A DNA stretch of 63,059 nucleotides, the filler included, from Folioceros fuciformis (taxonomy: Eukaryota): the NCBI GenBank assembly GCA_049999805.1. It is 6 parts of 6 records of this genome, joined end to end, with 100 filler letters (N's around TTAATTAATTAA, not from the genome) between each part and the next. Parts side by side here need not be neighbours in the genome. Positions count along the whole stretch, not along the records: positions 21,963 to 40,126 come from JBNGIO010005775.1; 5 more parts are not named here. The stretch is one strand, 5' to 3'. A program made the translations under genes and the position numbers. Below are positions 1 through 63,059 of this stretch, piece after piece. Numbering within the stretch: the first letter of the stretch is position 1; each line of letters begins with the position of its first letter. The notes beneath the pieces were generated by a model, which saw nothing but the letters and a program-made list of their open reading frames with translations, was not told the origin of the DNA and searched no databases.

Positions 1-563
1 GGAATTCTTACCACTAAACTACAGCCACATGGTTGACAATGCGTGGTAATGTAAAATTATATATACTAAACAAATTCTGTTTCTGGGAAAAAACTTGTAC
101 ATGGTTACCATGTCCATGATGGAAATGTGTCCTGAGTGCACTCCAATACAATTTTTTTTTTCTACCACCACTTGCCCTAGGTTTTCATCCAACCATACCA
201 TGTACCTAGCGCTAGGTGTGTGCAAATTTAGGTCTACATTCACTTATCAGGTACCAAGACTTATGAAGGAAATCCATCCTTAGTGGACTCTAATATAATT
301 CTTCTTTTTCTGTTACCACCATAACTGAGGTTTTTACCTAAACCAATTCTCCACTCAAACCATTGATGCTAAGTGTGTACAAAGATTGGGGTCTACATTT
401 GTTTGTCACTACCAGTATGAACAACACGAGGAGCTGATTTCAGCAAAAATTATAGCATTTTATTTTTCCATGTATTTGAAGTAGTCTTGGGTTTGCAAGA
501 TCAACCCAAGACTTTGAATAGTTACTACATCACTTAGTTCAAATTGAAGGGTCAAACAACAAA

Positions 564-695
564 ATGTGGCATATTTTTAGTGCTACACAAGCTTATACCA
601 ACTCTAGGATCAAGCATCCTACGCTTAGATGATGTAGCATATTTTTAGTGCTGCACAAGTTTATAAGAACTCTAGGATCAAGCATCCTACGCTTA
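564..695. repeat. 68-bp tandem duplication
   Basis: atgtg/agcatatttttagtgct...ctctaggatcaagcatcctacgctta occurs at 564 and 632. Confidence 0.85.
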
Positions 696-1444
696 AATGG
701 GGTGTCTGACTCTAAAGTTTAGTGTAGAGATATGACACATCAATGTACTTTTGTTCAATGCATATGGAGGACCAAGTCATTGCATATGGTGGACCAAGTC
801 TTGTTGAGTGTTCTTTAACCAAGCCTACTAGAACTCACTGTAACAATGAGATGATTGATTGAACTACTACTTGCTACTTAACAAAACCTGATGGTTAAAT
901 GAAGTGAAGGCATAGTTTGATTTAGTGGACCCAATTGAAGCAAACTTAAACTCTCCTTCACTTGAGAAAAATAACTCGAAAGAGTGAGAAAAACCACTAA
1001 AGGTGATCGCACTTGAAATGATGGTTTATACTCTTACATTCTTGTCCACTTATCTATAACTATCTCCACCATCCATCTTTATTTTATAATTTCTATCATT
1101 TATAGATTTTACATCTCAATTTTTTTCAAAACATCAACATTCAAAGTAATGAACCTCTATATATGTTGAAGATGTTTATGTAATATTGTCAAGGAATGAG
1201 AATGCAATAGTTGTGCAAGTTAAAAAAAGGAACATAACTTCTCTTTAAACTCTTGATCCACATTGCAAGTATTCATTTGCTCTTTGTTGGTAATTAGAAG
1301 TTTATTCCTTGCATTATCTAGACATAGCAACTTCATATATATCACTTTGATATATTTGGTTAAGACCAAGTGCCTAATATTTTGTACTTCTCATTCATAG
1401 AGCATATTACCAAGTTAGATCTATCTTCTACAACACGATTTGAA

Positions 1445-2365
1445 ATGATGTCTAATGAGATCATGCTGGACGAGGCTGTGCCTGAGGCCGTGCCTACTAG
1501 GACTATGCCTATTGCAGATGAGATTGTGCTTGAGGCCATGCCTACTAGGACTATGCCTATTGCAGATGAGATTGTGCTTGAAGCCATGCCTACTAGGACT
1601 ATGCTTATTGCAAACGAGACTATGCTTGAGACTGTGCTTGCTAGGACTATGCCTATTACAAACGAGGTTGTGCTTGAGACTGTGCCTACTAGAACTATGC
1701 CTATTGTAGATGAGATTGCGCTTAGGGCCATGCCTACCGGGACTATGCCTACTGCAAATGAGGCTATGCCAGAGGCCCTACCTCCTAGGACTATGCCTAT
1801 TGCAAATGAGATTGTGCTTGAGGCCATGCCTACTGGGACTATGCCTGTTGTAGACGAGGCTATGCCAGAGGCCCTCCCTACTGGGACTATGCCTATTGCA
1901 AATGAGATTGTGCTTGAGGCCATGCCTACTAGGACTATGCCTATTGCACACGAGGCTGTGCCAGAGGCCCTTCCTACTAGGACTATGCCTATTACATATG
2001 AGACTATGCTTGAGGCCATGCCTACTGGGACTATGCCTATTGCAAATGAGGTTGTGCCAGAGGCCATGCTTATCAAGACTAATCCTGAGGAGGATTGTAG
2101 TATATGTTATTTTCCTATGGGAAGGGGTCATGATTCCCTTCTGCAACTCACACCATGTAAACATGAGTTTCACACGAATTGCATAAAAGAGTGGGTAACT
2201 CGTGGGGGACGAACATGTCCCCTTTGTAGAGGATTATTAGACGAGAACGTTTTGTGGCAATATCTTCCTCCAGATTTTACAACTTTCACTATTACATATA
2301 ACACTATTGAAAACATATCAATGGATTCTTTTGAGTTAGCCCATTTTATAGAAACATACCCGTAA
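1445..2365 (+). CDS. RING-H2 (C3H2C3) zinc-finger protein / putative E3 ligase with N-terminal 16-aa tandem repeats
   Basis: Single open frame; first ATG at 1445 (the ORF track start at 1370 is GTG). C-terminal CSIC-x16-CKHEFHTNC-x11-CPLCR matches RING-H2, preceded by about 12.5 copies of MPIANEIVLEAMPTRT. Confidence 0.75.
   Translation: MMSNEIMLDEAVPEAVPTRTMPIADEIVLEAMPTRTMPIADEIVLEAMPTRTMLIANETMLETVLARTMPITNEVVLETVPTRTMPIVDEIALRAMPTGTMPTANEAMPEALPPRTMPIANEIVLEAMPTGTMPVVDEAMPEALPTGTMPIANEIVLEAMPTRTMPIAHEAVPEALPTRTMPITYETMLEAMPTGTMPIANEVVPEAMLIKTNPEEDCSICYFPMGRGHDSLLQLTPCKHEFHTNCIKEWVTRGGRTCPLCRGLLDENVLWQYLPPDFTTFTITYNTIENISMDSFELAHFIETYP
1471..2080 (+). repeat. 48-bp coding tandem repeat, about 12.5 copies
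   Basis: Unit approximately ATGCCTATTGCAAATGAGATTGTGCTTGAGGCCATGCCTACTAGGACT, repeated in frame. Confidence 0.95.
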
Positions 2366-3283
2366 GTTTTATCATCTAAATTCGGGCTGCAGTTAAAATT
2401 GCTTTGATCTTCATTTCCAAAGGAGAACCTCTATGTGTATCTTGAAAATATAATTAATGATGTTGATTATTAGTTAATTGTACTTGACATGGATTGGTGG
2501 TGAAGTGGCAAGACCTAGCAAGCATAGGCCTTGGTTGTAGCTTGTGATAGAGGTTGCTCAAACTAGTGCCATGAAACCAAGGTGAAAGTACATGAACATG
2601 ATGGTCAACATCTGTTTTTGTTGAGAAGTTGCTCTACGAGATAGAAACCCACGATAGACTCAGGATATAATAGTCATTAGAAGTCTTGACAAAATCTTTA
2701 TTTAGTTTAAGTTGCATTATGTGTGTTTATTAGGTTATTCCATCTTTTAAGTCCACATTCAAGCCAAAAAATAGTTTGTGTTGTGAACAATATGTGGCCC
2801 GTTAGTGTTACAACAATTAAAGTGTTGAATGTTTTCTATTAATATGTCAACTTCTATCTAAAGGTCCTTTTAAACTTTCAAGTGCATATTGTTTCAAGGC
2901 ATCTGATGTGTTGTTAGACAGTATAGCCAAGGCATCTTATGTGTTGTTGGACAGTACAGGGCAATATAGGATTGTTTATACAACAAGGAGCATTATTCAT
3001 GACTAGATAACTTTTAAACCAGCCGCCTTGGATGACCGCGCTATGAGTAATGAGATAAAGGTCTAGAATATTACCGTTACTCATTCAGTATTTAGTTAAG
3101 GCTTATATCTTCTTAATATGATAACGTTTGATTATGTGAAAGCCTATTTACATTTTAGGCCTCATTTTAAAGCTAGTTTTCATCCCTACATTGATATGAG
3201 TGGGAGTGATGAAATATATCTAATTTAGGGCACTATTGATTAGGGTGTCTTTACTTAAACATTAATTTAGATCTAGGGCATAA

Positions 3284-6230
3284 TGTAGTTAGTTGTTATA
3301 TTAGTGGCAATTACCTAGTGGTTACAACAACTAATGGTTGTAGCCACTTAACCACTTAACCACCTAGTCTATATAAAGGCTTGTACTCTACACTTTAAAC
3401 TCAATTTGTATTGTAGCACTTTGTGTCTAAGAGCTATTGATTCTCATTAGTGAGCCTATCCCAGTTGTGTAGCCTGCTAATACAACACTTGCAACAGCCA
3501 CGAACGTAGCAGACATCCTTGCATGGCAATGGAAGGACGGAAGGGCCCATTCGATTCTTATTGCTTCCCTTGACAGAAACATGATACTTCATACCTTAGG
3601 TGCTGACACCTCTACTGTTGTGTGGTGTAATTTCAGTTTGATTTACAAAGACAAAAGCAGTGCATCTCAGCTACATGCACATAGGGACTTCTATGGCATG
3701 AAGATGAAGGAAACCGAAACAATGGAGTCTTACATCAATTGGTTTCACACAACATGTGCAACATTATCTTATTGTGGGATGACTCTATCAGAGGCTCAAG
3801 CTGCTACCAGCCTACTTGACTCTTTGCCTGAGAGCTATAGTCATTTAATTAGTTCTCAATTTGCTAGATTTTCTTCCGCAATTGCTAAAGGTTTACTAGC
3901 ATTGAGTTTGGAGGAATTGTCGGGTGCACTATTAGCTGAGGAGCGCACCAAGGGTTTCCATAATACCAAGCAAGGAACACAACAGAGTTCTAGAGTTCTC
4001 TTCTCTAGTCATGGCAAAGGGAGGTTTCAAGGCTGAGGTCGTGGTGGACCAGAACATGGAGGTTACTCTATACTGAAGCAGCCAAATTTGCAAAGGAAGA
4101 CATTCACATGTAATTGGTGCAAAATTCCAGACATTATAAGAAGAATAGCCGAAAGAAAAAGGCTAGTGAATCGAGAAAGGAGGCAGCAATTGCTAAGTTT
4201 AATTTAGCTACTGGGCAGACTTCCTCTTTTCCCAAAACTCTTTCCATTTTAGTTGTCCATTTATCTTTTGTACAAATTTAACTTGACATGTGGTTCTTAG
4301 ACTCAGGGGCAACTAGCCACATGTGTCAAGATCAACATGCTTTCACTGATTTCATCTTGGCTTATGATTCCCATCAATTTGTGTAGCTAGGGGATGATAG
4401 TGGTCTCGCCATCAAGGGTTTTGGTTTAACCATTTAGAATTACCAACCTACAATACCTTGACACTTTCAAGTGTGCTCTTTGTCCCAGCCATGACCAAGA
4501 ACTTAATGTTAGTCATGGAGTTGTATGAAGAGCACTCATGTAGAATCTTTTTTGACCAGACTAGTTGTTCTATTTTTGACATACAGAGTTGGAATGAAAT
4601 GTTCTTGGGCACCCCATTTAATGATTTGTACTTGTTGAATGTTAGGACTCTCCCACAATAGCAGTCCGTGAATGTTAGCCATCACCCTTCTCTATCTCCT
4701 ACCCAACTCTGGCACTGCAAATTAGGGCACGTAGACTTTCATCGTCTATCCACTTTAGTAAAAAACACAATTTTTAGGGATCAATTGCCTATTGCCTTGA
4801 TACCCAAGCTTTTTGTGATTCATGCCAGCTTAGCAAAGCCATCTCACAGTCATTAAAAGATCAAAATCTCTCACAAGCTCCTTCTCTATTACACATTGAG
4901 CATCTTTTGGTGGAGCTTCATATTTCCTCACCTTTCTTGAAGAATGGAGTCAATATTGTACAATTGATGTCCTTCATAGCAAGAGTGACACCCTCTCTCG
5001 TTTTCAAGATTTCATCACCATGGCCCAATGTTTGATTGGGTACAAGCTTAAGATTATCAGAACTGACAATGGTGGAGAGTACACCAGCCATGCCTTTTCT
5101 GATTTCCTTGCAACAGAGGGAGTAGTTCATCAGTTTACTATACCTTACACTTCAGCACAAAATGCTTTTGCTAAGCGGAAGAACAAGACACTTTAGAAAG
5201 CAACACTAAATTTATCCTTTGCTAGGCTTACTCGTGAATACTAAGCGGAAGCTCTTGTTTCAGCCAACTATGTCCAGAACTAATTGCCCACCAAAGAACT
5301 AGGAGCCATCACACATTACGAACATTGGACAAGCAAGAAGCCTCGTATCACTCACTTACAGATATTTGACTGTCTTCCATATGCTTTTGTTCCTTCTCAA
5401 CTGCGAAGTAAGCTGGACCCAAAGGTAGTTCGTCGGATTTTTGTTGGATATGGTGAAGTTGTGAAGGGTTATACCCTGTTTGATCTGAGCACTCAGTAGA
5501 TTACTTATTCTCGTAGTGTTATTTTCCTTGAGAATGCTTTGCTCCGACAACATGACAGTTTGCTATCTCTTGCTTCCTTGCCTGGCCTTGTTTCCATTTA
5601 TGCTGTAAATGATGAAGCTGATTTTCCTATTGACTAGGATACTGATGTCTCTAATTTTTATTTTGAAGATTCCCCTGTGAGTTCATCTTCTCCAGTTTCC
5701 CAAGGAATACATTGTCGTCTCAATCTTCTACGTCCGACAAGTTGACTAGACTCTAAACCCTTCTCTTGTTGTTGAACCTATAGAAGTTGACCTCTTAGTG
5801 CCATCAGAAGAAGCCATCCCTTTTGTGGAACCTCCTCNNNNNNNNNNNNNNNNNNNNNNNNNNNNNNNNNNNNNNNNNNNNNNNNNNNNNNNNNNNNNNN
5901 NNNNNNNNNNNNNNNNNNNNNNNNNNNNNNNNNNNNNAACCTCCTCTCTGAGCTACCTCAGAACCTGAAGTTGTATTAGAAGTAGTGCCAGCTGTAGATG
6001 ATGCTTCTAATTCTGAAGAAGTAGTTCCCCTTAGACGTTCCATTTGTCTTCGTAGACCTATGCATGAGTGGTTTGATACTTCTTTCCAAGTTGGACTCTT
6101 TTTCATAGACCTATGCATGAGTGGTTTGATACTTCTTTCCAAGTTGGACTCTTCTTCATAGACCTATGCAAAAGTGGTTTGATACTTCTTTCCAAGTTGG
6201 ACTCTTCTTCATAGACCTATGCATGAGTGG
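3284..6230 (+). mobile_element. Degenerate Ty1/Copia LTR retrotransposon (gag, zinc knuckle, protease, integrase), truncated by a LINE insertion
   Basis: Gag/UBN2-like ORF 3581-4036 (ETMESYI...LLDSLPESY); protease WFLDSGATSHMC near 4290; GAG-pre-integrase LWHCKLGH near 4710; integrase RTDNGGEY near 5060 and RSKLDPK...IFVGY near 5410. Many stops and frameshifts. LTR-like TATA-bearing segment at about 3284-3490. Confidence 0.85.
6053..6230. repeat. 53-bp tandem repeat, about 3.3 copies
   Basis: tagacctatgcatgagtggtttgatacttctttccaagttggactcttcttca at 6053, 6106 and 6159, plus a partial copy at 6212. Confidence 0.9.
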
Positions 6231-9200
6231 TTTTTTTTTTTTTTTTTTTCCTCACGAAGAAAAAATCTGATTACTCACAGCTTAGGCTGCATGAATGGTC
6301 CAACGGTAACGAATGCAAATGAATGAGGAGTAGCCTATAAACTACCTCTAAGCTGCAAGAACAAGCACATCTGATCTACCCTGCGGCCGAGGACTACCCG
6401 GCCTTATGGGTCTTGCCTGCCCCACGGACAGGAGTGGTCCCACTGGCCATTGTGCCGGAGGAAACCTACTAATTTCCACTCTTTTCGTCAGAACTTAGTG
6501 GGAGTGGAAGTTTGAATGCCTTCCGTGACCACAAGGACCTGTTCCCAAATGCGCCATAACAGAGCTTTTCTAGAAGCTGGATCACTCCCTCCATAGACCA
6601 TTGCTGTCCAATTTTGCCACAAGGAGAAAAGAGACAAGGACCACACCACTTCCCACCATTGATACTGAAGTAGTGGCCCTCCGGACTGCCCATCCAGCCC
6701 GAATAAGGCAGCTTGCTCGGAAACCAAGATGGTTCTCTCAGGGAGAATTCTTTATAACTACCAACCAACTTCGTTCCGAATGCCTTGCGCATAGACGCGC
6801 TAAAAGAAGATATGTTGACTTTTGTACGAGGCACCAACTCTGCATAGCTTGCAACATTCCTCCCCCGTAGCCACCAACAGCCCATCCCAGCAGACTACGT
6901 TAGGCAAGCAAGCTTGAAAGAAACACCAGATGGTTACCCTCACCTTGGGGGGGATCCCTAAGGTCGACCATAAGAGTTTGATCGTTGTTCTTTGCCGACG
7001 CTGGGAAAGCCTCAAACTAGGTGCCAGTCGACTTCGCTGAAGAGATTTTCGTGCACGTACTAGGCGGTGGTAAATGGCTGCCGATGGAAAGTTGAAGAGG
7101 GATTTCACTGTTGCCTGCTTACTTCCTGCACTCCCTGGCCATATATAGAGGTCGGGATGCATCACTAGCTCTTAATTCTCTTTCAAGTAAAACCAACACC
7201 TTACAGGACTTGGTTGCAGGGCCTGTTTCCTATTGCCTTGTTCCTCTTGTGTAAGCCAGTGACCTGCCCGCCTGGCCTTGTAGAGCGTAGTGATCCCTCT
7301 CACGGCCACACCACCGATCGCACCTTCCTCTCTACCTCTCTCCTCCAGAAGGCCCTATGTGTTCAGTGTCCTATAGGAGAGGTTCCCTTTATCATCTGTC
7401 AGTGATGACACAAGCGCCGTTCTGTCGAAGTCTAGAAGGGGCACATCCAGCTCTTGGTCGGAGCCACAAGACCTATCTTCCATGGGGTACGCGCCCCACA
7501 TATTGATGCCCACTTGGGCCTCTTGTAGTAGCGCTCTTTTCACCTCCTCTGCCATCCCTTCCTGAAGCCAAGACAACATAAGTCTCACATGTCTTAAGGA
7601 AGCCCCAAACTCTTCTCGCATCTCCTCCGCTGTTTTCCAACCATCCTCTCTTTGGTTCTACAAGTGTCCGAGTTGCACAATGCCTCTTCTACTAGCGGAA
7701 CTGAAGATCTGGGACTGGTACACCAAAGGACGGAAGTCCTGAGACCACAGCCCCTTAAAGCCTTGGAGAGGGAGGCCCAGCACATCATCCATGTTCCTAG
7801 GCTTGGCTAGGATAAGGAAGGTTTTAACCTCCAAGAAGCTGGGCCAGATTGAGGCCCAGAGCGGGGAGCAGTCCCTGGTGTCCAACAGAGGCCTATCCGT
7901 CAAGAGGTTATCCATAGACCTCCACCCTCGGGCAACCGCTTGAATTTTCTGTAAGTGCTGGGTTAACCAGCTTTTCCAAGGGTAACTCGTTGGGCCAACT
8001 GCCTTTAGAACCCATTGCGCATTTAGAATCTTCATTTTACTCGTGGGGTCTACCAGCCCTAGCCCACCTAAGCTCTTGCTCTGAATAATATGTTGCCACG
8101 CCACCTTATGGGAAGAAGAGAGCAGCTCCTTAGACTTGCTCCATAAGAAGTTAGAAATAATCTATTGCAATCGCCTCAGATCCTCCTTGCTAGGAGCCCA
8201 TAAGAATAGGTAGTACCACAGGGAAGTGGTTAAGATATGGTTTATAACCACAATTTTGCCTGCCAGACTAAGGTCCAAGAGGCATAAGCTGGTAGCTTTC
8301 CGAATAAACCGAAGACAAAAAAATTTACCAATTTCCGCATTCTCATCTTCTTCCTGGAATGGCAGGCCNNNNNNNNNNNNNNNNNNNNNNNNNNNNNNNN
8401 NNNNNNNNNNNNNNNNNNNNNNNNNNNNNNNNNNNNNNNNNNNNNNNNNNNNNNNNNNNNNNNNNNNNTATCAGCACATCATCCTAGTCTTACTCCAATT
8501 CACCTTACATCCTGATAGCTGCCCAAAAATCTGTACCTGAGAAAGCAGGGCTGTTAAGGAAGTCGAATCTGCCGATGAGAAAAGCATGGTGTCGTCAGCA
8601 AATGCTGAGATACGCAGCTGCGAGCCATCGGGAGTTTGAATGCCTTCTATCCTTGAGTCCTGTTTGACTGCTCGTAAGAGAAAGTCAGTCACGATGATGA
8701 ACAGGAACGGGGCCACAGGGCAACCTTGCCTAACTGAATGCGTACTATCAAACCTGTTGGTAAAGGAGCCATTGGCAAAGACCATTGCGCCTGCATCCTC
8801 ACAGAGAACTGCAATCCACCTGCAGAAGTTGTTGCCAAACCCAAAGCTTCGCAGGCATCTCCAGAGGAAGTGCCACTCAACAGAGTTATAAGCCTTGTAG
8901 ACATCTAAGGAAATGAACACTGCTGGTTTGTGATGAGACAGAGCATTAAACTTAGCCTCACGCAAAAGCAGCAGGTTATCTAGAATACACCTGTTCTGGA
9001 TAAAATCCCGTTGCTCCACCTCCAGCCACTCGTCCAAAAGGGCTTGAGCCTGTTTGTTAAGACTTTAGCAATCACTTTGTAAGTAGTTGTAAGCAGTGTG
9101 ATGGGTCGCCAATTAGCAATGGAGAGACTAGCACCCTGTTTTGGTAAAAGGGAGATGAGGCCAAGGTTAAACCATGGACCCATACTACCTTCCTCCCAGA

Positions 9201-10500
9201 TCGTATTGACTACCTCCATGAAAAGCGGACTCATAAACTCCCAACCCTAGGCCAGAAATTTGGGGGGAATTCCGTCGTGCCCTGGGGATTTATTCCGCGG
9301 CATCTCCTTCAGTGCTTGAGCCACTTCAGCCGCTATGATAGGTTTGTCAAGAACACTGCGTTGCACCTCTGTCAATTTGGCAAGAAACTGACCATAGGAT
9401 GAGCTCCAGAGATCCTCCCACCCTGCCAACTTCCCGAGACTTGCAAATATCCCTACATAAAAACAGGTGATCAGATTTTTCAAGCCACTGAGGGAATCTT
9501 GCCTGATGCCCTGACCGTCCGGTAGAGTAGATATTCTTGACTTGTGCCGATTCGCTGCCACCTTGTCGAAGAAGGATTTAGAGGGGCAATCTCCTGCTTG
9601 CACCCATTTAACTTTAGCCCGTTTGTACCATCCCCTGGCTCTATCCTCTTCTAGCCTTGTGAGCTTGCCTTGTATTTCATGGAGCCGACCCTTCTCCTCG
9701 CAAGTATGCGCTCGCACTTCTCCTGCTCTTTGGACGAAACCCAACTCATCCCAAAGGAAGTCCTCTGTCTGACTTTTCTCCTTCTTGTACCATGAACCTA
9801 GTCTCCTCAGGAAATTGGTGGCTTCGGTATTCGCACTCATAAGCCTCTGCACAGCCGACTCATCACCTTGTTCTATTCCTTGCCATAGATCCTTGATGTG
9901 CTCATACACACCCTCTTCCGCTAAAAGGAAGGTGTTCATCCAAAATCCTCTCTAGTCCCTTTTGTGCCAAAGGTCTCCGGGGGAGAGCTGCAGATGCAAG
10001 CTAATCGGGTGGTGGTCTAATAGCATTGTACCCACAAGGATACCATATTCCTGCACAAATGGTAGCCACTCTATGGGAACATAGAACCTATCCAGCCTTC
10101 GAGCCCCATAAGAAGCCTGCTGTTGTTTGGACCAGCTGAACATGAGCGAGTCTTGATGGCGGTGTGCTGGAAGAGCCAGCCACGGGTCTTGCACATTCAG
10201 AGCAATGTCCCTCAACTCCTGCCACGACAAGGGAACCCTCCGTATGTCAACCTCACTGACCCCTTGGATGTCTTCACGCCTCTCCACAAAATTGAAGTTG
10301 CCCGCCATCATCCAGGGTATTTGGTCACTCAAATGCTCACCAAGTCAACCCCACAGGAGATTCCTCTCCGACCCAGTATTAGGAGCATAGATGTTGCAAA
10401 TACCCAGGGGGCCTTGAGCAGTCTGCAACTCCACCCAGACAAATCTACCCATTTCGTCTTGCCAAATCTACCCATTGTTGGATATGTTTATTCGGCCCTC
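6231..10500 (-). mobile_element. L1/Tx1-type LINE ORF2 (APE endonuclease, reverse transcriptase, zf-RVT-like region), degenerate and 5'-truncated
   Basis: T19 at 6231-6249 is the poly(A) tail. Minus-strand fragments: WMMAGNFN...RRLDRFY...LDHHPI (APE); KSPGHDG; WRPITLL...YKVIAKVL; SVRQGCPVAPFLF; SAFADDT (RT); KSLGGLGL; IPPKVRVTIW. Confidence 0.92.
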
Positions 10501-11771
10501 TTTATATAGGGTTAAATTCTATACCTAGCTTAAATGTAAGTAGTTAGGGTTAGAAGTCGTTTTTCACGAATAACTGTCGAGTCACCGTGCGTGCACAAAA
10601 ACCTACCAAGAACTATTGTGTGTGTGGTTTTCTTTTAGTGCAACTTTGTATTGTGTGTACGGTTGTGCTAATCGCGTCATGGTATCACAGCCAATCTAAT
10701 GGCTCTTGGACCAGGATGGATGCTACAACTGAGATTGGGCGCCTCGCCTACCTTATGTTGCTGATGTGTCCATACCTGGCCCATTTTTTAGCCCACCATC
10801 ACGCACAACAGGATCCGTCAGTTTGGGAGAAGTTGTATGTGTTCTTGCTGTGTCAGGAAGTTGATTGTGACAGGTGAGTGCGCACCTTCTCTATGCGGAG
10901 GAGAATTCGGTTGGCGTGGCGGTGTTGCTCTCGATCTTGACCTGCGCAGAAATTTCAAGGGAAAGGCTGAGGATGTTAAACTTAACTGCAAATAAAGGAA
11001 CAGGGGCAGGTGTTCCTGGTTCTTAAGATGGCTCAACGTTATCGTTCTGGTAGGCGCAACCAGAGAAGTTTTTCCCAGCCTGTTCCCCCTTATGAAGTGA
11101 CCAACATTCCAGTGACACGTGATAGGTGTACCCAACCACAGAGAACCGCAAACTTTGCTCNNNNNNNNNNNNNNNNNNNNNNNNNNNNNNNNNNNNNNNN
11201 NNNNTTAATTAATTAANNNNNNNNNNNNNNNNNNNNNNNNNNNNNNNNNNNNNNNNNNNNATTTCGTCCAGGCCAAGATGGAATTCCGAGCTCTTGCTGT
11301 TTCACAGAACTCGGAAGATGGCGGTGAGAAAACACAGCTGTGTGGAAGTGCCGAGGGTAAGGGCACGGGCGAAAGGGCAAGGTCTCGTGCTGACGACGCG
11401 CACATCCATCCGCCCGCCTGCATTGACCTGCTCATCCCGTGCATGTGGCCAACTCCCTGCACTCGAGGTTGGAATGGCTTAGAATGGTAAAAAATGATAT
11501 GCCAGATACCCACGTACCCGCTATGTGTGATGGAAGATGCAATGGACAACAAATGCAAAGCTTTGCATGTCATTAGGGTGGTTTTACACTATGCGGTCAT
11601 GTCAGTGCCATGCAACCTCTGACGACCGCCGACTTGCCTCTGGCAATGCTGAAAATTGTCAGCGGGTGCCGCGCGCGCAAGGTGACCGCTCCATATTTGC
11701 TCGGTGCGACCGCCGGTTTTCTTTTTTCACCTTGTGGTAGATTCCTTCACCACAAGCGATCCTCTCACCAC

Positions 11772-12027
11772 CTCCCATATGAGTTTCATTTCATCAGAAT
11801 GCTNNNNNNNNNNNNNNNNNNNNNNNNNNNNNNNNNNNNNNNNNNNNNNNNNNNNNNNNNNNNNNNNNNNNNNNNNNNNNNNNNNNNNNNNNNNNNNNNN
11901 NNNTCTAGCGTTCCCATATGAGTTCCATTTCATCAGAATGCTTCTAGCGTTCCCATATGAGTTCCATTTCATCAGAATGCTTCTAGCGTTCCCATATGAG
12001 TTCCATTTCATCAGAATGCTTCTAGCG
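11772..12027. repeat. 39-bp tandem repeat spanning an assembly gap
   Basis: Unit tctagcgttcccatatgagttccatttcatcagaatgct, at least 4 copies with no spacers. Confidence 0.9.
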
Positions 12028-12264
12028 TGCATTCGATCTATACTGCCCTTACGCTGAATACCTGAACAGCAATGCCGCAAACGTAGCACCTAACCAGCAT
12101 TGCCTTCGCACACGTCCTTGGGGTTCACGAGTTGCGGGCTTGCAAGACTTGCCACCACTTCTCAGCCTGGACTTTGTGCGTATATTGTGCTATTCTTGTG
12201 CCATTTGGATTTTTGTTGTGTCCTATAACCTGCTGACCCTGTGTGTCCGTGTGTCTTGCAGCAA

Positions 12265-13546
12265 ATGGGCCGGGACCAAATTGAAGTCGCACTTACCGCT
12301 TACATTCTGATGGAGCTTGCGGACTTAACATTAACAAATACCGTCCTTGTCTCATGTGCTGTCCTCTTAGCATGTATTGTGAAGAGGAATATTCCTATCC
12401 AAAAGCCTTCCAAGAAACGAAAATTTGCTTGGACGGTCAAGCGCCATCAGGGGTATATGGAACAACAGCTATTGTTCTCATTTTCAGATAGAATGTTTCA
12501 ACAACGTCTTCGTGTACACCGGAGCACATTTCAGTACATTTGTGATGAAGTGGGGCCGTCTCTATTCACAGCCGATACCCAGTTCCGCAAAGTGGTTCCA
12601 GTAGAGGTGAAAGTGGCAATGGCTCTTTACCAGTTGGCTTCTGGTGATAAGCTTCAGACAATTGGTGACTTGTTTGGGTATAGCACGTCTAATGTTGGAA
12701 ATAATGTGCATGGCTTTTGCGCTGCTCTTGTCACTAAATTGCACACAATTTATATTTCCTGGCCTAGCCTTGACATGCAGTGCAAGTACTTTCAAGCGTT
12801 TGAAGCACTACAAGGTATCCCTTTTGTGGTTGGTTGCGGTCGATGGCTCTCATATCCCCATTCTTGGGCCATCATATGCCAAGGCAGATTACTATAATCG
12901 AAAAGGTTTTAACTCGCAGCTGCTCCAACTTACTCTCACTACAAAATGCATTATTTGGGATTACGATTTTGGTTGGGTAGGTAATCTGAATGACTGAAAT
13001 TTATTTAAGAGAACAAGGTTGGGTCGTAACTGTGAAAGAGGCATGCTACGCCACTACAATTTGGTTGGTGATGCAGGGTACTGACCTAGATTGTATTTGC
13101 TGACTTCTTTCCGTGGTTCTCATGATGGCTTGACACCTTTGCAAATCCATTGGAACTATGCACAGAGTAGCACTCACATGGCGATGGAACGAGCTTTTGG
13201 CATCCTGAAGGCACGACTAAGATGCTCTTTGAAGCGCCTAGATATTAGCATTGCAAATGTGCCCAGGGTAGTCCAAGCCTATTTATTACTACACAACATC
13301 TGTATTATACATAAAGATATATTTCATGAAGAATGGCTGCAGGAAGCTGCTATAGAGTGTGAACTGCAATTGGGTGTGGAGAGTACATATACTGATAATT
13401 CACAAAGGCAAGCAGCGTTAGCAGCACAGGATGCTTTAGCTTTGCTGCACCAGGTTCGATTGGATACAAGGCATCCACCGAAGGAGGATACCATGTCACC
13501 CTTTAATAGAGCTGAATTTGACACAGGGGGTATAAGGAAGGAATGA
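12265..13546 (+). pseudogene. PIF/Harbinger DDE transposase (HARBI1-like), disrupted
   Basis: FQQRLRVHRSTF, VAMALYQLASG, AVDGSHIPI, YYNRKGF, LVGDAGY and AMERAFGILKARL supply the D-D-E triad. Frameshift near 12835 and stops near 12995 and 13082. Confidence 0.9.
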
Positions 13547-13749
13547 GAAAGCAAGAGCTTCTTACATATGCGCTATTTGCAAGTAGGTGCATCCGTTTGG
13601 TAGAAGGGGATGGTGAAGAATATGAACTAAGAGCATGTTACTTTTAAGATAGTCGTGCATGACATGCGCAATCCAAAACGTGCCTTGTCTTAAAAGTGTA
13701 TGTCATTCAAGTTTGTCCAAGGCTTAAACAACAAATTGATCACAATTCT

Positions 13750-14520
13750 ACAGCATAGAATGTTAGCTATCCTCATTGCGCCGCACTAGTGTTGCAACCA
13801 ACGTCTCTAGTAGTGCAAGCTTTCTGTCCTCCCTACTAAACATCTCCACTATCATGTTGTCCATGGACTGAATACCCTTACCCACATAACTGGCCTCGGA
13901 AGCAACAACTGACTTGTTTTATTTCCAACACTAAAAGCTTCCCTACCATTACTTTGTCTATCAGCACTTGCAATGTCAACTTTAGCATCAACATTACTAG
14001 AACTATAACCTCCAACTAGCGGGTTATGCGAATCGGCATATACCGAACAAACTACATGAATGCATGTACTGGTCCACCAAATCAAACCACTGACAAGTCT
14101 CAAACCTGGCATTCCCTGAAGTGACATTGGCTGCTTTGTCCTCTTTGTATTTGTTATAAATGGACTTCCACTTCTGCCAGCATACTTCAACAGGTTTATC
14201 AAAGTTGTAGCATATTGACGAAATTTTGGTTGTCATTTTGCCCCAAATATCAATGGCTGCACATCAAAAAACATAAGCCAAAAGTTACGAAGCCTACAGC
14301 TAGAAGCTTAAAGTTGCATAAATCAAACACAACAGCCTATGATGCTCATCTTGCTTTCTTCCTTTGTCGAACTTAGCATCCAATGAGCCCCTGATATGTA
14401 TCAATTGCACAATATGGTGGACTTTCCACTCTGGATCTTCTTCTTTTTTCCGTAAGGTCAATGTATGTATCTAAAGGTTTGATGCACTCATGGATAGCCT
14501 ACTATGTTTCCTGGCCCGGT
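13750..14520 (-). pseudogene. Myb/SANT-like (trihelix) DNA-binding ORF of the PIF/Harbinger element
   Basis: Minus strand reads EWKVHHIVQLIHIRGSLDAKF, a probable intron, then IDIWGKMTTKI...CWQKWKSIYNKYK...CQWFDLVDQYM. Convergent with the transposase, the standard two-gene Harbinger layout. Confidence 0.75.
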
Positions 14521-16325
14521 TTGAGAAAGGGAGTGTTGTTACATTAATTAATTATTGCAAGTCGCCTAGGTGGAGCTTGCACATATGGAAAGTGGGTCAT
14601 GGGAAAAGGTAAGGGCACGGTAGCATTTGGAGGGGAGACACCAAAAGGTTGTATAGGAGGGGGGGCTGAATACATCATGAGATTTGGGGCTGAAGAAGGG
14701 TGCTAGGGAGTGGACACATAGTTTTGGAAGGACTCGTTGAAGGCTCGACGAAAGGGGTCCAAACCTGCAAGAGCTGACAAATGCAATGAAAATGTGTCGA
14801 GTCAACCATACTGAATACATGCATTGAAAATCTGTTCGGTACCTAACGCAGCCACAGTCGAGTTTGGAGGCTCAAAATTTCTCCATTGTTGGTGAGGGGT
14901 AGGTGTGGCGGAGGAGGCTGTAACAACATAGCTGGAGTGAGAAATACGAGCATACGAAATTTAAACTTGCTAACAATGGCTGCAAGCCAGAAGATGGAAG
15001 CACAATTGCTGGCCATGCCTGGGNNNNNNNNNNGGAAGGTGTCAGGACTGAAGGGTGTTAGGCACCACCAGCCTCGAAGGATAGGTGGGGACCTAATATT
15101 GTCAAACCCAGCCACATTGGCGCCACGGTATTTCCAAGTTAGATTGCGGACAGCGACACCACCGGTGCATGTAAAACGCATTATGGTTGTCTAGCCAATG
15201 GCTATCTTGCATGAGGCCATCGCCGATCTAATGGAAAACCACCCTTAGCTCACATGGATTCACCATGACCACTCGCAAGCAGTCAGGATTTACGGTCTCC
15301 CCATCTGTGCAAGTGCAAAACCTTGAGGTGAGGCCGACTACCTAGTGCATCCTATCGTCTACCCTACGTCCCTTACTAGGCTACCAGTTTATGCTTCATA
15401 CAATAATTGATATGCGACTAGGGTGCCCGTCTGCTGCCATTTGGACACATATGTGGTCACACTGGCTTTCCATCAACACCTTTGTGGATGCCCTTCAACT
15501 GGCCCTTAGTGCTCCTTGCGGTCCTGTCCACACCAAGCCTCCAAGGGAAGAGACGCATGCAAGCAGGGTCGCATGTATGTTTCATTTTACTGGCATAACG
15601 GATGGGTGGTTTAATAGGCTAACTGCTCATGCACAAGCAAAGATTTATTAATATATATTACTTAACATATTATGTACATATCTTTGTTGAACTCCAGAGG
15701 ATAAAGCTCGCCTAAGCAAACATACAAGCCCAAGTGTCTCAAATAAGCCTTGGTTAATGTAACAAGCTCAGACATCGAGATGGGTAGTCCACCAACAAGC
15801 TTGTAGAAGCCCAAGTGTCTCAAATAAGCCTTGGTTCATGTAACAAGCTCAGNNNNNNNNNNGAAGCCCAAGTGTCTCAAATAAGCCTTGGTTCATGTAA
15901 CAAGCTCAGTCATCGAGATGGGTAGTCCACCAACAAGCTTGTAGACGATTACAAACCTTGTGCTTGTGACACGCATAGGAAGTGAGCACGGGAGCTTCCC
16001 TTCTCCGGATGAACATGCAGCATGTTGAGTCTGAGTTTGTTGTTTGTTGTCACTATGGAATACTGATACGGACATACGATCCTCGTTAGGTTTTTTTTCA
16101 TTTTCAACCGTATGCTTTACGCTATATGGCATTCATCCATGTACATATGGATTATAGGGCTCCGCGTCACATTACGAGCTGCCATACGATACAAAGCTTT
16201 TTTTTCTTTTGTCATCGTCACTATTGGACCGATCAAGAACCCACAAGAATCTTCTTTGGGTTTGTACTTTCTTTCTTTGTCATTTCCAATGTTTCCACCA
16301 TGAGCTTAGTTGTGGGCAAAGTGAA

Positions 16326-16615
16326 CCGCAATTTTGGCAAATTCAATATAGCTGGAGGAAATTTTGGCAAATTCAATATAGCTAGAGGAAATTGTAAAAC
16401 ACTATGAACACCGAACCCAGCCTGTGTACACATTCATGGAATGAGGCCCCAACTTTGAGATTGAAGGGAATTGCAAATCTCAAGCAAGCCTTTGTACGCA
16501 TTCATGGACTAAGGCCCCAACTTTTAGATGGAAGGGAATTGCAAATCCCAAGCAAGCCTATGTACGCATCAGTAGGCTGAGTCCTCAACTCTGAGATTGA
16601 AGGGAATTGCAAAGC
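16326..16615. repeat. Short tandem repeats (27-bp x2; about 59-bp x3)
   Basis: aattttggcaaattcaatatagct occurs twice; caact..gagattgaagggaattgcaaa occurs three times. Confidence 0.7.
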
Positions 16616-18329
16616 CTTCCTACACGAGGCGCCTATGCCTTTTCATGCTATAGAACCCTAAAATCCTCAAACAAGGGTGAGCAATTCTAGATTGAAATCT
16701 GAGCAATTATAAATAAAATCTTGAACAAATACAGTTCCTCCACTGTACTTTTTGTGTTAATGCATAAGATAGGTATAGAGGGCACACCCTAACCCTAAAC
16801 CATACAGGACAGCGCCCACTACCAAAACGGTCATGCCCATTAGCTTCATAATACAAAACCGTATGCTATACAGTATCGATATTCTATATGTCACCCTAAT
16901 AACGAGGATATATCATACACCGCATGGCCTGCTAGTCAAACATTTCAGGTCCGTGGGGAAGGACCGCATGGGTTGCGCGTCAGACATTTCAGGTCCGTGG
17001 GGAAGCAGAAAGAAGGTTTGAATTACGCAGTTTCCCACACGGAGATGACGTGTGCGACTCACCCAGATTTCGAGGACAGCCAGCGGATCAAAGTGAGAGG
17101 GCCAGTCCTGATCCGTGACGGTCGGAGGTGTGCCTGCCAAGAGACGCGTGATTCCTGCGAGTTTTTGGTATGACTGGACACCTACTTCCCAGGACTAGGA
17201 ATGCGGTTATCTCAGCACATGTCCCGTCCTGCAGCCCCATCGTCATGCAGGACAACAGTGTTCAAGCACGGCGTCTCCTCACCAGTGGACTGTCCAGTGG
17301 GATATTTCAAAATTGGATGCTCGAGAATGCAAACAAATCTGAGTGAGTGGACGGCGTGGGTGAGGTCGGGACTCGGGAGCTCGCGTGGAGATGAGATGGC
17401 AGGAGGAAGACCACCACGCCTGACGTTGTTTCTACCCGAGGAACAGAGATGAAAGGGTTCCGGATCTGTGTCAGTGAGGTGGGTGAAACGTCGGCGACGT
17501 CTCCCAGTTTCACCTTCCGATGAGAAATTGGGAAGGAACCATTCTGCAANNNNNNNNNNNNNNNNNNNNNNNNNNNNNNNNNNNNNNNNNNNNNNNNNNN
17601 NNNNNNNNNNNNNNNNNNNNNNNNNNNNNNNNNNNNNNNNNNNNNNNNNCTGCCACTGCTGCTGCGAAGCAGCATGACGGCAGAACGGTAAGTTCCCCAG
17701 CCGCACCAAGAAGGGTAATAAGCCGGCAAACGAAAAGGGTGCGTACGACCAAGAGCCACCCGACCCGTAAAGTGGGCTGGGCTGACTTTATATAAGTGCT
17801 GCCATGACTAATTCTGGGATATGTATATACGTACATACATATATACATACACACGTACATTCTTGAAGTGCTGTCATGATTAATTCTCAGGTACAGCTCC
17901 GGGCATGCCGCCTCTGACAGGGTGTAAACACTCCAATCGGACCACATCATCGGAGAGGAGACCGACTGCAGTTGCATGCACACAGAATTCATCGTGTCAC
18001 TGGCGAGGAGTTGCTAGGCTGGTGATCACAGCCCGCATCGGATCGTGTTGGTGTGTGCTCAACCCACTCCGCATCAGTCCGTTTATTGGCACACACGACA
18101 TCAAGTCTCACCAGGTGCTGGCCCGGCTTTCAAGTCTGTTACTGACGGCATGGGATGCACGCCGGCATATCCGAGTTATGATTCGAGACACGAATCTGTT
18201 TGGACAGGAAAAGCTTCCATGCTACCCTGTTTATATTGGATGATGAATTGTTCCTACGGTAGAATAGAGTTTCTGATGACTTAACAGCTGTCAATGTACA
18301 GGGGACTCTGAGGCACAACAAGCCCACAC

Positions 18330-20752
18330 TCACTGCGAATCTGCGTCCGCCTCGGCGCCCAGTGCCACCATTGAGCCCTGGCCTGTCGACCCGAAGGATG
18401 TGCTACTACTTGCAGCAGCCTCGGCTCTCTCGGCCAGCCCCTTCACCCTGCGCACACCACCGGACAAAAGCTCCTCCTCTTTCGCTCCTGCAAGTCGTCT
18501 GGAGATCTCTGGAAGCCGGTCTTGCAAGATCAACAACTGACCAGGTCTAGGCCGTCGCCTCAATCGTGATGCAGGAGGTGTTTTTCCTCCGGAGCCAAAG
18601 AATCCACCCATCTCATCGTCCGAAGCCTCAAAGGTCTCTGCTGCAGCTACAGCTGCCATGGCAGCTGCCACCTCCTTCTCCCGCTCGTTGACGGCAAGCT
18701 GCATCTGCTCCCGAATCAGCTCGTACCGCTTCATCACCTCCTGCCGTTTCGTAGAGAAGGAGCTTGGGAAAAATCCAGGGAAGTAGCGCTGGATGAAGGA
18801 GAACACCAGAACATGGCCCACTGGGGTGAGCGGAGCAATGAGGATGATGGTGAAAGGAACCATGGTGAGAACATCTCTTGCTGTGCGTCGAACAGTTTGC
18901 ACTTCTCTAGGCTTCAGAGTAGTTCCTGTCACAGCTGCCCAGAAAAGGCGGCCAGCATACGATAGGTCTCCACCAAGAAGCCGAAGTCCTCGCCAGTAGA
19001 AGGATGCCCCTTCGCTGAACTTCAATCGAGCCTCCGCTATGGAGAGCTGCATACGCTGAGCAAAGGGTATGGATGGTTCCTCCACAATGCCCAGCCTATT
19101 CTTAAGGTCCAGTATGTCAGCCACTAGATCCTCCAGCTCTTCATCCTGAATCATTCCAGCCTGGCTGCTGTCGATAGCAAGCCGAAGCTTGGACAGATCC
19201 GCATCCAGGAGACCAAACTCTGCCACCAGCAGGCTCTCCTCCTCGTCAGTCCGCACGTCATCCGAAATCTGCATGACATCTTCCTCGAGATACATGTATA
19301 TGAGCAGCATCTCCAGTTGCAGAGTCCTGACAGCCAGTATCTTCCTCAGCTCATTCACCTCGTCATCTAAGCCCCGAATCTCCACAGCAACCCGAGTGCG
19401 CTGCAGCACATTCTTCTGCCTCAACCTAGATTCCCTGCCCCTGCTGGCATCTCCAAGCTTCTTGTCCAGCGCCTCCACCTGCAAGATGAGCCCAAGCTTC
19501 TTCTCCTCCAGCTGCGGCCTCAAAGGAGGAGGCCTAGGCAACTTGGCGGTTATAGGCTCGGAGGAAGTCGCGGTGGGACGTCCATTCAACCGGTTCCACG
19601 TCTCCCCTAAAGCCTGGTAGAGCTGCTGACCTGATTTCTGAATGGAAAGCAAATCCACACTGGGAGTCTCACCCTCGCGTTTGATAAAGGCAACGTTCGC
19701 AATGCGCTTGATCAAGCGATCCACCACGGCACTGGTGTCCGGAAGGTTCTCCAGCCGCCGCAACATTTTAGCCTGCACGTTCACATTCTCCTCCCGCTCC
19801 CTCTCCTGCTCCTCAGCTATCATCCGCAGCGCCTTCTCCCGTTCCTCCTCCGACAGGGAATCCTCCACCCTGTCCGCCAATGCATCCAAGCTTCCCCTAA
19901 TCTTCATCACCGTCTCCACAACAACCGCCTCCGCAGCTGCGTCGTCCTCGAACACCATATCCAGCAGCCCGTCCACGCTCCGCAGATCCCTTTGCAACGC
20001 CACCCCGAGATCTCTGATGTCCTCTACGTAATCCANNNNNNNNNNNNNNNNNNNNNNNNNNNNNNNNNNNNNNNNNNNNNNNNNNNNNNNNNNNNNNNNN
20101 NNNNNNNNNNNNNNNNNNNNNNNNNNNNNNNNNNNCCCTTGTTCTTCACCACGTCCTTGTCCACCGAATCCTCCGGCGAGATAACCCTAGGTATCGGGCT
20201 GCTCAGAACCCTCTCGGAATTGATGACATCCCTGTACAGTCTCCTGAGCAGCACCAGCACCTCCAACCTCTGCAGCCGAAACTTGGTCTCCCGCGCCACA
20301 TCGTCCTCTCCCTCGAACTCCGCAGGCACCACCTCCGCCTCCTTGGCCACCGCGCTCCCATTCCTAACCGAGCACCACTCCACCTGCTCCCAAGAAACCC
20401 CAACCCGTCTCCGCGGCCGAGCCGTTCCAGGCAGAGGATACACCGACGCAGCCGAGGACAGAGCGGCAGCCCCGGCACCGCCTCCGCCTCCGCTCCCGCA
20501 GGCCGCAATCTGTACAAGGTGAGCAACGCAGTCTCGCTGCGAAACGGCTGCAGGGGCAGGGCGGGCGCGGCAGAGGCATCCGGCACCCGCAGCAGGGCCG
20601 GAGAAGAAGAGCACCAGGTGAGGAGGAGGGAATGCCAGCACTCCCTCTCGGCATGCCATCCCGATCGACCTACTGCTGCTGCAACTGTTGGTCCTGCGAT
20701 CACACAAAGCAGAGACACACGGCATGAGAGCCGACAGCAGTGACACTGCCAT
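18330..20752 (-). CDS. LETM1-like protein (probably plastid-targeted; coiled-coil region plus C-terminal LETM1 domain)
   Basis: ORF 20752-20136 (Ser/Ala/Arg-rich transit-peptide-like start) runs into a ~100-N gap, then an open frame resumes at 20036 ([14 protein letters not shown]...) to the stop at 18330. LETM1 motif [52 protein letters not shown]. Confidence 0.85.
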
Positions 20753-21962
20753 GCCACTCCGCCACTACCTCGGCTAATCCTCGTCGTGAGCTCCGCCCGA
20801 TTCCATCAAAGTCCATGGATCCCCGACACAGTGCTGTGATGAGACCTAGGCTCCTACAGCGCAGCTAGAGGGGCAAGAAGACGCAGGAGGAGATGCTGAA
20901 GGCAGGAGGCCAAGGAATGATGCTGCAATGCGTGTGGATTCCAAGTCCATCTCCACACCCCACCAGTGCAGGAAGTCCCAGGCAAGGCAAGGCAAGGCAA
21001 GCCTGGTTAGCTGTCTGGCACGCAAGCAACCAGATTGGCCCGGGGAGACCGGGCCTGCCGGACAAATGTCACGTCCTCTGTCTCCTCACCTTTATCTTTG
21101 CCAAAACATGCCGTTCACGCACACACTTATTCTGACATACTCATACCTCGCATCATACATTTATAAAAATACCCACATCCTCACGACGTAGCTAGACTAG
21201 GTATACATGTATAAATACAGATACGGATAACCTCCATATCGTGTTCTGTGCATTATATAGGAATATGCATCGGAATCTACGATCTTTAGAGGTCTTGTAC
21301 AGTTTGAACTACATGATATATATATGTTGAAAAAAGAAATGAAAAATTTTATTGGAGGAACAATGTTGGACAAAGGCCAAAAGAGTACTAGTCCTCAATA
21401 AATATTTGGGTTGCACCCAAAATCTTGCGATGCCAAATAACAATAACAAAAGGCCTACCTACAACACAAAATGCCCCTTGACCTACTTGTTGAGGAAGTT
21501 GAATCAGGTTTGTTAATGTTGTAAGAGGGACAAGGTTTGCTAAGGAGTTTGTCAATGTTGTAAGAGGGACAAGGTTTGTTAAGGGGTTTGTCAATGTTGT
21601 AAGAGGGACAAGGTTGCTAAGAGGTTTACAAACCTACTCTGATGAGGCATCCTAGAAACTTCATGCAAAGGAATCCAACTACACACTAACAAGGGCATTG
21701 TAGTGGGTGCACAATTGGGGATATACTTCATGTCAAGAATGTTGAGAAGGCACGACCAGCAAGAGATGTGAGGGGGAGCCGAGGTGCTACAAGGAGGCAA
21801 GGTGAAACAAGTGCACATGCAACAAGGCATTGTTGAAGAGGATGTGGTGGGGGTAGATGGTGNNNNNNNNNNNNNNNNNNNNNNNNNNNNNNNNNNNNNN
21901 NNNNNNTTAATTAATTAANNNNNNNNNNNNNNNNNNNNNNNNNNNNNNNNNNNNNNNNNNNN

Positions 21963-24545
21963 ACACTGAAGAAGAGAACGCAAATGTTCCATACCCTGCA
22001 TTCAGTTATGACAGCAGTGATGGTGTTGAAGTCTCGCATTTTGATCAGACTAGTGAGCAAGCAAATGACACTGTAGAAGTTGATGCGGAGGATGATGTCC
22101 TTTCTTTGGATACTGATGATGGTGAAGTCGAGTTACCTGAACATGCTGATGTTGAGATGGTGGATCAGGATGTTACAGATGTACAAGAACCAGTTCCAGA
22201 TGCACCAACACATAGATATAGCTTGCGGGAAAGGAACAAACCCTGGAAGGATCCTCCGCTGGAAATGGAGGACTGGCGTCCCAATAAATCCAAGTCTAAG
22301 ACAAAGAATGCTAAGAGTGGATCAGGGAGTGCATCAGCTACCTCGATTGACACTCCAGTGGGGGCACAGGCTGTAGAGGGTGTGTCAGCTGGTGCTACAG
22401 AGACGTTGGAAGATGTACCAGCTTCAAGTGCATATGTCCAAGCTATGGTGGCAGCTAGTTCGGATCCTTTGGAGCCTGTCACTCTAACACAAGCTTTCAC
22501 AGGGTCAGAGGCGAAGTATTGGAAGAAGGTTGTGGATGATGAATATGCATCTATAGTCAAGAATGGTACCTGGTCACTTGTAGAACTCCCAAAAGGCAGA
22601 AAACCCGTCTTTTGCAAATGGGTCTTTAAGCTCAAGAAGAAGGCTGATGGCAGCATTGAGCGAAATAAAGCACGGTTAGTTGCCCGGGGTTTTTCACAAG
22701 TACCAGGAGTAGACTTTACCGAGACATTTGCTCCGGTTGTAAAATTTACAACTCTTAGGATGGTGTTAGCTCTGGCAGCTCATCTGGATTTAGATCTGGA
22801 GCAAATGGACGTGAAGACCGCTTTCCTACATGGTGAGCTTGAAGAGGAGATCTATATGCAACAGCCAGAGGGTTATGAGCAACCAGGAAAGGAACATTTA
22901 GTATGCAAGTTGAACAAAACGTTGTACGGGCTCAAGCAAAGTCCTAGGGCATGGAATCAGCGTATAGATGCATACCTGAAGAAGCTAGGCTTCAAACAAG
23001 GAAGAGCTGATCATGGGTTATACATGCTAACAGAGGATGATATGTTTCTTATCTTGTTGTTGTATGTGGATGATCTTGTCTTGGCTGCCACTAAGGGAAG
23101 ACGGAGTCTGATGCGTAAAGTCAAGGAATTGCTGAAGCGTGAGTTTGAAATGACTGAACTTGGAGACTTAACTTGGTGCCTGGGCATAGAGATAGCAAGG
23201 GACAGAATAGTTAGAAAGCTGACGATTTGTCAGCGTAAATATATCAAGGACAGCTTGAAAAGGTTTAACCTGGCTGAAGCAAATGGGTGTGCAACACCGC
23301 TTGCTGTTGGTCTGAAGTTAACCAGAGTTCTGGAGCCCCTGACACCTGAGGAGGTGAAGGAAATGTCCCGGACTCCTTACAGACATGCAATTGGCACGTT
23401 AATTTACCTTGCAAATGTAACAAGGCCAGACATTGCATTCTCTGTCAGCATGGAGTCACTGTTTCTCGACAACCCACATCCTGAACATTGGAGCCAAGTT
23501 AAGCGTACATTCAGATATCTGAAGCAAACACCAACTCACGGAATAACATATGTAGGCATGGAAGAGAGTAAACTTACTCTGGAAGGCTTTTGTGATTCAG
23601 ACTGGGCCTCGGACCTGAGCAACAGGAAGTCACTGTCAGCATTTGTGTACACGTTAGAAGGAGGGCCTGTTTCCTGGTCAAGCAAGAAACAGGCAACAGT
23701 GTCTACTTCTAGTACCGAGGCCGAATACAAAGCTCTGATAGTAGCAGCAAAGGAAGCGATCTGGCTAAGACGGAACTTATCTGATGTTGGGATGGCCCAG
23801 AAGGAGGCAACATTGGTGCACTGTGACAACCAGGGTGCAATTGCGCTTACAAAGAACCCAGTGTTCCACTAAAAAACAAAGCATATAGAAATCCATCACC
23901 ACTTCATTAGGGAAGTAGTAGCAGATGGACAGATTGCTGTGACCTACATTGCTACATCAGAGAACCCAGCTGATCTTCTAACTAAGGCCCTGTCTAGAGA
24001 GCTGCATACCAAACATGCAAATAGACTAGGGCTTACAGCTTGTGACAGTTGAAGACGCGCAACTAGCTGCAAGCCACTGAACATTAGTCACTCAGCAAAG
24101 TCTCGGCAGAGTAGAAGTTGTGGCACACTCCCAGACAAGACTCAGCATCCATTCCAACTCACAGTAGGTAGTATCCAGTCTTTCTGCAGATGTATGATGG
24201 GGGCGCCCAGTTTGTGCCCTTGCAGACGAGCATACATCCATGCTTGGAACCTACGGGCGAGAGTCGCCGTTGAGATAAGCTCAGGACCTGTGACGTCGAA
24301 AAGGAGAGTGTTGCCTCAGCCTTGATAGTCTCCGGGAGTAATGCTGCATGGACAAGGTGCGGCGGCGCGCAGTTGTGTTGAAGAGTGTCGTCCCTGGCAA
24401 CCTTGAGCTCTACGATTAGGGTGTCGAACCTGGCAGTGACCCAGACGAGTGTGGCGATCAGTTGCTCCAGCAGCCGCCGAAGGACTGTCAGCAGTCGGAG
24501 AGTAAGCGCAATGGAGAATTAGGGCGTAAGCTCAAGTGGGGGTGT
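21963..24545 (+). mobile_element. Ty1/Copia retrotransposon pol 3' half (RT plus RNase H), nearly intact
   Basis: ORF 22106-23872: KARLVARGFSQ, QMDVKTAFLHG, LYGLKQSPRAW, LYVDDL, FCDSDWA, STEAEY. A single TAA at 23870 is followed by in-frame KTKHIEIHHHFIRE...ADLLTKAL to 24052. PPT-like aagtggggg near 24535. Confidence 0.95.
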
Positions 24546-24547
24546 TT

Positions 24548-25010
24548 AGGGTGTTGGAAGACAAGAGGGTACAGCTTATCAAAGTTCACACCAGTCAGAA
24601 CCCTACAGATGTTTTTACCAAGGGGCTCTCTATGGAGCAATTCGCACAAGCTCGGACACTTATGGGCATGAGGTAGACCACTCTCCTATAAAGGTAAATT
24701 GGCCTTTAAGTGGGAGGTTGTAGGGTTATTAAAGCCCAATGTGCTTAGACTAATGTGTTTAGTCTAAGATTAGTGTCTAGTTAAGTATCATTAGTTTAGT
24801 TTAGCTTAAGCTAATATGTAGGAAGCTTCTTGTGCAGCTTCCTGTGGGCTTCTTGTGAAGCTTCCTAGGGAGCTCCTCTAGAGGGTATAAATACCCCCTT
24901 GAGCTCCCTTGTATTGTGAGACTCAATGTGAGAGTGTGACCTCTCTTTCTCCTCTCATCCTTGCCTTTTTCTCTCCTCTCCTTCACCATGCTCCTCTATC
25001 GATCCTTTCA
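24548..25010 (+). mobile_element. Second Copia 3' end: RNase H tail, PPT and LTR
   Basis: VLEDKRVQLIKVHTSQNPTDVFTKGL...LMGM, then PPT aagtgggagg, then an LTR starting tgtagggttattaaagccc at 24719 with gggtataaata. The same LTR recurs at 50651. Confidence 0.75.
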
Positions 25011-25340
25011 CACTTGAGCCTAGTCAGATGCACCAACTTTGCACCTTGCCCACCCATGCTTGCGCTTGTGTCCTTCTTTCCCCTAGCACCTGCCTCCTCT
25101 TGTAGAGGGGGAAGATGTCCTTCCCCCCTACCTCTTCCACAGGCAGGTGTGTAGGTGCGCCACCATTCCCCTCAAACAGCACAATGGCGAGGTTGTCGGC
25201 GCGCTCACCATCGGCCACAACCTCGCCATCACTTGCAGCAGCGCTGAGGGCTATGAGGGTGCCCCCCACCCTTCATGTTGTAGCCTCTGCCATCCCCTCC
25301 TTCGGGCGGCCACGGTCCCCTTCGTACCAAACACGCACAC

Positions 25341-25560
25341 TTGCTTGCTCTCTTGGCCTGCACCAAACACGCCTGCTTGCTTGCTCTCTTGGCCTGCACC
25401 AAAGACGCCCGCTCGCTTGTTCTCTTGGCCTGCACCAAAGATGTCCGCTCACCTGCTCCCTTGGCCTGCACCAAAGACGCCCACTCGCCTGCTCTCTTGG
25501 CCTACACCAAAGACGCTCACTCGCCTGCTCTCTTGGCCTGCACCAAAGACGCTCGGTCAC
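25341..25560. repeat. 36-bp tandem repeat, about 6 copies
   Basis: Unit approximately ctcgcctgctctcttggcctgcaccaaagacgccca. Confidence 0.9.
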
Positions 25561-26559
25561 TTGCTCCTTTCATTTCTGCCCTGCACCTTGCCAAGCATGC
25601 ACACCTGGCCACGCTACCCTCCAAACCTGAATGTTGCGCTCCCACTCCACTTTGAGGGGCCGTGAATATGACTGACGTCTTGGTTGTACACTATTGACTT
25701 CTGTACTGCATGTACTTTGTGCCCACGCGAATCCGCAAGCTTTGCACCCTTTGCAGTTCCTACTGCACAGTGCCCATCGCATGCACCTCTCACTGCGGAC
25801 AACTGTAAGCTCGCCACCCGAATGCCACCCCTGCATCCACATCCATACAAATGATGATCCATTCTACATGCGACAATTGCATTTTCAGCCCACCATTTTC
25901 CCGTCTCCTGAAAATGTTCACCACTCATCTGGTACTCTGCCAACCTCATTTGGGGCATTGCATTGCAACTCCGTAGTGGAAGCCATTGATTTTTGAAGGT
26001 GCACACTTCTGCATGGCTGACCTCCATCCTGCACACCTCACCACCCCTCCACAACCTCTCCCTCCTGCTATTCGTTTGGGGAATTCTCCCATCCAAGCGT
26101 ACACCATACCTTCGCTCACGGCTGCCTCATAGCTTTTAGTAGCCCGTGCACGTTACTCACGTCATTCCATATGGGCACCTTCTGCGTGCCTTCCCAACCC
26201 TTTCACCCACTTCCAACCTTCACTCCCCTCACAAAGCTTGTGGGTACGTGTATGTGGTGACAGCAATGGTCCAGATGAATGTAATTGCCACAACCGCGGA
26301 GGGTGGGATGGTAGCGATGACAACCAGTATGCACGCCACAACAACACCCCCAAACATAACCCATCTCTTGTTCCAATTGCAAGGCGGGTGGCATGCCCAA
26401 AGGTTTGGCATAGCAGTCCGTGGTCTTCCCACAAAACATTTGTTTCTAGGGAAGAAGTGTCCCCCACCCTCGTCCTCCATGCACACAGCATGTCGTAGGA
26501 CCACATCTGCCTTCTAGTTGTCGCATGGGTTCCTCACAGTAATTACCACCTACACCCTT

Positions 26560-27110
26560 CTCCCTATTGCGCACCTGACGACGTCCATCGCATTGCTGCT
26601 GGCCTCCTAAGCGACAAACTCGATTGCCTCCATGCCGAATATTTGGCTTGCTATAGAGAACGCTGTTGCCCATACCCAACAACTGCTGTCCAAGAGCAAA
26701 ACGCGTACTCGGAACGTCAATGTCCTCCCTTACCAGCTCTCGCACTTTTTACACCACGCCGTGTCCCCAGCCGTGGGGCAAACATTGCACTTGTGGTACA
26801 CCAAGAATTTGGATGTATCAATGGCAGCGACAATTGCTCCCACTTCAATAGGCCCATCTGATGCATTGCATTCATCCACTACGCGTTGCACTCGATGCAG
26901 CGACCAACACTGCAGTGTCCGACCTTCCTCTACTTTACACATGCTTACGGCGACTGGCACTACAAGTTGCCACGCTTGTCGATCGCGACACCCTGCGCAC
27001 AATATGCTCAGCCACGATGGCTTCCTTCCTGTCGTCCATTGGCCAGCACCGGGAGGGTTTTCTAAACAATGACGGGCAACATTTGTAGAGCCCACGGATG
27101 AAACATCCAC
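26560..27110 (-). pseudogene. RPA1-like C-terminal OB-fold/Zn-ribbon remnant, possibly Helitron-borne
   Basis: VGAIVAAIDTSKFLVYHKCNVC...AWCKKC, then after a frameshift ...STRFALGQQLLGMG. This resembles RPA70 DBD-C (YxxCxxC...CxxC...GEQLLGM). Confidence 0.45.
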
Positions 27111-27546
27111 CTCTCCGGTTTTTGAAATTCACGGGGTTCACGCATGTGACCCCTTCCGTGTACACCTCCAAACCCCAGTACTCCGCCCTATCACCCAAAT
27201 ACACCATACCCCAATTGACTGCCAGCAAGAGGGATAATTTTAGTGCCCTTCATATTGCCTATACTAGCCACATATTATATTGCTTGCCATTTATATAGTG
27301 TATGCTCCATCCCCGTTTTTGTGGTTCCTGAGAATTCTTCAATAGTACCCTTTCCTCCCACAAATGCCACCAGTACCACATCCTCAAGTTTTCACATATA
27401 GGTATATAGACATATAGCTACATAAATATATAAATATCTATATAAGATTTTACAATAGGCGTGCTCATGGCTACATATATAGCATGGAAGTCAAGCAATT
27501 GCTTGGCATGCATTGCTACATATGTGATAATGTACATCATTCAACT

Positions 27547-27690
27547 TTGGTAGGAACAGATTCCGCCTTCATGGCCTCGATCCAGCGTGGAACACATGAT
27601 GACTCTCATAGTGACTTGGTAGGAACAGACTCCGCCTTCGTGGCCTCGATCCAGCGTGGAACACATGATGACTCTCATAGTGACTTGGTG
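27547..27690. repeat. 69-bp tandem duplication
   Basis: tggtaggaacaga..cgccttc..ggcctcgatccagcgtggaacacatgatgactctcatagtgact occurs at 27547 and 27616. Confidence 0.9.
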
Positions 27691-30600
27691 TGTGTCTTGC
27701 CTCACAGATTGGCAAACCTTACTTATTGCAAAGCAACCTCTGAAGTGTCGAAATCACCTTTCCCATTCGAGTCAGAGGGTTGGCCACAAAACCATACGTC
27801 ACGTGTTCATAATACAATGTCATCCTTGCATGAAATCGTGCGACCTTGATCACAGTCATTAGGTCGTACAATAAGATGTGTTCATCGCCGTCCTCTATGC
27901 CTGCAACAAGTTGCTCCCAATATTTTTCTCGTCATTTCCGCTTTTATGCTTATATGCACTACATTCCAACGTGTTGCTAGTCTTGTTCATTCACCCTTGT
28001 CTATTGGCCACAATGGCACCGACACGAGCCCTTATGCCTTATTTGGACTTACGTTCGTCACAATTCCATATACATCGGCACCATTGGAGCATGGGTTGGT
28101 GGGCGTGCATGTATAGGAGCACTGGCGGGTAGCACTACCATCACTGATCTACGGCAAGATGTCGTTTGCAATTCATTGTCCATGACTATTATGGTGACCC
28201 GTTTGCACGACCTACCCAACATTGGCAACAACGTGGCAGGCTGGTTTTGGGCTGAGGGTTGGGTACATACAAAGTGGCATGTGATTTGCGATTCGTTCTC
28301 CATGCATGGTGGGTCCACACACTACCAAAGTTGTGTTCACGCAGACATTGCCATCTTCCCAACCAAGGGTTCATTCTTGTTTGTGTATAAAGTGTACTGG
28401 ACGATGTCATGCTCGTCGTGAGGCTAAGCCCTAGTAAACCGTGTGCAACCTTTGGTGACCTGTATGCCTACATTGCGCACTTGTTGGTGATTCCTAAAGC
28501 AAACAAGGGTTGACAGACATCTTGGGCTATGTTCTATGGAATACCGATACAGTGATACCATCTGTAAAACAAAGTTTTGCACGGTGGTGTAGGGTTCAAT
28601 CTGTCGGACGTCACAAATCTGCTCCATTCTGTCGTAGGGTGCCATCTAGGGGTCCTGATGGGAACAAACCCAAGGGTGTCATACCATTTTTTTTTATGCA
28701 CATGTCAATGTTCAGCCTTGTGTGCACACGCCAAGATGCATATGTCTCTCTTACCTCCATGCACACCTAGATCACACAGCCNNNNNNNNNNATCACACAG
28801 CCTTGGATGCATATGTCTCTCTTACCTCCATGCACACCACTACCCAGCCTCAGTTCATTTCCGGGTATTTCCCACTCCATGACACAACCCGGTGAAGTGT
28901 ACGTCCCTTCCGCGAAATGGTCATGGGCACGAATCCTACCGCACATTTCATGCAAGGTGAAGACGAAGGCATGACGAAGCTACCTCCTATTCCCTCCTAT
29001 AGCTAGCAATGTACTATACTAAGTTGGGCCCCGCGACGTGGACCTTTTGCGGTATATTCTAGTATGAAGCACAAATTTGGGAAAACAAAATGTGTGTTCA
29101 TCCATTGTCCTTATTATTGATGGAAATGTGCTCTTTACCTCTTCTCCTCATACACGGTGCACTGTGAGGTGTGGCCCTTTGCAAGTATGTGCGCAATGGA
29201 CATTCCACACTACAACATTTGGCATAGATGTGTGTCCAACCCGCAAATGGGTCATTTGCTAGCAATGCCACCGTTCCCTCGCTCTCCCACAGTGCACCTT
29301 ATATGGTAATGGTCAAAGAGGCCTCGATCTGGCAACGAGGACCTTGTATGCTAATGGTGACATAGGCATCGGCTACACAAATGGGACCTTATAGGAGTGA
29401 TCGAGGATGGCTGTGGTGCAGAGGCAACACCAAAAATCATTGCAACCATAAGAGGAGGAAAGTGGGATTGGAGCAATAGCGAATGAGTTTAAGATAACAT
29501 AACATAAATATGATTTATATCATGTTGAAATATAACAAGGCGCTGCCTGAAAGATGCGAATGAAACACACACGCACCGTTTACGATATGTTATGTTAACG
29601 TCTAAGAGTGCACTGCCCAGAAAGGTTCCAGGGACAGCGCTTAGTCTTTTAAGTACCTGGCACAAATCTGGTGCTTCAAGCTTTGGACATGTAATTCACA
29701 CCTGATCCTATGGAGCAGGCCAAGGCTAGGCCGTTTCAACGATCTACGGCACGTTGTCCGGACTTTTGTGAAGAGACTTTCAGAGGTCTTGATTCGTCGA
29801 TCTGGACCGGCCGGACTTTCACCTCATCCCTGTATGTCCCAGAACAGTTGAAGAGGCTGCAACTGCGACGGAGTGCGAGAAATACTGCCTCTTCGATACT
29901 GCACTGGCAATCAGAGGTCTCGAGGTAGAAGCGCAGTTTCCACAATGACGACCAAGGTAAGGTTGCGTTTCAGCTCTACTTAATGATGGTTAAGGAATTG
30001 TTTGCCCAGGCTCTGGGGGGGTGATCAAGGTGCCAGCAGTCTGACGATCCATGGGTGACTTTGAGGCGAAATGTTAGCCTCTGGCAGAACGTCCATCTCC
30101 AGGGCAAGGGCATTTGCATTTGCATTGGCATGGGAATCTGCATTCGCATTTGAACCAGCGTTTCGAAGTTGAAGCTCCTCGGTTGCTAATCACTTTCATT
30201 GCAGCTTGTCGAGAAGAGGCAGACTGACTGGTAAGCAGAAGCAGATCCTAGCAACCTGTTTAATTTGATGCGGAAGATGGCTGTGTGAGGTGCTTCATTT
30301 GGAAGGACGAGGCCTTGTTGGGCCAAGTGATTCCGTGCTGTTGAGCCACAATAAAGCTTGGATCAGCGATCGCGCTTCAGGAGCAGGCCGGGCGACGAGC
30401 GTGGTCGAGTATGGATACGTATAACACATGTGCCACGAGACCTGTGGCTGGCCAGCAGTGCAGTCCTTCGGAAGTCCTCCAGCTCCCATGTGCAGGCCTC
30501 CGGTTCCCACCATATACGTATGTATAACACGCATCCCACGAGACCTGTAGACTCTTTCAGAGCCCAACCTCGTGAACGGATCGGTTTCGAGCATAGAAAA

Positions 30601-31513
30601 GGCCGCCACAGCCTGAACCTCAAGTTCACAGGCTGTTTGTGCTGGTGTTGGTGTTAGCGTTGGAGCTGGTGCAGGTTCTGGTTCTGGTTGGCCGTCACCC
30701 CGGCGAGGCAGAGGAAAACCAGGGATGGATCGGTGCGTGGTATGCGCAGCAGAGTGCAGGTGGCGGGTAACTAGGAATTTGGCAGCGTTTTGGAGGGAAT
30801 TCCAGTTCCAAAACAGAAAAGGCAGGGCAAAGTAGGATCCACTCCCCGGTATGGCATTACACGGGCTGCAGCAGCTACCACATAAGGCGGCACCTTCCAC
30901 TGCCTCTCTGTCCCCTTTGCAGTGCCTTGCTCTGGCTGGCACCATTATTTGTTGGCTGCTTCTGTTTGCCTACATCACTTCCCCAAAACTGGTATCCCTC
31001 GTCTACTCCTTCGTTTTTCTCTGCTTATCAGCTTGGAACTTGCTCTGGCGAACTTCACATTCTGCACCCACTTCGGAGTCACCATCCTCTCAGCATACTC
31101 CTGTCTCCTGTCAGCTGGAATCTAGCACAGTTGTCACCCAACCCGCTGCTGTCCTTCATGTTGACCTCTCATCTTAAATCCCAGCCCCATCCTTGCTCAC
31201 TCGTGGTAACCTATTAACCGACCTGAGAAAGGAAGCAAAGCAAGCTCTTAGACTCTTGAGCAACGTCTTCCAGTTTTCTTTTTTTGAAGGTACACGCCCC
31301 GCGTTACATTGCATCTATCTAACGTGCACATTGGCATTAGTACTCTTGGAAACATGTGTCCCAAGATGAGCAGGTGAATACTTTGTTCCATCAGGGGAAC
31401 ATGATTGTTCATGTTTGGAGGCTTCTCATACACTCTCCTGACAGATCACTTCTCGCATGCTACAACAAGAACCCCAACAGCAATAGTCCCAAGTTTCAGC
31501 GCTGGACGTGGAC

Positions 31514-32920
31514 ATGGCAGCAGCTGGAAACAAGTCAAGCCAGCCTTGCATCTTGGGGATGGGTACTGCCAATCCTTCAAAGGTCATATGGATGAAGGAC
31601 TTTGCAAAACGTTATGGCCAGGCAATCGGTGTGTCTGCAGACGTCCAACTGATTGCAGACCGAATTTGTAAGCCTCTCAACAGAGTGACTGCTGGTTGCA
31701 TACACTTAGATGCTAGTGACATTGGCCTACTTGTTACATGCTTATCTTGCTGCATCAACCAATCTCCTCCAGGTCAATCAACGGGCATCACCCGAAAGCA
31801 CGTTGCTGTCACGTACGACCAGTATGCCAAGAATAGCAATCTGAGAACGTTTGGAGCCCCATCACTGGATGACCGATTTGCTTTGTTTGAGTCTGAGGCC
31901 ATACCACTTGCCCAGGAGGCTGCGAACAAGGCAATCCATGAATGGGGTGTGGATCGTTCTGCTATCACCCATGTCATCACATTCTCTACAAACGGGATGC
32001 CTTCACCTGGCATAGACATGCAGCTCATCAAGGCTCTCAAGCTAGACAGGACCACAAAGCATTTCACCGTTTCATTCATGGGATGCCACGCAGGCCTGAT
32101 CGGCATTCGGACCGCCGCAGAGATCGCGTTGGCTGATCCAAATCACCGCGTTCTGGTGGTGTGCGTGGAGCTCAACTCGTGTCAGGTAGTATCATATCCC
32201 TCAAACAAAGCATGCGTACATCTACCAGACATCTGACATGAGGATCTATGGACCATGGCTTCTGTTCCCAGGCACAACCCGTAAATCCAAATGACATCGC
32301 AAACAACCTAGTTGTGGCTTGCATATTCGGAGACGGGGCAGCGGCAGTGGTGATCGGCGCCAAACCAACCGAAGCAGAGAAGCCTATCTACGAGCTCCAC
32401 CGCTCCAACACAAGCTTTATCCCACAGTCAGACACTGCCATCATAGCTCGCCTGACCCAGTCCGGACTCAATGCAGCGCTCTCCAAAAGGGTTCCGCAGT
32501 ACGTGGGGGAGAATGTTGCTGGCTTCGTTCATGAGATCCTGGAGGGCACAGGCTTGAACTTCGATACAATCAACTGGGCGCTACACCCTGGAGGCAAGGC
32601 CATTGCAGATACCGTGGAAAAGAACTGCAAACTTAGGCCAGAACAACTGCACGTCACCAGGTACGCTGAACAACCCCAAGGCTACAAATGTTGCAAGCTT
32701 GTCACCATGGTTTTATCCCGAACCCAGGCTCATGCTCGATGCCACGTGCCCCCGCAGGAGTATTTACGACATCTACGCCAACATGGGAGGACCCACTGTC
32801 ATTTTTGTACTGGACAAGTACCGTAAGGAGAAGGAGGAGGTGCCGACCTGTGAGTGGACCCTGGCCTTGGCTTTTGGGCCTGGAATCTCTGTCGAAGGGA
32901 CGCTCATGAGGATGGTCTGA
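31514..32920 (+). CDS. Type III polyketide synthase (chalcone synthase superfamily), ORS/(2'-oxo)alkylresorcinol synthase-like; 4 exons: 31514-31667, 31773-32185, 32272-32660, 32758-32920 (372 aa)
   Basis: GT-AG introns give a continuous frame, and intron 1 splits the conserved Cys codon as in plant CHS. Catalytic triad: Cys (FMGCHAG), His (WALHPGG), Asn (YANMGG). Also [17 protein letters not shown] and AFGPGISVE. Confidence 0.93.
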
Positions 32921-34028
32921 GCCTGTAGGTGAAAATTGAATCAGAAGGCGTATTCACAAAAAGATTTCTGGAATCCATCATCTCAGCGCATTCATGCCCA
33001 CTAATCCCGGCAGCACCATGGCGCTCCGGGCTCCCTGTGCGCATGTAGCCATTTATAAGCCTGCAGTGATTGGACACAAATAACTTAGTTACTTACCGTG
33101 GGTGCATTGCGCTAATGCACAGTCCACGAACGAGCCTTTATGTGCAGAACTTTCCATGGTTATAAAGATCTGATAGCATGTCTGTCCCCTCTCGGCTCCG
33201 CCTCAGCGGCATCTCATAATCCGTGTTCAATCGCTGGGATGACCGCGCCCCTGCTATTCCTACAGCCTTTGCATGAGAACTTGGGAAGCGAGGGCACCCA
33301 CTGCTTCAGAAGCTGAAGCCGACACCAACTTTGCTGGCTCCTGAGGTTGCAATCTACCAGCTCACTGGGCCAAGCCCTGTGATGATCGAGCCTAGTGGCA
33401 GCGTACGCTCCAGCGTGATTGGCAGTACGTTCAGGCTGCGACTTTACAGAAGGTCCAGTACCGCATCTCATCCTCCACACCCTCCTGGTTTGGATGACCG
33501 GAATAGCTTCCCCCGTTCCAGTCCTTCATCTCTCGAGCGCCTCGTCCATTCGCCTTCCAAGATACCGTTTGCAACATAGAACACAGTACCAGAACGGGCA
33601 CACCGACAACAGCTGGCAACAGAGCCTACACAGAGCCCGAGGCTCGTCCCAGATCATGTGCGGGGAACATTCAACACCGCTGTCTTGGCCCCGCACCCTC
33701 TGCACAATTTGAAAACCCTAGCCCTAGCCGGGACGGGATACTCACAGCGCAGCGTCATCAAGCACCGGAAGAAATCCATTCCAGACCTTCGGAGCCGGAA
33801 CAAGGCCCCCCGTCCCCCAACGAGCCTCGATCGCTCCCATCTAAATTAAAGCCAACCGCAGCCCCAAACATGCGCCAAATTCCAGGCCTGCATTCCTCCC
33901 AAAGTGCGTGCGCCCGAGGGCGTGAGCCAGCCAGATCAGAACCTCTCCAACGGCTAACCAACCATCTCCGGACATATCCTCCGTCGGCAACTCTCAGATA
34001 CGACTAGCCAGCCATCTCGTCATTTTTA

Positions 34029-37000
34029 TCACGCTCGTCCCTTACAACTGCAACAGCCAGCTGTGAATCGATGGACACGGTACCCATCCCTTACGACAAT
34101 GTCTCTCTGTTCAAGCCTTGACATTATCTCCGTGGAACTGTGACAGTCGCTGCACATGCGTAAATTCTTCGTTACCACCAGAGGTGCCCCGCTCGGAGTG
34201 TTCAAGAGACCAAACGCCAAAGCTAGCTTCTCAGCGTGCCCACAAAGCGCATCCTCCTTTTCCTTCTCACACACTGGCTTCAACACTAACTTCGTGTGAG
34301 GTACGTGGCCTCCTTCCTGCTTCAAACGTTCATTTGTGCTCTCTACCTTGAACGCAATATCCTTTCTCTTTGCTCCCACCAGAAATTTGTGGACCTCCTT
34401 GTTTACCTCAATGCTCGCCACTGCAGGTTTCTTGTTAGCTCCTGCTGCCTTTCTCTCTATTTCGATCCTGTCTACATCGGTCCACCTACCTGCATCTGCG
34501 TAGGCATTGGCCATGAGCACATAAGCAGAAGCCCTTTGAGGCTCCAGCTTCACAATGCTTTCAAAACACCGCACAGCTCTCTCTACATCCCCGTGACTTT
34601 TGCAGGCATTCAACAGAGACGTCAAGGCCACGACATTACTTTGGCCGTCACATGATAGTAGCAAATTCTCTGCCTCATCTAAATGGCCAGCACGCCCAAG
34701 AAGGTCAATCATGCAGGTGTAATGCTCAATAGTAGGTTTGATGCCATGTTGTTCAGCCATGGAATCAAAGTGTTTCCGACCCTCCTGGACCAGTCCCTCA
34801 TGACTGCATGCTACTAGCAGGCAAGTAAAAGTAGCCTCGTTAGGATGAACGCCAGCAACCAACATCTCCTCAAAACAAGCTAATGCCTTATAGCCATCAT
34901 CACAACCACCATACCCAGCAATCAGGGCATTCCATGTCACCACATCCTTTGTGGCCAAGCTGTCAAAAACCTCGCGCGCACCTTCCAGTTCACCACATTT
35001 CGCATACATGTCCACCAGGCAGTTGCCCACCACCACGTCATTCAGCAGTCCTCTTTGGACAATCTGTGAGTGCAGCTGCATGCCCTTCTGTAAGGCACCA
35101 GTGCTTGCACAGACCTTCAACAGGCAAGCAACAGTGACATGATTAGCCAAAATAAGGCCCTCCTCCTCCATTTGTCCATACACAACAAGCGCCTCTTGGC
35201 CGAGCCCTTGCTGAGCATAACCAACAATTAAGGCATTCCATGTTACCACGTCCTTTGTGGCCATGCTGTCAAACACCTGACATGCGTCTTCCAGTTCACC
35301 ACATTTTGCATACATTTCGACCAGGCAGGTGCCCACCGCTACGTTATCCAGCAGTCCTCTTTCCACAGTCTGTGAGTGCAATTGCATACCCTTCTGTAGG
35401 GCGCCAATGTTTCCACAGGCCCTCAGAAGGCAAGAAAAGGTGACATGGTCAGCCAAAATAAGGCCCGCCTCCTCCATTTGTCCATACACAGCCAGCGCCT
35501 CTTGACAGAATCCTTGCTGTGCATACCCACCAATCAGCGCTGTCCATGTCACCACATCCTTTGTGGCCAAGCTGTCAAAAACCTCGCGCGCATCTTCCAA
35601 TTCACCACATTTCGCGTACATGTCTACCAGGCAGGTGCCCACCACCACATTATCCAGCAGTCCTCTTTGGACAATCTGTGAGTGCAGTTGCATACCCTTC
35701 TGTAAGGCACCAGTGCTCGCACATGCCTTCAGAAGGCAAGCCAAGGTAACATGGTCAGCGAAAATGTGGCCCGCCGCCTCCATCTGTCCGTACACAACAA
35801 GCGCCTCTTCACCCAATCCTTGCTGGGCATACCCAGCAATCAGGGCATTCCATGTCACCACATCCTTTGTGGCCATGCTGTCAAAAACTTCGCGTGCATC
35901 TTCGAGTTCACCACATTTCGCATACATGTCCACCAAGCAGTTTCCCACCAGTACATCATCCAGCAGTCCTCTTTCCACAATCTGTGAGTGCAATTGCATG
36001 CCCATCTGTAAGGCACCAGTGCTTCCACAAGCCTTCAGAAGGCAAGCAAAAGTAACATGGTCAGCCAAAATATGGCCTGCCCTCTCCATTTGCCCATACA
36101 CAACAAGCGCTTCTTGGCCAAGACCTTGCTGTGCATACCCAGCAATCAGCGCTGTCCACGTCACCACGTCCTTTGTGGCCATGCCGTCAAAGACCTGGTG
36201 TGCGCCATCCATTTTGCCACATTTTGCATACATGTCCACCAGACAGTTGCCGACCACTACATCATCCAGCAGTCCTCTTTCAACAATTTGTGAGTGTAGT
36301 TGCATGCCCTTCTGCAAGGCACCAGTGCTTGCACAGGCCTTCAGAATGCACGCAAAAGTGACATGGTCAGCCAGAATAAGGCCTGCCTCCTCCATTTGTG
36401 CGTACACAGCAAGCGCCTCTTGGCCCAATCCTTGCTGTGCATACCCACCAATCAGCGCTGTCCATGTCACCACATCCTTTGTGGCCATGCTGTTAAAAAC
36501 CTCTCGAGCATCTTGCAGTTCACCACATTTCGCATACATGTCCACAAGGCAGTTGCCAACCACTATATTATCCAGCAGTCCTCTCTCTACAATCTGTGCG
36601 TGCAGTTGCATGCCCTTCTGTAAGGCACCAGTGCTTCCACAGGCCTTCAGAAGGCAAGCAAAAGTAACATGGTCAGCCAAAATAAGGCCAGCCTTCTCCA
36701 TTTGTCCATACGCAACAAGCGCCTCGTGGCCCAATCCTTGATGTGCATACCCAGCAATCAGGGCATTCCATGTCACCACATCCTTGGAGGCCATGCTTTC
36801 AAAAACCTCGCGTGCCGCTTTTGTTTTGCCACATTTTGCATACATGTCCACCAGGCAGTTGCCTACCACTACATCGTCCAGCAGTCCTCTTGCGATAACC
36901 TGTGAGTGCAGCTGCATGCCCTTTTGTAAGGCACCAGTGCTTGCACAGGCCTTCAGAAGGCAAGCAAAAGTAACATAGTCAGCCAAAATAGGGCCCGCCT

Positions 37001-38492
37001 TCTCCATCTGTCCGTACACAACAAGCGCTTCTTGTCCGAGTCCTTGCTGCGCATACCCAGATATCAGGGCATTCCATGTGACCACATCCTTCGCGGCCAT
37101 GCTGTCAAAAGCGTGGCGTGCCTCTTTCATGCTGCCACATTTTGCATACATGTCCACCAGACAGCTGCCAACAAACAAGTTAGTTGGAATGCCACTCTGC
37201 ACTACATCACAGTGCACTTTTCTGCCAGATTCTAAGTCTGCAGCAAATGCACAAGCTTGAAGGGCAGCTACAAAGACGTGAGCATCAGCCGTCACACCTG
37301 ATCTACGCATCTCATGGTAGAGTTGCACTGCTTCTTTAGCTCTCCCGTGTTTAGCATGGGCAGAGATGATGGAAGACCACGTGAAAACATCTGGTTTGCC
37401 CAGCCTGGTGAACACATCCATGGCCTCCTCCACCCTTCCTCCACATGCATACATGCGCAATATATGGTTCCCCACGTATGCCACCGACTCGTACCCGAGT
37501 TTGACACTGAGATCATGAACCCGTCGTCCCACAACCAAGTCCTTCTTAGCTGTACACAGTTTTAGCACAGTGCAAAAGAGAGACTGAGAAATATCAGCGT
37601 CTGTTTGCGCCGCCAGAGATTCCAGGGCTCCAACAGCCTCAGAAAGCCTCCCCTGCTGACACAACATGCGCACGGTTCCAGCCGTTACCACGGCCATTTC
37701 CGATCCAGCGCGCCAGCCAGCTTCAGGCTTATCCGACGAGCTGGATTGTGAAGAAGAGGCACCAACGCCCATCTGTAAATCGAGGGAAATGAGCTGCTCA
37801 TCAACCCAAGCTGGCTTAAACATGTCATTTAACCACAGCACCTCGCCGGACCCCTTACGCCGGAAGTCAGGCAAACGGGAGGAGCTCTTCTTGTCCCGTC
37901 TATTGTCCCACCACATGGTAGGGTCCAGAAACAATTGTTGCCACAAATGCTCCTGCTCCCGGCGAGGACCATCGATGGAAATCCCGTCCCCACCCACACA
38001 TTTTCTGGGTTGTGGAAGTGCTGGGCTCCTGAGACTGCTGCACCCGGAGCCCATTTCCGATTCTGCATGCATCTGAGATCGAGGACTGACACCGTGACCC
38101 AACTCCCTATCCAAGGAAACGAGTTTCTCATCAACCCAAGCGGGCTTCAACATGTTCAACCACAGTACCTCGCCTGACCCCTTACGCCGAAAGTCAGGCG
38201 AACGGGAGCTCTTCTTGTCTCGTCTGTTATCCCACCACATTGAAGGATCCAGAAAAAATTGTTGCCACAATTGCTCCGGCTCCTGGAAACGACCACCGCT
38301 GGAAAAGCCGTCCATGCCAAGACACTTTCTCGAAAGTGGAAGTGCAGAGCTCCTTACACCGCTGCACCTGGGATCCCTGTTCGCCAGAGGTGGACTCCGT
38401 GCGATGAGTTGAGAGGGAGCTCTTGGTAGAATTCCTGTACACCCAAAAATCTGTTCGGTCCACACCGGGTCCGGTTGCCGCACTGTGGCCAT
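34029..38492 (-). CDS. PLS-class PPR RNA-editing factor with E1-E2-DYW:KP (GRP-type) domain and two N-terminal OSB-type PDF motifs; single exon, 1487 aa
   Basis: About 29 P/L/S motifs including P2-L2-S2, then E1/E2, KKPAVASIEV, GHAEKLA, KNLRMCSDCH and HRFTAGCCSCKGRA*. N-terminal LWQQFFLDPSMWWDNRRDKKS.R.PDFRRKGSGEVLWL occurs twice. Confidence 0.96.
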   Translation of the reverse strand: MATVRQPDPVWTEQIFGCTGILPRAPSQLIARSPPLANRDPRCSGVRSSALPLSRKCLGMDGFSSGGRFQEPEQLWQQFFLDPSMWWDNRRDKKSSRSPDFRRKGSGEVLWLNMLKPAWVDEKLVSLDRELGHGVSPRSQMHAESEMGSGCSSLRSPALPQPRKCVGGDGISIDGPRREQEHLWQQLFLDPTMWWDNRRDKKSSSRLPDFRRKGSGEVLWLNDMFKPAWVDEQLISLDLQMGVGASSSQSSSSDKPEAGWRAGSEMAVVTAGTVRMLCQQGRLSEAVGALESLAAQTDADISQSLFCTVLKLCTAKKDLVVGRRVHDLSVKLGYESVAYVGNHILRMYACGGRVEEAMDVFTRLGKPDVFTWSSIISAHAKHGRAKEAVQLYHEMRRSGVTADAHVFVAALQACAFAADLESGRKVHCDVVQSGIPTNLFVGSCLVDMYAKCGSMKEARHAFDSMAAKDVVTWNALISGYAQQGLGQEALVVYGQMEKAGPILADYVTFACLLKACASTGALQKGMQLHSQVIARGLLDDVVVGNCLVDMYAKCGKTKAAREVFESMASKDVVTWNALIAGYAHQGLGHEALVAYGQMEKAGLILADHVTFACLLKACGSTGALQKGMQLHAQIVERGLLDNIVVGNCLVDMYAKCGELQDAREVFNSMATKDVVTWTALIGGYAQQGLGQEALAVYAQMEEAGLILADHVTFACILKACASTGALQKGMQLHSQIVERGLLDDVVVGNCLVDMYAKCGKMDGAHQVFDGMATKDVVTWTALIAGYAQQGLGQEALVVYGQMERAGHILADHVTFACLLKACGSTGALQMGMQLHSQIVERGLLDDVLVGNCLVDMYAKCGELEDAREVFDSMATKDVVTWNALIAGYAQQGLGEEALVVYGQMEAAGHIFADHVTLACLLKACASTGALQKGMQLHSQIVQRGLLDNVVVGTCLVDMYAKCGELEDAREVFDSLATKDVVTWTALIGGYAQQGFCQEALAVYGQMEEAGLILADHVTFSCLLRACGNIGALQKGMQLHSQTVERGLLDNVAVGTCLVEMYAKCGELEDACQVFDSMATKDVVTWNALIVGYAQQGLGQEALVVYGQMEEEGLILANHVTVACLLKVCASTGALQKGMQLHSQIVQRGLLNDVVVGNCLVDMYAKCGELEGAREVFDSLATKDVVTWNALIAGYGGCDDGYKALACFEEMLVAGVHPNEATFTCLLVACSHEGLVQEGRKHFDSMAEQHGIKPTIEHYTCMIDLLGRAGHLDEAENLLLSCDGQSNVVALTSLLNACKSHGDVERAVRCFESIVKLEPQRASAYVLMANAYADAGRWTDVDRIEIERKAAGANKKPAVASIEVNKEVHKFLVGAKRKDIAFKVESTNERLKQEGGHVPHTKLVLKPVCEKEKEDALCGHAEKLALAFGLLNTPSGAPLVVTKNLRMCSDCHSSTEIMSRLEQRDIVVRDGYRVHRFTAGCCSCKGRA
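34944..37085 (-). repeat. Seven near-identical 306-bp (102-aa) P-L-S triplets
   Basis: KDVVTW recurs at exact 306-bp intervals from 37085 to 34943. Confidence 0.95.
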
Positions 38493-40126
38493 TGCTCCAG
38501 GACCGCTGTCGGGAAATGAGCCTTCTCAAAGGCTACCCATGGCATGACACCCAGCATGAACGATGTCTTCAGAGTACACCAACTCCCAAATGAAGAGTTC
38601 CCAAAAACAGGAGGGAACTACACTGAACAGATCGTGCACGGTTCTCTGGTGTCACCAACATGGACATCCTGCAATGCCACGAGATGGGAACGGAAGATGC
38701 ACTGCAGCAGCCTGGACTTCCTGGACAGAGCAAATGAATGGGTGCGGTTGTTAAGGGCCATGGCTGGACATCTCGGGTTGTGCAACATGAAGCACAATCT
38801 CACGTTGTGCTTCTAACCGCTGCTATCCGATCGCTTCAGGTAACGACTTCATTTCATTCTCCCAGGATTGTATATCACTTCCCGCCATGGTCCCCACCCG
38901 AGAAGCGAGTTGTGAGTTGCGAGGCCAGGCCTCGAGCTCGCGGTGCCTCGTGAACGATTTGAGCGAGGGTAACCTGCCACCCGCTCATCAAGTTTAGCAC
39001 AGGACCTGCAATTGTGTCCAAGGGGCTGGTACCCTTTTTCCCCTTTGGCCTGTTCGGGTTGTTCCTCCAATGCGTGGAGTAGTTGGGATTTTCTCTCTCT
39101 TCTTTAACAATAAAAAAATATTTTAAATCATATTTATAAAAAGTAATTTCTTGGATGTAATATAAAAGCGTTTTCTCCTCTCGTAAGAACTAGATGTGCA
39201 ACAAAGGCTTTTTATTATAAGTCTGGTGGGTTATGTAATTTCCTCCATGCTTGTTTGCATATTCACCAAGAGAACATTTAAGACAAGGTTTTGATGTCCT
39301 CAACCTAATTATTTAGATAATTTATAATATTACACTCTTTCCTTTCCACCCTTTACTAACTTGAAACTTAGTGATATTCTTCAACACTTTGTTGCTATAC
39401 TCTCTCTATACTAAATGCAAGTCTAAAATGCACAAACTGTCCATATATATATAATATGAATGGTAAATAGTGACTATATGAATGATATTAACGAGCTTAA
39501 TTCAGTAGTCCTTTATGAAAAAACAAGATTGGGAAAACACTTCTAAGAAGATAAATCATGATTGGGACACTAAGGCTAACTCCCCAAACCTTAATAATTG
39601 TCATTAGCACCCAAAATATCATATCATGGTCTCAAAGGAGAAAGGGTTTATCTACTACTTTGAGAGTTTTTGACGCTGCAATATTAATTGCTTGGAATGG
39701 TATGTACTATTTTACTGTACGTTTGTGCATAGAATCGTATGTACTATTCTACTATGCTGCTAATATGGCACTCATGCACATGAATCACAACAACTTTACA
39801 TATGAATTGTTTTGTAGAATAGTAAATATTATTATAAATATAAAATCTGAGCAGTTTCTAGAACCCCCCTATTACAATATATTCTTGTAGTGGCCTAATT
39901 CTTGGTAGATTACTCAATTAAAAAACCTTCTTGGCTCCTAGAACCCTAAACCCTTGCCACAAAGGGTGGGTAGGTTCTGCGACTTGCTCCTCCTAGTTTC
40001 TCTGATTAAGTTTTTCCATGAGGTTCTCCCGATAAGTGTTACATTCAGCCACAAGGCTTCCACGGGTTAGGGTTTGCTCATTTAGGGGTTTAGAGTTTAG
40101 AGTTTGCTCATTTGGGGGTTAGGGTT

Positions 40127-40226
40127 NNNNNNNNNNNNNNNNNNNNNNNNNNNNNNNNNNNNNNNNNNNNTTAATTAATTAANNNNNNNNNNNNNNNNNN
40201 NNNNNNNNNNNNNNNNNNNNNNNNNN
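40127..40226. other. Artificial scaffold spacer N44-TTAATTAATTAA-N44 (also at 11161, 21863, 51413, 57535)
   Basis: Identical 100-bp construct carrying a six-frame stop 12-mer, found five times. Confidence 0.97.
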
Positions 40227-41314
40227 GTCTGCCTCTCTTAGGCAAACCTAGTCTCTTTTTGTAGCCTTGCTCTTGGCCATAGGCCAAGAACAAATTAAGG
40301 CTAGGATTGTTGCTCCTGGGCCGAAGGCCAAGGAGATCGCAGGCAGGCGGAAGCTTAGTGACCTAGCTTGGTAAACAGGCTAGGTAGGCATGCAGCTATG
40401 CGGCTGCTGCGCGACAGCTGTCATGCTGTTGCTGTATGGGAAACAGAGCACCTAAGACTCTATGACTGGATACTGACTAGAGCATCCTGGGCATAAGCCC
40501 TGAATGCTGAAATGACTAGATACTGACTGGAGCATCTCGGGCATAAGCCCTGATGCTGAAGTGCTTGATGATGTCATGTACATGGCCCATGGATGGCCTG
40601 CACATGACATGTATGCCATATATGCATGTGTGCCATGTATGCATGCATATGGAGATGAAGGATGATATGTGATGTATGTGGACATGTGGCAGGTGATGTG
40701 TCATGGCGCATGCAACCTACATGCATGGTTGTGCATGAAAGGCGCGGTGCCATGCCGCATATATAGATAGCAGATTTATATTAGAAGATATTAGAAAATA
40801 CATAAAAATCATAAATCAAGGAAAGTAGGATTATAAAGTGCCCACCATCGANNNNNNNNNNNNNNNNNNNNNNNNNNNNNNNNNNNNNNNNNNNNNNNNN
40901 NNNNNNNNNNNNNNNNNNNNNNNNNNNNNNNNNNNNNNNNNNNNNNNNNNNGCGCGGTGCTATGCCGCATATATAGATAGCAGATTTATATTAGAAGATA
41001 TTAGAAAATACATAAAAATCATAAATCAAGGAAAGTAGGATTATAAAGTGCCCACCATCGACACGGGTGGACACTTCATCGAGAACTCCTGGGGGTTTTG
41101 CCTATATATGTAGGCGGGTCCCGGGTCTGCCTCTCTTAGGCAAACCTAGTCTCTTTTTGTAGCCTTGCTCTTGGCCATAGGCCAAGAACAAATTAAGGCT
41201 AGGATTGTTGCTCCTGGGCCGAAGGCCAAGGAGATCGCAGGCAGGCGGAAGCTTAGTGACCTAGCTTGGTAGACAGGCTAGGTAGGCATGCAGCTATGCG
41301 GCTGCTGCGCGACA
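40227..41314 (+). mobile_element. Tandem LTR-like sequences (3' part of one copy 40227-40416, then a full TG...CA copy 40419-41314)
   Basis: 40227-40416 is almost identical to about 41125-41314. The second unit starts TGTC, ends GACA and contains a TATA-like cctatata at 41101. Confidence 0.55.
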
Positions 41315-42031
41315 GACTCGCAAGACCATGCAAAGTCATGGACAGGTGCGGGAGGAACAGAGCAAACAATTGGTGGATTGGCTCAACGGATTCTTGACCA
41401 AGGCGAAGGAGTTGCAAGCTCAGTTAGCAGACTTCGAGACCCAAGAGGACCAATGCAAGGTGAACCTCTGGGCTCAGATGGAGGTTGTGTCCACCCTACA
41501 TCTCCGGGAATTGGCCACCATCACCTCCATGGCCCTCGAAGAGCTCCGGAGGTACATTAGCACCAGAGTCACACAACACGCTGACCTACCGAAGGCTAGG
41601 TGGCAGCCAGAATATCAAACGCTCCGAGGGATGGTGGTGGAAGCCATGCATTCCAGCGGATGACAAACATGCATTCCTCCATGATGAAGTCCTTCGCGTC
41701 TTGTTTGAGACTGCGGAGGCCGTGGTAGCTTCACTGACTCCTGCACCTTCCACTGGCAAATGAACAGCACCCAATAGTCCAAAGCACTAGGCCATCGGAC
41801 CCATCTCCTTGGACCTTCAACTACTGGTCCAATCCCCGCAAGCTGGCTCCGCTGATTTGCTTATCGCAATCGGTAGAGCAGAATCTCCTCCTAGACCCAC
41901 CTCGCTGGTAGGAACACCCCTTGCGCTGGCCTCTCCCGGCCCCACCCCACCCCACCCCACCCAACCCACACTACCACTGACCCATTAAGGCACGGTGGTG
42001 GTAGACTAGCTGGCTTCTAGTAGGACTGGAT

Positions 42032-42393
42032 TGTCAGACCCTTAAAATAGAGGTTATCTTTTTACATTGATAACTATTGTCTGGGCTACACCTCTGATTG
42101 GGTATAAAAGCCCGACCCTTCGTTGTAACAAGGGCCTCGGATCCCTAATTCTTCTTGCCATCTACCACCTCTTGCCCTCCCTTTCGCTACTCCTCCTAAC
42201 TCTCCGCGAACGCCAGTGAGCCGACGTGCTAGGGCCTTTTGCCACCTCGATCCATCTAGGAGGCTTTGACCAAATACCCTGCACGACCCCTCTCATGTGT
42301 TGCAAGTCCGACCCCTACGTTGTAGAAATGTAGAAGGACCACAACCTTTGGGTAACAAAGCTGGCCACCTAGGCTACAACAACCAGGTTGACA
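42032..42393 (+). mobile_element. LTR-like element
   Basis: TGTCA...TGACA termini, internal gggtataaaag, purine-rich tract just upstream. No TSD seen. Confidence 0.4.
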
Positions 42394-45199
42394 AACCAAG
42401 TGCAATAAGTATTCGGAGTATTACATTTTCGAATCATCATTAGACTGATGATGATGATGAGGATAAGACAGAGGATGGTCGTCCACAGCTTAACTCACAG
42501 TGAGTTAAGCTACGGACAGTTGTCCTCTATCTCATCCCGTTGCCACACCTGTCAATTTCGTTTCTCCCCTCATCCACTCACCTACGCAGTGGTCAGTCTA
42601 AAGCCACGTCGGACCCGCTTGTGAATTAGATCAACCTATAAGACCTCTCCTCCACTCCGTTCCATCACTCCCACCCTCCCCACCTCTGCCCATCCACTTT
42701 GTTCCGACGACGATAGGTCGTCAATTTGCCGTATCGGTCGTAGCTGTTATTTCTCTGTGGCTACTTGCCGACTCTGCTTACTCGCCGCAGTAGGTAATGA
42801 CATCTAATCATCCAATAATAAACATTTGCGGTGCAAAAGTTAAAAAATGCTTGCGTGACCCAATCTTTCATACCAGGCTAAAATGTGAGTGTTGTCTACC
42901 ACTGATAAATATAGGGAATCCCGCAGCAAAGAGTCGATACTAGTCAAGGCCATGAAGTGAGCTATGGCAAAGAGCCTGATTACCAATTGCAAGGGATTGT
43001 ACCACTACCTTATACCTTTTGCCGAATTGAGCATCGAAAACCTCCTTCATTGCCAGCCCACATTCATAGTAGAGGAGGGAAGGTATCTTGAACAAAGAGC
43101 CTACAAAAGTCTCATCTCTAAGGGATAAGACAAGATAAGAAAGCCTGCCATTCTCTAAGTAGAAAGATTGGAGGACAACGTGCTTTCTTATTCTAGGGAC
43201 AAATGACTTGGAATGACTTGTCCATAGGGAGGGTCATTGAAGTGGGTTTCTCATTTGCCTAGAAGTTCTAGGATCTCAGCCAAATGGTTTAGCCTCGAGT
43301 CTTAGAGGAATAGCCCCTAGCCTTAGAGAGAAACTACCATAAGGTACATGGCGCCCTATGGTAAGACCAAAGCTCTTAGCCTTTGTAATCTTGGTTATCG
43401 CACTAATGCTATCATGATTTGATTTTCATAAAGTGACTCATAAGAGTGTACAAATACCTAGCACACAAGACTCACTAGTTGTGCATGCATGTCATGACAT
43501 ATCAAAGATAGTGGAAGGCATTTTGAATATGAACCTTCAATGCGACTCAACCAACCATTATCAATCGGACTCAACTAATAATAATAATAATATTAAAGGT
43601 ATTTATTATATAATTAAATAATGAATATTTACAAATCTAGCTACATGAGTTGTCATCTCCCTATCCCCGTATTGCCTTTACTTCGTGGTCCCGGTCGTGC
43701 TGCGGGTGTCTCCTCCAACTTAGGGTCGTTCGCTCTTCTTGTTTGATCGCTTCTGCTTCAAGCACAGCCTGTCGTGCTCTGACTCTGCCTCTGGTTCGCA
43801 CCACGTTGTAATCTTCTTGGTCTGTACAAAGCGATGTCCCATTCTACGCGAAAAAAAATTCTCCTCCTCCTTATTGATTTGGTCTGGAAGATGGAATGCT
43901 AGTCCTAAGGTTTCATCGTTGGAGGATTGTCCCAGTAGGGCGCCCAGAAGGGCACGAGAGAAAGGCAGCAGGCGCAGAGAAGAACATAACCAAGGAGAGG
44001 AAGGCATCGTGACCACATGTTTCTCCAGCTGAAAATGTCGACGTGGCACTCCCAACTTCCAGTCGCTCCTCGGACGTCCACAACTTGTCAAGATTCCTCT
44101 TCCTCCTTCAACACTGCAACCTCTCGCAAGGCTAGGCGACACCGTGGCTGTGCCACCTAACCCCTTGCTGGATTCACACGGAAGACGGAACGGGATAGCC
44201 TGAGCTGCAGGATCACGCAACCCTAGCAAGAGTTATACCTACTTTTGTGCACAGGCAGAAAGGGAAGGAAAGCCTTGATGCCTGTCAACTCAGGGACCGC
44301 GTGTTTAGATTGCAAGGAAGACGTTCGGATGGCAGATTCCACCTTTACTCTGGTTCCTGCAGGAGGAGGCGCAAAGTTTGCGGCCACCATATACACATGT
44401 CACAGCCTCGAGGTCCTGCAGACGCACTGCAAAGTTGCAAACTGCCGCCAAGCCAAAAGGACAACCAGAAGAGCGTCAGCCCTGGGAACCGGACAACGAG
44501 ACCTTTCCGATCGGATGCGACTGGCCTTGAGTCCCATACATCATTGAAAGGTTGCAGGATACGATTGGTCGTGAAGACATCATGGACAGGCATAGCCTTT
44601 AGCTGGTCAGAGCACGCAGGCGGTCCATTCGGGGAAGGAAATGTCAGAAAGGAACTGCTGGAAGAACCTGCCTTTCAGAGACAATTTGACGATACCAAGG
44701 GCTGCATGGTGGTGGATTACCACCGAATTGTAAGTACATCAAAACCCAACGTAGGCAAAGAATAGGTATGAGTCCTGCCAGAATGGACCGTGTCTTCGAG
44801 CTTTCTCAACCTGGTTTACTTTAACAAAAAATTACCGGACATTTTCGCTGTGGAGATGGGAGGAAAAGTTTCTCCACATTAGCCCTCAAGCAAGCTCCGT
44901 ACACTGAACGACGCGAGAAAAACATAAAAATATTCGCAGCGAATAGAACCTCCCTTTTCCATCGTTCACGGATTACAGACGACTTTTGGCTTGCTTTTCA
45001 CCTCCGGATGCAGAATGCGATGCAGGATAGAATCAGGAGGCAGTGAATTGTGCTTCAATCACGCTCTTCTCCGACCTGCCTTGTCCTTCAACAATCACGC
45101 GGCCGAACAAGAGCGGCCCAAGAGAGCCTGGCACGGCATTCCAGCGTGCAAACAGCCCGTCCAGTTGTGTTTCGATTTCCTGGGTTTGAATTGTAGACT

Positions 45200-47667
45200 A
45201 TGGCTTACAATTTTGCTGCGATGCTGGGCCCGGAGATATGGGTCGCGCTGCTCCTGGGTCTGCCGATGCTACTGCTTGCGGCAGTCTTTTTCTATTCTAG
45301 ATCTCTGCTCGCCAGGAGATCCGATGCTGAGGGCCGGGCGCAGCTCCCTGCGGGCAGGTTCTGGCAGATACCCATCTTGGGCGAAACCGTGGAATTCCTG
45401 AGTGATCATCCCGACCATTTCATGTTTCGTAGGATGCGAAAGTGAGTCACGTTCTGCTATTCTGGTCCTAGACGCGTCCTCGCCACTCGATTCTGTTGTT
45501 GCCCCAAAATGCAGTTTCTGACACGAGTTGGTGCTGGGATGTGGTGTGCAGGTACGGGAGGAATTTCCGGACGCATCTGTTTGGGAGGCCCGCGATCTGC
45601 GTCACCACCGTGGAGGCGACCAGATTCGTGCTGCAGAGTCCCGACCTGTTCAGCTCCAGTTACCCGTCGTCTCAGCACGAGGTCTTGGGCTCGGATACCC
45701 TCAGCCATGTAGAAGGGCACATGCACGAGTTGTTCAGAAAAATGATCAGATCCCGGCTCACCACGAAGGGGCTCAACTTCTTCGCGGCCTATGTCGATGA
45801 AGCTGCCAGGAAGTGGGTTGCTGACCTGTCGGGAAAGGAGCAGATTGTTACTGCCAAGGCGCTGAAAGACGTGAGTCGTCTAGTTTGGTGTAGAGCTAGC
45901 CTAGCTACTGTTAGTTATTTGTTGAAAGGACTTGATTTCACGAGGGATTGGCACATGTGCAGTTCACCTTCAACGTAGGCATAAGGTTCTTGTGCGAGGA
46001 CTTGGAACCCAGTAAGGAGTTGGATGAGTTCCAAGCCAACGCAGCGCTGACGGAGCATGCCCTTATGGTGATTCCACTGAGGATTCCTGGTAGTACTTGG
46101 ACCAAGGCTTTAAAGGTACATGTTGCTTGGAAACTTTTGAAAGTGTGGTACAAAATCATCTATATGCACCTTGTACATACATCTTGACAAGCATGCATAG
46201 ATCGCAGCGGAAGCATTGAAGGATGTGCATGTCATCGAGTTCCCCCTGTTCAGGGATCTGCGAAAGCCAAGGGGTATCTGCAAAAAATTGTGACCGAGAG
46301 ACTTGCTGCAGATGGGTTGGCAGAGCATCATGATCTGCTAAATGAAATGCTTAAGAAAAGTGGATCGACGAATCTGACTGATAAACAGATCAGGGAAAAC
46401 ATGTTTGCGATCTTGTTTGCGGCTAACGCTACCTCCACATGTGCAATTATGTGGGTTTTACACCACCTGTGCCTGTACCCTGAGTATGCACAGCAAGTTA
46501 AGGTACGTTGTACTGTGCTCCCCTCATGAAAATAATTAGCACACAAATTTCACCTCATGAAAATAGTTAGCGCACAAATTTCTTCTTTCTTCATAGCTCA
46601 TTAGCGAAGTCATGCACTGTGCAGAATGAACATGAAGAGTTTGCAAGGAAGCGATCTCCAGAGGATCCGATAAACTGGGAGGAAATGAGTGCCTCTCTTC
46701 CTTACTCCTCTCGGGTATGTTGTTTTCCACTTGCGATGTGCGTCATAACGTCCTTCAGCCGGGTTTTAGACTGGCACTGTTCAGTCTAGAGCACTAGTAG
46801 TTGTAGCATGGATGTTGTCCTGCCTTGCTCGAATAACACCCGGGGTGGTGCTTTCCTCAATTGCTCCAGTTTCTGCAAGAGACTCTCAGGCTTGTAAATG
46901 TGGGAAATTTCGGTCCTAGAAAGGCCAAAGAAGACGTCGTGGTGGATGGTAAGTGATGTCTGGTCAGCCCTCTGCAAATCGCACTTTTAGTTCGAAGCCA
47001 GTCTAATTATGACGGCTGTCGCTGTCAACCCGCTGCAGGTATATTCATCCCCAAAAACTGGACCGTCATGGCCTGGTTCCGCTACTTCCATCTCGACCCG
47101 GAATTGTTTCCTGATCCTTTGACATTCAACCCCTCCAGATTTCAGGTACTTGTAATTTGATGGGCAACCTTTCCAGCCAACCGCGACCAATTTCAGTGAA
47201 ATCGCTATACGAAACGTATGTTAATCCTGCAGCCTGGAATGTTTCAGACCACTCCCAAGGTCAACAGCTTCACACCCTTTGGGAACGGGAATCGAGTCTG
47301 TCCTGGGAAGGACCTGGCCAGGCAGCAAGTTCTCATCTTTCTCCATCGCTTCCTTCTTGCATACGAGTACCAGACACAACCCTACACATGGTTCACTATT
47401 GAGGCAAATGGTTGCAGTACACAGCAAGGAATCTTGGATGTGCTTTCACAATTACTTCCTGTCTGCAGTTAACCCTGAATGATCTTTGGAACGGACTACG
47501 CTTCAACTTTATGCTTACTAATAGGTTGGATGTTGGAAATGTGTGCATGCAGCTTTGAGCCTGCGGCAATGATTCCATGCCCCAAACAATACTTCTGGCC
47601 CATCCCCTACCCAGCAGACGGGTTTCCATTGAAGCTCATCAGGAAGGACAGACACAACAGAAACTAA
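45200..47667 (+). CDS. Cytochrome P450, CYP85 clan (CYP707-like); 9 exons: 45200-45441, 45552-45870, 45963-46115, 46254-46502, 46625-46714, 46870-46948, 47039-47145, 47248-47366, 47553-47667 (490 aa)
   Basis: All introns are GT-AG and the joined frame is intact. N-terminal membrane anchor, LPAG..QIPILGET, I-helix LFAANATS, ETLR, FNPSRF, heme motif FGNGNRVCPG. Internal exon sizes 319/153/249/90/79/107/119 fit the CYP85-clan pattern. Confidence 0.93.
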
Positions 47668-50319
47668 CTTAAATGAAATTAGAAAATGTTCCGCGTTTAT
47701 TCGTTCATTTGCTATTTATTATTTATTGCATTTAATAATTGTATTTATTTATTTATTAAATTAATCACTCTAGATTTTTGGTTTGAGATGACAAAACCAA
47801 TCTCCACACCAGCCCAAAAGCATGGGGGGGAGGGGGCATGGAGGGTTGAGATAAAGGATGCTGACAGCATACAGGCGGATATATGCTGCGGGAATCTTTC
47901 TGGATTGTGGCATAGCGGCTGCCATAGCCCGATGGGAATTGTCCACCGGGATAAGGAGGCCAATAGCCTCACAAGGGACGGATGATGAAAAGGGGGTGGG
48001 GAAGGTCCAGCAGCCCTAAACCTATGGAATTGCAGCCTCGAGGCTGCCCCAACGCTGGGTGCTCTGCCTCGCGGGCCTGCCAGTGCCCTCCTTTCCTTTC
48101 TGCTTGCTAACACTACTTATGGCCCTAACAACCTCACTTGGATGCCAAAACTCTTTATGAGATTGCGAATTTTTTGTGAAGTGCAAACTTACCCTAAACC
48201 CTAAATGTAGAGAGTTTATACTGCACATGGGCATTGTATCATTGGTTATAGCNNNNNNNNNNNNNNNNNNNNNNNNNNNNNNNNNNNNNNNNNNNNNNNN
48301 NNNNNNNNNNNNNNNNNNNNNNNNNNNNNNNNNNNNNNNNNNNNNNNNNNNNATCCCTAAACATATGAGTCATGAAAAGTAGTTTTTAAAAAGTATACGA
48401 GAAAAAAAATCAAAAAAAAAAAATCAAAAATAATTTAATCATTGTTAATATTCTCAAACACATATGAGTATAAAGATCTCTTATTTATTTTAGAAAAAAC
48501 AAGATGGAAAACCCATTTGCCCCACTAGGGCTAACTCCATGGTGCATAACGACTACCACTAGCATCTAAAATATCATGGTTTGGGAGGAGAAACGGTTTA
48601 CTTACCATTGAAGTTGCTAATGCTGAATCTTTTGCTAATGTTGTCATCCTGTATACAGCATTAGCCAATGCTTACTCTATAGCAATGGAAATCCTATGCT
48701 AAAAAAACAATATAATACACGAAAGAGAAAGACCAAGCCCATTTTTCTTGTTATGAACCGCCTTGGCACAAGGCTTCAAAAACCTTGAGGGTAAAGTAGT
48801 ATAGAAGTTTGATCAAATGAATAGAAATAGTTGAAATATTGTCAATATAGAATATTGATCAAATCGATAAAAAGGGCTGAGAAGACACATCCACCACTAT
48901 ATATTACAAAAAGTAAAAGTTACGATTGAAGGTACACAAATGGTTTTGAACTCGGCAAGCTCGCCGTGGATGTTTGAAAAAAATTTCTGCAGTAACAATT
49001 GATCTTCAAAACGGAAATAAGAGATGTGTGGGTATGCGGGTATGGTACCCCTACCAGGCACCCGCTCACATGTATTGTGGCCACATCAATCCCACAGTCG
49101 TTGTAGGCTTCCCAGAATCGCTCCCCTCCGAGCCCAGTCAGCTACGTCTATTGTTCCCCTATAATAATCAATACTCCCAATCATGTACCTACCAATCCTG
49201 CAACACGTCTAGATAGTGGGAGGGCACCATTCCCTCATTTAAAAGGACCCCAGTACTCCCCCCTACCGATTTCTACCTACTTACACTCAATACCCTTTCC
49301 TCACAAGGCTCCCTACGACACCTTCCTCAGCCCAACAATCTAGCTACTTGTCTCCCTACTTCCAACGACCAACAAGTTTTTCCTTGGGCCGGTTCTTGTG
49401 TGCTTGTGCTTGTTAGTTAGAACTTCCAGGAAGTCTTTCCCTGAAGTCTACCCTCAAGCCAACAATCACACAGGTATTGCCACACACCTACAGCACCACA
49501 ACAACCGTTCACAAGGGAAGCAACTTGTAGGGGTGCCCATGGAAGAATATGAGCCGTCCGTCAAGCACTTTGACAACCGCAACTCTAGCTACAAATAGGC
49601 ATTGTGATAGCACACCGTTGGCAATGAGATTCCTACGCTCTACTGAGCATGAGAACTCGCCATGAGAAGAGTGCAGAATGTGGTGGTTCATTTCTTTGTG
49701 TACCCCTCCTTATAGGAGAGATCAACATATGAACCCTCTTCTACATGTAGGTGGTGGGCTACCCTTCTCTCACACTAGGCGCCACCAACTTTAACTTAAC
49801 TACGCACACCTACCAAGAGGCTAAGACCTACTAATAATTGCTAGGGCAATGCGCGCTGCTGAAGATTAGGATTGTTGGCGCTGCCATAGAAGATTTGTTG
49901 ACCCCCTGTTCAAAAAGGTGTGGCTAGGATGGCTCTTGAAGGGAGGCAAAGTTTGAAGGCTGAGCCACTGGGCCCCCCTCCATTATTGGGATTCGTCTTC
50001 TTTTTGATCCACGAGCTTCCACCGTACCTTCCTCTGTGTGGATCTCTTGGGACATCCCTTCATCACCACCTACATGTTTGGTAGGGAAGAGATCCACTTT
50101 TTCTTCAACTTGAGGTTCCTTCCCTACGTAGGGTGAGGATGTCCCCTTCATAGGTAGGGTCCATGGTGCTCCCTTTGTAGGTAGGTTCCCTACCCCTCCT
50201 CTCATAGGTAGTTTCCTTACCACTCTCACCAATTGTCTTAGGTAGGCTGCCTACCCTATTGCCGTAGGTGGGGTGTCTACCGTATGAGTACCTTCCCCAC
50301 CTACATAGGTGTCTTCTGT

Positions 50320-51055
50320 AGGATCGCTCCAGGAGCTACATGGTGAAGGAGGAGAGGAGGAGGCAAGGAGGAGGAGAAAGAGAGGTCATACTCTCACAAT
50401 AAGTCTCTTGTGAACCTCCAAAGTTTGGGGTAGTAGTTTGTTTTGGTTGAAAAAGGGTTAATAGTGGTTTGGTTTGGTTTGGTTTTCTTTTTCTACTTAT
50501 TTTCCCTAATTTTCCTTGATTTTCTGGTCATTTTTTCTATTTTTCTTTGTGCTAATTAGGTTAATTGACCAGGAAATAGTTGGTTTGGTTATAAGAGTGG
50601 GTATAGGTTTGGTCCCAGACCTGGGAAAGTTTAGGTCCGGTACCGGGCCATAGGGTTATTAAAGCCCAATGTGCTTAGACTAATGTGATTAGTTTAATTA
50701 AGCTAATGTGATTAGTTTAATTAGGCTAATGTAATTAGCCTAAGATTAGTGTCTAATTAAGTATCATTAGTTTAGATTAGCTTAAGCTAATTTTTAGGAA
50801 GCTTCCTACATAGCTTCTTGTGAAGCTTCTTGTGATCTTCTTGTGAAGCTTCCTGTGATCTTCTTGTGAAGCTTCCTTGGGAGCTTTTCTAGAGGGTATA
50901 AATACCCTCTTGAGCTCCCTTTTCGAGAGAGATGAGAGAGATGGGAGAGAGCTGTGAGAGACATTGTGAGACCTCTCTTTCTCCTCTTCTCCTCTCTTCC
51001 TCTCCTCTCCTCTCCTCTTCTCCTTCATCATGTGGCTCCCTTTCCGATCCTTCAA
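50320..51055. mobile_element. Copia-family LTR (50651 to about 51055, +) with an inverted fragment of the same LTR (about 50320-50408, -)
   Basis: tagggttattaaagcccaatgtgcttagactaatgtg matches 24721 onward. 50340-50408 is the reverse complement of the LTR 3' part (gagac..tgtgagagt.tgacctctctttctcctc). Confidence 0.7.
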
Positions 51056-53259
51056 GGATCACAAGGTGTAATGACCAGGGTGAAGGGGTTTGCCCCTAGC
51101 TCTTGATTGTAAAGGATGTGTCTTTCTCTCGACCTGTCCACTCTTATTCCCTGTTTGGACAAGTGCTGTAGGCCGGCCATGTTTCATGGCGTCTGGTAAG
51201 GTTGTGGGGAGGAGATATCCGAGGGGGTGTGGGGGGAGAGTGTGTTCCCTTCTTTCTCTTCTTTGGGGTTAGTCTAGTGACTCTTGCCGGGTAGGAGAAG
51301 TCAATAGGGAAGTGTAGAAGGTAGTGGTGTCATGGTTAGTTGCTGGTGTTGGTGCTGGAGTGAGAGAGCGAGTGAAGTGAGTGAGGGAAGTCGCAGATCT
51401 GAAAGGTTAGGGNNNNNNNNNNNNNNNNNNNNNNNNNNNNNNNNNNNNNNNNNNNNTTAATTAATTAANNNNNNNNNNNNNNNNNNNNNNNNNNNNNNNN
51501 NNNNNNNNNNNNAAGACTAAAGGGTGGCAAATGACAAAAAGAGCTGAAGACTAAAGGGTGGCAAATGACAATGAGTTCAGGGAACTTTCCTAGCCTTATA
51601 GGAGATCCCCTCTCTCCTCACGCTCTCTCTCTCCTTAGGTCAATACTATAAAAATCAACTAAATTAATGAACCTCTTCGCTCAAACCTCTTCGCTCATTG
51701 ACCTAGGCCTGCCTAGAAAATGACTCGGTGTCCGAAGTCTTAATGGGCCTACCATTGAGGCCCAATCACCACAAGCCAACATAAACTAAGTCTAAAATGT
51801 GGGGTCTGACCCCACTCCTAACAGTCCTTTGCTGGCTGCAATTATCCTCCTCATGCTCCTGTGCTGTCACCTCATCAGCTGGTCCCTTCCTTGTTGTTGA
51901 AGGAGGTGTCANNNNNNNNNNGGTGTCACCTCATCAGCTGGTCCCTTCCTTGTTGTTGAAGGAGGTGTAGTTGCTAAGCTGCTCTCCTTGTTGTTGACAG
52001 AGGTGTAGTTGCTAGGCTGCTCTCCAAAGGCATAGGAGGGAGTCCCCCTATCCTATAGGCAACTCAAGTGATAGATCCATGTTAGCTTATGTCCTGGGGT
52101 CAAGTGTCCCCAAAATCTCTTGTCTGTCAGATGTGTGTTCCACATTTGTGGGGCTGCCCTTGGCATCTTGGGTGGGCACAGGACCAGTGCTGTCCGTAGA
52201 GCCATTCCATCCTAATGTCAGTGTCCGTAGAGCCATTCCATCCTAATGTTAGGATCCGCAGCATAGGGACAGAAGTCCCACAGATCCTTGGGTAACACCT
52301 ATCCTACAAGGCACAAAAATTGTGTCTTCTCCTGCTTGGGGCCTTCCTTGGCACTTGAGGGGCAGGGATGGAATCCACCTGACCCTCTGTCTCACCTATG
52401 CCCTTCCTTGTCTTCATGTTTCGCTGGTTGAGCCCAAAGTCCTGCCACTGCTGACCACACTTCCGTCTGGCCAAGAGCAAATCACCTCAACATAGGTGAC
52501 TCCTACAGCAGGAGCCCACAGCACCCTAAACCCCTCACAGCACTGCTTGCAGCTCCTTCATGAGCTCACAAACCACCCTTCATCAACCCCAACCCCCCCC
52601 CCCCCCCTACAATTGCTAGATCCCAATGGCAGAAAGAACAGGAGGCCAAGAGCCACACCTCCTCCTTTACTCTCAGCCACAGCCCATGGAGATTGAGGCA
52701 CCTGCCTTGCTCCTTGCTCTTTGCCTGAGTGAAAGAAAGGCAAAAACACACAAAAAGACTAGGATTTGCACCCCATTCCCCTTTCTCATAGCCTAATCAA
52801 TCAGCTCTTGTGAGCAGCCCTCTAGAGGGAGCTTGGCTGGCTCCACACGTTGCTCTCCACACTAAAATCAGAGGGGGTGCAAAAAACCCCCACTGAAACC
52901 AGCTCACCTTGACCAGCAAACTAGAGAGAAAAGTGGAGTCTTGGGAGGCAACTCTTCACTCCCTTTGCTCACAGCCCTCCTCCACACTTCTTTAGCCCTC
53001 CTCGCATGCAGCCTAGGCCTCCTCTAGCTCACAGATCCCTAGGATCTTGCCTCTAGATCGCTCCTAGATCACGAAAGGGAAAAAAAACAAAAGGAGGAGC
53101 AGCCGCCACGTTTCTTCTCCCCCTTGGCAGCCTCACTACCTCTCCACTGTTTAACCTCGTTGCCCCTCCACTGTGGCAGCCTCCCTGCCTCCTGCAACTC
53201 ACAGATCCCTGCTGCCCGCCCCGTTTGCTCACAAACGGCTACTTTCCCTAAGCTCCCAA

Positions 53260-53565
53260 GCACTTGAGGACTTAGAGTGGTTGCATGTCGCATGGAAACG
53301 TGGAGCGCTTGCAGCCTGGTGACTTCGAGTGCTCGCATGCCACTTGGGGACTTAGAGTGGTTGCATGCAATCTAGGGACTTGGAGTTCTCGCATGCCACT
53401 TGGGGGCTTAGAGTGGTTGCATGCAATCTAGGGACTTGGAGTTCTCGCATGCCACTTGGGGACTTAGAGTGGTTGCATGCAATCTAGGGACTTGGAGTTC
53501 TCGCATGCCACTTGGGGACTTAGAGTGCCGGCATGCAATCTGGGGACTTAGGGTTCTTGCATGCA
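53260..53565. repeat. 56-bp tandem repeat made of two related 28-bp halves, about 4-5 copies
   Basis: ccacttggggacttagagtggttgcatgcaatctagggacttggagttctcgcatg at 53340, 53396 and 53452, with a diverged copy at 53508. Confidence 0.9.
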
Positions 53566-53759
53566 GCCCAGTTTAGCAGGTCCCTGCCCGGACCTCTTAC
53601 CAAACCTACTGGTTCGGTACCAAACCACTTCTGCTCCTCTGACAGATCCATAAGACTCCTATCCCTCGGACAGATGCTTCTCCTTACCATGCGTGAACAC
53701 CTCACTCACATATATAGCCGCAGAAAGAAATAAAAATAGAAAATAGAACCAAACCAACT

Positions 53760-54650
53760 AGGAAGGAAGCAACCTTCCCTATACTAGTCGCATTTGTACA
53801 AATTGTACCAAAATTGGAACACTGACCCGAAATTCTATGTTCTACAAGCCACAAACCTTGAAGGAAGCATTGGAAGAACCAAAGGCTAAGGAGTGGAAAG
53901 CAGCTCTAGATAGTGAGTATAATTCACTTATCAAGAACAAGACTGGAAAATCACTCCTCTTCCTCCAGGAAGAAAGTGCATAGGATCAAAATGGGTATTC
54001 AAGATCAAACAAAGTAAGCCGACAACAATCTTCAATGATAATCAAGGTTGCATCTTCTTAACCAAGAATGCTACATTTCATGCAAGGACGAAACACATTG
54101 AGGTGAAGCATCACTTCCTTAGAGAAAAGGTGAGATCCAAGGAGATACAAGTGGAGTATCATCTACCAAAAGACATGCTGGCAGATATCTTGACTAAACT
54201 TTAGGCTTGAGTTTAGACAAGAATGCTAGGTTTAGCAAGATGTTTGGTTTAAGGGAATAGTTTTTGAAGTGTTGAGTGGGAGTGTTAGAAATGAGTGGTT
54301 TAGGACAACACATCAAAAGAGTAATTGTTCTAAATTAACAGCTAAATATTTATGCCATATTAGAGAGTGGTAGAAGAACTTTCCTTACAGTCTAAGCAAG
54401 GTTGTTACTATAGAATAGATAGTGTCTAGGATAGTAACATGGTGACCCTCGAGTATATAAGGGTCATGGCCATGCTCTGTAGTGTAGTGGTGAATAGATA
54501 AGCGTAAGTATTTGAGCTGATCGAGCCCTCACATGTCTTTCACCCTCTCGTGTATATTTGTAACACAAGAAGGATAACCAAACTACGCCATTCAATCCAA
54601 GAGTCCAAATTGATTCACTTAAACGAAAGCCTTTGCGATTAGATCCAACA
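53760..54650 (+). mobile_element. Internally deleted Copia remnant with 3' LTR (54283-54650)
   Basis: RT start (LKEALEEPKAKEWKAALDSEYNSL...IGSKWVFKIK) jumps directly to the RNase H end (DNQGCIFLTKNATFHARTKHIEVKHHFLRE). PPT gagtgggag, then LTR TGTT...AACA with a TATA box. Confidence 0.8.
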
Positions 54651-55296
54651 ATGCGCCAAAGTGGACGTGAGCATCCAGGAGTGTTCCCAAGAGTGTCAGT
54701 AATGCCATTATATTGGGATCACACGAATCCGACAAGAGCTTCATGAGAGAGGCAAGAGCTTCCTAAGACATGTGCACCAGCACATTAACACCAACATAAA
54801 GATACTTAGTATCAAGACCATTTTGATAAATATACACTATAGTGGTGAATATACAACAGAAATCGAGAATATGCTCTTTTACGTAAGCTAGGAAGATTAT
54901 AATGATAACTTTCTGTTACTGAGAAAAATAAGATGGCAAACTTATCCACCTAAAAAAGAGGTGCTACAAACCACCAAAGCCTTTGGTGGTTTGATTATTA
55001 TAAATCCACAAAATCTCCCTCCATGTTTTTAATAGTTAATTTTCATTCTTTTGGTTTTTTAGAAAGAAAAGAATTCCTTTCTCTTTAAGGTAAAATGGTT
55101 TTAGGCCTCCTAAATTAGACGGAAAGGGTCTATTTAACACTTTACCAAAGTATTGAGGAATAAAAAAAGAATGAAAAAATGGCTTTAAGGATCTAGGTAA
55201 AAATTATTCACCAAGGTCTACACCAAAGGTAAAGGTGATAGGGCCACTAGGGCTAGGCTATAAAATCGATGAGCCTAAAACCTACCTATGCACTTA

Positions 55297-55862
55297 GGAT
55301 ATCATAGTTGGAAGCAATTATGATATCATAGTTCGGAGCACCTATGATATCATTAGTTCGAGCACTTATTATATCATAGTTCGGAGTACTCATAATATCA
55401 TTAGTTTGGAGAAAGGAAGGATCTACCTACCACTAGAGACACTAATGTCAACTCTCGTGTGATTGTCCTCTATATAGCATTAGCCAAACAATGGAAGCTC
55501 TCGGATAAAAAGATGCTTTATAGAGTTTGTCGAATGGCACCCCATAGCCGCAAGAGGACAGAGAGAGCATGCCAACGCTTTGACCACACCAAGACAAAAC
55601 CTCATTATAGTAGAGAATGTAGCTGGTGCAATTCGAAAAGCCTAAATACTAGGTCGAACCAAGAGCCATGAACTTGCGCCCTTTCATGAGCAAGAATGGA
55701 GTTATGTCCGAATTGGCCAAGCCTAAATACTAGGTCGAACCAAGAGCCATGAACTTGTGCCCTTTCATGAGCAAGAATGGAGTTATGTNNNNNNNNNNAA
55801 GAGCCATGAACTTGTGCCCTTTCATGAGCAAGAATGGAGTTATGTTCGAATTGGCCAAGGGA
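55297..55862. repeat. Tandem repeats (about 26-bp gatatcatagttcggagcac x4-5; about 80-bp unit x~3)
   Basis: Direct repeats visible at 55297-55410 and 55640-55860. Confidence 0.75.
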
Positions 55863-57634
55863 TAGAAGAATCTTCGAGAAGATTAAGCTATCTGTACCTG
55901 CTCATATTCCTTCTCAAGAACAGAAGTTTGGAGTGAAGCCGGATCCCCACGGTGAGAAGAGAGAAAAATTAAGACATAGTACACTTGGCCACAAAAGAAA
56001 GAGAGTTCCTAATCGATCTTAGGAACACCTAGTCACACCTACAAAGGAAGGGCACCCTTCTTAACACCAAGGATAGTAGAAGTCATGTTTCAAGAGCTTT
56101 AGATCCTTCAAACTTTGAAAGACTTTCAAAGCTTTTACACATATGACACCTAAATAGCATACTGCTTGAATTTTTTGCAAGTGAGATGTCTCAACATGAA
56201 TTGTGTTTTCTGACCTAGCGCACCAAGAATGAAAACCATGGATTGAGAGGAAAGCCTCTTCCGCTTTTCTCTCTTATTTTTTTTATATTTGATTATTATT
56301 ATACTCATAAAAATAAATAATGATAATGTGATGTATGCCTTTGTCAAGATGAGCTTGTTTAGCTTGGATAGCGGCTTTAGGAATATGAATCGAATCTTGT
56401 CGAGGATTGAAATGCCACCACATTTCCTCGGTTGTGGGCAACATTTTAGTAGATAGTCTTCCACAACAATCATGACATCTCTTTCTTGGTAAGCTAGATG
56501 TTTTGATACGCGACCTATCAATACAAAATCATAGGTCTACTATGTGGAAAGGAAAAGTTTGGGCAATAGGTATAAATTAGTATAGGAAGGTCTAACTTTG
56601 TTGCAACAGACACTATGTTTTTGTAGGCTGGGTTCAAGGAACTTGTTCAAAGCCTAAGTTCCCTTTGTTCCCAGGCCAAAGAAAAATGAATCAAGCCATG
56701 AACTTGCAAGTTGCATCCCTTCCAACAATAAGTTCATTGCAATCCCCTCCACCATTGGCCCATACTAATAGTAAAGAAGGGAATGTGAAACAATAAAAAA
56801 GAATTATAAAATTATCTATAAATGGGTGTTGAAAAACCTCATATCCAATTATATTATAACATCCACAAAAATTCTCATTCTCATAAAATGTATAAATATT
56901 TTTTTATTTATATAATTTTATGTTAATATGAAAGAATATATATGTATATATATTCTGCTAACATGACAAGTTAAATGCAAATGATGTTATATATATATTT
57001 TGTTCAATTATGTTATTTACGAGATTATCTATTTTTATTCAAATGTATTTTGTGGCAAATGCACTATTGATGTTGTAACATGTGTAAGCCACTGTTTTGT
57101 TTTTTATCATTATGCCCTTACATCCATAAATAGATCTAATATCTACTGACTTGGAGTATTTTGTTTGTATACCATTGAGTATACGATAATTCAGTGGGAG
57201 TTAATTAAGAATTTATTAAGCTAAATATTTTCCATATTATTTAGATATAATGCCAAAAAAAATAAATATTTTTATTTTATGCGCTTATACATACTCTTGC
57301 TACCCTTTCTACACTATTGAACATGTCTTTATCATAAAATTTTGAAATAGATCTATTAAGAGTATGTTAACCTCTTTGTTTCTCATATTTGGGATAAATT
57401 TTCTATGAAATAATATAGATTTTTTGAATATTATATATGAGTTATGTGAACCCTAGTTTTTTTTTAAATTTAAAATCAAGGGTTTGGAAGAAATTTAAAG
57501 GTCCCGAATTGTGAAAAAGATCAATATGCATGATNNNNNNNNNNNNNNNNNNNNNNNNNNNNNNNNNNNNNNNNNNNNTTAATTAATTAANNNNNNNNNN
57601 NNNNNNNNNNNNNNNNNNNNNNNNNNNNNNNNNN

Positions 57635-59789
57635 AAATTGATAGATTCAAGGCTAGGTTGGTGGTGAAGGGATACTCCCAAGAGGAGGGCATTGACTACA
57701 ATGAGACATTTGCACCAGTTGCCAAGTTTGCATCCATCAGAACCTTACTTGCAGTGGGAGCAATGTATGATTTGGAGATTCATCAAATGGATGTGAAAAC
57801 AGCATTTCTAAATGGGGACTTGGAGGAAGACATTTACATGGAGCAACCCCAAGGCTATGTAGTTATGGGCAAGGAGAACATGGTTTGCAAATTGAAGAAA
57901 GCTCTTTATGGATTGAAGCAAGCTCCGAGAGCTTGGTATCAAAAGATTAACTCATATCTTTTGGAGCAGGGTTTTCGGCAATGCACATCGGATGAGAGCA
58001 TCTACATTTTTGAGGTCTCCCAAAGTAAGGTAATCTTAGCCATATATGTGGATGATCTTATCTTGTTGAGTCCATCTTTAAGCAGTATTGATAAAGTGAA
58101 GGAGATGTTGTCAAAGAAGTTTGAAATGAAGGACTTAGGGAACATNNNNNNNNNNNNNNNNNNNNNNNNNNNNNNNNNNNNNNNNNNNNNNNNNNNNNNN
58201 NNNNNNNNNNNNNNNNNNNNNNNNNNNNNNNNNNNNNNNNNNNNNTCCGTGCGCATTAGTGAAAGACACATTAGATCCTTCAAATCTCACTACCAATCCT
58301 AGAGAGGTGGTTGCACTCACGGAAAACAAGTTCTTCCCCAAGCCTGGTACGTATAGCACCCTTTTCAACATCCCACGCACTACTCCGTTAGGTGTGGTCA
58401 TATCCATTGCCACAACACCTTCCCCCTCACACATTTGGATTGAATTATCACCCAAATAGATCTTGGTAGTAGCAATGGACTTGAAAGATTGGAACCACTC
58501 ACGCCTATTGGTCATGTGCTCCGTAGCTCCCGAATCAATGTACCATTCTTCGACTTGCTTGGAGGGATGATGTGTGCACACAAAAGCTTCCTCATACTCT
58601 TCCACGAAGTTTCCTTGACTCTTTGTCTTCTCATCTCGATCTCTCTTGAAGCAATTCCTTGCAAAATGTCCAACCTTGCCACAATAATTGCAAGTGAGAT
58701 TAGATCTACGATTTCTCCCCGTTATCTTGTTGAGTCCATCTTTAAGCAGTATTGATAAAGTGAAGGAGACGTTGTCAAAGAAGTTCGAAATGAAGGACTT
58801 AGGGAACATCAACTATTGTCTTGGAATTGAAGTGCGGAGAGATAGGGCAGCACGTATCATCAGGCTTGGTCAGCAAGGGTATGTTGAGGGATTATTGGAG
58901 CGATTTGGAATGATGGATTGCAAGCCTATTGGGACCCCTCAAGATTTAGGTGTGAAGTTGTCTAAGGTTGACTACTCATCAAATGATGGGGAGGAGCATG
59001 AGATGAGTAACATCCCATATAGGGCAGCAATTGGAAGTTTGATGTATGCCATGGTAGGAACACGTCCAGACATTGCAAAGGCAGTGGGAGTAGTGAGCCA
59101 ATTTATGCAAAGCCCGGGAAAGCAACATTGGATTGCGGTGAAAAGGATCATGCGATACTTGAGAGGTACAAGTGATATGTGGTTGGAATTTCTCGAGTGG
59201 AATCAAATACCATAATATTATTGGGTATTGTGACTCCGATTGGGGAAGTGATCTTGATGATAGAAGATCAACTACAGGATATACTTTTATTTTAGGAGGA
59301 GGTGCCATTACCTGGAATAGTAAGAAGCAACCCACGGTGGCCATATCGACAGTTTAAGCTGAGTACATGGCATCCACACAAGCCACCAAGGAGGCCGTAT
59401 GGTTGAGAAAGCTCATGGAGGAGATTGGTTATGAACAATTGCATCCGACCACTCTTAGGAGCGATAGTCAAGGAAGTATGGCCTTGATCAAGAATCCAGT
59501 GCATCATGCAAGGACAAAGCATATTGACATTCAACATCACTTTGTACGTGAGAAGGTGAAGTTATTGGAGGTTACCTTTGAATATTGCAACACTGAGGAA
59601 ATGGCTGCAGATTTCTTAACCAAGGCAGTGAGTAAGTTCAAGTTTGAGAAATGCAGGGGACTACTTGGACTGAAGCAAACTCAAGTGCGCTGAGTGGGAG
59701 TGTTAAGCATGATTAATGTTGATATTAATTAGTGCTAATCCAGCTTATTGAGTTTGTACTAATTAGTGGTAAGAGTGATTAAGGTTATG

Positions 59790-59822
<33 letters not shown>

Positions 59823-60338
59823 NNNNNNNNNNNNNNNNNNNNNNNNNNNNNNNNNNNNNNNNNNNNNNNNNNNNNNNNNNNNNNNNNNNNNNNNNNNNNN
59901 NNNNNNNNNNNNNNNNNNNNNNTCAAGTGCGCTGAGTGGGAGTGTTAAGCATGATTAATGTTGAGATTAATTAGTGCTAATCTAGCTTATTGAGTTTGTA
60001 CTAATTCGTGGCAAGAGTGATTAAGGTTATGATTAATATATATATAGCTTATTAGACTTTGTTATGTTAGGCAAAAAGGTATTGTAGGGTTTGGGGTCAT
60101 TTATCCCATATTGGGCATGAAATGAGAGTGCCACCCATAGGTCCATGAAAGAAGGGATGAACCCACCTAGTATTTGTAGTCTAACTCCCTCTTCACTTGT
60201 ATTGTGTTGTTTTTGTAATTCTCCTTTTATTTGAGTTTAAGAGCCTTGTTATAGTGCTCTTATTTTTGGGATTCTGCATCTTGCTTCAACTAACTTGTTT
60301 TAACCTCTTTTGAGCATGGCGGGGGTCACATCTCAACA
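57635..60338 (+). mobile_element. Ty1/Copia retrotransposon (RT, RNase H, PPT, 3' LTR) with an inverted gag-protease segment at about 58246-58720
   Basis: KARLVVKGYSQ, QMDVKTAFLNG, IYVDDL, YCDSDWG, HARTKHIDIQHHFVRE. PPT gagtgggag; LTR starts at 59701 (repeated at 59943 across a gap) and ends ...tctcaaca at 60338. Minus-strand CNYCGKVGHFARNC and WYIDSGATEHM. Confidence 0.92.
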
Positions 60339-62884
60339 CAACTCCCCATGAAGGGCTGGCCAAGTTTTCAGCCCCGTCCTTGGCTCTCCGGTGTGAGACT
60401 GTCTCAACCCCGTCCTTGGCTCTCCTGTGTGAGATTGTCTCAACACTCCCTGGATGGCCTCCTTATCAACTGGCATAAGTACCTTGCCCTTTGTTTGTTT
60501 ACCTGAGGATAGCCTCCTTATCAACTGCCATAAGTACCTTGCCCTTTGTTTGTTTACCTGAGGATATAGATCGTGCTTCTACTGCCATAAGTACCTCGCC
60601 CTTTGTTTGTTTACCTGAGGGTATAGATCGTGCTTCTACCCCTACAGGGTTTGCTTCCTGAGAGACACTTGAGGAACCCTGATGTGTTGCGGGGTTGTCA
60701 AGTTGATGAGCACCCCTCTTTTGGTCAGGACCTTTGAATCCACTTGCTGGTGACGAACTTGTCGTCTGATTAAGCTCCACACTATCGAGGTCCTCCTCCA
60801 TAGGCACCGCACCCTCAAACACCATGTCCTCTTCCCATCTGAGCTCCCAACTACCTGGGAGTTTGATTGAAATTGGAGCATTGAGTAACCCAAGAAAGCC
60901 AAGATGCGCCTTGAAGACCACTCTAGAGGCGAGAGTAACCCTGCCTTTGCCAAATTTCGCATCCTTGATATTAGCCAGCAACTGAGGCTCCCCCATCCAC
61001 TGCGACACCTTAAAGTCCCGAATTCGGCACTCTTCCCTCAACTCAATCAGTGTGTTCACAAACAAGATAGAAGAGTTATCCTCTAGTCTGTGACACACCA
61101 TACTATGTTGTGCTTCTTGCAGAGCCATTCTTACAGCTTGCTCATCAAACCCCAGACCCGCTTGCAACATGCCCCTAACTTTTAGCTTCACTGTAATCCA
61201 GAGTGTAGGAGGCTGACCCCCAGTCGACCCCCCTATCTAGAATGATCGCGTAGGCAAGGTTCTGAGTTCTGCCCCCTTCCGCATCCAATAGAAGTATGTA
61301 TTATCCACCTTCTTCCTCATGAGCACACAAAATTTAGTCTGTGTACTGTTTACACCACCGCTCCCCGAGAAGAAGTCTTTCTGAACTTTGTTTGCCCACA
61401 GCTGTGTTCCAGGGTTGGTCCTCCAGTTCTTCGTAGGGGCTCCTTTGAATCCAGGTAGGGGGCCTGAATGCACCTTCTCCGAATTGTCACTCCTACTTTT
61501 CCCGTTCCAACTCGAAGAGGACAAGCCTACTTAAGATGGTTTTGCAAGCCATACACACCGCATCTAATAGGTAGATCAAGGTAATCAAAAAGCTGCGTAA
61601 AACACTTAGATGGGTCCTCCGGATCACGAACAACGACACCTTCCGGCAAAGCTAGGAGGCTATCAACCCTCACACCTAAGCGAGGTGGTTTGTTGCTATC
61701 GAAGAATCGAGAATCCACCTTAGGGACCTCCACCACCCTGCCAATGGTCCCCAGAAATTTTGCGAATCATTGGGACGAGCTGAACCGGCAAGGCTAGAAG
61801 ACCCACCCACAAAAAGTGCCGCTTGATTTTAGACTGCATGATTGTATTCCCAAGAGACTAGGCCTCCACCACCCCCGGGATGGATTCTCGGAATGGCAGC
61901 GTTGTTTGTAAGAGGGCCTGAGCCCCAACGGCCTTATCACACTTAATCTGGAAAGAACCATCCGCTTTCAAGAAAACATATGCTGGAGGGCATCCCGTTA
62001 CCTAAGCCACCCAGTCCTCCAATTCCTCCACAGTACGAGGACCTCCAGACATAAGCCACCCCACAACCGAGCTGGCAGCAAGCTTGTCCTCCTCCCTTTG
62101 AAAAAATCTCGCCTCAGTGAGCACATCTGTTAGCGGACCCAGCTTTAACCCTGTACCCTCTTTTGCCGAACCCAAGGCATATTCTTGAGAAGGGGCCGGC
62201 TGTTCCTGAGCCTGCGCATAATTCCACATCTGCAAAATGCCTCTTAAGCACTACATGATCTTCACAAAATACTTCCAATTGGCTCCAACTACACGGTCTG
62301 GAGCACCCTATGATAAGTCGTTGCAAACTTTGTTGCCTTCGTTCTTTTCCTTCCTCTTCTTCTTTGGACTTTTTATCCTCCTTTGCAATTTGGTCGCCCT
62401 TTTCTTCCTTCTTCTCCTCAACGTCTACCACATTCTCTTTCGCAAGATCACACTCTTCGACATATTTGGATTGACCTGCACAACTTCTATTGCACTTTAC
62501 ACCACGTTGCCCACTGATCTTTTCTAAATAGTTCTTCAGCTTAGCTCTCAAAACAGTCTTTTACATAGATAAGTAGAACTTTGACCACATACACTCTTTA
62601 GCCTGTCTCTAAGCTGCAAGTCCTTCCTCGCTACTACTACTTGCTGATTTCAAACAAACACTATCAATTACAGGCTTAGACGCAAACTTTTCTAAGTTAA
62701 GCCTATTAGACCTTCTCACTAGAAGATCTCCAGTCACTGCATCATCACCAACCTTCCATCTAGCAAAGCCTCTATGATACATTCTTCCACTCCCGGCCTA
62801 ATAGCTTGAGCTTCTCTTGGGAGGATCCCTCTCGTGATAATCCTCAACTTTCCTAAGCTCCTCCAAACTTTTTCGACTGCTCCC
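60339..62884 (-). mobile_element. Degenerate LINE ORF1-like region (DUF4283 / zinc-knuckle type) with internal 36- and ~57-bp repeats
   Basis: Minus-strand fragments SVVGWLMSGGPRTVEELEDWV and FLGTIGRVVEVPKVD...PRLGVRVD...FDYLDLPIRCGVYGLQNHLK resemble plant L1 ORF1. Confidence 0.6.
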
Positions 62885-63059
62885 TGTTAAGCATGATTAA
62901 TGTTGAGATTAATTAGTGCTAATCCAGCTTATTGAGTTTGTACTAATTAGTGGTAAGAGTGATTAAGGTTATGATTAATATATATATAGCTTATTAGACT
63001 TTGTTATGTTAGGCAAAAAGGTATTGTAGGGTTTGGGGTCATTTATCCCATATTGGGCA
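62885..63059 (+). mobile_element. Copia LTR (same family as 59701/59943), runs off the window end
   Basis: Starts TGTTAAGCATG; only 3 mismatches in 175 bp against the copy at 59943. Confidence 0.9.

Follow-up and report, generated by a model that had tools for sequence, protein, structure and literature searches.

The window analysed here (the whole 63,059-nt stretch of Folioceros fuciformis DNA) carries on its minus strand an intact nuclear gene whose predicted product is a PPR editing factor of the PLS class and of the DYW:KP subclass, the reverse (U-to-C) type. At its mature N-terminus this protein carries two OSB-type PDF modules, and flexible linkers connect them with the first PPR motif. 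It belongs to a broader PDF-PPR architecture of seedless land plants, one that reaches beyond U-to-C editors. We tentatively read it as a U-to-C-type editor whose PDF modules may act as a tether to nucleoid ssDNA, within a PDF-PPR class wider than U-to-C editing, a reading that we judge plausible rather than probable. In the usual picture, a PPR editing factor has a targeting peptide, then an array that reads RNA, and finally a catalytic end; an extra conserved module of a nucleic-acid-binding type would provide a testable handle on where in the organelle editing happens.

An intact gene for a predicted DYW:KP-type editing factor

No intron is required to account for the 1487-codon ORF at 34029..38492 (minus strand). 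An in-frame stop codon lies 12 codons upstream of its ATG, and the ORF contains no N runs, the closest being at 28782-28791 and 40127-40170. The encoded protein begins with a disordered leader, followed by the two PDF modules, ~30 PPR motifs of the PLS type, an E motif, and finally a DYW:KP-type domain; its features are as follows:

34029..38492, minus strand: complete coding sequence, stop codon included; 1487 aa, starting at ATG, without internal stops
38283..38492, minus strand: leader, aa 1-70; rich in R, P, S, and G, with 9 basic and 4 acidic residues; predicted disordered
38109..38282, minus strand: PDF module 1, aa 71-128; HMM domain, E 1.7e-41 against its own seed model; OSB-type matches
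37959..38108, minus strand: linker between the PDF modules, aa 129-178; low pLDDT; almost neutral evolution
37779..37958, minus strand: PDF module 2, aa 179-238; HMM domain; single-module structure model
34623..37709, minus strand: PLS-class PPR array, aa 262-1290; 10 P-L-S triplets, about 30 motifs
34910..37169, minus strand: tandem amplification inside the array; 306-nt unit (one 102-aa P-L-S triplet), 7.4 copies, 84% matches
34407..34595, minus strand: E motif (E1/E2), aa 1300-1362; PF20431, E 7.5e-15, profile positions 1-63 of 63
34032..34430, minus strand: DYW:KP-type domain, aa 1355-1487; KKPAVAS box, HAE, KNLR lysine, CSDCH, terminal GRA

A sequence-only reading of this stretch had claimed a single uninterrupted ORF with two W-rich repeats, about 29 PLS motifs, E1/E2, and a DYW:KP domain. 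The interval does translate without interruption from its ATG, with zero internal stops, and holds the PDF repeats, the PPR array, and the DYW:KP end in one frame, with selection seen on the PDF cores (see below). The motif count came close to our parse of about 30, and the proposed C-terminal end was borne out, PF20431, PF14432, KKPAVAS, HAE, and the terminal GRA all being present. The leader, for which block mean pLDDT values of 46-59 were obtained by structure prediction, is possibly an organelle targeting peptide.

Pfam recognized the array strongly (PPR, E 1e-150, in 20 stretches; also PPR_2, PPR_1, and PPR_3), and its register is one of triplets of 36+35+31 aa. Across the 21 pairwise comparisons among the seven tandem triplets, mean dN was 0.095 and mean dS 0.471 (ratio 0.20), and five of the six PPR code positions vary among these triplets. 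The PPR array thus looks functional.

Published criteria for DYW:KP domains are the replacement of the Pro-Gly of the PG box by Lys-Pro (PMC11845758), the presence of HAE or HCE, with Ala or Cys in place of Ser after the zinc-binding His (PMC11845758, PMC9478123), and a variable terminus, GRP and DRH being hornwort subtypes (PMC9478123). In the Folioceros protein, the Pfam DYW_deaminase family (PF14432) matched aa 1395-1485 with an E value of 3.8e-32. KKPAVAS occupies the place of the PG box of DYW:PG proteins and aligned with kkePGcS of 9kfx_A, HAE stands in place of HSE, the zinc-binding signature formed by HAE and CSDCH aligned with that of 9kfx_A, and the lysine of VTKNLRMC aligned with the KNLR lysine of the same structure. 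With the KP lysine taken as residue 1 (an assumed numbering start), the domain is 133 aa long and the VTKNLRMC lysine falls at position 88, where it would correspond to the conserved active-site lysine (“Lys88”) of the DYW:KP subclass. The C-terminal triplet is GRA, not DYW. Judged by sequence, the C-terminal domain is of the DYW:KP type as published. Its best relatives are 52-71% identical over E2-DYW and end in GRP (P0182 and P0184) or DRH (P0183 and P0185), termini that would fit the hornwort subtypes. For natural KP proteins, activity is stated to be still unknown (PMC11845758), and cross-linking and scarce data on natural proteins are mentioned for U-to-C editors in the sections available of PMC9478123 and PMC11845758.

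The W-rich repeats are predicted OSB-type PDF modules

A phmmer search with aa 1-250 against 1.84 billion representatives returned 562 proteins with E<=0.001, 138 with E<=1e-10, and 16 with E<=1e-30. Named OSB proteins were found among these matches (an OSB1-like protein of Populus, E 1.4e-23; OSB3 of Euphorbia, Chenopodium, and Lupinus; and an OSB2-like protein of Tanacetum). The similarity, as proposed from the sequence alone, lies far beyond chance, and we conclude from these comparisons that the W-rich repeat and the PDF motif of OSB proteins are homologous. A Pfam scan of aa 1-250 alone matched 0 families; Pfam has no PDF model, and Pfam-based surveys of domain fusions are for that reason blind to PDF-PPR proteins. 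With an HMM seeded from the ORF's own two repeats, domains were delimited at aa 71-128 and 179-238, in agreement with the two repeats that had been placed at nt 37779-38276, but the duplicated unit is larger than had been claimed (aa 43-136 versus aa 151-246, 79% nucleotide identity).

Nine columns (W, W, D, R, P, D, F, L, P) are invariant in an alignment of 40 PDF sequences, and PDF module 2 keeps all of them. Module 1 was predicted with a pLDDT above 90 as a helix, a small sheet, and a helix, and module 2, modelled alone, gave a pLDDT of 89.3 and a pTM of 0.75, a confident fold, unlike the leader and the linker. Among solved structures, no relative of the PDF fold able to support a binding mode was found. 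When copy 1 was compared with copy 2, the PDF core showed a dN of 0.078 and a dS of 0.546 since the duplication (ratio 0.14), whereas the linker in the duplicated unit gave a dN/dS of 0.376/0.529 = 0.71. Both PDF cores have thus been maintained as protein, under purifying selection since the duplication.

The PDF-PPR architecture recurs in seedless plants

Among the best 150 of the 562 matches, 7 combined an N-terminal PDF with a PPR array; the carriers among the matches listed include Adiantum (two proteins), Ceratopteris, Selaginella, Diphasiastrum, and others. The following carry no more specific annotation than hypothetical protein or generic PPR protein:

Adiantum capillus-veneris: KAI5076972.1 and KAI5061374.1
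Ceratopteris richardii: KAH7429238.1
Selaginella: XP_024517303.1
Diphasiastrum complanatum: KAJ7231026.1

The PDF-PPR fusions have one or two PDF modules, with three in P0006. A DYW domain was not found in the seven fusions, either by Pfam (run on six of the seven) or by BLASTP against the DYW domain of the Folioceros protein. Conversely, an N-terminal PDF was present in 2 of the best 13 DYW:KP relatives, P0182 (ending in GRP) and P0185 (ending in DRH), and because the other 11 are without it, the PDF must be dispensable for the DYW:KP enzyme as such. The earlier interpretation, which raised a specific co-occurrence of PDF with DYW:KP as a point to check, was therefore only partly right, since the fusion is neither unique nor DYW:KP-specific. 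No paper that connects PDF with PPR proteins turned up in a full-text literature search, and neither “OSB” nor “PDF” occurs in the main text of a kingdom-wide survey of editing-factor fusions from 2026.

Possible roles of the PDF modules

According to reviews, the PDF motif of AtOSB1 suffices to bind ssDNA (PMC6963530), and both AtOSB1 and AtOSB2 favor ssDNA over dsDNA or RNA (PMC4166229). Because of this preference in Arabidopsis, and because all of the invariant residues are kept here, holding on nucleoid ssDNA would be the most likely role of the modules. The PPR array would read ~30 nt of single-stranded organellar RNA and the E/DYW:KP end would target the base just 3' of the PPR footprint, while the two PDF modules, at the 5' end of the footprint, would supply a sequence-independent grip on single-stranded nucleic acid. 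The editor could then be held at nucleoid ssDNA (transcription bubbles, R-loops, or replication and recombination intermediates), where it would meet nascent transcripts.

The grip might instead be on RNA, with the PDFs holding the transcript 5' of the footprint, raising affinity, and keeping the target unfolded as a built-in helper. PPR arrays bind RNA with their N-terminal end towards its 5' side, and it is at this end that the PDFs sit, joined by linkers that are predicted to be flexible and placed as they are in fern and lycophyte PPR proteins of the E type. Moreover, PPR binding would raise the local RNA concentration, such that weak RNA affinity could suffice, and the accessory editosome proteins known from seed plants are said to be missing in the lineages in question. 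Given the preference of the Arabidopsis proteins for ssDNA over RNA, and the absence of PDFs from most of the best KP relatives, we regard RNA gripping as conceivable, though on the unlikely side. It is improbable that the PDFs are protein-protein or sorting modules (for OSB oligomers, or for a nucleoid or editosome component) for which nucleic-acid contact is unneeded: AtOSB2 assembles as a tetramer (PMC6963530), and a copy number of 1 to 12 PDF modules per protein, among the matches listed, would resemble that of adaptor repeats, but ssDNA binding is the sole PDF function reported in the literature extracts at hand.

A different kind of explanation is that the N-terminus lies outside the working product, either because translation starts at a downstream Met (e.g., M266, before the first PPR motif) or because the gene is an unexpressed recent paralog that is decaying. 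In four runs, thousands of short contigs, 90-95% alike, align along the gene and point to a very large paralog family; the array has been amplified in tandem, and the terminus is GRA, versus GRP in the closest relatives. Nevertheless, the 1487-codon frame and every catalytic motif are intact, the PDF cores are constrained next to a linker that is near neutral, the PPR triplets are constrained as well, and the PDF-first order recurs in distant taxa, all of which makes such an explanation very improbable. That the enzyme acts on single-stranded DNA, with the PDFs delivering the DYW:KP domain as a base converter, is barely credible, as nothing favors it other than the presence of a module of an ssDNA-binding type, whereas the specificity reader is a PPR array, a known RNA binder, and PDFs also occur on PPR proteins without any catalytic domain.

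The tether to nucleoid ssDNA is therefore the role that we tentatively prefer. A stronger version, in which a lineage-wide, unrecognised PDF-PPR class of seedless land plants would couple sequence-specific RNA readers, natural U-to-C editors among them, to the nucleoid for tether-dependent co-transcriptional editing, and in which the module would be the accessory part used by natural DYW:KP enzymes and absent from synthetic KP editors, seems to us unlikely. The PDF-PPR architecture would also bear on what aids PLS arrays in lineages said to be without seed-plant accessory proteins, and on tool building, U-to-C editors having so far been designed, in the accounts available, from consensus PPR and DYW:KP parts only.

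Comparison with known systems

OSB proteins share with the Folioceros protein the PDF module of ~50-60 aa with all of its invariant residues, and PDF copy number is variable in both. In OSB proteins, however, the PDFs are C-terminal and come after an SSB-like OB-fold domain, whereas the Folioceros protein has N-terminal PDFs followed by a PPR array and a deaminase-like domain. In 10 typical matches to the N-terminus, PF00436 passed its cut-off in 3 and gave a score below it in a further 3; in the whole Folioceros protein, neither an OB fold nor PF00436 was found (best 25 of 30 Pfam families, E<=1). We considered membership of the OSB family and rejected it: the module is shared, but the SSB/OB domain was not found and the 70 residues before PDF module 1 are predicted to be disordered. 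The protein is thus not an OSB family member, and only the PDF module is borrowed.

The fern and lycophyte PDF-PPR proteins resemble it in having one to three N-terminal PDFs directly before a PLS-type array, but differ in that DYW was not detected in them, and some of them may be truncated gene models. At the other end of the protein, E2-DYW aligned over its full length with the synthetic 9kfx_A (E 1.9e-57) and also with the solved DYW domain of At3g63370, 7o4e_A (E 8e-30). The zinc-binding HxE, CxDCH, and the KNLR lysine are common to the solved PPR-DYW structures and the Folioceros protein, whereas the solved 9kfx, 7o4e, and DYW1 (7w86) are of the DYW:PG (C-to-U) type, with PG, HSE, and a DYW terminus, and are without a PDF module. 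Hornwort, lycophyte, and fern PPR proteins of the DYW:KP type, from which the designer KP2, KP3, and KP6 editors were built, share with it the PLS array, the E motifs, the KP box, HAE, and a non-DYW terminus. Only PPR and C-terminal domains are described for these proteins in the literature extracts available, and to this plan the Folioceros protein adds its N-terminal PDFs and a GRA end.

An uninterrupted gene joins two PDF motifs to a PPR array and a DYW-type domain

The gene lies on the minus strand at 34029..38492, where the sequence-only reading had placed it, and runs for 1487 codons from its ATG with no internal stop, an in-frame stop being found 12 codons 5' of that ATG. All parts of the protein are in one frame without a gap, and none of the window's 24 runs of N falls inside the gene. 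(These runs, of 10, 44, or 100 N and totaling 1390 N, include 44-N runs paired 12 bases apart and may represent gaps in the assembly or masked sequence.) Pfam recognized the PPR array (PF01535, E = 1e-150, 20 stretches; PPR_1, PPR_2, and PPR_3 also match), the whole E motif (aa 1300-1362), and a DYW_deaminase domain spanning aa 1395-1485 (E = 3.8e-32). For aa 1-250, Pfam returned no family at E <= 1, and sequence comparison with the PDB gave a best match at noise level (E = 1.1). This region carries the two W-rich repeats, which we placed at aa 71-128 (PDF1) and 179-238 (PDF2); the duplicated unit exceeds the motif, with aa 43-136 and 151-246 sharing 79% nucleotide identity.

The gene's surroundings are ordinary plant nuclear DNA, with neighboring ORFs in the window that are chalcone-synthase-like, Copia-type reverse transcriptase, RING-finger, and LETM1-like. 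We found no poly-A run, as a mark of retroposition, within 2 kb 3' of the stop codon or 1.6 kb 5' of the start codon. Three ORFs lie antisense to the gene and most likely exist only because the coding strand's codon composition is repetitive and skewed. The two adjacent ORFs at 31514-32826 may together form a single type III polyketide synthase gene interrupted by an intron or frameshift.

Features of the window
22157-23872, plus strand: Copia-type reverse transcriptase (RVT_2, E = 3.4e-76)
31514-32236, plus strand: ORF with chalcone/stilbene synthase N-terminal domain (E = 1.7e-30)
32248-32826, plus strand: ORF adjoining the chalcone/stilbene synthase ORF
34910-37169, minus strand: tandem repeat in the PPR array; 306-nt unit equal to one P-L-S triplet, 7.4 copies, 84% matches
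35563-36741, plus strand: antisense ORF, 392 aa, opposite the PPR gene
36300-36623, plus strand: antisense ORF, 107 aa, opposite the PPR gene
37666-38076, plus strand: antisense ORF, 136 aa, opposite the PPR gene
58135-58809, minus strand: gag-like ORF with zinc knuckle and Pol beta-barrel domain, a Copia-type piece

Four contig runs aligned along the gene gave thousands of short pieces that are 90-95% alike, none of which spans it. Exact pieces of both flanks occur in run X1; as this run may come from the source sample itself, we do not count it as independent support. Contigs of another run (X2) bridge 336 or 434 bases between the PDF modules (window 37863-38200 and 37822-38257); these joints, in short contigs of 90% likeness, fit single-PDF paralogs in a related organism, for which they are weak evidence.

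The C terminus is of the DYW:KP type

As set out in PMC11845758 and PMC9478123, DYW:KP domains are defined by a KP pair that replaces the PG of DYW:PG and by an Ala or Cys following the zinc-binding His, their terminal triplet is variable (with hornwort subtypes DRH and GRP), and U-to-C activity depends on a conserved active-site lysine, Lys88. The last 198 residues of our protein aligned over their full length with the solved synthetic PPR-DYW protein 9kfx_A (E = 1.9e-57). The two have CSDCH and the KNLR lysine in common, whereas kKPAvA and HAE stand here in place of kePGcS and HSE. If numbering is assumed to start from the KP lysine, the KNLR lysine is position 88 of a 133-residue domain. 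The protein ends in GRA. Its 13 closest relatives over the E2-DYW part are 52-71% identical to it and all have HAE; at the box, KP occurs in six and KA, KV, KL, or MP in five, and PG was seen in none, the remaining two having the box outside the 140 residues inspected. Two of the 13 end in GRP, two in DRH, and the rest in other non-DYW triplets, endings that would fit a hornwort source. With KP box, HAE, lysine, and non-DYW terminus all present, the earlier assignment of this C terminus to DYW:KP holds.

The tandem P-L-S triplets vary at their code positions

Seven of the 10 P-L-S triplets make up the tandem portion of the array. Among them the mean dS is 0.47 and dN/dS is 0.20, a sign of purifying selection, and the triplet array is similar in age to the PDF duplication (dS of 0.47 versus about 0.54). 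We took the fifth and last residues of each PPR motif as its code positions.

Code residues of tandem triplets 1 to 7
P motif: ND ND TD TD ND TD NN
L motif: AD AN AD AD AN SN AD
S motif: ND ND ND ND TD TD ND

The triplets differ at the fifth residue of P (N or T), the fifth of S (N or T), and the last of L (D or N), among others. In raw counts, five of the six code positions are variable, versus 39 of the 96 other columns, and this variation at code positions is suggestive of a working reader. The usual PPR code predicts a U/G-rich target.

The W-rich repeats are OSB-type PDF motifs

When aa 1-250 were compared by phmmer with 1.84 billion representative proteins, we found 562 matches at E <= 0.001, of which 138 reached E <= 1e-10 and 16 reached E <= 1e-30. 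Cluster look-up attached OSB names to several of these library proteins: P0031 is a Populus "protein OSB1, mitochondrial-like" (E = 1.4e-23), P0046 is a Euphorbia "organellar single-stranded DNA binding protein 3," and others are named OSB3 (Chenopodium and Lupinus), OSB2-like (Tanacetum), or OSB1-like (Bidens and Phtheirospermum). These matches, with their named OSB1, OSB2, and OSB3 proteins, confirmed the proposal that the W-rich repeat is the OSB PDF motif. In most proteins among the matches listed, the PDF match falls in the C-terminal half, and when ten typical matches were scored for an SSB/OB domain, three passed the Pfam cut-off and three more scored below it. C-terminal PDFs together with an SSB/OB domain correspond to the OSB layout of the review literature (PMC6963530, PMC4166229, PMC6451138), which places one to three or four PDF motifs of 50 aa, the seat of ssDNA binding, behind an SSB-like domain. 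In a 40-sequence alignment, nine columns (W, W, D, R, P, D, F, L, P) were invariant, and PDF2 keeps them all.

A word-indexed homology search with aa 60-245 gave no match among 878 candidates of 817-2603 aa, and the same kind of search with aa 1-250 gave seven matches among proteins of 137-438 aa. Some PDF proteins had other layouts. The Coptis chinensis protein P0048 (KAF9616283.1, 1526 aa) has three PDF modules preceding a kinesin motor domain and may represent two adjoining genes fused by annotation. P0070 (162 aa), the top-scoring neighbor of both our modules (about 61% identity over the motif), has one PDF, and BLASTP showed no PPR array in it; it could be either a fragment or a PDF protein in its own right.

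In AlphaFold2 models, each PDF module is a confidently predicted helix-sheet-helix unit whose small sheet has three strands (pLDDT 89.3 and pTM 0.75 for a single module), with low confidence for the leader and intermodule linker. When the two-module model was compared with the PDB by Foldseek, nothing matched at E <= 0.001, and none of the 18 matches at E <= 10 was credible. A fold-only aligner searching 48,161 chains with the single-module model reached a best Z of 4.2 and found no chain at Z >= 5, a result that points to neither a known nor a new fold.

The PDF-PPR combination recurs outside DYW:KP editors

Among the 150 matches listed, seven proteins carry PDFs at the N terminus ahead of a PPR array (P0006, P0078, P0092, P0096, P0098, P0126, and P0150), their sources including Adiantum (two), Ceratopteris, Selaginella, and Diphasiastrum; the search among proteins of 137-438 aa added an eighth, P0159. 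No DYW domain was found in the fern and lycophyte PDF-PPR proteins, either by Pfam (six of the seven scanned) or by BLASTP with the DYW domain of our protein. Two of the 13 closest KP-type relatives have an N-terminal PDF (P0182, at aa 60-118 and ending in GRP, and P0185, at aa 46-104 and ending in DRH), as do none of 12 more distant DYW proteins from the same E2-DYW search. The sequence-only reading had described the fusion in one U-to-C-class editor and had asked whether the PDF goes specifically with DYW:KP. The fusion is not the singular invention of one such editor, since PDF-PPR proteins recur without DYW in ferns and lycophytes, and most KP relatives have no PDF. PDF-PPR is therefore a broader seedless-plant architecture, of which the gene described here is the DYW:KP version. 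To weigh one ancient fusion against several, we scored nearest neighbors among 359 PDF instances, 15 of which are PPR linked; PPR-linked and OSB-linked modules were intermixed, the module being too short and too uniformly conserved to separate the two cases.

Possible roles of the PDF motifs

We observed directly which parts the protein has, in what order they come, how they are conserved, and that its catalytic motifs are intact. The N-terminal motif of a PPR array lies toward the 5' end of the RNA that it binds, so the PDFs, on flexible linkers, would lie 5' of the ~30-nt footprint, or might reach a neighboring strand. We lean, tentatively, toward the PDFs being a nucleoid or ssDNA tether that would place the editor at nascent transcripts, because OSB PDFs are reported to prefer ssDNA over dsDNA or RNA (PMC4166229) and our protein retains the invariant residues. 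That they instead grip RNA in cis is possible but rather unlikely, and a role as protein-interaction or sorting modules is improbable.

An N terminus that is non-functional or untranslated would find some support in the thousands of similar contig pieces, which indicate a very large paralog family. Against it, the PDF cores have since their duplication (dS about 0.54) accumulated changes at a dN/dS of 0.14, versus 0.71 in the flanking linker, a pattern expected only of two translated, useful PDFs, and we consider this explanation quite improbable. That the enzyme acts on ssDNA seems to us very improbable indeed. Continuity, selection, and recurrence are three lines that argue for the fusion; the tether remains the reading we favor for its role.

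Comparison with known OSB proteins and editing factors

Several PDF proteins met in our searches carry the motif in long tandem series: 9 modules in 719 aa (P0003), 12 in 1160 aa (P0004, from Kingdonia uniflora), and 11 in 908 aa (P0013), far exceeding the one to four reported for OSB proteins in the reviews cited above. Across the full-text literature that we found, the PDF motif is described solely in OSB proteins, and a link between PDF and PPR proteins did not appear in the full texts searched, a body that leaves out most subscription papers and supplements. A kingdom-wide survey from 2026 that covers domain fusions of editing factors uses neither "OSB" nor "PDF" in its main text (PMC13386178); in a 2023 review (PMC10226603), the sole "OSB" is an author's name. 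Set beside these known systems, what appears to be new here is the addition of an OSB-type module to a PPR editing factor, an arrangement that has relatives in several lineages.
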